From the NCBI RefSeq assembly GCF_036971445.1, contig NC_091476.1, positions 24,738,001 through 24,802,000 of the forward strand: a DNA stretch of 64,000 nucleotides, in the 5' to 3' direction. The notes under the pieces were generated by a model that saw only the letters and a program-made list of their open reading frames with translations, was not told the origin of the DNA and ran no database searches. This document shows positions 1-64,000 of this stretch, piece after piece. Numbering within the stretch: the first letter of the stretch is position 1; each line of letters starts with the position of its first letter. Origin of the DNA: Narcine bancroftii. Taxonomy: Eukaryota. The position numbers and the translations under genes were made by a program.

Positions 1-574
1 CGATTGCCAAATGTGAGGTATTGGATTTAAAGTGCAGTGTGAAGGTGGGACTTGATCTCCAAGTAGTCTGTATGACGTCTTACTAAAAACTTAATTGACC
101 AATCTATCTGAAGCAAGACCATTGGTAAGGATCGGAGCAAGCCGATTTTTGTTTCTACTACTTCTCTTAGCAATGCCAAGCAGGTTCTCTGCCATCTTGG
201 GCAGTGGTACTGAGTGAGAATAGATGGTTTCATGCACAACTATTCCTATTACATCAGAAATATAAACAATATACAGAGTAGCTCTGTGGGTTAAAAAGAA
301 AACAAAAAGTAGTCCAGTTGCCAGCATTTGATCACCATCCTACTCTCCCCTGGAGAAAGTATCCTTATCTTAAATCTACCTGCCAATCTACCAATAATTT
401 AATCAAGGCTCATACATGAATAATATCCAATGGAACAAAATGTGAGAGGACGTGATGATCAGGGAAATAAAAATACTAACTACAAAATTAGAAAGGAGAA
501 GTTAACATTCCTTTAAATTCTCAGATTATTCTTGATTGACAGTCACAAAAGCAATAAAATAAACTTTCTTCTAC

Positions 575-705
575 CTTATCTGCATCCTTCCCGTCAACTA
601 CAAGCAGATCCTCAAATGACCACCATGCCACCTGTTTGTATGCATCACTTTTCTCAGCTTTTTTAAATTTCACAAGGGAAGCTTGATATGGACGATCAGT
701 TGACA
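575..705 (-). CDS. EXOC1-like (Sec3 N-terminal PIP2-binding domain) coding exon 2; the gene continues off the left edge
   Basis: Acceptor ttccttgtgtAG and donor AAG|GTAGAA. 131 nt, entered in phase 1, which matches exon 1. Encodes VSTDRPYQASLVKFKKAEKSDAYKQVAWWSFEDLLVVDGKDADK, colinear with recalled EXOC1 [44 protein letters not shown]. Confidence 0.88.
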
Positions 706-988
706 CTACACAAGGAAAGAAATATGGAATCAATACACCTAATGACAAACTGCTTTGAGGAAAAAAATCTGTTCAAGCTGATTTATTATAAACCACTGAA
801 TTAAACCTTATTTGAATAGATAAAATTTGAGATAGCTTGTAATTTTTCTCCATTATATACCATAAGATCCTAAATTAGGACAAATACCAAGCATATGGTT
901 ATGCAAATACTTGGTCACTTTTTTTTACATATTCATTGCCAATAGTTGAAAATGTATCTCATTTTGCACCATTGTCTTCCTTTTAGCA

Positions 989-1405
989 CAGGGGTCTCCA
1001 AAGTGGTCGATATCGATGGGACTATCCAAGGGGTCGATCATGCCGGCTGGGAGGTGGGGGGTTTGATTGAACTTTTGCAGTGGAAAGCAGGAGCAGATCA
1101 ATGGAAAATAGTGCCTATGGCAGTGGTGGTCAACCTTTCACGAGAATGGGCCTTGGTGGCTGCCATATTGTATTTGGCTTCAGCCTTTGAACAAGTTGAG
1201 AGTTAATGGGAAGATGGACTGAGTGTAGAAGAAAGATGTATGTGTTCTTTGTATCTTTGATAGTGCCCCCATCCAGATCCACCAACGCCACCAACCCCAC
1301 CTCCCCACCCATCCAGCACCGGGATTCCATGCTTGGGGGTCAATGAGGGATCAACTATTCCATGGGGGGGGGGGGTCTATGGTCTAAAAGGTTTGGGGAC
1401 CCCTG
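989..1405. mobile_element. Non-autonomous hAT (Charlie-like) MITE
   Basis: Terminal inverted repeats (TIRs) CAGGGGTCTCCAAA ... TTTGGGGACCCCTG. TAGCA occurs on both flanks (partial TSD). No coding capacity. Confidence 0.7.
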
Positions 1406-3489
1406 TAGCATCACAAATTCCAGATGTGGATAGGTGTGCTAAAATGGAAAAAAATGTGGAATCTAATCCTGACATGGATTTGTGGAAATGTGAAGGGAAC
1501 TAAGGAAATCCACAAGTCAGGTTTCAGTCAGAATGTTCTGCACTGGAGAGGCAAATTAAAAGAAAATAATTTGTTATAACATTTGTTTAGTTACTTATGT
1601 AAATATGTTGAGCAGAAACTACCAGAACCTGAAGAAAGTAGAGAGTGGTACTAATTAATTCCAGCCTCAGCTAATATTTCTGTGCATAACTTGAGGAGAG
1701 TTCAACTATCAGAAATGCTATCTTTCAGACCTTACCTGCCCTTTCAGGTGCACATAGTGGATCCAATAATACTACAATATTTCAAAGGAATTTAGGAAAA
1801 TTATTCTCAACAAATATGAAGCCTTTAATTAATATAATAAATATATTATCTATCTATTTTGCAGACGGTTTTGACCAAAAATATTAGAACATTCTCATCC
1901 AAAGCTATTTCATTGTCTACGAAGCATTTTGCAAGGGCCAGATATTTTGAAAGGATACAAAACCATAAGACTTTGAAATAGAATTAGGCCATTCAACTTA
2001 TCAATTCTGCTCTGCCATTCAAATCACGGGTGACAACATAATTCACCCACCTGATTGACCAACCAAGCACCCCCTGGAAAGAGTCTGCATTTCCCACATA
2101 GGTCACTTCAAACCCCACCAAATCCTAAATGAAATCAAGTCACCCTCAATCCCGAGGTCTTCTGATTTTCCAATTTAAAAAATATTAAAGTTTTATTTCC
2201 TGAGTAGGAAATGATTGAAGGAAATAACTGGATAAAAATCTGCAGGCCCATCTGGGGTCAGAATGAGTTAAATAAATGTTTTTCATTTATACTGATGAAC
2301 ACAAATTTGTATCAAAAAATGGAAGCAAAATGTTGCAGACATGCAAGATTTGAAAATACTTGGATAAAAAGATATGTATGTGTATTCACACTCACTTTAA
2401 AATGACATTTTTCTTCAAAAATGTACAAAGAAAATTCACTGCTCACTTATCCTCATTAATACATTTCTGGCATCTTGTAATAGCAATGCTATTAAATAAA
2501 CCTGAACTGATATTTCAGTGATAAAATTTTAATGCATGATAGTCCCAGAAGGCCAGTAAATGCAACAAGAAAGTATTTTGCAATGTGATAAGTCCATGAG
2601 CTCTTTGTTTAGAAAATTAGGTGAAGGAATTTTGACAACTGCCATAGTAAATCAGAAAAAGAATATGTATGAAAACAATTAATCAGAATGAATTAGATAC
2701 TGTAAATAGTACAGGTGCCAGTGCAGTGAGTGAACGTGGTTTCAAATTCAGTACAGCTGTATATAATTTTAAAAATGCAATGGCAAAATTAATTATGCTT
2801 CTGCAAAAAAAAAAAATCTCATGGTAACAAAGGGTCAAAAAACATATGGGCTACTATCGTGTCATGATAGTTTATGGAAGTACTTCCAATTTGTGCTTGC
2901 TGCAGAATCATCGCCACGAACTTCAATATCCCTCGTGAGGCAAGTTTCCACAACCCCAGTGGTAATCATGAGAAAATTGTCGATGGTTGTCATCAATATT
3001 TTGAGAACTTAAAGCAACTTTGGGATTGCTGTGCATTTGTAAATTAACATGATATATCAAGGATCCTCTCATGCTTCCACTACCTATTCTATCAAGAACA
3101 TTCATACAATTTTCAGGTTTTTAATGAACTAGTTACATTCAAAAACACTTGAAAATTCTACAGGAGGTTAAAGTTTTTTTTCAACTACTGTTATAACTTG
3201 GCAACCTACTTGCTATCCTGTTCCCTCCAACAGAAACCGCACTCTGGCACTGCTGGTCATACAGCAGTCTCACAGCTTCAGTAACGCAGAACCCCAGTGT
3301 TCTGTGAGGAGCTTAAACATTTCTCTGTAATTAGGTGATCTAGTTACTGCCAATATCCCCAAAATATGCTGGAAGGTAGGTGAATTAGCCCCATTAGAAT
3401 AGGGTGGTAGAGAATCAGTGTTGTTAGTGGGCACATGTAAAGCTGTTATTGAAAAAAAATTGAAGAACAGAAAATCTCCAGAGCTGGGG

Positions 3490-4640
3490 CAGACTCATTG
3501 GGCTGAATGGCCTATTCTATAAACAAATTAAACCATAGAACATTACAGCACTGAAAACAGACCCTTCTATGCACCAAGTCCATATTCCTCCATACCACAC
3601 CATATACCTATCTAAATTGTTCTTAAATGATAAAATTGAACCCACATTCACCACTTCAGCTTACAGCTCCCACTACCGTCGGTGTGAAGATATTCCCCCT
3701 CAATGTCTCCCCTTTCACCTTCAACACAATGTATAGTGTGGATTGTGGAGGGTCACGTGACCTCTCCATCTGAAATCTAGTTGGAAGTCACATCACCTGC
3801 TAATCAAAGTTGGATTCCACCTACCTATTAGTGCACACCTGACCACTGGTCTGTTTAATAACCTAGTGATTACCTGGGCTGGACCCTCCAGCTTACTTTA
3901 AAGTCCACCACCTGCAGTAGCTCTTGCTCTTTAGCACTTCTCCATTCCAGGTCGTGAACTGTGGACAACGCTGGAGAAGTTGTTACTAAGGTGTGCACTC
4001 GCAGGAATTGTGGCTGTGAGATAATATTGGAGCCATGCCCCGGTTAGACAAGGAACAGAAGGTAGTGAATTATAATCCTTGTTTGTTATAAGTCTGTATA
4101 CAGTTGCTAGTATCAATAGTGTTAAGTCTGATGTGACTGATAGTACCAGTAAGCGTTATTCCTGTTGCAATCCCCTTGCCTGTGTTTTAATAAAAGTCCT
4201 TCCTGCGTCCGTACTTGTTGCTCTTTGAACCTATTGAACTTTTCCCTTCCAACACGTAATCTTCTGGTTTGTATGTGGCGTAATCAATGGAAGAAGCCTA
4301 TTTGTATTTACTCTATCTAAATGAACCATAACTTTGAATACCTCTATCAAATATCTCCTCATTTTTCTACACTCTGGGAAATAAAATCCTAACCTGTTCA
4401 ACCTTTCCCTACAACTCAGTCCTGGTAACATCCCAGTACAGCACATCTTCTTTTGCACTCTTTCAATTCTTTCATCCTAACTCCAATACTCAATACATGC
4501 ACTTTGATTTAAGAAGGCCAATGTGCCAAATGCTCTCTACGAGCATTTCTATCTGTGGTGATGCTTTCAGATAATTATGTATCTGAATTCCAATTTCCAG
4601 TTCCCTCTTATTTCGCATTCCTCAGTGTCCTACCATATAC
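3490..4640 (-). mobile_element. Decayed CR1-type LINE 3' fragment, interrupted by an LTR-like insertion
   Basis: ORF 4231-4458(-) reads GMLPGLSCRERLNRLGFYFPECRKMRRYLIEVFKVM, matching the typical CR1 ORF2 C-terminus (LSYxERLxxLGLFSLExRRLRGDLIEVYKI). Boundaries approximate. Confidence 0.65.
3730..4254 (+). mobile_element. Probable solo LTR (ERV-like)
   Basis: Starts TGT, contains the GTCACGTGAC palindrome, a TTTAAA TATA-like site and AATAAA near 4189, and sits inside CR1 sequence. No clean TSD found. Confidence 0.35.
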
Positions 4641-6181
4641 CGACTAAAATTAAATGATTAAAATGTTGATTATTAGTTTACAGTTTATTTAAATTCCAGC
4701 TTTTACATCATCATGCTATTTACATGCAAATAATCAATTCCAGAATCACTCAATGCTATTTTCCAGTAATTTCTGGTCTACAGTGGCTTTCCTGTCTGAC
4801 TCTCAATTTATAAACAGAATTAGTATGAAATCTTGTACAAATAGTTGCACTACATTATTTTTACAAACTGCTTCTGAACATACTGAATAACATTCACATT
4901 TTGATCATTTCCACTCCCACTTTTATAGCAAGAAAATTAAAACACCATGAAGGTCCAGTATTGATAGCGAACAAAAACAACATTTGTCTCATCCATTCCA
5001 GTCTAGGTATTTTTCCATTCCATTAGAACTTAACTAACAGGTGTGATGCTGAAAGTATTTTCCAATCAAAATTGAAACTGAAGTACAAACTTGGTTAATT
5101 TCCTTACTTGCACCAAATAGACAAATGATTTGTCTTGCTACAAAAAAAAGGATGTTGCTTTGCAAGATGTAATATCTGGAAAGGCTGTTGCTCAATGCCT
5201 TCACTTGTAATTTCCAAAATGAGGTGTTGCAACCAATTGTATCTTATTAAATGTGGATCAGTGTTTTTTTTCTAAAAAAAAGTGCATCATGAAGTGTCTA
5301 ATATGCGGAGATCACAGAGATTCTGTAGTTACACGGAGAAATTCACTGAGATGGGGAATTTCTGGTACTTAAGATGTACATCTTGCAAAAATATACCCCA
5401 GAAATTGGTATTGATAATAAACAATTTGAAATCAATGACCCAAAATACGAACTTTGCCGTTTGGCACACCTTTTGAAAATATTTTTCAGACAAAATGATA
5501 ACGGTCTCATCTCCATGCAACCTCATTTCGGTACCATTGGGCAGTAGCCGAAAATGTCTTCCCATTCCCGAAAACCCAACGCAATGGGACTGGTTTGTCC
5601 TGCTCTCTGCGTCAGCACTCCAATTGATTTGCAGACAAGTGTTTGCCTCCGAGAGTATCCTCAGGCCGTATGTAGAATTGGGAACAATCGAATGGCCAGG
5701 AAGTACCCTCCAGGTCGCAAACCTGACCTCGCATAGCGTGTTTGGTGTGGGTGAAGCGAGGTGAGAAGAAACAAAAATATCATACCCCCTTTATAAAGGA
5801 CGAGTCATTTCTAATCATCTCGTCTGCATCATGAAAATACTGCAGCCCAGACAGCAGGAGGAATCCCTTAAATGGGTTTTGACAAGATCTAGATGGCAAT
5901 TCTTGTCCTCAGTGGGGACTAGATTCTAGAGGAGCATGGTTTGCGTATCCCTTGGTGGTTTGTGCTCATCTTGGGCCTATGGCAACTCATTAAAGCAGGA
6001 AGCCAAGTCTAACCCATGAAGTTTGATGCATCACCGATGCAGCTCAAGCTCCAAGTCAGAAGGAGCCGGGGAGAGCGGGTGAGGCCGTGGGAAGTGCATG
6101 CGGGTGGTTCAGCGACCGCTGGCACCTGCTCCTCGCCCCCGGAGCCGGGGCTCTCGCCATCCATCCCCCCAGCCCACGCAC

Positions 6182-6305
6182 CTGCGGCGCACAACACGCC
6201 GTTTTTCCGCTTCTTCCCGGCTTTCCAGGCGGGCAACAAGCCCAGGAGCCGTTCCTCCTGCGGCGTAAAGAAGTCCTTCTGCAACTGGTTCCGAATGGCG
6301 ATCAT
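6182..6305 (-). CDS. EXOC1-like first coding exon
   Basis: GCCATG start context. Encodes MIAIRNQLQKDFFTPQEERLLGLLPAWKAGKKRKNGVLCAA, ungapped against recalled EXOC1 [41 protein letters not shown]. Donor GCAG|GTGCGT; 124 nt, phase 1. Confidence 0.9.
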
Positions 6306-6432
6306 GGCAGGTGGAGGAGGAAGGGGCGGGCGGGGGGGGGGGGGTGGAGAGGCGACGGCTGGGCCCAGCTCACGAGGTGTGACCGTCGAGACCTGCCAGG
6401 GGAGTATTGACTGCCGCTGTCAATCGGATAAT

Positions 6433-7589
6433 GAGAGGTGGGAGGGGGGGAGAGGGGGGGAGGGGGGGAGAGGGTGGGCTGGGGGGGGGGGAGAGGGTGG
6501 GCTGGGGGGGGGGGAGAGGGTGGGCTGGGGGGGGAGGTGGTGGGGGGGAGAGGGTGGGCTGGGGGCGAGAGGTGGTGTGGGGGGGAGAGGGTGGGCTGGG
6601 GGCGAGAGGTGCTGGGGGGGGAGAGGGTGGGCTGGGGGGGGAGAGGGTGGGCTGGGGGGGGGGAGAGGGTGGGCTGGGGGGGGGGAGAGGGTGGGCTGGG
6701 GGGGGGAGAGGGTGGGCTGGGGGGGGAGAGGGTGGGCTGGGGGGGGAGAGGGTGGGCTGGGGGGGAGAGGGTGGGCTGGGGGGGGAGAGGGTGGGCTGGG
6801 GGGGGAGAGGGTGGGCTGGGGGGGGAGAGGGTGGGCTGGGGGGGGAGAGGGTGGGCTGGGGGGAGAGGTGGTGGGGGGGAGAGGGTGGGCTGGGGGCGAG
6901 AGGTGGTGTGGGGGGGAGAGGGTGGGCTGGGGAGAGGGTGGGCTGGGGGCGAGAGGTGGTGGGGGGGAGAGGGTGGGCTGGGGGCGAGAGGTGGTGGGGG
7001 GGAGAGGGTGGGCTGGGGGCGAGAGGTGGTGTGGGGGGGAGAGGGTGGGCTGGGGGGGGAGGTGGTGGGGGGGGGGAGAGGTGGTGGGGGGGAGAGGGTG
7101 GGCTGGGGGCGAGAGGTGGTGTGGGGGGGAGAGGGTGGGCTGGGGAGAGGGTGGGCTGGGGGCGAGAGGTGGTGGGGGGGAGAGGGTGGGCTGGGGGCGA
7201 GAGGTGGTGGGGGGGGAGAGGGTGGGCTGGGGGGGGGAGAGGGTGGGCTGGGGGGGGAGAGGGTGGGCTGGGGGGGGGAGAGGGTGGGCTGGGGGGGGGA
7301 GAGGGTGGGCTGGGGGGGGGAGGTGGTGGGGGGGGGAGAGGTGGTGGGGGGGAGAGGGTGGGCTGGGGGCGAGAGGTGGTGGGGGGGGGAGAGGGTGGGC
7401 TGGGGAGAGGGTGGGCTGGGGGCGAGAGGTGGTGGGGGGGAGAGGGTGGGCTGGGGGCAAGAGGTGGTGGGGGGGGAGAGGGTGGGCTGGGGGCGAGAGG
7501 TGGGGGGGGGGAGAGGGTGGGCTGGGGGCGAGAGGTGGGGGGGGGGAGAGGGTGTGCTGGGGGCGAGAGGTGGGGGGGGGGGGGAGAGA
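6433..7589 (+). repeat. G-rich minisatellite with very high G-quadruplex potential
   Basis: Tandem units GAGAGGGTGGGCT(G)n interleaved with CGAGAGGTGGT(GT)(G)n. G-runs vary in length and strand skew is extreme. Confidence 0.95.
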
Positions 7590-7619
7590 CCCACCCAGAC
7601 TACTTTGTTTAAAAACTAG

Positions 7620-7810
7620 AGGAGTTTCCTGCTACACATCCGGCCTCGACCTTCACCAACTGACACGCGCTTCCTGCGAGGGAAATCCTGCGCGTGCAGC
7701 CTCGGCCCCGCCCCCGGACCGCGGCCCCGCCCCTGATTGACAGCCCGCGGCCGGGGATGGATTCGCCATCGGCGGAGTTTGCCTGCCGGGTCCTCCCGTG
7801 ACTCTTGGGG
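7620..7810. promoter_or_regulatory. CpG-rich putative promoter of the EXOC1-like gene
   Basis: Two GC boxes (GGCCCCGCCCC at about 7704 and 7723), ETS-like TTCCTG/ATCCGG sites, and TGATTGACAG at 7734-7743. High CpG density against an AT-rich background. Confidence 0.55.
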
Positions 7811-8699
7811 ACATGTCCAAAGCCGCTCACTTGGTGGGGGGGTTGAAGCTGTCACCAACCAGAGCTTGTTCGTTGAGAAACAAACCCCCTTGTCACCCTC
7901 GCAGGATGGTTTCCTGGACGGAAACTCCCAATGCTTGGGGACTGGGTGGCTCAGGACGCCACGGTCGACACCTCAACACGGGGCGACTGAAGCGGCTCCT
8001 GATGGGGAGTTTGGGTGAGATGGTCTGGGTTTTCTGCTCCTGAGAGAGGATATCTGAATACTCCCAGTGCATGGACTTTGAAGCTTGGGTACCATCCCAA
8101 ATCATTTTTCACCACTTTGAACATTAAGAGCTGGTGATTCTGTGGAGTCCCAATGTTGCATTCTTCCATGGAGACTTTGAGCAGATCTATAAATCTTTTC
8201 TATTAATTGCCTGGTAATCTCTAGGAAAGTTCAGAATCGAGTTTAGGGAGTCTGGTGTTGAGTCTGTGAACAATGTGGTTTTGTTTAATTTAGCCTGAAC
8301 TATAATCCGATGAAACAGCATTCTCTGATCCCCGATGCAAAAATATGCAAACACATACACAAATGATACATATGCAGGACAATAAAACAATAAATACATT
8401 TTGTTGAATAATTACAGGGTCCTGGAGTGCACTTTCAGTCGTTCAGTGTCCTGGAAGATGTGCTTTGATGCAAAGGGGCTGAAGAAACTCAGCAGGTCTC
8501 ACAGCATCCACAGGAGGTAAAGATATATGATCGACATTTCGGGCCTGAGTTTTGATGCAATCCATCACCAGACATTCAAAGCATTTCATAATGGTGGTGG
8601 TCAATGCCACTGGCAGTAGTCATTGAGGCCTGTTACTGTCAATGTTGAAGCAAATCAGTTCCTGTCTGAGTGGCAACATGGACCCATTAAACTTTCACT

Positions 8700-9915
8700 A
8701 CCGCAGCAACAGGTCTATGGCAGCTGCCATCTCACTGGCTTTTCACAAAGCCCTGTAACATCTGGACAGCAATGATGTCTATACATCAGATGCTCTATAT
8801 TAATAACAGTTCGTCATTTAACATCCTCAAAACTAAACAATAAACATGGGCCTCAGTACCCCACTGTGCAGTTAGATCCTGAATTTTCTCACCTCCAGAT
8901 CCCAGTCAGTGCAGGTTAGCAAGAAAATCTCCGTCACAATCTCCATCAGCCCTGGAGTACCACAGGTTTGCGTACTTAGCCCCTGACTCTTCTCGCTCTA
9001 CACCATGACTGTGTGACTCAGTACAACAACAACACCATATAAAAATGTGCTGATGAGACCACCATAGTAGGCTGTATAAAAAGAGGCGATGAATCAAGAT
9101 ACAGGAGGGAGATTGAGACTTGCACCAACAACAACCTTGGATTCAATGTCACCGAAACCAAGTAGACTTTAGGAAAGGAAAACCAGAGGTGCACAATCCA
9201 GTAATCATTGTGGGATTAGAGATGGAGAAGGTGAGCAAATTTAATTCCTGGGAATTACTATCTCAAAGGATTTTTCCTGGAACTAACACACTAATGTCAT
9301 CAGGAAGAAAGCATATCAGCGCCTAAACTTCCTCAGAAGTTTATAGAGGTCTGGTATTGCATTGAAAACCTTGGAAAACTTCTATAGATGTATAGTAAGA
9401 TGTCATGACCTGGTATGGGGGCACCAATATCTTTGAGTGGAAAGTCCTGCAAAAGGTAGTGGACACAGCCCAATACATCACAAGTATAATTCTACCCACC
9501 ATTGAGAAAATCTACATGGACCTCTATCGTCAAGGATCCACATCACCCAGGATGTGCTCTGCTCTGGCTGCTGCCATCAGGAATGGACTGGTGCCATAAT
9601 ACTCATAACTCCAGGTTCCAGATTTGCTGCTATCCCTCAACCATCAGAGTCTTGAACAACAGACTCATTCAGAGACTCGTTTAATGACTCTTGCTTTGCT
9701 CATTATTTATCACTGAATATTTATTTTCAGTATTTGGATAGTCAGTTTGTTCACATTTTCTTTTGTTAACATTTCTTTTGTATACATTTTTCCTTCTTGA
9801 GTACAGTTTTACCAGTAATTAGAAATTTTGTCTGGCCCACAGAATAAAAGAATCTCAGGGTTGTATGTGATGATATATATATATATATATTTTTTTTTTG
9901 ATAATAAATTGGAAA
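8700..9915 (+). mobile_element. Decayed Rex1/Babar-like LINE (RT and 3' part)
   Basis: Degenerate RT motifs (HLD..YIR.L.I..SS.FN; LSP.LFSLYTHDC; K.ADETTIVG) and WYG..LQKVVDTAQYIT, HPG.AL..LLPSG. Boundaries approximate. Confidence 0.7.
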
Positions 9916-10943
9916 TTTGTTCTAATTTGAAGATTATTGCTTTTTACCCTTTAGTCTTTCAACATTACCTCATAGTTAATGAGTTCATTGTGCCTGGTAG
10001 ATGGTATCACTGTCTATAGAACCTTTAAGTCATTACTTAACTCTGATATGATCCCAATCCTAAACATGTCTCTCCTTTTGATAAGACTATTTATTAACTC
10101 TTTCCATGCTCTAGTGTGTTGTGTGTGTCCAGATTATGGACTCTGACCCCGAGAGTTTGACGTAATGACATCAATAAGCATATTTGCAAAAGATAGTTTT
10201 ATCATTTATGAACACTCTCGTATTGCATCCAGAAACATAGTCTTCTCTATTAATATCTTGAGCTACTTTTATTTATTTAATTGTAAATTCATTACTGAAA
10301 GGTAATGCATAGTTTAGTTAAGCTCTAAATGTAAACTATCATCTAGCTTTAAAAAATTCCTTTAATTTTCAAATCTGTGTTATTTAAAATACAAGCATGG
10401 CACTTTCTTCTTTCTTAATGTTATGCTCATTAAAATCTCAAGTTTTGCACTCTAATCGAAGCAAGAGTCACTTGAAGTAAACTACTTGCTATTTACGTAC
10501 TGGCAAAAGCACCTATGTTGTAATCAAATAATATCAATTACTGTCTTCTGATCTCTGTGTGTCATCTGCCAATAGTGGAATATCATTTAAGCATACATCT
10601 TGTTTGTAGGTCACAAATATGTACAGAATTTCATTGAAATTTTGTTTGTATATATTATTGCCACCAGAATTATATCAGGGCAACAATCAAATTTGATTAA
10701 ATATGCATGAGTGTCAGTGGTCTCTGTCCAGTATAAGGCAGCATTGAGGGGGAAAAAGATCAAAGATTTCGAGTTAAGGTAAGCCTTGAAACTCAAATAT
10801 CTTAGTCATCTTCTTGGCCCTGCATCAGTTTTTAATCCAACACTATCCTTTCCTGAAAACCAGCCCTTCCAATCAATAAAGTGCACTTTATGCCATCATC
10901 TTTTGCTCAAATGAACTTCACTGTTAGCTCCTTCACTGGCTTT

Positions 10944-11988
10944 TGTAATTACACCACTAGGCCACCAGGGGTCATCCTGATGACCTTGTATATAAAGCAG
11001 TCCAGAGCTACAGTCTAGCCTTCCAGGTTCGTCTTGCAGAGAGACAAGATCTCTTAGTGTACATATTAGTTTATTAAAGCTGTCTTATACTTGCACTGCT
11101 GGTGTGGTTATTGCCAGTGCAATTTAATAAACTAATATCATAGCTACTAGAATGGAAGCTGCTTCTGCTCCAATGCATGTTCCCAACTACCTGGAGACTC
11201 TTCCTGAGGAATGGAATCCGAGGACGACCAGCACACACGTGCATCTGAGGACAGAGATGGCGAGGGACTGCTGTACTGGAATCGTAGTGGAATATGGGGA
11301 AGACCACAGAAGTACGATAGGGAAGGTAAGAAATGGCTAAGAGCCCTGCCTGCCTGTGGGTTTTCCGGTACAGGCGCCACCGACCCTAAACCCTGGTCCG
11401 ATCAGAAAGGGGCCACTACAAGCACGGGTGGAAGAATCTCTACAAGTCATGCTCCTGATCGCCACATATGTGCACAATTCCTGACCACTCCAGAGCCAGG
11501 AAAAGCAGACACAGCTACCGTCACTTCCCCAGTACCCACGGAGACGTGGCGCTACCGCTGGGATCCCCTCCTAAGCCCGTTGCAAACATCCCAAAGCCAA
11601 AGACTCAGCCAACAGCCCCAAGCACCCAGGTTACTCCTCCAGTAGACACAAGCCCCACAGAGGCTCTACCAGCAGCTCCCAGTACCCTAGGGTCCGCCTA
11701 TGCTACATCTAGACCCAGAGACCACGTGGAGACTAGGAATGACTCCTGGGGTTCCCCCACATTACTTAAGAGACCAGAGACTGTGGCTTAGCCATGTGCT
11801 GCGACCAGACAGGCTGGAGCTTGACCTCATAAATACCGAAGCCGGCATGCACTTCGGCTCCTGGCAGAGATGCTTTCTGAATTACGTGGAGGGTGCTGAG
11901 ACATCAGATAAAGAGCTATTAATGCTGCTGTTAGTGCAGCTGGGAGACCACCCTTACTCCCTTATACAGGATGCCAGGTCCTACCAAG
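10944..11988 (+). mobile_element. 5' part of a Gypsy-type LTR element: LTR (about 10944-11121) plus gag start, cut by a hAT insertion
   Basis: TGT...TATATAAA...ATTAAA...GCA LTR-like block. Downstream peptide VLRPDRLELDLINTEAGMHFGSWQRCFLNYV resembles Gypsy Gag N-termini (LRPxRLxxDP...W..W..cF.Ny). Confidence 0.55.
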
Positions 11989-14839
11989 CAGGGCCGGTTT
12001 TAAGCCTATTTGACCAATTTGATCAAATTGGGCCCCACACCTCAAGGGGGCCCCGTGCACATGTTTGAGTCCAGGCCTTGAGTAGAGAACACTGTGAAGG
12101 ACTTCGTTTAAACTGGTAAGAAAATAATAATACTATAGGCCTTATAAACTGAAGGATTTGTCAGTGAACTTGTGAAGTTATTGCCCTTAATTGATCATAT
12201 TATCTCAGTGAAATATTTTTAGGAAATATGTCTTCGATTAAATTACTGGCTATAGGCCTTCTTTGTCTCCCTATCCAAAAATTTCATGTTTCATATTCAT
12301 TTCACCCAGTAAGATAGATGAATTCCTGAGCTGATGAAGCATCTCATTATTATCAAGATCAAAACAGGCTATAGGCTAATCAATGAGAACTTGTACTTTA
12401 ATATGAGATTGAGATAGCGTCATGCTAGCCTAGGGCCTAGGCTTAAGCAGTTAGCCTGAACGTAAAAAGCCTAGGCCTAAGCATAGAATTTCTGACAATG
12501 TTGGCAATCGTAGATGGAATTGGTGAGGATATTCGGGTCTTGTAAAGATGAATAACCCCAAAGGTAGGTTAGTTTAAGTTGATCTTTACTAGGCTAGGTC
12601 GCTGTGGGGGTTATAGCCTATATCTTCACGAGCTGGTTTACAAGGTTATTCAGCAATAGGGGTATGTACTGTACAGCTAGGGGTTATTCATCGTTACAAG
12701 ATCCAGATATTCTTAGCAAGGCTGCCTTTGTCATTGTTTCATAATTTTGCAGTGGTTTGATTTAGTATCAAAATAGTACTAGGCTACTGTTACTAACTAT
12801 GCTATTGCACTGCCAGGGCTTAATATAGCCTATTTCATGTTTTTGGTGATTTGGAACAGGTGCAGTTTAGCTTGACCATGTGGAAATTGTTTTCTTCGGG
12901 GGCGAATTTCATCCATTACACACGTCAGTTTTTCCACCGATTTTCTAGCCAAATATCTAGTGACAAACTAGTGCTAGACATTTGACTAGAAAATCAGCTA
13001 AATTAAAGTGCGTCCCCCCCCATTCTGGAATGCAACCTTAACTAACTAACCTAACCTAACTAACTTAACCGTAACTAAAAAAAGGCAATTCTTACCTTAT
13101 TTGAAGTTGTTGTCATTCAACAAATCCAGGATCGGTCGCTTGTTTTGCTGTTCGGTGGTGTTCACAAGTTAAGAGTTGGGTGCATTGTTCCAAGGTCAGC
13201 AGCTGACGTTGGAACAACGTAAAGCTAACGAGCAAAATGATGTGGGATTGACGTTGGTTTCTTAATGTTGTACTAACGATAATGACAACATTGTTCCACT
13301 GTTGGAACAACGTAGACATGTTATCAGGGATGTCAAGTCCAATTTTATAAAAAAATTGCTAACGTCAAGTTTTTTGTGTAATTTTAAGTCTAAACATTTT
13401 AAAATATACTTCTTTTACCTTAGCAGCTTAAAATTTGTATGTCATTTTACATGGCAAGCACAAGCAGAGATAGAGACAAAGGGCGTAATTATTTAAGCGG
13501 CAACCAGAAATGAGCACTGGCCAAGACTAAGGTAGCTGAAAATGAAAAACATAGAGGTGCTATCACAAAATTCCTTGTCACTCCATCTTTGAAGTGCCCA
13601 TGTATTGAGGATGAAGAAAACAAAAACAATTCAGAAAATGACAATACAGCTTTGAGTCCAATTACAGTTGATGAATACAATGATGAAATTGATAACAAGT
13701 TAGAAAAGGATGACGCAGCTGTGAATCAAATTGAAGAAGATCTCAATACACCAGAAGACAGTGCCAAAGCGGGAAGTCCACTTATAGCCTAAAAGGACCA
13801 AGCCCAAACATAACGCAATGATGGATCATCCATGAGTACAGTTGTAATTAACATTTATGATGACCCAACCAACTGGCCAGCAAATATAAATCAAAATGTA
13901 AGAGATTATTTAACAATGAAAGGTCCTCCTATTCCAGTGAACAACTTTCCACGAAATGAAAAGGGATTGTGTTTTTCAAAGTTTCACTGTAAGAGGAAAC
14001 TTCCAAATGGGGAGTGTGTTGAAAGACCTTGGATTATATACCCTGTCTGCTGATAGAATTTATTGCTTTTATTGTAAACCTTTTAGTAAGAACACAACCA
14101 GTGCATTATCAACAAGTGGATTCAACAAATGGTCTAATCTTCATACAAGGTTGTGTGAATATGAAAATTCTAAAAAAAACCCTTTGGAAGCCACATGGAG
14201 TTTCTGGGAGTTACACCAAAGACTTTGTAGTGGACAGACAATTGACAAAGAATTTGAAATAATCGTCAATGAACATGCAAAGCACTGTCAGCCAGTATTC
14301 AAAAGGCTAGTAGCAATAGCGCAGTTTCTTGCTGAGAGAAATCTAGCATTTAGAGGAACAGAAGAAAAAGTTGGTAATGAGAGTGTACACAATGGAAACT
14401 TTTTAGGTCTTGTTGAGCTGTTTGGAAAGTTTGACCCTGTTCTTGAAGAACATTTGAGAAAAGTCAAAACCCATGAAATTCATAATCACTATTTAGGAAA
14501 AGATACACAGAATGAACTACTAGACATTATGGCTACAGCTGTTTTGAATGAGATACTGAAACGCGTAAAAGCAGATAAGTACTACACCATAATTTTAGAC
14601 TCACACCTGTTAAGAGTCACCAAAAGCAAAAGTCTCTAACGATCAGGTATGTGTCTGATGGTAACTTGGCTCCTTCAGGTGCTTATGAACATTTCATAAA
14701 GTTTATGCAGGTTGAAAGTAGCACAGGAGAAGATTTATATAAAACATTATTAAACACACTGAAGGAATTAAATTTAGAGGTGAAAGACATTCGAGGCCAA
14801 GGCTATGACAACGGTAGCAACATGAAAGGTCACACATGA
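11989..14839 (+). mobile_element. hAT DNA transposon, 3'-truncated, with a ZMYM1-like/DUF4371 transposase pseudogene
   Basis: Begins with hAT-type TIR CAGGGCCGGTTTTAAG and GGGCCCC subterminal motifs, followed by the transposase remnants listed next. No 3' TIR found. Confidence 0.75.
13451..14839 (+). pseudogene. hAT transposase (TTF zinc finger plus DUF4371), disrupted by stops and frameshifts
   Basis: Motifs RPWI..., YCFYCKPF, GFNKW, FLAERNLAFRG, NGNFLGLVELFGKFDPVL, YYTIILD and IRGQGYDNGSNMKG are split over ORFs 13589, 13832, 13956 and 14651. Confidence 0.85.
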
Positions 14840-15941
14840 AATTTTTGGATAGGGAGACAAAGAAGGCCTGAATTCTTTTAAGCTCCTTGAGAGTTGGACT
14901 TAAATTCATTAAAACAAGAAAGGTTCATTCGTTTCTGCTCCTGGACTGCCTTGCAGCTGGTAGAATAGCTCCAGGGAGTCAGAAGCTGAGTTGCACACAG
15001 CAGGATACCCAATATGTGTAGGTTCTTCAGGTCAACTTTTCATAATTGCTTTGATTAAGTTTACATTTTCTATATCCACTTAAGAGAACAGAGGCTGGTG
15101 AAGTCTAGAGATCATGATATTAATCTTCCCAAGGATTGAATGGTGAAAATTGCAGTTCAATCAGAAGTGAATATCAGGCAAATAGTTTTCTATCACAAAT
15201 GGGTAAGAAAAGGAGATGTCCGTCACAGCATTGTAGCAGGCTCTAAGGCTGCCTTACAGCTCCAGTCACATAGGTTTTGATCTCCTTTGCTATCTGTGTG
15301 AAGTTTACATATTCTCCCTGTTACTTCCTGGGATTCCCCTAGTTCCTCTCAAGCCCCAAAGATATATTGGTTGGTAACTTAAATGGCTATTGTAAATTGC
15401 ACCTAGTATATGTGGGAGGTAGAAGAATCAGGGAGAGCTAATGGGCATTTGAAAGAGAACATTAGACTGAGCAGTGGAGGTGAAGTGTATGACCAACCTA
15501 TAGGAGTTGGATCAGGCAGGGTATTAGTGGCAATTGAAGGTGATGGTGGAGTGTTGGAAAGAGCAGCTGATCTATTGGAAGTCATTTGGTAGCAGATGGC
15601 AGGGAATTGATGGCAACGTGGCAGCTATTGGATGATAGATACTGCTGGGGTCAGGCAACATTGGTTGGGGTGGGAGTGACAATCAATAGGATGCAGTTGG
15701 GTTGCGCTAGGATTATAAGCAGAGTAGGAAAAGTGGTCATGAACTTGGAGAAGTGGATGGCCAAGGGAAAGCTAGCATGAGAAGGAGTTATTTAATTTGG
15801 AGGGCCCATTTGAAGCATATTTTCAGTACTAGTCAGGGGAAATAAACTGGGTTAGAATCATATTTAGTTGCATTTTATTTCCTAAATTGGTTTATATAGC
15901 ATTGATGTGTACCATTTTAGCATTTTATGGGTTTAATATGT

Positions 15942-16180
15942 TGTAATGCGCGTTGAAAGATCCAAAGACTTGTTGATCCAAACCCAGGCTTTTATTAACT
16001 AAAAGACTGGAGCATATCACAAGTAGGTCGACCAGTCCAGAATGACCTGGTCTGGCTAGGAGCAATCCTTTAAGACCTGCCAGTAGGTGTGGCTACACTC
16101 TCAGCTAATCACAGTCATCCTACACTACCATCTGTACATAGGTACATATACACATTGGTGATAGTATCTGTACTATCACA
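15942..16180 (-). mobile_element. Solo LTR, same family as 60537-60776
   Basis: TGT...ACA termini with perfect 5-bp TSD TATGT (15937-15941 and 16181-16185). TTTATT indicates a minus-strand poly(A) signal. Confidence 0.85.
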
Positions 16181-16429
16181 TATGTGCAATACCTCCGACT
16201 GTTAAATAATGAAACTTTTTTATTCAGCTATTGCTTATGTTGTGATACAATTCTATCGAGTCACCATAAAATCATTACTAGATCTGCTATTACTTAATAG
16301 CACATGCAACAAATATCACAGATGCAATATTTATAGCAAGATTATTTCCCCTAAAGAAGTGAGGAACTAAACAGGATGCAATATTTTCAAAACATGGCAT
16401 AGATTCTGCAAATCCAGAATGTTTGTCAA

Positions 16430-17310
16430 TGAAGATGATGAGTCCGCATTCAGAAGGGAGATTTAGAACTTGGCTGCATGATGTACTAAAAACAATCTCT
16501 CACTCATTTGTCACCAAGACTAAGGAGCTGATGGTAGACTTCAGGAAAGGAAAACCAAATCTGTTTGCTCCAGTGATTATTGGGGGATCTGAGGTGGAGA
16601 AATTGAGGAAAATTTAAAATCCTCGTAGTCACTACCTGGGAGGACCTTTTTTGGACCTAACGTACCAATATCATATTGAAGAAAACAAGCAAGCACCTCT
16701 ACTTGGGAGTTTGTGAAGGTTCAGTATGTCATTGGAAACCGTGACAAACTTCTAGAGATATGTAGAAGAAAGTGTGCTGACTGGCTCCATCACGGCCTGG
16801 TATGGGAATTACCAACACCTCTGAGCAGAAAGCCCTGCAAAAGGTAGTGGACACAGCTCTACATATCACCCGCAAAACTCTTCCCCCCCCCCCCCCCCAT
16901 TGAGCATATCTATGGACATTATCATTAGACAGCAGCAGCAATCATTAAAGATCAAACCTACACCACACTGGATATGGTCTGTTCTTGCTGTTGCCATCAG
17001 GAAAGAGGTATAAGTGCCACTAGCTCAGGAACAGATTCCATTCCTCATTCATCAGACTCTTAAACAGACTCAATCAGAGTCTCACTTAAGGATTCCTACT
17101 TTGCAATTTATTTATTACTGAATATTTTTTCTCTATTGCAGTTTGTTTACATTTTTCTTTATTTACATTTCTCTCTTTTGTATGTGTATCTTTTTCTTGA
17201 GTACTCTTTATAGTTACTGATAAGTATAAATTCTGCCTAGTCTGCAGAAAAAAATCTCAGAGTTGTGTGTGCTGTCATATATGTACTCAAATAATAAAGT
17301 TGAAATTTGA
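16430..17310 (+). mobile_element. Rex1-like LINE 3' fragment, same family as 8700-9915
   Basis: KTKELMVDFRKGK; shares GCAAAAGGTAGTGGACACAGC and 3' UTR sequence with the 9.1-9.9 kb copy. Confidence 0.7.
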
Positions 17311-17929
17311 AATGAGAATCCATCGTGAAAATGGAACTCTTCTATCAGACTAATGACCTGAATAAATCACCAGGAAGTTTGTTGCCATCTGACCATAGAA
17401 ACATTTTAGTGAAAGATTAGGAGTCTGCTGTGCCTGAATTACTGAAGACGTAAGGATTATTGGGAGTCTGAACTCTTGACAGACAGAACTGCCAACTCAC
17501 TAAGAAACCTATGAACGTTACTGGAAAAAATAAAATCCTGCACATCTTTCAGTCAGAATTAAAGTGGAGCACACTTCTGGCATGCCAAAATGAAGATAGT
17601 GTTATTTTGATATTCAAGTGCAATGCTTCTGGGGGAAAAAAAAGTTATATCAAGGGTCTTTTTTTAAAAAAAAAAATAGGCACCTTTCAGTACAAAGTAG
17701 AGGGAGAATGCAGCATGGTAACGAGAAAATCTATTCTGTATGGATCCAGAGGAGAAAAATGAATAGAAATAGAGGATGAGAAGTCTGACAGATTAGTGCA
17801 ACATTCAACAGTGGATAACCACTTCTTGTAATTTCCAAACTTGCCTGCTGTCTAAAGCATTATTGATGAGTACCACCACATGGTGTACCCTTCTGTGTAT
17901 TTCCATCTGTGCAACTCTCTTGTTTTTTT

Positions 17930-18150
17930 AAAAATTTCGGCCATTTCAGCCCACAAGTCCATGCTGCCTAATTACACCAAATTAATCTACAACCCCCAGT
18001 ACATTTCAAACAGTGGAGGAAACAGGAGTCCCTGAGGAAAACGACACAGACACGGGGAAAACATACAAGCTCCTTACAATGCAGTATTTAAACCTTGATC
18101 TCGATTGCTGGCATTGTAAAGGCATTGTGATAACCACCACACCAATGGTG
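17930..18150 (-). mobile_element. tRNA-derived SINE
   Basis: Same core as other copies (GGAGGAAAC.GGAG..CC.GAGGAAAAC.CAC.CAGACACGGGGA..AC.TACAA.CTCCTTACA). Confidence 0.65.
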
Positions 18151-19764
18151 GCACCCATCTTGTATCATCCTGACTTATTTAACAATTTTTTTAACAGAGA
18201 ATAATATCTGCACTGTTGAAAGATAAAGTGCCCTTAAATTTATTAACAGAAAATTACTTGCCAATGTATATCTGAATTCATACTTCCCCTTGTTGGAGAC
18301 ACATAAAGGATTCTTCCTCTTTCCAATCTAGTTTTCTCTCTAATGGAAGCAATGTGAGACTGAAAGTTATTTATTGAAGGCTCAAAGAGCAGAAATGGCA
18401 TTTTATTCCATGTTGGCCCTGTTTTAAAAGGAAATATTTTCAAGAAAGCAATAAGCGATCAGAAACTGCCAACTTTCTGCAGTTTGGCTGGGCTGGATTT
18501 ATTAGATGTGAAATCACTCAATTGTGTCCTTCCCTGTGCCCATGTGCAGGATAATGAGTGGTCATTTTTCAAAAAAAGCTAAAATGTCTCACTTTGAAAT
18601 TGGAATCTTTTAAATTAAGTACCTTGAGTACCTTATAGTTTACGATGAATTGGATTCAATTTCAAGTCAGAAATTTAGCACATCAGGAAAAATGTCCACT
18701 TGAATTTTCTGTCCTTGAGAGCTGACCAGCATGTAACCCTGAAGTGGACATGCAGATAAATCGTAAGAGAAATCAGAAGTTGGGCATTTGGCCTTTGGTG
18801 TCTGGTTTGCTCTTCCATAAGACCCCGTTGATCTTTACATCTCTGATCTGCTTTCATGTGAGAAATATATTTTGCTTGATTCCCTTCATATTCTTTAAAA
18901 AAATCTTTCTACCTCAGAATCTACTGAATGTGTGAAGATCCATGATGCATTACTGCACAGAAGAGTCAAGACCACTGTTCATTCTTGCTACACTCAAATT
19001 AAAAAAAAGATATTTTTCATTGATTAACCAAGTCTCCGCCATAACTAGGCTCAGTTGAGAAACAATCCTTACAAATGAGGAATGCATCAGCTTTAGGAGC
19101 GGATCACTATTCCTTGGCTGTGGTTGTTCTATCTTTCCCTGTGTGTTATTTTACTCTTGTCTGAGTATTTTATGTAAAATGATCTTCATGTATTAAGCAC
19201 CTAAAAAAATGTTTAAACATTCTGCGATTATCTATTTGGCAACAAATACCATAATGCCTCCTGAAGATCCTGCATGTCTTACATGAAATGACTATCTTTC
19301 ATAGTACACCATCTGATGTTAAGTTGATAAATGTATTGTTTGACTCAAATTTGTTGTTAATGTTCCTATCACTGAAGATTCAAACTGGTGGAAATCAGTC
19401 AGGAAGTTGGTGCTTCATCATAGCCTTAACTCTTTTAAATGTGGCTTTGTTGTCAGTTGTAAATGGGGTGAAAGCAATATGGAAACCACTCTCACTATTT
19501 CTCACCACAACAATACTGTATTCCACCCCCCCCCCCCCCACCCTACTGCCTTTCATTACAAGAGGAATAAAACCCACACTACAGCAACTTTCTTTAACAG
19601 TCTTTTAGGTAAATGGGTGAACCAATTGCCTACTAGGAACCTACTACAGTTCCATTCAATAGGATGAAAGTAGATCTGCTTTCTTACTCTTTTTGTTGAA
19701 TATTAATCAATTGCATACAGGATTTGTGGTAATATTAATCTGTCTCAGATTTAAAAATAACTTA

Positions 19765-20005
19765 GACATACAGTTCCGAAACAGGCCAATTTGGCCCTAA
19801 GAGTCTGTGCTGCCCAATTTACAGCCCATTAATCTACACCCTGGTATGTTTTTTGAAGGGTGGGTGGAAACAGGAGCCCATGGAGAAAACCCACACAGAC
19901 ACGGGAAGAACTTATTACAGACAGCGCGGGATTCTAAACCAGGTCTGGTAACGATCGCTGGCGCTGTAAAGGCATTGTGCAAACTGCTACACCAACCGTG
20001 CCACT
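19765..20005 (-). mobile_element. tRNA-derived SINE, near full length
   Basis: On the minus strand it starts with an A-box-like TGGCACGGTTGGTGTAGCAG and a B-box-like GGTTTAGAATCCC, then the SINE core. Confidence 0.75.
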
Positions 20006-20214
20006 CTGTTTTAAAATTCATAATTCCTACAGGAAATAATTTAATGTATTTAAATGAAGCCCATGAGCCCATGCTGTCAAATTGCATCCCTGGTATGTTT
20101 TTGAATGGTAGGAGAAACCAAAGCGCCTGGAGGAAACCCATATAGACACAGAACGTATAAACTCCTGAAAGACAGCGCGGATTCGAACCCCGGTCCTGTT
20201 TGCTGGTGCTGTAA

Positions 20215-20924
20215 TCTTCTCTTTGGCTTGGCTTCGCGGACGAAGATTTATGGAGGGGTAAATGTCCACGTCAGCTGCAGGCTCATTTGTGGTTGACAAG
20301 TCCGATGCGGGACAGGCAGACACGGTTGCAGCGGAAAATTGGTTGGTTGGGGTTGGGTGTTGGGTTTTTCCTCCTTTGTCTTTTGTCAGTGAGGTGGGCT
20401 CTACGGTCTTCTTCAAAGGAGGTTGCTGCCCGCCGAACTGTGAGGTGCCAAGATGCACGGTTTGAGGCGAGATCAGCCCACTGGCAGTGGTCAATGTGGC
20501 AGGCACCAAGAGATTTCTTTAGGCAGTCCTTGTACCTCTTCTTTGGTGCACCTCTGACACGATGGCCAGTGGAGAGCTCGCCATATAACACGATCTTGGG
20601 ACCTACCCAGCGCAGTTGGATCTTCAACAGCGTGGATTCGATGCTGTCGGCCTCTGCCATCTCGAGTACTTCGATGTTAGGGATGAAGTCGCTCCAATGA
20701 ATGTTGAGGATGAAGTGGAGACAACGCTGGTGGAAGCGTTCTAGGAGCCGTAGGTGATGCCGGTAGAGGACCCATGATTCGGAGCCGAACAGGAGTGTGG
20801 GTATGACAAAGGCTCTGTATACACTTATCTTTGTGAGGTTTTTCAGTTGGTTGTTTTTCCAGACTCTTTTGTGTAGTCTTCCAAAGGCGCTATTTGCCTT
20901 GGCGAGTCTGTTGTCTATCTCGTT
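20215..20924 (-). mobile_element. Young RTE-clade LINE 3' fragment inserted inside a second SINE (about 20060-20940)
   Basis: QLRWVG..PKIVLYGEL..G.R.RGAPKKRYKDCLK with a C-terminal C2H2-like motif and GCCAAGCCAAAGAAG tail. SINE sequence resumes on both sides. Confidence 0.85.
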
Positions 20925-23269
20925 TTGTGCTAACCATCATTCTAACTGTGTCACTTTAGTTGCTTTCATACACAAGTAAAGTGACTGACTCTCTATTTTG
21001 TCCTAGATCTTCAATTAGACGAAAAAAGCTTGTCCATTTCAGTCAAATTAACCTTCAATGTTCCAGTTTCACCAGTTATTAAGATGGTTCAGGTCATGTG
21101 ATAATAAATCTGCTCTGTACATCCTTCCTGCTCAAAGTACTTTTTGTGTGGGCTTTTTAGGAAAAATGACCTGGCTTTATTTCCTGCCACAGATCATTTC
21201 AATACATTTTATTTATTGTACACGTGAATATTTAAATGAGGAATTGTTCATGCAAATATAGTCAGTCTATCACAATCTCATTGTTCAAACATTTGCCCTG
21301 GAGAAGTCCATCTCAACATCTTTAGCTTCTGTTGTAGGGGTTATGTCGAATATTTTGCACCTACTTCCATATCAAATATATGGATGTTCCTAATAGCAGT
21401 TTAACAGTTTACTCCATGCCACCACGAGGGGGCACTACCTGATTAATTTGTTAAAATGTTTGTAAATGGTCTGATCATTTAATTAAATCCTCAAACCAGA
21501 GACTATTGAATAGAGTTTGAAAAGGCTTCAACTCAAGCTATTTATTAAAATTGATTCAATCCATAAAATTAGAAATCAATGTACCTTTGCACTGTATAGC
21601 ATTAAATTTCAAATTTGAGTTAACTTTGTTACTTTGGATGTGTTAGCTGAGAATTGAATGATATATTGGAGGAAATCTTGTATTCAGAAGTATAGCTTCA
21701 AGTGTCGTATTCTTGAATAGTTTCAAAAATGAATAAAGGCTTTCTGCCCAAAATGTTGACAATTCTTTTTCTCCCAGTGATGTTGCCTGACCTGCTGAAT
21801 TCCTCAGGCAGAGTGTTTTTTTTTTGTTTGTATGATTGTTAGCAAGATAATAATAATTATTTTTATCACAATAGTAGAATTGCTGTAATGGGAAGGATTG
21901 TCTAATTGATGAAATTAAAATCTCAAAAACTTCCTTCCACTTTCATAGAAGTTAAAATCTTCCATTAGGGTTAGCAAGAACAGGATACATATTTCAAATA
22001 GGAGGTTTGGTCACTGCAATAATATCTTATTCAAAGGTTATTTTATAATTCTCACTTTTGTTTACAGCTCTCTCCATGACCTGTCCGCTTTGAATTCTCT
22101 CCAAGCTTACATGCTTTCAAGATAGCACCAGCTCAAAATTGGCCTGTGGATTTTCTTTGAATTTAAACACCATGCCCCATCTGCTGGCACTTTGACAACT
22201 TCTTGCTCATTCTCACTGAGCTCCCTCTGTTTCAAATTTGATGTTTTACCAAAATTGTTTTTCCTTGTTAAATCACAGGCATTATCAATTTTCTCCGTTA
22301 ACTCTTCAAAAACTTGAATCAGGTTAGCTAAACCTGATTTGCCTTTGATAAATCTGAGAACACATAAACCTGAATCCATTAAGTTCACTGTCCACAGAAT
22401 TGAAACGCGAAACAAAACTGCAGTTGGTGAAAACCTGAATGAATAACGGAAAATGCTAGAAATACTCAGGTCACGCAAAATCTTTGGAGGGGAGAAGTAA
22501 GAGTTCATTCTATAAACCGAGCGAGTACGACGACTTGGGAAACCTCGGGTTACAGGTCCCTAACCCTTTCCATGATTTTTAAAACATCATCAAAATGTTT
22601 GGAATGGAAGTGCTACTGATAACATTGAAAACCTCAAAACGCCTACGTTTACTTCTTACCGTTTACTTCTCCCGTAGTTTTATATATTAATTGATACTTG
22701 GCGGTTAAATTGGTCAGGTATCAGTAACAAAACCAAATACTGCAGGGAAACAATGTCATCTATTTTCGAATCGGCATGACCCCTGTGACTGGTTGGGAGA
22801 TGTACTTTCCGGGCAGAAATGTACGGTTTGAAAGTTACGAAACATTAGAAAAGCGGAACCGAAATAAATGAGCAATACATTTCTGCAAATGTTACATCGT
22901 CCAACTTCAAAGTAAAACATTTAATCGAATGTCCACTTACTCAAAACTGACGAGAAACATAATTTAAGTGAATGTGTGAATTCAGTACAGTAAAATGCTG
23001 AGAGCTCAAGTATACTTAAAGTAGAAAAGTTGGAAACTTCTGATCGCGGAGCTAAAATTCTTATTGCTTCCTGAATGTCATTTCCAGCCTCCTCGATGGT
23101 CTGCAGTGGATTTGACTATTTTATTCCAAACCATGGTTTACTTAGAGTTGAACGAAGAGGATGCAGACATTTGCTGAACGGTTTGGGCCAAGATACGCTC
23201 GATTGCGTCGTGGCCATCAAGTGAGACCTCGCGGCGTTCAATGAAGATGGAACTGGCAAGTAAACATTG

Positions 23270-24330
<1,061 letters not shown>

Positions 24331-27300
24331 ACAGCCCATCACTAATCCCTAAGCGATTAGTCCCAAACCCTGCCCCACCACCCTAGAACAGAACCCTTGC
24401 TCCTCCAGCTTTCAAACTTGGTGTACCATTGCTGCCTCACCTGGTCTACCACGCTCTCCGATGCATTTGGATGGATATGTTTTTTTAAAAAAATGTCTTG
24501 TTGTTTTCATTTTAAATGCATCACGTTGTTTATTAAACTAGTGCACTTGGATCTTGACCAAGCCAAAAGTTGGGTTGTGCGTGCGTGTTTTTGGAGGTGG
24601 CGCATCTGGGTGTTGGCACACAGCCCAATGCCTTGAAGCAGCTAAATTAATCGCGTTTGACGTAAAGAATTGAAAGAGAATGAAGTAATTCCAGCGGTGA
24701 GAGTGTCCGAGAAAGTGATGCGGACGCAAACAGTGGGGACACATGAAGTTAATGGATATTTCAGGTGGGAGCAATTGAGGATGGACTGCAAACTGCTTTC
24801 TTTTCAAGAATTACTTAATGGGGAGGTTAATCCGCAATGGCGAGACACTTTCTGTTTACAACGACGGGGTGCCAAATAGTATTTTTTTAAAAAAAGGGTC
24901 TGTCTTTGTTTCGGACAGCGCGGTGCACGAAGTTCGACGAAATGCGGTTTGTATTTTAAAATAAATGTTGGCCAAACAACGCGTAGCCATTAACCACGAT
25001 AAACGAGTTCATAGTGAGATCATTGATGTCAACATTTGGGTAAGTCTGCAAAGGTTTCTGCAAAGACATTTTATGCAGGGGTTTCCAGGAAATGTTTCTT
25101 CTGATTATGTGATATGCCATTAAAAAAAATAAAGCTATTTTGTGATTAGTACAAATGTCAAAAGTCTTGACGGTTTAATTTGTACCTCGTTATTTAATTT
25201 TTTTGATGCGTGACTTTAAACTCTATTTTGGTAGCATATTTGCAAGGTTTAACAAACGGTTGGTGAGCAGTTTGTATGAAAGAGCATTCTGATTCACAAA
25301 TGTTTAATGCCGTGGATGCAGATCTTTCAATAGAACAAATGGGCTACGAGATGAAATAAATTATGAACACTTGCCCCATTGTTCTACTGGCAAGATACTT
25401 GCATGCCACAGTCCTTCAATTTAAACTTAAAAATTTCAATAAACTGGCATCAATATCCCACTTGATACAAAAGAAGTGCATTCACCACCTTCAAGAACGG
25501 TACTAACTGCAACTTAACATAAAGCTTATTTTTAATTCCCTTTGAAGCAGGACTTCATAGACTATCTCGGTGTTAGCTATTTGTCCATTCTTAATTGTGC
25601 AGTACTTTTGTAGTGGCAATTTAAATGAATGATCTTTTCGTGTGGATTGCAGCTTTTGATATGCACAAATGCATAGGTAAAGGAATAGAACACAAGCTTG
25701 AACTCAATAAAGCATGATGAATGGATTTGAGTAGATTCAGGTGCCCTTTTTTTAATTGAACAGAAGGGACCATTTGGGCCAGCACTGACATACCTACTTG
25801 TAAATCCAGTTTTATCCGGCCTTGATAATTGTTTGGAATCGTCTTGTTGAGCATCACTTCAGAGCACTAAAGGGTAAAATGGAAATTAAAAGTTGAAATA
25901 ATTAAAAATAACATTCTTCCAATCTCTATAAATATTTTAAGTCTTGCAGCAACTATTTTCATTATGGAGTTGCGACTTTATTGTTCATGCACATTTAAAT
26001 AAAAGGAGAGCACAGAATGAAGTTATTTGGGTCCATGTGTTAAAGAGAGATAATCTTTAACCGGCTCTGCTGTATTCTAATATCCCTAAACATCCTTGTA
26101 CTTTTATATTGTTGTTTAGAAAAAGTCAATAATGTGAATGTTAAGAATTTCATATTGATTATTTAAGTATAACTTTTTTTATCTTTCAAATAAAGTTTTT
26201 TTTTAATGGAAGTACAAGATGTGCCTCCTTCTTCGGAACTGGTAGGTTCATCAGGCCCTGCACTGGTATACTGCATTAGATACAGCTAAAAAAAATCTTT
26301 ATTTACTGTCAAGCATGTCCTGGTTTTCTCTGATTAGGTTCATTCAACTTTTGGAGTCAGATGGGTGTCACCAATCAACTCAGCAGAGCAGGTAAGCAAA
26401 TTCAGTTGAAACAAAGCTGTCTGTTGTATGTTGATGAACTTGGGGTGTTTATTGTGTTAAATAATTAACATTAAATCTTTCTAGATCCTTATAACAGGAA
26501 CTTGTTTCACTCAAATTTTACCTTTTCCATATGACTTTTAAAAAGTCATTCGTAATGAATATTGAATTACTTGTTGTGGCTTCTTTCCTGTTGACCCAGC
26601 ATGAAAATTGGGAAAAATAAAGCTCATTAAATTGCCTATGTTTATTCTAAATTTAAACTTAAAGCTTGAAATGCTCAGTAGGTCAGGCTGCATTTGTGGA
26701 AACAGAAATTGTTACTACTTTAACAGAACTGGGATATGTTAGAGATAAATAAGATGGAAGAAGAGAAAAATGTTGTGGCTGAAGTCCTCCTAATTCAAAA
26801 TATGGATAACTGGCACTTGTAAGATCTTGTACAATGTAGTACCAACGTATGGATGGAACATCAAAAGTCATATGTCAGCAACCTTTTTGATTTATCTTGA
26901 ATTGTTGGTTCATCTGATTGTTCAACTTGTCAAGAGAAAATTATTGTGTAGGGGAATGAGGAAATAATGAAACCCATTGTGGCTTTGCTGTCATGTCCAT
27001 ATTTCTTCCTCCATCACTAAATGATGTCAACATTAGCTCTTGTTTTTTTTAATTATCATCTGCCTAGGTACTACCATTTCTTGGGGCAGTTATGGTGAGG
27101 GGAAAACCTGTTGACCATTCAGAAGTGGGGACTCTAGATTAAAGCCCTTGTTGCAAGTCATATTTTCTTCCAGTCCGAGCCAATAAACTTGGCTGTTGAA
27201 GAACTGGTCTTGATCAAGATTAGAACTAAAATATATTCTGAACTCTGCATTACAAGGTAACCTAAAGACACATTTGCATGGCTTCATAGCCCTTTTGATG

Positions 27301-29843
27301 ATTCAAGTATTTCCATGACATTAAATGTGCCCTGATTAGGGCAAGTAGGTTAAAATTCAACCCTGTTAGAACAACTAATGCAAAAATAAAATGCTGACCC
27401 ATTCCTTGCTTGGAAATCAAGAGAAAGGACAGTCAGAGAAAGATGTCTAGACAGACAGCAAATTGAAATGGGGTAAGTATAGGTAAATTATTGTCTTCCT
27501 TTAATCATAAAAGTACATTGAAAAATTTGTTCTATGCTCACCTATGTTTCCCTTTCACATGCAACTCCAAAAGAATCAAATTTAAATTCTTGGGTAGAGC
27601 AGGGGAGATGAGGAGGCACGATGTTAAGGTTTCTTGTGAATTGCTCACAGACAAGAAAATCTTGCAAACTCTCCAGAGTTTGGATGTCTTTGTGGCTTAC
27701 AATCCATTTGAAATCGCAATAACCAAGTCGAACTCCATGTGCATCAGTGATTCCACTTAAGAAAGTACAGCTGAAGTGTTTCCAAGTGAATGAGATATGT
27801 CAAGATTTTCTTTAGTTGCAGGTCAAAACTAATTGCAGGCCAATTAATTTAAAATTTCCACTAATCACATTAAATTTCCTGGTCCACCAAATATAAATAA
27901 TTAGTCAGAACCCGAGATGCAAACCCTTGGAATTGTACAACAAGCAAGAGGAAAAGGAATCGTAACAAATTGGACAACATTTTGGTGGAACTTATTATTT
28001 CTTGCCAATTGAAATCTATAGACCTGGATGAAAGAAAAACTACTTTTAGAAGTGAGGTTATGGCTGTGTGACACATGGCACAAATTTTTTCCAATTTGCG
28101 TGATACAGAAAATCTAAAATGATCTTTGTGTTCATCTTGAAGTTCTCTTTCATAATCCAAATTGTTTTTCAGAAAACAAATCTTTTGAAAACATTTGTTG
28201 TCCATTGTAATGGAACCAAGTTTTGATCTGAGATTTGCATTACCATTAATCTGCAAACTGTACCGCATTGAAACACAAATATCCTTTGGATAGCAGGTTA
28301 TCTAGAAATCTTGCTGTTCCTGGGACCAGAACCTGAATTAGCAGGGTGGTAATTTATTTTCAAGAATTGAAAAAAAAAAAATAGTTTGTGGTGCAAAAGG
28401 CAACATTGGCTCCTAAAATCTTTTTCCCTGTAAAGCATTGCCAATTTTTTTGAGGCATGATTAATGGCTAATTCACAACCCAAAGAGTAATGCCATGGTG
28501 TCCACTCATCAGTTTGCCTTTATCCCTTTACCAAATGTTCTTTATGAACAAGAAGAACAGATGGCCAAAATGAAGCAATTTGGATCACTCAATACTTCTC
28601 CAGAAACTATGGTTCCCCAAGTTGCATCAGTTCAATTGGTCCCTATTTGCAATCATTCTGATGCCCGTGGAAGTAGCCTGGAAGATAGAAAAATGAGAAC
28701 AAGTCTGAATATTAAAGAATGCTTGTACTTCTGAAATATCAGGTTAGATACTATTTATTGTCATGTAAGAAAGCAGAGATGTAATATTGCACAAAATTGC
28801 TTTTTGCCTGTCTTAGGCAGACAAAGATTTAGTGTTTGAATTGCCCAGCACCCCTTAAAGTCAGAAAGAAAAGCAAAAGAGTCCCTCCGAGTGACTGAAT
28901 GTCCGTTGGTTCTTCTCCAGCGCTCCTGCTACCTCTGTAGCCACTCAAGATTCAGTTAAGTTCAAACTATTGGCAATCCGAGCCCAGATCTAAACCTCCG
29001 ACAGGATGAGGAAGCCTACGGGTCCTTCAGTAGACCTCCTTGTCCTCTGTATTCTCTCTAATCCTGGTTCTGATATCCTGGTTCTCGTGAGCCAGCACCC
29101 TGCAACCTGGTGTGAGTCCTTTGACCTCACATCGCCTGCAGCCGGTGTGTGTTCCTCGCCCATGAGTCGGAAACATCTTGCCGCCTGTGTGTGTCCTTCA
29201 ACCGCAGAGCCCTTTGCTGGTCCATCACCTTTCTTGGGGTTGTCTTCTCAATGGAGGGGATGTTCTTCCTGTTACTGGTGCCCTGTGACAGTTCACTGCT
29301 CCCTCCCCCAGAGTCTTAAACCACTCGAGCCTGCTGCCGATCACAGATGCTGCCATCTTGGGCCCATACCCTGGAATTGCAGAATATTAAAACACTGCTG
29401 GCTCCTTTAACAGGCCTGAATAGAAGAGTTGGCAGAAGGACTGGGTGGTAGGATTCCCCCACGGGGAGTGCTTTGCCTCTGCTCCCTGCTCCCCCCCAGG
29501 TCTGCACCAACAGCAGCTCTGGCAGTACTGCTAACTTTTTTCTATCTACAGTAACCAAGGAAACTTGTAGGTCCTGTTAACACTGTTTTTAAATCTATGG
29601 ACATTTGTCCATTTTATTATCTTTGCAATGATGCTTTTGGATTTAAGAATTATAATTCATCTTTGAGAAATTCATCAGTTGCATAAATCCAATATTTTGA
29701 AGGCAAGCCACTTGCGAGAACATTTCTAGTAGAGAAGCAGTGCATCCAAGAGGCTTCTTTGCATCGTTGAAAGCCAATCTAAATATTTGTTGAATTAGGA
29801 AATTTCTAACATTTATATAGGGTAATTCCTCTTATCCTATTTC

Positions 29844-30023
29844 CCCACCTCACTGACAAAAGACAAAGGAGGAAAAACCCAACACCCAACCCCAACCAAC
29901 CAATTTTCCGCTGCAACCGTGTCTGCCTGTCCCGCATCGGACTTGTCAGCCACAAACAAGCCTGCAGCTGACGTGGGCATTTACCCCCTCCATAAATCTT
30001 CGTCCGCGAAGCCAAGCCAAAGA
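29844..30023 (+). mobile_element. Short 5'-truncated RTE LINE 3' end
   Basis: Near-identical to the ends of the 20215-20924 and 46472-47045 copies; ATTTCCC on both flanks (TSD-like). Confidence 0.85.
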
Positions 30024-31109
30024 TTTCCCAATAACAATGATATTGGCATCTGTGGTTTCTATTCCTTCCTGGTTTATCTAATACCATAAAGGGTACTGAT
30101 TGTCTTTCTTCGAATCTATCCAAAGTCTATTTTACTTTTTGTAAGTGAAGTTAGTGTTACTCTGCATTAGGCTCCGTGTGTGGTCTCATCTATATTTTGA
30201 GCAGTTGCATTATTTCCTGGACTTTGTTAATTTAATCCTATTAAGTAAACACAGCAGCATTTCTCAATATACATTACAATTTCAAGCAGGCCTGAGATAA
30301 CATTTTTAAAAAATATTAGCAAATAAAGAAGGTTGGAATTGATTGACTAAGCCCCCAAAATATGTGTGGGAACCAGGATACTAAATAATTATGTTTTGGC
30401 CAGCATGTTGATTTGTGCTGTCTTTTGAACCAATGCTGCATGCAGCCATTTTATGCCATGTTTGACATTTAATATCATGAATAACTTGGTCTAATGTAAT
30501 TTGATTTGATCTGGCCTATGACACTTTGAGCAAAGGATAAATAACCTCGAGAGAAAAATAACATTCAGGTTTCAGAAAATGCACAAAAGGCTTAGGAGAA
30601 CTATAGAAAGATTGTGAATCCTTGGGGAACTGGGAAGAGGCAGATGGTGGGGTCGGGGGTGAGGAGGGAACAGTTTAAATCTATGGCAGAATTATAAGGA
30701 CCATTTATTTATTATAGTACAATAAAATTTAACAATCTAACCCAATGCATCAATCAGAGTGAATTCATCTTCAGCTATTCATTCTTAGCAATAATGTGGA
30801 GGGTCCTGCAATGGTTCTAAATTAATGCTTTATAGCTAACTTCATCAGGGAAGGGGAATGTTTCCAAAATATTAAGGAGAAGATAGTTAAAACATTGGAT
30901 ATGTTGAAAAATTTATAGCATGGTGATGTGTGAGTTTAAGGTAGGTATGTCAACACGATGAGATTGGAGGCAATTGAGGTTTTTGGAGAAAATTATGGTA
31001 GCTCTAATCATGACCTTGTTCTTCAATTAAGGGGTTGGTTCCAGATGATTGAAAAGTAGCAAATATTACTCGCTGTTCAAAAAAAAAATCAAGGTAAAAC
31101 CTAAAAACT

Positions 31110-31465
31110 ACAATAAGACTTAGAAGCAGAATCAAGCTATTCAACCCATCGAGTCTTCTCCACCATTCAACTCATGGCTGATGTATTTTTCCTTTCAGCC
31201 CCATTTTTCTTCTTGCTTCTCATAACGTTTGAACCCTTATTAATCAATAACTTGTCAACCTCTCCTTTAAATATACTCAATAGCTGGTCTTCAACAGTCG
31301 GTGGCAATGAATTCCACAGATTCACCATGCTGTGGCTGAAGAAATTTCTCCTCATTACTATCCTAAAGAGATGTTTTTTTTAATTTGAGCTTTTCCTTCT
31401 GGTCATAGACTTCCCTTCTACAGTACTAGATGTTATTTTTTTTCCACATCCATTCTATCCAGCCC
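31110..31465 (-). mobile_element. CR1 LINE 3' fragment
   Basis: MRRNFFSHSMVNLWNSLP...IFKGEVDKLL matches the CR1 ORF2 end. Confidence 0.7.
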
Positions 31466-31874
31466 TTGGTGTGGCCATATGTGGAATATTGTGCAAGCTT
31501 TGTTTCTTTAACTGAGAAAGAATATAGTACCATTGGAGGTTATTTTAGTTTTAGAGATGCAACACTGTAATGGGCCCTTCTGGCCCATGACCCCACACTG
31601 CCCAATACACCCATGTGTCCAGTTAATCTACTAACCCAACACATCTTTGAAATGTGGGAGAAAACCCTCGCAGACATGGGGAGAATGTACAAACTCCTTG
31701 GATCAACTAGGCTGTACGGTGGGATGAGGGTTTTTTTCTTTCAATAAAAGGCTAAACAGTAATTTAGATGAATGAGGGTGATCTCATGGAATCACCTAAA
31801 GTCCTTAGGCAGCGTGACAGGATCGGTGTTGAGATTTTTTTAAACTTTCAAACAAGGGGACATAGTTTCAAAAT

Positions 31875-32143
31875 AAGTGACCGGGCCAAGCCTTCACTGC
31901 TACAATCGGGAGGGGAAAAAATTACAGGAGCCTAAAGATGAGCACTCAATGGCACAAGGATAGCTTCTTCCCCGCTGCCATCAGACTCTTGAATAATCAA
32001 TGAAGCAAGGACATTGTCTTACTTTCTGTGCATGTTTATTTTAATTTTTTTATTTGTAGTAATGTTGTAAGATGGTTATAATATGAATGTTTGCTCTATG
32101 ATTCTGCTACAAAATAGAATTTCATGACAATAAATTCTGATTT
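31875..32143 (+). mobile_element. Rex1-like LINE 3' end
   Basis: Shares CACAAGGA.AGCTTCTTCCCCGCTGCC.TCAGA and a CATGACAAT.AATTCTGATT tail with 39600-39850. Confidence 0.6.
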
Positions 32144-33670
32144 AGCAAAATGTAAGCCACTGCCATAATCTCCAGGGTCACGCAACCTTCAAGAGTAGTG
32201 ATTTGGACTTGCTTGGCCTTGTTCCTTGTCATCTGTATTTGGCTAGGTTGAACATGCCAGCAGCCAACTTGATGCACAGCTACACCCACTTTCTCATGGC
32301 AATATCCAAATTGTGGTGTTTATCTAATTCCCCTGAAATTGTATGGCTACAGGGACCATGCTTTCTTGTGGTTCAACAGAACTCCTGTTCTTCATGCCTG
32401 ATACAGGATCCTCTATTCTTCTTGTGTGATGCCAGTCTTTGAGTTTCTTTGGTGTGGCATAAGGTGCAATGACAAACAGCTCATCAGTATCGTCATCTTC
32501 TTGTTCCCTCCCGTTCTCCATTTACGGGTCCACATCTCCTTCTGCAACTTGGTGATGGGTTGGGAAAGGCCTCTCCTCCTACTCTTCCAAGACAATACAG
32601 CAGAGATTTGCATTTATAAACTATTCATAAGCCTGAATTATTTCCAAGGGATTTGTCGCATTTTCAGTTTCCTCCTCAGATGAGATTTTATTTTTGTACA
32701 GATGAATCCTGTTAAACTTTTCTTTTTGTTAAACTTTAAAATGAGAAAACCTCCTAATAACAATGCCACCAAATCAGCTGCAAAGTATAGCAAATATAGT
32801 CAGGTTCATCTGCAATAAACTACAGCAAGAAATGGAAATGCCCTCAAAATTGCAAAGACGTGTAGATGGTGTGTCTCTGGATCTTACTTCAAGTCGGGGC
32901 AAAATAAACTGTTGCCAGTCCAGTAAAATATAGTTCTTCCTTGGCACTTAATTATTTTCAGAGTGGCTATTGACTCGTCATGATGTTATCAGAAGATTTA
33001 GTGTCTGTCATAGAAAAAAAATCTATTGTTATCAAAGTTATTTAATCTCTGATGATGCTTCAAGATAGAGGATCACAGAAAGGATAACATTGTTTTTGTT
33101 CTTGGGTTTCTGTAATTATTTCTTGTATTATCTTTAAATGGGGAGTATTTCCTTCACCCAACCTAAAGTAAAGAGCAGACATCTAAGTAATTTATCCACA
33201 AAATTGGATATATTTTGATTACTTGGTGAGATGCAATGTCATGTACATTCAAAAAATCTGAGTGCCTTTAATACTACTTGCTGATTAAATGCCATATCAA
33301 ATTGAATTGAGAGATTGACTCAAAGTTTGAATAACTTATTAATGTTCCGATTACTCTGTTAATAAGATCTCTTAAAAACTGAAGGAATGACTTTGAAATC
33401 TGCTGGTAGATAACACTGAAATAACAACACAAACAAATCCAGGCTTTTTAAAAGGTGTGGGTAAAGCACAAAAGTCTGCAGACACTATGATTGAAGTAAA
33501 AAAATACAATGCTAGAGAAACTCTGCAGGTCAAACAGTGTACTTTATGTAGCACAGAAAAAGGTACATAACTAACATTTTGGGCTTGAGCCCTTCATCAA
33601 GGCTTATTCATACAGGCCCAAGCCTGAAACAATAGTTGTGTATCTTTGCATTTTAACATAAACCCAGTGT

Positions 33671-33844
33671 TGTCATGATAATGAATATGTATGAGATGTA
33701 CCGGAAGTCACGTGGTATGAGAGAGATAAGAACACAAGCAGGAGAACAAAGGAAACGGGAGAATAAAAGCCACTGAGAGGTTTACCTGATAAAACTTGTG
33801 TTTAATGTTTTATTAACTTCACATTTCGGGCCACAAATGTGACA
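33671..33844 (+). repeat. 5' LTR, 174 bp
   Basis: Identical to the 3' LTR except for one GA unit in a GA run; contains CCGGAAGTCACGTGG and AATAAA. Confidence 0.95.
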
Positions 33845-33845
33845 T

Positions 33846-33859
33846 TGGCGACGAGGATG
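33846..33859 (+). promoter_or_regulatory. Primer-binding site complementary to the tRNA-Ser(GCU) 3' end
   Basis: TGGCGACGAGGATG is the reverse complement of CATCCTCGTCGCCA, the recalled vertebrate tRNA-Ser(GCT) 3' end. Confidence 0.8.
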
Positions 33860-33973
33860 AAAGAAGCTTGAAGAAAATTAAAGACTAAACAAGATTACAG
33901 AGGATTACAGACAACTTCAAGGTGATAAGAATTTTCTCTTTGCTTAGTACTTTTGGGGCTGGAATATTTCCTC

Positions 33974-36900
33974 ATGGCTAGGGCAGACGGTGACTTTCTA
34001 ACACATAGTGGAATTGCTCATTTTGACCCAACGGGTGATGCAAGCACTGTAAGTGTGAAGTGGAAGGCATGGCTGGAAGAATTTGAATCCTATGCCGACA
34101 GTCGTGGCCTATTTCTAGATACCGGTACAGTTGAACAAAAAGCGCAGAGGAGGGCGTTACTTCTTTTCACTGCAGGACCCACAGTTCGGGAAACATTTAA
34201 GACACTTTTGAATACTGGAAGAAAGGATGAGTACCGGAAGGCGGTAGATGCATTAAATGCACACTATGTAGTGACACCGAATGCTACATTTCAATGCCAT
34301 TTGTTTCGGAGAACGAGACAAGAAGATGGCCAGACAATTGCTCAGTACGTGACGAGACTACGCCAGCTAGCTGTTGGATGCAATTACATGCCAGCTGATT
34401 TGGACAACCAATTATTGGATCAAGTCGTACAGCACTGCAGATCAGATAAACTCAGAAGACGTCTACTGGAAAGAGGGAGTGAGTTGGAACTCACCGATGC
34501 TTTAACCATTGCTGCTGCATTAGAGGCTGTTGAAGGGCAATTTCATACCATGACCCTGAAAGACAACTCAAGCCAGCAAATTAAGAGGCTCTCACATCGC
34601 CATAACCAGCCAAGATATACGTCGACACAGGACGTGGAATGTTATCGATGTGGAAACCGAGGTCACTTTGGAAAAGACCCATATTGCCTGGCCAAAGGCA
34701 AAGTTTGCAGAAAGTGTGGAGGTAAGGACCACTTTGCAAAGAAGTGCAAAAGCAAGTCCAATGCAGACCAGAAGAGGAAGAGTACAACTTCCAAAGGCAA
34801 AGCCTGGGGGAAAGGAAAGTATCCTGGAAAGAAAGATACCATTCGCCAGATAGACGGTGATGATGATGATACCCAGGAGGAACAGAGTTGTTACCAATTT
34901 ACGTTGAATGAAGTACGTCATGAGAAGGTCCCAGTGATCATTGGTGGAGTGACAGTTCAGGTCATTGTAGACTCAGGCAGTGACAGTAATGTGATTGATC
35001 GACATTTATGGGAGAAGTTGAAAAGGAAAAAGATCATCTGTATCTCAAAGAAGTGTTCCAAGAAACTGTATCCATACACGGCAACCAAGCCATTGCAGAC
35101 CATTGGATGTTTTACTGCAACTGTTGAAGCTGGAGATAAGTACACCGAAGCAGAGTTTACGGTCATAGAAGAGAGGGGAGAACCATTGCTGAGAAGAAAG
35201 CAAGACCTGGCAATACTTCATATTGGAGCTTGTGTCAATTCAATTCAGTCATACGAGGATATGAGCAAGAATTCCCCGTAGTCTTCCAAGGAGTAGGAAA
35301 GCTGAAAGGTCGACAATTGAAGCTAGCGGTAGATGAAACGGTCAAACCCAAGGCACAACCAATGCGCCGAACTCCGTTTGGACTTCATGGGAAAGTCTAA
35401 GCCAAAATTAAAGAATTGATCGAACAAGACATTATTGAACCTGTGGAACATTCGACTCAATGGGTCAGTCCCGTAGTGATTGTGCCCAAACCAAAGGGTG
35501 ACATAAGACTATGTGTTGACATGAGAATGGCCAATGAAGCTATAGTTCGAGAACGACACCCTATACCAACAGTGGAGGAAATACTTCAAGAACTAACTAC
35601 CAGCAAGATATTCTCAAAAATTGATCTGAAATGGGGCTATTATCAATTAGAGCTGGATCCAGGTTCCCGAGATATGACAACATTTGTGACTCACTGTGGA
35701 TTGTATCGTTACAAGAGACTATCATTTGGAATTAATGCAGCTTCGGAGATCTACCAGTATGAAATCCATCGAGTGATTCAAGGCATTCCTGGAGTTGCCA
35801 ACATTTCTGACGACATCATAGTCCATGCACCAACGAAGGAAGAGCATGACAAACGGTTGAGGTGTGTACTATCTAGACTACAGGAGGCAGGCCTTACCGT
35901 GAATGGAAACAAGTGCCAGTTTGGTGTGTCAGAAATGGACTTCATGGGACACAGACTTACACGGGAAGGACTAAACCCTGCAGAGGCCAAGGTGAAAGCT
36001 ATTGCAGAGGCCCGTGCACCTCAGAACGCAACAGAGGTGAGGAGTTTCCTGGGATTGGTCAATTTTTGTGCAAAGTTCATTCCTAATTTCGCTACAGTGG
36101 CAGAACCACTAAGGAAACTAACCAGGAAAGGTGTGCCATTTCATTTTGGATCTGAGCAAAAGAAAGCGTTCACAGCGCTAAAGCAAAGCCTGACAGATGC
36201 AAAAACTCTTGGATATTACGATCCGGCGGCATCAACCAAAGTCATAGCGGATGCCAGCCCAGTTGGTTTAGGAGCCGTGTTGGTCCAGATGCATGATGGA
36301 GGACCAAGAATCATTGCCTATGCCAGCAGATCGTTATCAGATGTGGAAAGAAGATACTCTCAGACAGAGAAAGAAGCACTCGGACTTGTATGGGCCTGTG
36401 AGAGGTTCCATGCATATTTATACGGCATTGAATTTGAACTCACCACAGATCATAAGCCATTAGAGGTGATCTATGCACCTAGATCCAAACCATGTGCCAG
36501 AATAGAGAGATGGGTACTCAGACTACAACCACATTGCAGGGAAAGCAAACATTGCAGATCCGCTGTCCAGATTGGTGAAGGATGGTGGTCCACATTCCAA
36601 GTCAGAATTGGGAACAGAAACAGAGACCTTTGTACGCTTCGTAGCTATTCAGGCGACACCGAAAGCTGTGACTATGAAGGAAGTCGAGAGAGAATCCGAA
36701 CGTGTTCCAGAACTCATGGAAGTAAGAGAATGCATACAGAGTGGACAATGGGACAAGTGTACTCACAAGGCTTACATTCCCATTAGAGACGAACTTTGTT
36801 GCATCGGACAGTGTGTATTAAGAGGTTGCAGATTGGTGATACCGCAAAGATTGAGACCGAAGATTGTATCCTTAGCGCATGAAGGACACTTAGGTATTGT

Positions 36901-38038
36901 TGGTACCAAGCAAAACCTCAGAACCAAGGTATGGTGGCCAGGTTGTGATAAAGACGCAGAGAGATTTGTTAAAACTTGTCACGGATGTCAAATCACAAGT
37001 AGGAGTAATCTGCCAGAACCGATCCGGAGTACGCAACTTCCGACAGGACCATGGATCGACGTAGCTGTTGATTTTCTTGGACCTTTACCGACGGGTGAAT
37101 CAATTATGGTAGTGATAGATTACTACAGCAGATACTATGAGTACGTGGTGTTGAAGTCCACAACCACTGAAAAAATAATACAAGCATTAGCAGAGATATT
37201 CGCAAGATATGGATTACCTGTTACATTATACTCTGACAATGGTCCACAATTCATTTCAGAGACATTTGCGGAATACATGAGAACCACAGGTATCCACCAT
37301 CATAAAGTAACTCCGAAATGGCCGCAAGCCAATGGAGAAGTAGAGAGACAAAATCAGTCCATTGAAAAACGATTGAGGATTGCACACGCAGAAGGACAAA
37401 ATTGGCGAGAAGCATTGCTATCTTATGTGGCTGTCTATCGAGCAACGCCTCATGCAACCACTGGAAAAAGTCCTGCAGAAGCATTTTTTGGGAGAAAAAT
37501 CCGCACAAAAATGCCAGAAATAAAGGAAATCCGAGACGACCAGGAGATGAGGGACCACGATGCTGAAAAGAAAGGTGCAGCAAAGCTGTACACAGATTCG
37601 AAACGTAGAGCCAAGTACTCAGACATCATGCCAGGAGATAATGTTCTAGTGAGGCATGAAACTGGTGGTAAGCTAGACACACCTTATTACCATCAACCCT
37701 ATACTGTCGTATCCAGAAGTGGCAGTATGGTGACAGTCAAGTCTCCGACTGGAGTCCTGTATAAGAGAAATGTCTCAGGTGTAAAAAGGTACCAGTCCAG
37801 AGATACATCGAGCGAAGAGGTTGAAAGGCCAATACGAGATGCTGAAACTGAGAGACCTGATGATGTTCCAGAGGCAGTTACCAGCACTCCTGATGAAGTG
37901 ACTAGAGCGCCAGAAACACTCGAAGCCGTGGCGAGCAGTATTGCCGACGCCGAGAGTGAACAACCGAGAAGCGACGACAATATCGCAGGCAGGCCGAAAC
38001 AGAAACCGCCCAAACGATACGAAGACTTTGTGCCATAG
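33974..38038 (+). pseudogene. Gypsy gag-pol polyprotein, disrupted (frameshift about 35200-35280, in-frame TAA 35398-35400, frameshift/deletion about 36530)
   Basis: CYRCGNRGH and CRKCGGKDH knuckles; protease IVDSGS; RT RLCVD/KIDL/ISDD; RNase H ADAS, TDHKPL; integrase HEGH..CHGC, VAVDF, SDNG, NGEVER. Confidence 0.92.
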
Positions 38039-38216
38039 TTTTAATAAGAACTTTGGGACAGTATTTTAATCTTATATCATAAAGTGCATGTATGAGTGCT
38101 GTAGGAAGTAAATTTTATGTAGTTGAGTTATAGTATTACCATTAGTTACGATGTTTGTATGTTTCCGAGGGATATTGGTAAGTGAAGGTAAAGTTTATTT
38201 CTGATTAAAGGAGGGA

Positions 38217-38392
38217 TGTCATGATAATGAATATGTATGAGATGTACCGGAAGTCACGTGGTATGAGAGAGAGATAAGAACACAAGCAGGAGAACAAAGG
38301 AAACGGGAGAATAAAAGCCACTGAGAGGTTTACCTGATAAAACTTGTGTTTAATGTTTTATTAACTTCACATTTCGGGCCACAAATGTGACA
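38217..38392 (+). repeat. 3' LTR, 176 bp
   Basis: Direct repeat of 33671-33844, preceded by the PPT and followed by the TSD. Confidence 0.95.
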
Positions 38393-39049
38393 AGTGTCTC
38401 CAGCAGTGTGTTTTTATTTTAAAATATCCAGTCATTTCAATTAATTGATTTGAACTGTAAATCAGAATATGTATACCTCTATCTGAAAAGACGTGAGGAA
38501 ACTTTGTAATTGGCAAGGATAAAAATTTACACCGTTACATGTGGTAGTCCAAGGATTTTGCTGAATTTGGTTGTCCCTTTTGGTTTCCCTATTTGGGAGA
38601 TCACCTTCTGGACTGGGATCCAAAGAATGGGCATTGTGATGGTGCTCACTTTGGGACCAGCCTGCACATACTGTCCAGACATTCTTTCTAGATGTATGGC
38701 TAAAGGTGCATAAGAAATCCATCCTTGCAGCAGTACAGGAAGTGTCTCTGGAGTAGAAAAATCACTGCAGCAATACAGCACACCTCTTATTTGTATCATA
38801 GCAAGAGTCATCTAAATTCCTGGAGGCACATGTCAACACAAAGCTGCTAATTTGGTAATTAGAAAGTGAGGCGTACACATCGACATAATTGGGAATATGA
38901 GATGCACTTTGATTGTAACTGATGCATTGAATTCTCGGCAAGGTTTTGGAAGATGAAGGAGTTGCAAGGTGCTCAGACCTGAAATGTTGACTTACCATTT
39001 CTAACCTTGGATTCTGTCTGACCTACTGAGTTCCTCCAGCAATTCTTTG

Positions 39050-39850
39050 CCTGCTCATGAAGTTCCACTGCTCTACTCATTATACACCCATGAGTGGGTG
39101 GCCAGGCACAATTCCAATGCTATTTACAAATTTGCCAATGACACCACGATTGTTGTCAGAATCACAAATGCCAATGAGAAAGTGTCCAGGTGGGAGATGG
39201 ATCAGCTCTTTGAGTTGTGTTATGCCCACAACCCAGTCTTCATTGAGGGCTCATTAGTGGAGAGCTTCAAAACTTCAAATTTCAGGGTGCCAACATCTCC
39301 GAGGATCTGTCTTGGAGCCTCCATGTTGATGCAATCATGAAGAAGGCTCACCAGAGGCTATACTTTGTGAGGTGTTTGAGGAGATTCAGTATTTCACCGA
39401 AGTCTCTCAAACTTCCACTGGTGTGCTACCAGTGGTAGTATCACTGTCTGGTATAGAGGTGCCAATAATAAACTCCAGAGGGTTGTTACCCTGGCACCAG
39501 ACTTCACTCCATCAAGGACTTCTACATGAGGTGGTGTCTTTATTTTTTTTGAAAGAAAGCCGCCTCTATCCTCAAAGATCCCAACTACCCAGGCCATGCC
39601 CTCTTCACTCTGCCACTATCGGGGTGGGGGGGGGGGAAGGTACAGAAACCTGTAGATGAGCAATCAGTGGCACAAGGACAGCTTCTTCCCCGCTGCCGTC
39701 AGATCAATGAACCAAAGACTACCTTACTTTTCATGCGTTATTTTTAAAGTTTATTTTTAAGGTGGTTATAATATGAATGTTTACATTATGATGTTGCTGC
39801 AAAACACCAAATTTTGTAATTTGTTCATGACAATGAATTCTGATTCTGAA
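39050..39850 (+). mobile_element. Rex1-like LINE fragment
   Basis: PLLYSLYTHEWVARHNSNAIYKFANDTTIV (RT, degenerate FADD) and a TTCTGA-repeat tail. Confidence 0.7.
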
Positions 39851-41039
39851 TTCTTGACCAGCTGTACAAAAGGAGGAAAACAAAATGAAAGAGAATAGTT
39901 ATGGCCTCTTTGCCCCTTAAGCCTGCCTCCACATTCAAAATGATCATGGGGAAAATGTGTCCAAGACCTCATTTCCTCTGCCCTGCTGCTTCCCTTTTGC
40001 CTTAGTTGTCCAGTTTTTGTTTTTGGTTACCCTCTGTTGGTCCCAGCCTCCATGACATCTTGGGGTTCAAAGTTCAAGAGTTACCAACCTCTTTGTTGCC
40101 AAATGTTGAATGTCAGAAGAATGACATAATTTCTGACCAGGAAACCAATTAGTTCTCCAAGGAAAGGAAAGTGGTCAAGCACTGGGAGTTGGGAGTGAGG
40201 GCAGGGATCCGAGACACAGTTAATAATGTTAGCAAAGCAGTTGGAACGAGAAAGTAAAAGTTAAGTGAAATTAATGGGTTTGCAATGCATTAAATATCTA
40301 CATTTAGAATCTCCTATATAACTTCCCCAATACCTAGTCTATTAGCTGTTCAAATATTGCAGGAAACAAGAAGATTTCATTGAATAGGTGATACTTGACA
40401 GTTTTAGTGCGGAACAAAATTACAGCTGTTGCGTGTGGGGAAAACAAGAAACGTCTCTGACTGGAGAGCAAATAAATAATAGAGAACCAGCAGTTGCATA
40501 TTTTTGCTGCTTGAGGCAATCAATTTCACTCCAATAACTGAAAATATATTTCAAGATGGTTTTAGAGGCAATGTTATATTATGGATTCAGTGATCCCAGC
40601 TTGCTTAGCACACCGATGCCATGAATTGCAAAATAATGCATTGCAGAAATACAGTACAGAAAAATATTTGCAAATTGCTTGAATGTCAGTAATAAAAACA
40701 ATGCTACAAATATTAGAAATTATTTTGCAGAAACTAATCAAATCCCCATCTATCAGTATTCATTTCTCAAGTGAAGTGCAGTTTAAATTAAAACTCAAGT
40801 CCTTTGAAATGTTTTATTCAGAGTATTGGCCATGGCTCGATCAACTCTCTGGTTACCCAAATTTAGGACCAGCTGTATTTATGATTAAAGATTTTCAGTT
40901 CTCAAAACTTCAGATGAATATTTACAAATTTTCAATTAAAGCTCGATCTATTCAGAATTTTCAAAACTATAAAGAATAAGTAATCCCTTCAATATGAAAG
41001 TCTGGTCTTACATAATGCAGTATTTGTATTTTATCACAG

Positions 41040-41312
41040 AGGAAGAAACAGCACCTGGTATGTCTATAATCACAGAAGAACAAAATGCAGTCAACGATTC
41101 TAATCAGGATGCAGAGGACACAACAAGCTGCAATGATGTCTCTGTGTCCAGCCAGGACAGCTGTTCGGAGGCTAATTCTAGATCGAAAGCAATGAATGAA
41201 AGTTCCCATGAGCCATCACACAAATCACCCATGCCAGAGCAGAACAATGTGCAAGAAATACAAAGGGCTGAGGACAAAGATATCATGAAAAATTCTCAAC
41301 ACTCAAAAGGAG
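41040..41312 (+). CDS. kctd12b: Predicted KCTD12b exon 2 (acidic Ser/Asn-rich linker), symmetric phase-1 cassette of 273 nt
   Basis: Acceptor tttgtattttatcacAG and donor GAG|GTGAGA. Open frame continues exon 1 (C+AG=Gln) and joins exon 3 (G+TT=Val). Similar to the 5' part of exon 3. Confidence 0.7.
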
Positions 41313-42855
41313 GTGAGAGATTGAAGTAAAGTCAAACCAATGATATTCTGATACAAAATGAAGAAGTTTGAGCTAGTCTATTGTGCCTTGTTACTTTTGA
41401 ACACATTGCATATTAATATGAGTGGGTGGTGAATGGTTGATGAAGACTTATGGGCCAATGGGCCTATTCATGTGTTGGATCTTCCCTGTAATTCCTCACT
41501 TTGTTCCATAATTCCAATGACAGGTGTAGTATATTTTTGAGATACTGGAATAAATGGCCTAGAGTTCAAAGCTCAGCACAGGAGCTAAAAACTTAAATCT
41601 GGAATTTAAAAAAATGATAACCGTGACCATGAAATAAATAGATTGCTATGAAAATCCATCTGGTTCACTGATGTTCTTGATCTGACCTGAATGTGACTTC
41701 AAAGTTTCTGCCACAGGATTATTAACTCTTACTCATGAACTGATCTGCTAATTTAGTTGTTTCAAAGCTCATTGATTAAAAATAATGAAACTATACAGAC
41801 CTGCTGAAATTTGGAACCATTCGTGATGAAAATACATCAAGCACAATCAGTCCCACAAAGTCCATCTCACTAACATCTGAGAACTTGGCTAGAACTAAGG
41901 AAGGAGCATGGACTTGAGGAGGGAATTTTTTAGCGAATGCTTGAGAGCTTAGGAAGACTTATGGCATCAAGTCAAACAAGGGTACGGAAATCTATTGACT
42001 AGAATCATGGAGCCATACAGCATGGAACAAGCCCTTTGGCCCAACTTGTCTGATGACATACCTTCAATAGGATCCATATGAATCAATACTATTCCATGTC
42101 GGATTCCATTTGGAAGGTACAGCAAAGGTAGCAAGAGAACATAACACTTTTTCAGAAGATAACTTTAATATTTGTTACTAAGTCTGCTTTGAGGTCAAGA
42201 TTTTCTTGAGGTCACTAACCATTCTGCTATAGAAATATAACAATATTCTTTTATCATAATTGAGTCAAATTTCTGTAAGCCTTCACCTAATCACACTATG
42301 GAAGTACCTTCTATTTTCCATCCCTTTTGGCCCCTGAACTAACAGATAAGAATTAATTATACTCCTGTGTCTAGAGCCGTGTTTAGGCCAGACCTGGTAA
42401 GAATGCCAGATTTCCTTCCCAGAAGGATATTAGTGAACCAAATGTGTTTCCCCAACAGCTTGGTAGTTCTCTGGTTATTCCTACTTGTATTTTTAATTTT
42501 TTGAAGAAATAGATTTGCTGCAGTCTGTATGATGAATAAATGCTTGTATTCCTAGCAACATCCAAGCTCTCATGAATGAATAATCTTCTCAAGAGTTTTA
42601 ACAGATATGAAAGAACCTATGCCCCATGAGTCAATAGCAGAGATGAACAGTATGTTTCACTAAATTATTACTAAATAATGTCGGAAAATGAATGCATTTT
42701 AAAAGAATAATTTAAAATAAATATTCTCAAGATTAATTAAAATTTAAAATTAAAAGATAGTCATTTCTACTGAATTTTCTTTGAATTGTTTACCCATTAG
42801 TAATTGACAACTTAGTTGTTACATTTGTTGTATTTGTTTTTGAATTTCACTACAG

Positions 42856-43316
42856 TTGAAGATACCTCACAGTATTTAGACGATGTTGCAGAAGAACAGA
42901 ACGACAAAATCGTTGAAAGCAGTAAGAATACAGAGGATTCAACCAATTGCCCTGATAACGCCACTTTCAGCACAGAGAGCAATTCTAATGTAAACACTGG
43001 GTCGGAAGTCATGAACAAAAGTCTCCAGGAGCACCCACAGCGAGCAACAACTCTGGAACTCAATGATGTGCAAAGGATGTTACATGAAGACAAAATCTTA
43101 CATCACCAGAAAGTGAGCAAACGAACAAACACAAATCAAAGTAGTTTTGACAAAACCACTGATTTGGAGCAAAATAAAAATAATGATGAAAAACAGACAT
43201 TGGAAGCAGAGCTGCAGAAATGCATAGAGGATTTGAAAAAACTGAAAATACCATCCTCATTTTTGAAGAAGCAGAGGCAATGGCAAAATGAATTATTAAA
43301 AAAGTATGATATGTAA
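42856..43316 (+). CDS. kctd12b: Predicted KCTD12b terminal exon encoding linker plus H2-domain core
   Basis: Acceptor tttgtttttgaatttcactacAG, phase 1. Ends LEAELQKCIEDLKKLKIPSSFLKKQRQWQNELLKKYDM*, matching the recalled KCTD16/8 C-terminus ELEKCIQDFxKIxIPDxFPERKxxWQSELLxKYxL*. Confidence 0.88.
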
Positions 43317-43949
43317 TTATAAAAGTATTAAAGATTTTTAAAAAGAATAATTCCAACATTTCATCTAATTATGTGTCAACTTTTTCCTGGTAGAGTTGTG
43401 AAGCAAAATGTGAACCACACTTCAATAATAATATCTAGCTGCACAATACCTACATAAAATTAAGTAGTTATTGCATTATTTTCTATTACATTTTTCTCAC
43501 TTTCTCTCTAACCTAGACTATATTTCCCATGAAATTAGATTTCTTTGTTGTTAGCCATGAAAACCTTTGTTTCTTAAAGGCAATCATCATTAAAGCAAAA
43601 TATTAGGTTGGTTGCATCATGGAATCAACTCCTTTGTCCAGTTTATTTGGCAATCATCAACATGTTTAAATTTATGATCTTAATACTGCATTCATGTTTT
43701 TAAAGAGATAAACTGTTGATAACAAAATATAACTAAATAGAATCATTTAGCAAATTAAAACTATTCTATGAATTTAGTTTATGAAAAATACTGTGTTTTT
43801 ATTGTCTCCATGGTTGAAGAATTGTGCTTGATCAAACCTTTGTTACAGATCCAAAGGAAACTTATTAATTCATAATGGCATTGATACAACTGTGATTAAA
43901 TGTGGAGAATCCATTGATGATATTTTATACTTTGAATTAATAATTAAGA

Positions 43950-43955
43950 AATAAA
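43950..43955 (+). terminator. Candidate poly(A) signal of the long KCTD isoform
   Basis: AATAAA ending about 630 nt of AT-rich, repeat-free sequence after the stop codon. Confidence 0.5.
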
Positions 43956-43986
43956 GTGACACTTGGAAAATACAAGTTTAATTTCT

Positions 43987-46900
43987 CTTTTTTATATTTT
44001 ATTTAGAATCAACACATAATCATATACCAGATTATTATAAAACTTGATTTATAATAAAGAACTCCATCAAACTCTTAACTAAACCCTCCCACTTAACCAC
44101 CAACCCCTACTACCCTCATTCAAAAAAAAAATACTAAAATACATAATAAGTATAATTGTATAACAAGTTGATTGCTTCAGAAAAAGATCCCAAAACTATT
44201 TCACAGAAAAAAAAATATTTATTTCTAAGGGAAGACTTCTCCGATCCGGAGAATTCAAAGGAACTATTGATAATTTCAAACCCAATGTTCGAGCATACAG
44301 GCTCCAAATCTGTAAAAATACAGAATATTTACCTCTCAAATTGTATGTTTTTTTTTCTAATGGGATACAACTTTGAATCGCTCTTTGCCATCTTCCTGTT
44401 AATGAAAAATCTGATTTCCAAGTATCAGCAATACATTTTCTTGCTATCACCAATGCAAATTTTACAAATTTCAATTGAAAATCTGATCAATGTATTTTAG
44501 GGGTTATACTTTCAAAATTTCCCATCAAAAATCACTTGGGGTTCAATGGAAAAAACAACACCCATAACCTGTTGTAAAAACTTACTAATAGAAATCCAAA
44601 AAGGATTAACTTTTGAACAAGACCATGTAGAATGAATAAAAGTTCCAATATCTTCACTGCATCTAAAACATTGATCTGATATTCAATTTGAGGTGTAATA
44701 TATAATTGTTGTAAAAAAAATTAAAATGAAGTAATCTATATCTTACATTAATTGTATTAGACATAATCTCTCAACATAAATTTTGCCAAATTTGTTGATC
44801 TATTGATGTATTTAAATCTTGTTCCCATTTTTCTCTTGACTTAAATAAACCTAATTTATGCCCTTTTTCTTATAGCATCGTATATGCTATTGAAATAAAC
44901 TTTTTAACTATTCCATCAACAATCAACTGTTCTAAATCTGTAGGATCTTTTAATATCATATCTGGTCTTAATTTCTCTCTTAAATAAGCTCTTAATTAAA
45001 AATAACAAAAAGCTATTATGTGGAATATCATACTTAATTTTTAACTGATCAGATGACATCAATCTACCATTTTCATAACAATCCCCATTTTTAGCAATTA
45101 TAACCATATGACCAAATAACCATTTACGGAGTGGAAACAAGCCATGTTGGCCTTTCGAGTCCGCACCGGTTCACTGATTCTTTTAGTATACCAAATATTT
45201 TAAAAAAGATGATCTTTTTGAAAAAATTATGGGGATTAATTAATGACATTTTAAATGATAAAAGACTTCCATCATTTTCTAACTTAACCTTATTCCAAAT
45301 ATTAATAAAATGTTTCAATAATGGAGCATCTCATCTCTATCAATAACCCTTAGCTTTGATTCCCTTTATAAATTAATTCCTCAGGTTTACTTTCTCCAAT
45401 CTTATTTAATCCAATCTCCACCCATGAGAGTTTAATATTCCCAAATAAAGAAATCAAAAACCTTAATTGTGCTGCTCTATAATAATTCTTAAAATTAGGA
45501 AGTTGTAGTCCACCTAATTTATATTTCCATGTTAATTTTTCTAATTACATTCTTGACATCTTACCTTTCCAAAGAAATTCCTAACTTGTTTATTTAAATC
45601 CTGAAAATCTTTTTGAGGTATGACAATTGGTAAATTTTGAAACAAATATTGAATTCTCAGAAAAATATTCATTTAATACAATTAACCCTTTCAATTAAAG
45701 TTATAGGTAAATTTGTCCATTTTTTTTCAAATCTTCATTTATTTTCTTAAATAATAGAATATAATTTAATTTATATCATTTTTTCAAATGATTATCTATA
45801 TGTATTCCTAAATATTTAATTCTAGTATCAGTCCACTTAAATTGAATGTCTTTTTGACATTATGAATAATCACACTGTACTAATTCCATTACCTCACTTG
45901 TATCCCAGTTTATTTTATAACCTGAAACTCTTGCATAAACTATCAATTGTTTATAGAGTCTAGGTAATGATAATTGTGGTTGAGTTAAATATATCAACAT
46001 ATCGTCTGTAAATAAACTAATCTTATGTTCGGTTTGATTTACCGTAAAACCTTTCAACTGTTGGTCCACATGAATAATTTGTGCAAGAGGTTCTATAGCC
46101 AAAGCAAACAAAGATGGAGATAAAGGACACAATTGGCAACTTGATCTAGTCAAATTTAATGATTGTGATATCTGTCCATTAGTTATTACTTTAGCTTTAG
46201 GATTTTATAAAGAGCTCTAATCCAATTTACAAAATTAAATCCAAAACCAAGTTTACCTAAAACCTTAAAAAGAAAATCCTATTCTAGTCTATCAAAAGCA
46301 TACTTAAATCCTTCTTCCTTTGTGCTAAATGAATTATACTTAATAATGTTACTATATTTTCAGAAGTTTTTCTATTTTTAACAAAACCTGTTTGATCTAT
46401 ATTTATTAATTCAAGAAGAAAAGCATGTATTTTATTTGATATTACCTTTGCCACAATTTTATGAAATAGATCTACGGCTCCTAGAACGCTTCCACCAGCG
46501 TTGTCTCTGCTACATCCTCAACATTCATTGGAGCGACCATCACCAACATTGAAGTACTCGAGATGGCAGAGGCCGACAGCATCGAATCCACGCTGCAGAA
46601 GATCCAACTGCGCTGGGTAGGTCACGTCTCCAGAATGGAGGACCATCTCCTTCCCAAGATCGTGTTATATGGTGAGCTCTCCACTGGCCACCGAGACAGC
46701 GGTGCACAAAAGAAGAGGTACAAGGACTGCCTAAAGAAATCTCTTGGTGCCTGCCACATTGGCCACCGCCAGTGGGCTGATATCGCCTCAAACCGTGCAT
46801 CTTGGCACCTCACAGTTCGGCGGGCAGCAACCTCCTTTGAAGAAGTCCGCAGAGCCCACCTCACTGACAAAAGACAAAGGAGGAAAAACCCAACACCCAA

Positions 46901-49900
46901 CCCCAACCAACCAATTTTCCCTTGCAACCGCTGCCACCGTGTCTGCCTGTCCCGCATCGGTCTTGTCAGCCACAAACGAGCCTGCAGCTGACATGGACAT
47001 TACCCCTCCATAAATCTTCGTCCTTGAAGCCAAACCAAAGAGAAAAGGTCTATGTGAAGCTGGTTTCAATGGATCTCTATCTTTTTTTAGGAATAACTGT
47101 AATTATCACTGTGGAAACCATATTTATCACTGTGGAATAAGTTTCTGGAAGAATATGTAACCTAAAAGCTTGTTCTATTACTTACATAAATAAAGGAATT
47201 CTTAAGTGTTTAAAGTCTTTATAAAATTCCACTGGGAATCCACCCTCTCCAGGAGACTTATTATTTTCTAAACAGTTAAGTGCTTCATTAATTTCTTGCT
47301 CAGTAAACGGCCTGCCCAAATCATCTTTATCTATCTCAGTTAATCTAGGTAATATTATTTGTGACAAATAATTATCTATAATAGTTTCATCCTGCAATGA
47401 TTCTGAAGTTTATAGTTTTTCATAAAATTCTCTAAAAATTTAATTTAGTTCTTGTGGTTTAAATCTCACTTTGTTATCATCTCGTTGTATTGCATTAATT
47501 GTTCTCAAAGTTTGTTCTTCCTTTAATTGCCAAGCTAAACCTTTATGAGATATTTCCCCTAATTCATAATATTTATGTTTAGGTTTAAGAATAATTTTTT
47601 CTCTTCTATAAATCAATGTTGTATTATATTGTAACTTCTTATTAATTAAACACCTATACTTATCCTCTGACAGTAATTTTTGAATATCTTTTACCAAACT
47701 CTAATTTCTTTTTCCAATTTATCTATCTCTCATATAACCCTTTTTCATATTTGAAGTAAAACATATGTCCTCACAAATAAGCTTTTTAATGCATCCCAAA
47801 TGCTGAACTTATCCTTTATTAAATGTAAATTAGTATCACAAAATAATTCAATATGTTGTCTTATAAAAGCACAAAAATCTTATCTTTTTAATAGCAAAGA
47901 ATTTAATCTGCATCTATATACTGAATGTTGTTTTTCAGTAAATTCCAATTCCTTCAATAATGGAGAATGATCAGATATTATTCTTGCTTTATAATCAATA
48001 CTCAAAACTCTTGATTGATTTTGAGATGAAAGTAAAAAGAAATTGATTCTAGAATATGTATCAAATCTATTAGAATAAAAAAATCTCTATCTCTAGGATG
48101 TGACCTTTTCCATATATTAAATTTAAATCCTCCATTAAATATAACATAGCTTTAGCTGTCTTAGATTTAACTATTGTTCTTGATGATCTATCTAATAAAG
48201 GATCTAAACAAAATTAAAATCACCTTCTACTAAAATATTTTCCTAAACCCACCAGATTTAAAAATGATCTTGTATAAATTTTTCATCATCTAAATTTGGT
48301 GCATATATATTTATTAAAGTCCATTCCTCAGAAGATATTTGACAATTTACCATATATATCTACCTGTAGAATCTGTAGTTACACTCTGAACTCAAATTGG
48401 TAATTTTTTCTTAAATGAAATTGCCACTCCCCTAACTTTAGAATTAAATGAAGAAAAAAAATGACTTGATCTACCGAATCTTTTTCAGTTTTAGGTGTTC
48501 TTTTTTGGTTAAATGAGTCTTGTAAAAAAAGCAATATCTTCTCCCAGTTTCTTAATATAAGACAGAATTTTATTTCTTTTTATTGTTTTGTTAATCCTAT
48601 TAATATTAAAACTCATAATCTAATTGCTTTATTCATTTTCCTATTTTTAAAATCTCTTTTCATCACTCCCATCCAGGAAGAATTCCCACAAAACAATTTG
48701 ATCCTGAGCATCATCATCTGCAATCCAAAAGTAGTAAAATAGTTCAGATTAAATACAACATGTTTGATGATTGAACAAAAAAGAGAAAAAGTAAAAAAAA
48801 GAAAAAATCTCTCCCCAACAAGTACTGTAAGAGCCTGCACTATCTCCCTCCATTTTACGGGTCATGGCTAAGCCACAAAAACACATGCAAGTGCCAGAAA
48901 TAAACTTAATACGTTCCCTGACCCCTGGGGGCTCTATCGATTAAAATTTTGTCTTCAAAATGTACCTCTCCAAATATCTTCACTATCCATTCTTGAAAAA
49001 AACAAATGGCATCTTCCTCTTTACCCTCAGACAATCCCACTATCTTAACATTATTTCTTCTATCATTTTCCAGAATATCAACTTTCTCCAACAGTTTTTC
49101 AATCATCGAAATCAAACTATTCATTGTATCTTCAGACATATTAGATCTCTCTTCAATACGCTGAACTTCCTCTCGAACATCTTGAACCTTACTTTCCAGT
49201 TTATCCATTATTTGTGAAATGTTATTCATCACTTTTAATGCATCATCCACTTTAATTGTCAAATCTGTTAACTTGTTTCAATTCTTCAGACAACAATTTA
49301 AAATTATTTTCCAAACACAAATCAATTTTTATTTGAAGATCATTTATTTTTGATTCAATCATATTTATTTCCTTTTTTAAAGTCTTTTTCGTGCCTCTGG
49401 TCTGCTCCCCTTCTGAACTTGATGTTTCTTCCTCACTTTAATATTCTTTTGAAGCCTCCTCCACTGGGCTTGCATCCCCTTCATGTTCTGACATTGAAAT
49501 ACTAGACTGCCCCTTTAAGTGAACTTGAGTTTTTTTTTCCAATCTTCTTTTCTGTTGCACTGTGCATGCCCAACGTCTCACGCATGTGTGATACAGTTTT
49601 AGTTTTTCTTCCGGCGCCATCTTTACGAGTTGACGCGAAGAAGGCTCTGGAGGAAGGTCCCTCTCCCAGGTCCTAGCCAGCGGATCCAGAATGTACCTCA
49701 GTGGCCTGCTTCATCGCCAAGGTAGGCCCAGTTTCTTTTTTCTTCTTCTCTTCAGACTTTTTAGTAGAAGTTAATTTAGGCATTTTTTTCCTGTAGGTGA
49801 CATCCTCAATATTTAGTTAGATGTTTTATATTAACCTTAAAGTAATTTAAAAAAAAACTTATCTTTATAGGTATTTCTTTAACTAATCCCATTGGAATCG

Positions 49901-49930
49901 TAAGGTTGCATGACATTTCCCCCCACCCCC
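43987..49930 (-). mobile_element. Full-length but decayed L1-clade LINE (5' UTR, ORF1, EN-RT ORF2, 3' tail)
   Basis: 12-bp TSD AGTTTAATTTCT at 43975-43986 and 49931-49942. ORF1 DILENDRRNNVKIVGLSEG; ORF2 KSPGEGGFPVEFYK, CPLSPSLFALAIEPLA, HKISLFTDDML. T-rich tail at the left end. Confidence 0.9.
46472..47045 (+). mobile_element. Young RTE LINE 3' fragment nested in L1 ORF2
   Basis: QLRWVGHVSRMEDHLLPKIVLYGEL...FPCNRCHRVCLSRIGLVSH. GC-rich block within the AT-rich L1; near-identical to 20215-20924. Confidence 0.88.
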
Positions 49931-51399
49931 AGTTTAATTTCTTGTATATGAGCTTATCTAATAGAAAGGTGATTTTGTTCACAATGTGTCAAAGGTAAAT
50001 TTCAAGGAGAAATTAGTCCAATTGGGGTGGGGGAAAATCACTAACTATGAACATTTTAAAAGATGGACATTTCAAACTCCCTGAGCAAATTGATAATTAA
50101 TTGTGTACTGTTTGACATCACAAGCACATGTCCTTCAGCCTCTTTGTATGAGCATGAGACACAGGAAAGAATCTGGAAGTATTTGCCTTGTGCACAAAGT
50201 ACCTGGTCATTTGCAGGCATAAATTTGAAAAGTCCCATTGGAATGTTCAATAAAATGTTATGATACCCAATAAACTATTTAGGGAAAGAGATTTGAGGGC
50301 TCCTATAGACTGAAAGTTTGCATGTTTGACATGCTGACTTCCTCCAGCAATTTTTTTTTGTTTGCTCAAGAATGCAGCATCTCTAGCTTTTGTGTTTCTC
50401 TGTCCCTATTGATTGATCATTGTCTGAAAATTCTTTTGGGAGTACAGGCTATTGTTTGCTTTTCAGCCATTCTGTAAGAATGAATACACCACATCATTTT
50501 AATTAACAGATTTACTTTTACTTGAGCTTGCATATTATGTCAGAAAATTTCACATATTTACATTGCTACCAGTAAGTTGCTTATTATAGTCTGACAAGGT
50601 TCAGAGATAATTTCCATTCTTAAAAAAACATGACAACATGCTAAAGTATTTGAGTTAAAAGTACAGGTCTGTGATCTGTAGTCTGCATCCCAGAGCACTG
50701 TCATTTTAGTGCATTTAACTTCTCAACTATTCCCAACGTCACATGATTCATTCATTCATAAAAGTCCAATGTTTACAGACAATGTTGGAACTTGAAATTA
50801 ATGATCCTTGTCAAATTTTCTATCCATGTACCTGTCTAAGTGCATTTAGAATGTTACAATTATCCCTGCCTCTACCTCTTCCTCTGGTATTTCGTTCCAT
50901 ATACCCATTGTCTGTGTGTAGAAGGTTCCCTTCAGATCCCTTCTAAATCTTTCACTTCTCTCCTTAAATGTATGCCCTCTAGTTTTAGATTCCTCTATCC
51001 TGGGACAAAGACAATGCCTACTTTTAGAGATACTGCACGGTTACCAGCCTTACAGGGCCCGCACTGCTCAAATAGATCCATGTGACCAATTAATCTACTA
51101 ACCATGTACAAATTTAGAATGAGGGAGACAACCCACACAGACACGATGAGAATGTACAAACTGGAATGTAGGAGGAAACTGAAGCACTCAGATGAAAACC
51201 ACGCAAACTCCTACAGATGACGCTGGATTTGAACCTGTGTTGCTAGCGCTGTAATAACAGTGTGCTAATCACTACTTTGTACATTTATCCTCAGGATTTA
51301 TAACATTCCCCCCCTCCCCCACCCAATAAGGTCTCCTTTAGCCCTATACCACCAAGAAGAAAACCCAGCCAATCAGCTTTTCCTTATAATTCAAGGTAT

Positions 51400-52310
51400 G
51401 CTATCGATATCTTTACATACAATAGTGTGAGTGTGTGGATATGTGTAAAGATATGCATATATCTATAATTATATATTCAAGTTTATAATCCAGTTACATT
51501 TTCATGAACTACAATCCGATACCATTATTTCTGTTTTCTATCATGTATTATGTAGTTGGTAGTCGGACTTACACGTGACTGCTATACATTTCCTGGCTAC
51601 TGCCAAGGCAATCTTCACAAACTGAATTTGGAACTTGGACTGTTTAAAACTCATGTCCATAATTTTTCCAGAAGGTACAATTCTGTATCCTGTGGAAAAT
51701 CCACCTTTGTAATTTTTTCAGAATGTCCACCAGGTCCTCCCAGAAGGATCTCACCCTTGTATACAGCCAGGTTAAATAGATAAAGGTTCCAATCTCCACA
51801 CCACACCTAAAGCACATTTCTGAGATTTTTGATTGTTCACTCTTCACACCACCGTCTTGTGGTATAGCTTCAACCACTCGTGAGAGGTTGGTCTGAAATT
51901 AATAAATGGTTTTTGCAGTAATTCTGTGGGATGTGTATCCCTAACAACTATATTCTTTTTCTTATCTACGTCCTCCCTCAGTCTTGTTTGAAGAGTGAAA
52001 TAATTGGTCATTATTTTATCAGATCTAAATTACGTAGAATTGTGTGCAAGAGTAGTTTATTTTCCTTTACCTGCAGAAAAAATAGATATGTCTGTCTTGG
52101 AATGTTAACATAATTGCTGTTGTAAATCCAGATATTTATAATTCCTGTTTCATATTGAGTCAGAGGGAAATGGTGACATCTGATTGTCTCTGTAGACAAG
52201 TTATCATTTCAGGTGGAGTGAAAGTAAGATGAAATAATTAAAGGCATATGGACCTGGGAAATCCTATGGCTGATGTATTAAAGATACCATTCACCCATGA
52301 AGATCCTGAA
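51400..52310 (-). mobile_element. L1-clade 3' fragment
   Basis: SEMCFRCGVEIGTFIYLTWLYTRVRSFWE is a degenerate ORF2 C-terminal CCHC region. Confidence 0.65.
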
Positions 52311-52707
52311 TGACAGAAGGCAAAGATAATTGGAGTGTCCAGTGTATGCTTCTATATCAACATCCAAGAAAACATTCAATGACTTGGGTTCTACAGCTTT
52401 CTGAGGTACTGAATTTCACACTTTACTGAGTGACAAAATGTCTTCTCATCTCTGTCCTAAATTTCTTGTCCTAAATGAGACTTTGGCTCCTTGTTCAAGG
52501 CACTCTAACATAACCTTCCACTACACAATCTATGTGATCCAGTCAGAACTTTGTAAGATTCCATTAGATTCCATCATATATTTGTAACTAGTAGAAACTC
52601 ATAGGTAATCTATGTTCTCCTCGTATTATTGTCTGGCCATCCTTGGAGTCCATTTTTGGACTTCCTCTTTGGCAAGTGTATCATTTTTTGAATAAAATGA
52701 CCAAAAC

Positions 52708-55066
52708 TCGACTTCCTACTGGTTGTTGGTGGTGTAGCAACCTTTAGAAGTTGCTTCAACTCACCTCATTGTTTCCAACATTTTTAAGTTCTTATTCTTA
52801 AACTTGATATTGCTGATTGAATTTATTTGGATTAATGACTGTAATGGTCTTTAATATGACTACTACAAGGAGTGCTAAAAGTACTAGAAAAGAAGAGGAC
52901 CTTCCTGTAGCTTTGGAATCTATTGTGAATTCCTTCGAAAACAGAAAAGGATTCTCTGATGAATTACACCAATTTGCAACTAGTTTAAGCAGATGGGTGC
53001 AAAATTGGATTCTTTTCAAAAAACCTTAGAAGAACATGATAAACATATTCAAGATAATGAAGCAATCGCGACTGTTTTGGATGGAAGGGTGGATGATATG
53101 AAAAAGCTCAGTAAAAAGACTATTGAAAAAATAATGCAGAAGATTATTAATCTAGAAAACAGAAGAAGAAATAACATGATTTGTGGGCTTGGAAGAGTCA
53201 ACTGAGGGTGGACAACCCATTTTAAAATTGTAAGAAATCAATTTACTTATTGGGGTGTAACAATTATTAAGAATTATAAACACCTATTTAAAGATTATTT
53301 TCTCAATTTAATAAAATATGTGAGAGGGGTATTATCAAACTGGTTGCCACTTTTTTTATCATTGGTTGGCCGAATTAACTCTATTCAATTTATATACCTT
53401 TTCAGGCTTTACCTGTTTTTATTCCTAAATCTTTTTTTTTATTCGATTGACTCAATCATATCTTCTTATATATGGAAGAACAAACACCCATGCCTAAATA
53501 CAGTCCTACCGAACTCAGCAGTCAACATACGAAAAATTAAATTTTGGTCATGTTATATTAACCATGAAGACTGTCCAATATGGATCTTGTTGGAATCTAA
53601 TTCTGTTACAATATTTTATATTATTTCTCTTCTCAGATCCTCACTTCCTTTATCTTTAAATAAATTAACTGCAAACTACTAGTTAAACATACTTCAAAGA
53701 TCTGGATACAGCTTATTTGGTTTTGGTTTACTGAGATTTGATCTTATTTAGTCCTTTTTTTCTAATTATTTCTTTAAACCTTCCATGATTGACAAAGCTT
53801 TTTAAGAATTGTATAGATTAGGTATTAAATTCTTTAAAGGTTTATTTATTGAAGAGAGTCTCGCTTCTTTTGAACAACTGACAGTTAAATATATCACATT
53901 TTTTTCATTATTTACAGGTTAGAGATATTTTGCAATCTCAATTATATAACATTTCTCAAGAGTTTTGATAAGAGTTTAATAATGTAAATTTTAATTTTCA
54001 ACCTTTTTATGATGGTTTAATATCTAACATTTATGACATGTTGTTGGGAATAAGAGGAGCTCCTTTAGATAAAATTTTAAAAACTTGGGAAGAAGACCTA
54101 CAGTTTTTAATTTCTAAAGAATATAATTTCTTTAATTGGTTAATGCCTCTTCTTTATGAGCTCACCAATCCCTCCTATAATTTAAAGTAGTCCACATGTC
54201 CAAAGTCAAATGATCTTGCTTTTATGCTGATTCATCTCCTCATTGAGATAGTTTCAATGATGGAGATGCTTCAGTAATTCATATGTTTTGGACATGTCTG
54301 AGTCTTGGGAAATATTGGAAGGAAGCATTTCAAATTTTTTCTGTACTTTTTAAAGTCTAATTTTAACATTACATATGTTGAAAGAAGAGAAAACATGCAG
54401 ATGTTGTTGAAAATTTTCAATAAATATTTGGTTCGGCCCTCGACTTAGTCCAAGTTTTTAATTTTGGCCCTCCGTGAATTTGAGTTTGACACCCCTGGTC
54501 TAATCCTTTAACTTCCTTGTTTGGTATTGTTAGAGAGAGAGGGATAACTTTAACGGAATCAGATTTGCATGCATTACCTTTTATTTCTCTTATAGCTAGT
54601 GTTGCTTAGATGGAAGGACATTGCTCCGCCTACTCCCACTCAATGGTTACATGACATGATGTCATGTTTAAATTTCAAGAAGTTTTGATGCTCAATATTT
54701 GATTTGAATTTAGATTTTCAAACACCATGGGGACCCTTTTTGAATTACTTTCAAAATCTTTGATTTGGTATTAATGCAGAGGTGTTGACTAATAAGGTAA
54801 TTTATTTCAGCGACAGGGTATTTTTTTTCTTTTTCTTTGCCAAACAGCTTCGGTTTTGGTAGTGGGATTAGATTTTCATTTTATAATAAAATATTACTTA
54901 ATATAATTTGTTTGATTAAGAATCCAGGGTACTGTGGATGAAATAGTATGATCTGAGTGTAGGGAATTCTATATTTGTTTATTTGTTGACTTTTAATATG
55001 TATTCTTATGTACACTGTACTATTTTTTTTGATGTGGAATTTCAACAAAAATATTGAAAAAGAAAA
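52708..55066 (+). mobile_element. Internally deleted L1-clade element inserted in a CR1 fragment
   Basis: ORF1 piece INLENRRRNNM is joined at about 53215 to the ORF2 3' part (W.PL.LSLVGRINSI) and an A-rich tail. GACCAAAA occurs on both flanks. Confidence 0.7.
54358..54497. mobile_element. hAT MITE end fragment nested in L1
   Basis: Ends GGCCCTC...TGAGTTTGACACCCCTG, a Charlie-like TIR; the other TIR is absent. Confidence 0.5.
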
Positions 55067-55517
55067 GACCAAAATTGCAAGTGATACTTTAAATGTGGAG
55101 TGTCACCAAAGCCTTGTATAATTGTAGAAACACATTTTGACTCCAGTTTTCTTGTTATGAAAATCAAAATACAGGTACCATTTGTCTTGTTAACCGCTTG
55201 ATTGAATTAGCATGATGTTTTTAGCAATCAGTATGCAAGGACATTCAGGTCCATTTATACATGAACAAGAATGAATCTGACACAATCTAAATAATGCATT
55301 TGCACATGTGCTTAATCTGTCTAACTTGTCATGAGCCTTTTGCATCCACCTCATAATGCACAGGCCCAAATTGTTTGGCATCGCAAGCAAAATTTGAAAT
55401 ACTTTATCTGATTTGTTCACTCAAATCATTGAGATATATAATGATTAGTTGTGGCCTAAGTCTCTCCCTTACCTAACTCTGCAATCTTCTCTTGCCCTAC
55501 ACAAATTTTGAGATTAT

Positions 55518-55949
55518 TGTCAGAAACACAAATTCTCACAAATGAGTCTCTTTAAGATCGGTGACACGACAAGCTTTATTCACAAGTCTGCAGAGTTGGA
55601 CTCAACCGGCTTCTTGCCAAGTCAAGCCCCGATACATACAGTGTGTTTTTTATACAATTTGCTTGTCCTTCGGCATCTCCACTACACTGCTTTAATTGGT
55701 TAGTTTTTGCAGAATCATCCTGATTACTGTTAGTCACGCACACCACGATCATTCATGACCTCTGCTCACACCAAATTCTGTTTTTCACTCTTTATCAATC
55801 TTTGGCTCCTGCATGTCTCTCTGTAGTTAAATCTGTTGCAAGTCTGTTGTAACATTTTCCAGCTAAACTCTAGTGGTTAGCCCCCTTTTAAGACTAATCA
55901 TCACATTTTAACTTAAACCCTTTTTAACCCAAATTCTCTATCTATAACA
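55518..55949 (-). mobile_element. Solo LTR, 432 bp
   Basis: TGT...ACA termini with perfect TSD ATTAT (55513-55517 and 55950-55954). TTTATT, TTTTATA and ATTGG motifs indicate minus orientation. Confidence 0.8.
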
Positions 55950-57699
55950 ATTATCATATACTTTGATTCTGTCCATGTGTGCATGTCATGTTTTTATCAC
56001 TCCAGCAAACAACTGCCTTCAGCTAACAATCCCCTGACCTCTGAAATTTCTTTCCTGAAATTCTCTGTCTCTACCTTTCTTTCTTCTTAAGATCTACCTT
56101 TTCTTTAACAATCATAATTTGCCCAGATATTTCCTTTTGAGATTTTGTGAGTATTAGAGCCGGCACCACCAGGCTGAGGAACAGCTTCTTCCCATGGGCA
56201 GTGACAATGTTGAATGGCTATAGGAAATGCTCACACTAACTATTGGTGACTCTCATATATGCAAAGCAAAATTTATTTATTTGTATATATGAATACTTGT
56301 CCTGCATATGTATTGTTTTCTGTGCATGTGTGATGCCTGGTTGTGTGTCTGTGTGTTTTGCACCGAGGACCAGAGAACGCTGTTTTATCGGGTGGTGCTT
56401 TACAATCAGGTAACAATAAACAACTTGACGATATTTCTCCTGTGAAACAAGTTGGGATCTTACTCTGTTAGAGGTATGAAAGGTATGAAAAGTTAATGCC
56501 AAAGAATTCTTTCAGCTGAACCAAGGCAAAGAGCCAAAAATTTAGAGGTGTAAAATTACAATGTTAGCCAACCTATTCTCTCCTCATATAATTGTCTGCC
56601 CATCCTTGAAGTTAGCCTGCCAAACCATTTTTGGACTTCCTCTTTGGCAAGTATATAATATTTTGGATTAAAAAGACCAAAACTGTAAATGATTCTCCAG
56701 ATGTGGAGTTACCAAAGCCTTGTATAATTGTAGAAAGCCAACTTGGCTCCAGTTTTAACATTAAGTTTGCAGGGCATGTAGGAAATGGTTCTTTATCGGA
56801 AAAAGTGATCTGCAGCTGGAATGGATGGCAAAAGTATTAAGCTCATTTTATTAACCTTTAGATGCTGGACTGGAAATACAGAAAGGTCATTATTCCGAAA
56901 GGATGACATCATGTGGGTCAAAGGCTCATGCAAAGTATTATATTCCTCAGTGACTAAAAGACACTGATTCATTTGAAAATTCCACGTTATCATTTTTAAA
57001 TGATGTATTTTGAAAGAATATCCTAATTTAACACTTGTTTGAGCTTCATCTGCCGCACTGAGCAATTATGAGATTGGAATGAGTGTGTAAGTAATGTCAA
57101 TATGTTTGCAGCAAGAACAACCATTTGCATCTCTACCCATAATGCTAATCTGATCTTTCAAAATAAAAATAATTATTAATTCCTTTTATTCTTTGTATTA
57201 CCAGGGTGCCATGGTTGGCTTAGTGATTAGTGCCAGTGACCTGGTTCATGAAGTCTACATTCTCCGGGTGCACTGGTTTCCTTCTACCTTTCAAAACATA
57301 CTGGTGTTGTAGTTAATAGATGTACTTGGGCAGCACGGGCTCATGGACTGGAAGGGCCTGTTACGCTGCTGCATGCCTATATTTAAAAAAAAATTACTCA
57401 TCCATCTTTTAATGCCTCTTGCTTGTTCTTTTCTTTAACATCCTTTTGGATAACAATTATTTTTAGAATGACTTAGAATTTTCAGGCCCTTAAGGCACAG
57501 TTTAGTCAATCCTCTTACAGTGTCTTTATTAGCTGCCACCCTCTCAGCCCAGAAAGCATTAATCTTTTGTTCATATTTATAAATAGTATTTTAGTCAGCT
57601 GCGTTTAACTCACCAGAGGGAAAGAAAACCAACAGAAAGCTCTTTTGTCAACATTTAAACAAATATTCATCATTTTTAGAAATTCTGATGATATGCCGT

Positions 57700-57895
57700 A
57701 GATTTTTTTGGGACTGGGGTTCGAATCCTGTACTGTCTGTCAGGAGTTTCTCCCTGTGTCTGCATGGGATTTCCCCAGGGGCTTTGGTTTCCTCCCACTG
57801 TTCACTGGGGATGTAGGTTAATTGGGTGGAAGTTGGGCAGCATAGACTCGTGAGCTGAAATGGCATATTATTGTGCTATATGTCTAAATTAAAAT
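57700..57895 (+). mobile_element. tRNA-derived SINE fragment; related copies at about 31550-31700, 51030-51280 and 57205-57390
   Basis: B-box GGTTCGAATCC followed by the SINE core CTCCCTGTGTCTGCATGGG.TTTCC. Confidence 0.65.
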
Positions 57896-58459
57896 TAAAT
57901 GGTATCTTTTTTATTGGTAATATTCTAAGTTGTTCATTAACTTAAAATTTTACAAGAATGGAGGAATATTGTTTGTCAAAGATTCCTTATAGAAATTTGC
58001 GTGTGAGTCAGTTGCTATTGAATATTCTATTGTTTATCTAAAAAGACTACAGTTCAAGAATGATGCATTTTCACAAGAATCTCAATCAAATCCATTAATC
58101 CGGCTACAATATTTAATCCTTGAAATTTAGCAGGCAGCTGTTTGAACTTATCCAGAAATAAAAGGCAATTCTCCCATCCATTTCTCTTAACTATATGTGA
58201 TTAACTAATGCCAAACAACTGGTTGACATCATCCTAACAGTTTATAATTGATCTCATCAACTCAAAGTTGTGGACAAGGGAAGTTCAGACTTGGGAAAAT
58301 TCTTAAAGCAAACTGTGTGAGTTAAACTGATGATCTTACTATTCATTATTTTGTATGTGGAGGCCGTTTCTGATAGGACATAATTTTTAAAAGTCAGGTT
58401 AAAATGAGTTTTCTTAGCTATGTCATTTCTTCAAAAGGTCTAAATGGTCAGTTGAAGTA

Positions 58460-59020
58460 AAACACAAAAGTCTGCAGATGTGGTGGTTGAAGTTAAAAAC
58501 CCAATGTTGGAGAAACTTATCAGGTCAAACAGTGTACTTTATGTAGCAAAGATAAAGATACATAGCTAATGTTTCAGGCTTCATCTATGTATGGTCAAAT
58601 GTGGGCAGGTGCCCAAACAAAATGATGTGCGGGTGGGAGGGGAAGGAGTACAGTCCCACTGGCAGGAGGTAATAGGTAGATAAGGGAGAGAGGACAAACC
58701 AGCAAACAAGAGGAGAGGGATGGCTCTGTAAATGCAGGGGGAAGGGGGTGGATTAAAAAAAAGACCAAAATGGAGAAGAGAGGAAGAACTGGGAATAGGC
58801 TAGCAGAAACCAGAGAAGTCAACATTAATGCCATCTGGCTAGAGAATCCTGAGATAGAGAATGAGGTGTTCCTCTTCCATTTTACAGGTGGTCTGGATTT
58901 GACAATGCATGAGGCCATGGACAGATATGTCCGCATGGGAGTAGGGCGCAGAATTGAGATGGTTGGCCTCTGGAGTAAAATGGATCCATCAGGCAGATGC
59001 AGTATGGATTTAGCAAAGGC
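58460..59020 (+). repeat. Interspersed repeat also seen at about 33466-33670 (the Gypsy target); family not identified
   Basis: Shares CACAAAAGTCTGCAGA...GAAGT.AAAA..CAATG.T.GAGAAACT...CAGGTCAAACAGTGTACTTTATGTAGCA with 33467-33553. Confidence 0.55.
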
Positions 59021-60220
59021 AGGTTCTTTGAGGATATAATGAGTGTGGTAGCTGGAGGGGAGAAGGTGGCTGTTGTTTACCTGGACTTTCAGAAAGCATT
59101 TGAAAATGTGCTGCATAAAAGAGATCTATAAGATAAGGATATATGGAATTGGGGGCTGATATATTGGCATGGATCGAGGATTGGTTAACCAATAGAAAAC
59201 AGAGTTGGGGTGCAGATGTGTTTTTCTAGTTGGCAATCGATGGTGAGTGGAATGCCAGAGGGGTTAATGCTGAGCCCACAACTGTTCATAGTATACATGA
59301 ATGATCTGGAAAAGGGCAAGGTGTAATGTATAAAAGTTTGCTGTTGATATTAAATTGAGAGGAAAAGCAAATTATGCAGAGGATACGGAGAGTCTGCAGA
59401 GAGATATAGATAGGTTAAGTGAATGGGCAAGGGTCTGGCAGATGGTGTACAATGTTGCAAGTGTGCGGTTGTCTACTTTGGAAGGAAGAATGGAAGATCA
59501 GAATATTATTTAAATGGCAAGCGATTGCAGCATGCTGCCCTGCAGAAGGGAGTGCTTGTGCATGAATTGCAAAATGTTGACTTGCAGGTGCAGCAGGCTA
59601 TCAAGAAGGCAAATGAAATGTTGGCCATCATTGTCGGAGGGATTGCATTTGGGAGCAGAAAGGTTATGCTGCAACAGTACAAGGTACTAGTGACACTACA
59701 TCTAGAATATTGCGTATAGTTCTCGTCTCCTTACTCAGGACAAATGTACTGACTTTGGAGGTGGTGTAGAGAAAGTTCACTAGGTTGATTCCAGGGATGA
59801 AGGGGTTCGTCTATGAGAAAAGATTGAGTCATCTGTGACTGTATTTGTTGGAATTTAGAAGAATGAGAGGGGATCTTATAGAAAGATATAAAATTATGAA
59901 AGGCTTAGATAAGATTGGGGTAGGCAAGTTGTTTCCATTGGTAGGGGACATAGCTTAAAATTAATGGTACTAAATTTAGGACAGAGATGAGGAGGAACTG
60001 GTTTACCCAGAGGGTGGTGAATCTGTGAAATTTGTTGGCCATTGAAGCAGTGGAGCTGACCTCAGTAAATATATTTTAAATTCAAGGTTGGATAGATAAG
60101 GGAATTGGGGATAAGGGGAAAAGGAATGTAGAGATGAACCTATTATCAAATCAGCCATGTTCACATTGAATAGCAGATGGGCTGACTGGCCTTCTCCTGC
60201 TCCTATTTCTTATGTTCTTA
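59020..60220 (+). mobile_element. CR1 LINE 3' part, decayed
   Basis: VYLDFQKAF, IKKANEMLA, LQQYKVLVTLHLEYCV, RRMRGDLIE; tail GCTCCTATTTCTTATGTTCTTA. Confidence 0.85.
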
Positions 60221-60307
60221 CTTGCATGCTGCTTGTCGGTAAGTTAATGTATATAGGCAGTGTTAGTTAACCAATGAATTAATCTTGGTCTTAACATTTT
60301 CATTTTT

Positions 60308-60536
60308 TGTGTAGCAGTTGGTGTAATGCTGATACATTGGCAGCAATTGGGATCGGGTTTGAATCCCATGCTGTCTGTAAGGAATTTGTAAGTTCTCCCC
60401 ATGTCTGCATGGGTTTATCCCAGGGGTTCTGGTTTCCTCCCACCCTTCAAAATATTTTGGAGGTTGTAGGTCAATTGGGGGTAATTGGGTAGCACGGGCT
60501 TAGGGGCTGAAAGGGCCTGTTACTGTGCTGTATGTC
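60308..60536 (+). mobile_element. tRNA-derived SINE with a solo LTR inserted in its tail
   Basis: GGGTTTGAATCCC B-box, SINE core, and tail GCTGTATGTC. Confidence 0.7.
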
Positions 60537-60776
60537 TGTAGAGCTCGTCGAAAGAATCAAAGACTTGTTGATCCAAACCAAGGCTTTTATTAGCAAAAGT
60601 CAGGAGCTCTTCACAGGTGGCCGACCAGTCCGGAATGATCTGACCTGGCTAGGGACACAATCCTTTAAGGCCCAGACAATAGGTGTGGCTTAGCTCTCAG
60701 CTAATCGCTGTAAGCACAGTCTAGATACAGTAACTATATACGCTATATACATTGGTGATAGATCTGTACTATCACA
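60537..60776 (-). mobile_element. Solo LTR, same family as 15942-16180
   Basis: TGT...ACA termini with TSD ATGTC (60532-60536 and 60777-60781). Shares CAAAGACTTGTTGATCCAAACC and CTGTACTATCACA with the other copy. Confidence 0.85.
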
Positions 60777-61259
60777 ATGTCAAAATTTTTTAAATGTACA
60801 CTTAAATTTAAAATTTCTCTTTTTTTCCCTCCAGCATTTGAAGTGCATATTTTTCACTAAAATCCTGAATTTTATTTGGCTGGTTTAGGGACATAGGTTT
60901 GGAATTCTTTCCCTAAATCATACCACATCTCTCTTCCATTCTTCTTTTATGGCATATCCTAAATTCTATCGCTCCTTTCAAGTTCTTGATGTAACCTCAT
61001 GGCATTTAATTCAGCACCAAGTTTTGACTTGTGCTCCTGTAGCTAAAGTTTTGCTCTGAGAAAAGGGGTAAAATGACAATTTTTTTTTTTTTTGCCCTAT
61101 TCAGTACATGATGTACAAGAGGTTTGAGCAAATAAATTCTGCTTCATATTTTTTGGAAATGATACATCCATGCCCCTGCCATTTTTTTTTGTCATATACT
61201 GAATACTAGTCCTAAAACAGAGATGCACAAATTGCAGGATGTTTTTGCATTCATTATTG

Positions 61260-62112
61260 ATCTTCAGCCCAATCTTCTATTTCCTCTCTACCCGTGATTT
61301 TGCCTCCACATATTCTACCAGCATTATCATCAAGTTTGCAGATGACACAACTGTGATTGGACTTGTTTCAAGAGGAAACAGAACAGCTTACAGGATTGAA
61401 GTCCAAAGACTGACAGCGTGCTGTTCAGAGAACAATCTCGTCTTGAACTCCTCAAAAACAAAAGAACTCATAATAGACTCAGGAGGAACAATACAGTTCC
61501 AGAACGTCAATGGGGAATCTGTGCAAAGGATCACTGCTTTTAGGTTATTGGGTATGCATTTTGCTGAAGATCTCTCCTGGCCTACCCATACCATCGCAGT
61601 AGTTAAAAAGGTGCAACAACGACTCCATGCCCTGAGGATTCTCAGGAAAATCAAACTGCAGGAATCCTTCTATCACTGCTCCATTGAGAGTGTACTGCAT
61701 TCCTACGTGGTTTGATAGTTGTTCGACAGCAGACAAGAGAGACCTTCAGAGGGTGATCAGTACAGAATATTATTGGCTGCGCAATAATCCTCTGTGGAGG
61801 ATTGATTCAGCTCTCGCTGCCTGACTACAACAGCCAACATCCTGAAAGACCCTTACCACCCTACCACCCTGGTCATCATCTGTTTGACCTGCTGCCCTCT
61901 GGTAGACATTTTAGGTCCATTAAATCACAGATAAATAGACTTAAAAACAGTTTTAACCCCAGAGCCATACGTGAACTGAACATTGCTAGATGTTGAATAT
62001 TGTATTTTATTGTGTTGTTTTTGTATCTAATTTGTTTGCAGTATGTGTGCACCGTCAGGACGTGCACTTAATTTTGTTGTACTTGTGCAATGAAAATAAA
62101 AGATTATCTTAT
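61260..62112 (+). mobile_element. Rex1-like LINE 3' fragment
   Basis: IIKFADDTTVIGLV, NNLVLNSSKTKELIID, KKVQQRLHALR, HPGHHLFDLLPSGR; AATAAA and ATCTT tail. Confidence 0.8.
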
Positions 62113-64000
62113 CAGCCTTTTTAGGAAATGAGATCATCAAGGAATTGAAAAGGAATTGAACTGATGATCAAACTTTGGCTGACATACCTGACAGTCTTCA
62201 ACCTAAAGCCATAATGATGTTTCTCTTTCCACAGATGCTTCTTGACCTGTTGAGTGTTTTCAGCATTTCTGTTTTTATTCCAAATTTCCAGCATGAGGAG
62301 TTTTTATTGATTTGCAAGACTGACTTGTGAATGGTTTAAAACTACATTTTCTCAATTTCTTTGCCAAAAATCTTACCTTCCCCATAAGATTCCTTTGCCT
62401 ACAGTTTTATTCACTATTGTGGTAGTGTTACTATTCAATTAATATTTCTTTCTACCTTAAAGCAATATCCTTAGCCAATAAAATAAAATCCTCTTGTACT
62501 TTAGAAAGATAGTTTCTAAGAACCACGGGACAACCATGGGACATGAATCTATCTGAAGGGATCGTCATGTGGTGAAGAAAACATTGATTTTAGCACAGTA
62601 AAATACATATTCTGAGATAATCTTTACAAGAAGCTAATATGAAATAATGATTTTCATATACAAAATACAGTAGTTTAATTGTTCTTTGCACATATTCATT
62701 TCAACATACCTAGACTTTTGTGTTGCTCAATTCAATTATCTCCCTTGATTTATTGTTTTCAACAAATGCCGTGTAATTATATTCATGTGATTATTACAAT
62801 GCATTGTTCAAGTAGCTTCTGAACTTGCGATAAAAACAGTGATGGTTTATTAATTTGCTCAGCTCAATATTTCTAAAAGGATTACATCAAGGCAAGCTAG
62901 CTTTGTATACTGATTTTACCCCATACTTGTGTAATAATGTTTTATTTGAATTGTATCTTCAAAGAAGAGTCCAGGTCTATTAATGCATTTAATCTCATTA
63001 GTGGTTCTGTTACCTCTTGATTTCAAAGGGGAAAAAAAAAATCTTCTATTGGATATTAAACTACGTATGTGCATGTCTTTTAAGATGCTGGTAAAATTTA
63101 AAATAAGACTGTTTTAAAACACACTTTTGGAAACTAAGTGAGCAAATTAGAATTGTTTCATCTGACTCACAGTGGGATCATTTCTTTGATCAACTGTAAG
63201 CCCCTACCATGGGGTGCAGCAGATTAAAATGAAATGTCCATTATTTCCATGTGTTGAAATAAATAGGCTGCCATAAAACAATGCCTCCAGTTGCATGGAA
63301 TTAGCTTGTTATTGACTGATGTGTGAAGGCTACAAAAATTGGGTTTCCTGAAAAAAATGTTCAACTTGAAAGGAAAAATATTCATAATACATGAGAACGT
63401 TCAGTTTCTAACTCTGTTGTGAATGTAAAAGCAGAGGATATTTCTGTCCATGTTCGGATTGCAAACCTCTTCTAATCATAAATTACAGGCTGTTTAAGGG
63501 TAATGTACAATACCCCCCAAACAATGGAAAGGTTAAAAGTTTAGAAGCTGAATTAGGATGCAAATTGCCCATGAAATGGTGGTCTGAAAATGATTAGAGA
63601 TAGTGGGGCTTGTAAAGAGAACAATGAAGGGACAGTAGTGTTAGGAGAATGGTTTGAAGAAAATATCCAGGGAAGATGAAGGGCTCTAATGGAACAGGAG
63701 ATATAATCTGCTGTGGTTTACAGATATAGTATCAGCATCCTGGCCAACTAAGATGGCAGAAGGATTGAAGAAACAATTAACAATCTTAACTGAGTAGATC
63801 TCATAGAGAATGGAACAGGAGGAAGGCTCTGCCTGTATAGGAGCCCAGTCACCTCACCTGTCCTGCATTGAAAAAGCTGACGACGTTCATTTTTTTTTCT
63901 CTCTCTCTCTCTTTCCCTTGCATGGAGACTATCACTGAACTCCAGGCTGCAGGCCATGGACAGCTCTGGAGGGCCAAATGCAATGTGCCCATCCTGGATC

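Follow-up and report, generated by a model that had tools for sequence, protein, structure and literature searches.

Gene content of the locus

The window, i.e. the whole stretch of DNA analysed here, comprises 64,000 nt of Narcine bancroftii (GCF_036971445.1, NC_091476.1:24,738,001-24,802,000, forward strand), and all positions are given relative to it. We identify the gene contained in it as the KCTD12b orthologue of this electric ray (Table 1). Exon 1 matches the Pfam models of the T1/BTB domain (PF02214, E 1e-16) and of the KCTD8/12/16 H1 domain (PF23110, E 3e-55), both above cut-offs. In a 16-row tree of exon 1, built without mammalian references and with paralogue labels assigned in the present analysis, it clusters with RefSeq-named shark KCTD12b (support 99/98), apart from the KCTD12, KCTD8 and KCTD16 of the same genome. 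Within H1, TFLEQ is found at 24181-24195; it conforms to T/NFLEQ, which we take to be the H1 motif of KCTD12/12b and which Seddik et al. 2012 reportedly tied to desensitisation. Three other paralogues are present in the genome, all on other contigs, with an H2 match in only two of the three. The paralogue that we read as KCTD12 contains NFLEQ and carries GG where the donor GT would be.

In PMC8121548, KCTD12 and KCTD12b are described as being without H2. This trait of mouse-type KCTD12b does not hold in the ray, where an H2-coding exon is found in phase downstream, and models joining the two are annotated in sharks. Because of this exon we regard the ray gene as a variant and not as textbook KCTD12b.

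Table 1. Features of the KCTD12b gene in the window
Feature	Position	Strand	Description
Coding exon 1, KCTD12b	23512..24322	+	T1/BTB and H1 domains; phase-1 donor C/gtgagt at 24323
Exon-1 donor GTGAGT	24323..24330	+	read-through predicted to give ...YRE-stop, 272-aa H2-less form
Exon X	26338..26391	+	54 nt, 18 codons, phase 1-1; contains an ATG (26361); conserved, and optional according to shark annotations
Duplicated exon E2	41040..41312	+	273 nt, 91 codons, phase 1-1; acag/AG ... GAG/gtgaga; Ser-rich motif A at about 41117-41182
Terminal exon E3, parent	42856..43316 (including stop)	+	part homologous to E2 about 42856-43125; motif B RATTLEL 43041-43061; two-helix H2 end about 43179-43313
Internal GTGAG in E3	43113..43117	+	does not correspond to the E2 donor; phase 0, codon for a non-conserved residue

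The first-pass annotation had placed exons 1, 2 and 3 correctly but had missed exon X, and its 'exon 2', here called E2, is actually the third coding exon. In-silico splicing reproduces the lengths it had given, i.e. 272 (by read-through), 423 and 514 aa, with no internal stops; its arithmetic was correct but the list incomplete, since exon X extends the in-frame options to 272/423/441/514/532 aa. As stated there, E2 is symmetric, with a length divisible by three and equal phase on both sides, and can be skipped in frame. The symmetry follows from a phase-1 acceptor having been copied into a phase-1 intron, where any included exon needs it. The E2 splice sites are ordinary (the donor matches 7/9 consensus bases), and those of exon X are the strongest of the sites compared.

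The exon X peptide is recognisable in 15/16 sequences tested; 11 of these 15 have the Met and four have lost it. Isoform pairs differing by the 18 aa of exon X are annotated in Scyliorhinus canicula (775/757 aa) and in Chiloscyllium plagiosum and C. punctatum (606/588 aa). In the RefSeq model of the ray itself (P0001, 300 aa), exons at 11211-11325 and 26338-26391 are followed by E2 and E3. Its first exon falls in a high-copy repeat (859 candidates; all 40 that were scored match, 39 of them elsewhere at 90-91%), which makes the N-terminus of P0001 unreliable.

Relationship between E2 and E3

The alignment of E2 with the first ~88 residues of E3 reaches a protein local score of 115, while the maxima of the shuffled sequences are 77-88 (0/5000 in each of three schemes), and BLASTP gives 34% over 74 aa (E 3e-9). 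At the DNA level, the comparison of 40950-41400 with 42780-43200, as suggested in the first-pass annotation, yields a local score of 377 versus a dinucleotide-shuffle maximum of 167 (0/1000); codon shuffles gave 0/2000 and a further dinucleotide/codon shuffle set gave 0/500. The similarity thus clearly exceeds that of composition-matched shuffles, and the proposal that E2 is a tandem duplicate of the 5′ half of E3 is well founded. Amino-acid identity between the two exons is 32% in this ray, with ~64% nucleotide identity over the ungapped columns of the local alignment.

When eight segments were tested separately, homology was found to run from about the acceptor, where the likeness noticed earlier is reached by only 4/1000 shuffles, and to extend perhaps 70 nt beyond the donor of E2 (3/1000). 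The similarity in the introns upstream of E2 and E3 is marginal (46-117/1000), and the H2-coding end of E3 is not duplicated, as 754/1000 shuffles reach its score. The E2 donor had also been equated with the GTGAG at 43113 within E3. This does not hold: the latter is in phase 0 and the E2 donor in phase 1, and its Val codon is replaced by Ile in 12 and by Thr in one of 13 related proteins, so that the resemblance is probably a coincidence. Given this difference in phase and the lack of conservation, the donor of E2 appears to be new. When the genome was searched with E2, no copies other than E2 itself and E3 were detected.

Other origins of the similarity can be dismissed: copying of the entire terminal exon or of a complete 1.8-kb unit by the missing similarity of the H2 part and beyond (666/1000 for the latter) and its marginal level upstream, a composition artefact by local-window, dinucleotide and codon shuffles, and a recent duplication or assembly artefact by the low identity in this ray and the orthologues in 13 other species.

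Age and direction of the duplication

The extra exon is present in sharks and in batoids. We built a tree from one model for each of 13 species, omitting C. punctatum, with 14 units of E2 and 13 of E3; the two kinds of unit are split at 100/100, with sharks and batoids on each side. As both clades hold the two groups, a single duplication accounts for this tree, on which the E2 copy is older than the shark-ray split. Mean identities among these units are 64% for E2-E2, 62% for E3-E3 and 43% for E2-E3. Heptranchias possesses two E2 units, 87% alike, the product of a later event.

The 152 aa encoded by E3 are collinear with the KCTD8-type (151 aa) and KCTD16-type (148 aa) terminal exons of the same genome, which identifies E3 as the parent. 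Residues 1-105 of E3 resemble the KCTD8-type spacer at a level that no shuffle attains (0/2000), and the paralogues, used as outgroups, have a single copy of the module. In an elasmobranch ancestor, the acceptor and the first ~85 codons of the terminal exon would have been duplicated upstream; the copy would then have gained a phase-1 donor of its own, adding 91 residues in frame.

Proposed alternative use of the exon-1 donor

T1 binds GABA-B2 and H1 binds G-beta; H1 desensitises the response, H2 inhibits this effect and heteromers tune the kinetics, according to PMC5508304, PMC8121548, PMC6566181 and PMC7317483, the tuning by KCTD12/16 heteromers being described in PMC5508304, PMC8121548 and PMC7317483. 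The accepted model, in which H1 desensitises and H2 blocks in cis, rests on different mouse genes and on chimeras.

We propose that the main switch in the ray gene would be located at the exon-1 donor. Read-through of the donor would produce the 272-aa T1-H1 subunit with TFLEQ, which would desensitise GABA-B responses via G-beta-gamma binding, while its splicing would lead to the 514/532-aa subunit, in which desensitisation would be blocked by the disordered tail and the H2 helices. One gene could in this way give an H2-less and an H2-bearing subunit, and any gradation would more likely come from both forms mixing in pentamers than from skipping of E2. Nine named shark proteins of 277-279 aa do end in YRE. 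However, the KCTD16-type exon of the ray genome also gives YRE-stop on read-through; since it ends alike, this ending is a by-product of the donor consensus, and the 272-aa protein is consequently not proven by sequence alone. The short form may be a prediction artefact in some species.

To assess the gene models, we retrieved 21 proteins with the elasmobranch H2 start and set aside P0007 (a single-exon Logan frame) and P0047 (121 aa, without the module). T1-H1 is joined to H2 in 9/19 of the remaining multi-exon tail models (five shark species) and exon 1 is joined to the tail in none of the five batoid models (four species), so that among elasmobranch models the link is annotated only in sharks. 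It is conceivable that the batoid gene is split, exon 1 encoding T1-H1 alone and X-E2-E3 a separate H2-only protein starting at the exon-X ATG. T1-H1 is missing from all five batoid and from 5/14 shark models, tail-only models also occur in chicken, quail, turtles, passerines, a frog and a marsupial, the exon-X Met is conserved in most of the sequences, and numerous candidate polyadenylation hexamers lie downstream of the exon-1 stop, a weak indication in AT-rich DNA. Nevertheless, the exon-1 donor of the ray is intact and in phase, versus GG in the KCTD12 of the genome, and joined models exist in five shark species, in lizards and in a frog. The N-termini of the tail-only models are mutually unrelated, that of the ray lies in the high-copy repeat mentioned above, and the Met in exon X has been lost in four of 15 sequences. 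We consider a split gene quite unlikely and prefer a single gene with a putative switch at the donor.

An H2-bearing KCTD12b with TFLEQ would be a natural version of the H1/H2 chimera, with the short form coming from the same gene. Such a pair makes both the H1/H2 model and the route of H2 loss directly testable; the route that we propose is read-through of the donor followed by its decay, as in the KCTD12 of this genome. Kctd12b is a medial habenula marker in the catshark (PMC11589584, PMC9671474), and the two forms would not be separated there by probes or models restricted to exon 1.

Inclusion of E2

E2 is not an exon that is never included: it is found letter for letter in the RefSeq model of this species, and a protein that matches E2 without differences carries the label Narcine bancroftii. 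The exon itself is thus already inside automatic gene annotations. It is located upstream of E3 in all 19 multi-exon tail models (14 species), including the nine in which T1-H1 is joined to H2, and is skipped in none, these counts being of database gene models, which under-report minor isoforms.

The first-pass annotation had seen E2 as a regulated cassette, with 272, 423 and 514 aa representing three grades of GABA-B desensitisation set by tail length. The frame is indeed kept on skipping, the splice sites of E2 are ordinary and the adjacent exon X is evidence of alternative splicing in the tail region. However, it is the 18-codon exon X that is annotated as optional and not E2, for which no model with skipping was found; the symmetry of E2 is expected of any included exon in a phase-1 intron. 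The action of H2 is said, with reference to Seddik et al. 2012, to be steric and sequence-independent. The tail of the skipped form measures 152 aa versus 151 and 148 aa in KCTD8/16, which do not desensitise, and because the lengths correspond, a steric model would predict little difference between the 423- and the 514-aa form. The distance from the end of H1 to the H2 helix varies from 277 to 466 aa in sharks and from 93 to 225 aa in lizards and a frog, which suggests that the exact tail length is not tightly tuned. Given this variation in shark tails, and since the skipped form already matches KCTD8/16 in length, a three-step length dial is unlikely, and we hold a regulated cassette to be improbable. 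Shark tails of about 280-470 residues do represent a natural length series for comparing steric with motif-based action.

Overall, E2 has arisen by partial tandem copying of the last KCTD12b exon, is common to sharks and rays and is likely, though with no great certainty, a constitutive element rather than a regulated cassette of the long form that bears H2.

Motifs in the tail and retention of the copy

In AlphaFold2 predictions (six sequences), residues 1-214 of P0001 stay below a pLDDT of 50 and confident helices are present only at the C-terminus; the H2 helices have values of about 87-95 and the residues upstream are mostly below 50. The confident C-terminal helices resemble the H2 of KCTD8/16 as described in PMC8699099. 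No Pfam model matches the tail. The region is nevertheless not a featureless spacer, as it shares homology with the terminal exon of KCTD8/16 and contains motifs that are conserved. Motif A is Ser-rich (TSCN[DE]xSTSS.DS) and is better preserved in E2 than in E3 in 12/14 pairs, and motif B (RxTTLxL) is better in E3 than in E2 in 13/14; scores were taken against 12 paralogue windows, and the 14 pairs share ancestry and are not phylogenetically independent. For motif A the order is reversed in both Scyliorhinus species, with a near tie for one Heptranchias copy. Compared with the KCTD16-type spacer, E2 scores 100 (0/2000 shuffles) and E3 47 (33/2000), while the two are alike against the KCTD8-type spacer (68 and 72).

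These data are consistent with E2 keeping the ancestral Ser-rich motif better and E3 keeping RxTTLxL together with the H2 helices. Both exons would then be needed for the long form to possess the best version of each motif, and this partition is the likely reason for the retention of E2. Constraint on E2 is modest, as its identity between this ray and its relatives is 48-58% versus 87-93% for H2. One could accordingly see E2 as near-neutral filler, fixed by drift in a disordered linker and kept only for being in frame, with no partition of motifs. This reading and the preferred one differ only in why the exon is kept. The low identity of E2 across species, the predicted disorder, the extra E2 duplication in Heptranchias and the expansion of repeats in E3 would all fit filler, yet the frame of E2 is open and its length near-constant (88-91 residues) in 13 species, and the window of motif A is more conserved in E2 (0.83) than in E3 (0.74). 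We give filler little credence compared with retention through the motifs.

The repeats in E3 consist of a 34-aa unit around motif B. Batoids, Heptranchias and Pristiophorus have a single unit, Cetorhinus has two, carpet sharks have three, Mustelus has seven and Scyliorhinus eight.

H2-bearing KCTD12b in other vertebrates

A search with a tail-end profile detected KCTD12b-type tails with H2 in many non-placental vertebrates. There were 66 representatives, four of them unparsable, and 40 of the rest were classed as KCTD12b-type by diagnostic words; 39 of these 40 cluster together in a quick H2 tree. Ten representatives checked by name comprise turtles, chicken, quail, passerines, frogs, a marsupial and Podarcis lizards, and also one squirrel KCTD16. 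The full T1-H1-H2 arrangement, which the tail-only models considered above do not have, is found in lizard models and in one frog model. Our search of mainly open-access literature found nothing on the E2 duplication, on KCTD12b splicing or on H2-bearing KCTD12b; Seddik 2012 may cover non-mammalian H2 exons. The accessible part of PMC11169412 contains nothing on H2.

Motif B recalls the JIP1-type docking pattern, which we take to be [RK]P-x-x-L-x-hydrophobic. RP-x-T-L-x-hydrophobic, a pattern chosen after the motif had been noticed, occurs in 29/39 KCTD12b-type tails with enough sequence (shuffled mean 0.56, maximum 4) and in 1/17 KCTD8/16 tails. The strict JIP1-type pattern is absent in this ray (RATTLEL, Ala for Pro), and a single one of 14 elasmobranch sequences, that of Heptranchias, matches it. 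The JIP1-type class of JNK docking motifs, with Thr before the first Leu, is described by Zeke et al. 2015 (PMC4670726), whose seven supplementary files have no KCTD8/12/16 entry. Motif B might equally be a basophilic phosphorylation site (R-x-x-T). Three JNK activation-loop loci were located.

Taken together, a broader scheme can be put forward tentatively, as one that is less probable than the origin proposed for E2. Outside placental mammals, KCTD12b would be a switchable subunit, a single donor deciding between a desensitising T1-H1 and an H2-bearing form. The tail would act as a platform for motifs and not as an inert spacer; elasmobranchs would have split two motifs between E2 and E3, and galeomorph sharks would have multiplied RxTTLxL two- to eightfold, for JNK-docking-like use or for basophilic phosphorylation. 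If this is true, the multiplied RxTTLxL would couple GABA-B kinetics in the habenula to a kinase.

Comparison with known systems

Tandem exon duplication is a general mechanism of gene evolution. E2 and E3 share with what we take to be its usual cases their adjacency, the same strand, the same acceptor phase and copies older than the species split. They differ in that a partial copy of a terminal exon needed a new donor, that no mutual exclusivity with the parent is possible and that no skipping is annotated. The exon duplication alone is ordinary gene evolution, and the wider interest lies in the H2-bearing KCTD12b. Most KCTD12b-type tails share the sequence of the JIP1-type docking motif, from which the ray differs by Ala for Pro, a comparison made on sequence alone.

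The ray gene resembles mouse KCTD12b/KCTD12 in T1 and H1, in the TFLEQ motif, in the RE-stop ending if the exon-1 donor is unused and in the RefSeq names of its orthologues. Unlike these, it has an intact exon-1 donor and downstream exons coding for an H2 tail. In this respect it is closer to KCTD8 and KCTD16, whose H2 ranges are given in PMC13361646: a phase-1 intron follows H1, and a terminal exon of ~150 codons has a Ser-rich motif, a TL-containing motif and a two-helix end. It contrasts with both, however, in having three tail exons, one of them a partial duplicate, versus one in the KCTD8 and KCTD16 of this genome, and in carrying this tail on a KCTD12b-type H1.

H2 tails and H2 loss

In lizards, frogs, turtles and birds, and in a marsupial, genes of the KCTD12b type have a tail that codes for H2 (retrieved proteins P0015, P0017, P0052, P0058, P0105 and relatives); this tail is often annotated as a separate gene, either uncharacterised or 'KCTD8/16-like'. 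At the KCTD12 paralogue of this genome (L005; G000:C16, near 82824440), GG precedes the GAG-stop at the position where KCTD12b, 8 and 16 have a donor GT. Judged by its sequence this GG is a dead splice donor, and we propose that such a dead donor in KCTD12 would offer a simple route to H2 loss. One bird UniRef model, P0122 (397 aa), carries two tandem H1 domains, possibly an assembly or annotation duplication.

Features of the window

Exon X, which is missing from the exon list of the first-pass annotation, is annotated as optional in three shark species. The Ty3/Gypsy-type element encodes gag, protease, RT, RNase H and integrase spread over three frames; since 126 nt of its LTRs are identical, the insertion is young. 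The RefSeq tail-only model starts with an exon that sits inside a high-copy repeat whose copies are 90-91% identical; this exon stems either from a transcript driven by the repeat or from an artefact of annotation. The 232-aa frame looks like a hAT-type transposase fragment; a Pfam search with it at E 0.01 gave no match. The tandem array contains many GGG runs that could form G-quadruplexes.

Features in and around KCTD12b
Feature	Window position	Strand	Remarks
G-rich tandem array	6446-7588		periods 14/35/53; GC skew 0.55
First exon of RefSeq tail-only model	11211-11325	+	upstream of KCTD12b exon 1
Open frame, 232 aa	13941-14639	+	resembles a hAT-type transposase fragment
Exon X, 54 nt	26338-26391	+	phase 1-1; conserved
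Ty3/Gypsy-type LTR retrotransposon	33666-38392	+	intron between exon X and E2; sense orientation
RxTTLxL motif	43041-43061	+	also in P0037-P0077 (retrieved proteins)

The RxTTLxL motif of the tail

In galeomorph sharks a 34-aa unit around RxTTLxL is repeated 2-8 times. The strict form RPTTLEL occurs only in P0002 (Heptranchias) among the elasmobranch sequences seen; in this same protein the E2 unit has undergone a second, recent duplication, the copies being 87% identical. RP-x-T-L-x-L is present in 29 of 39 KCTD12b-type tails from other vertebrates, a sequence resembling the JNK docking site of the JIP1 type.
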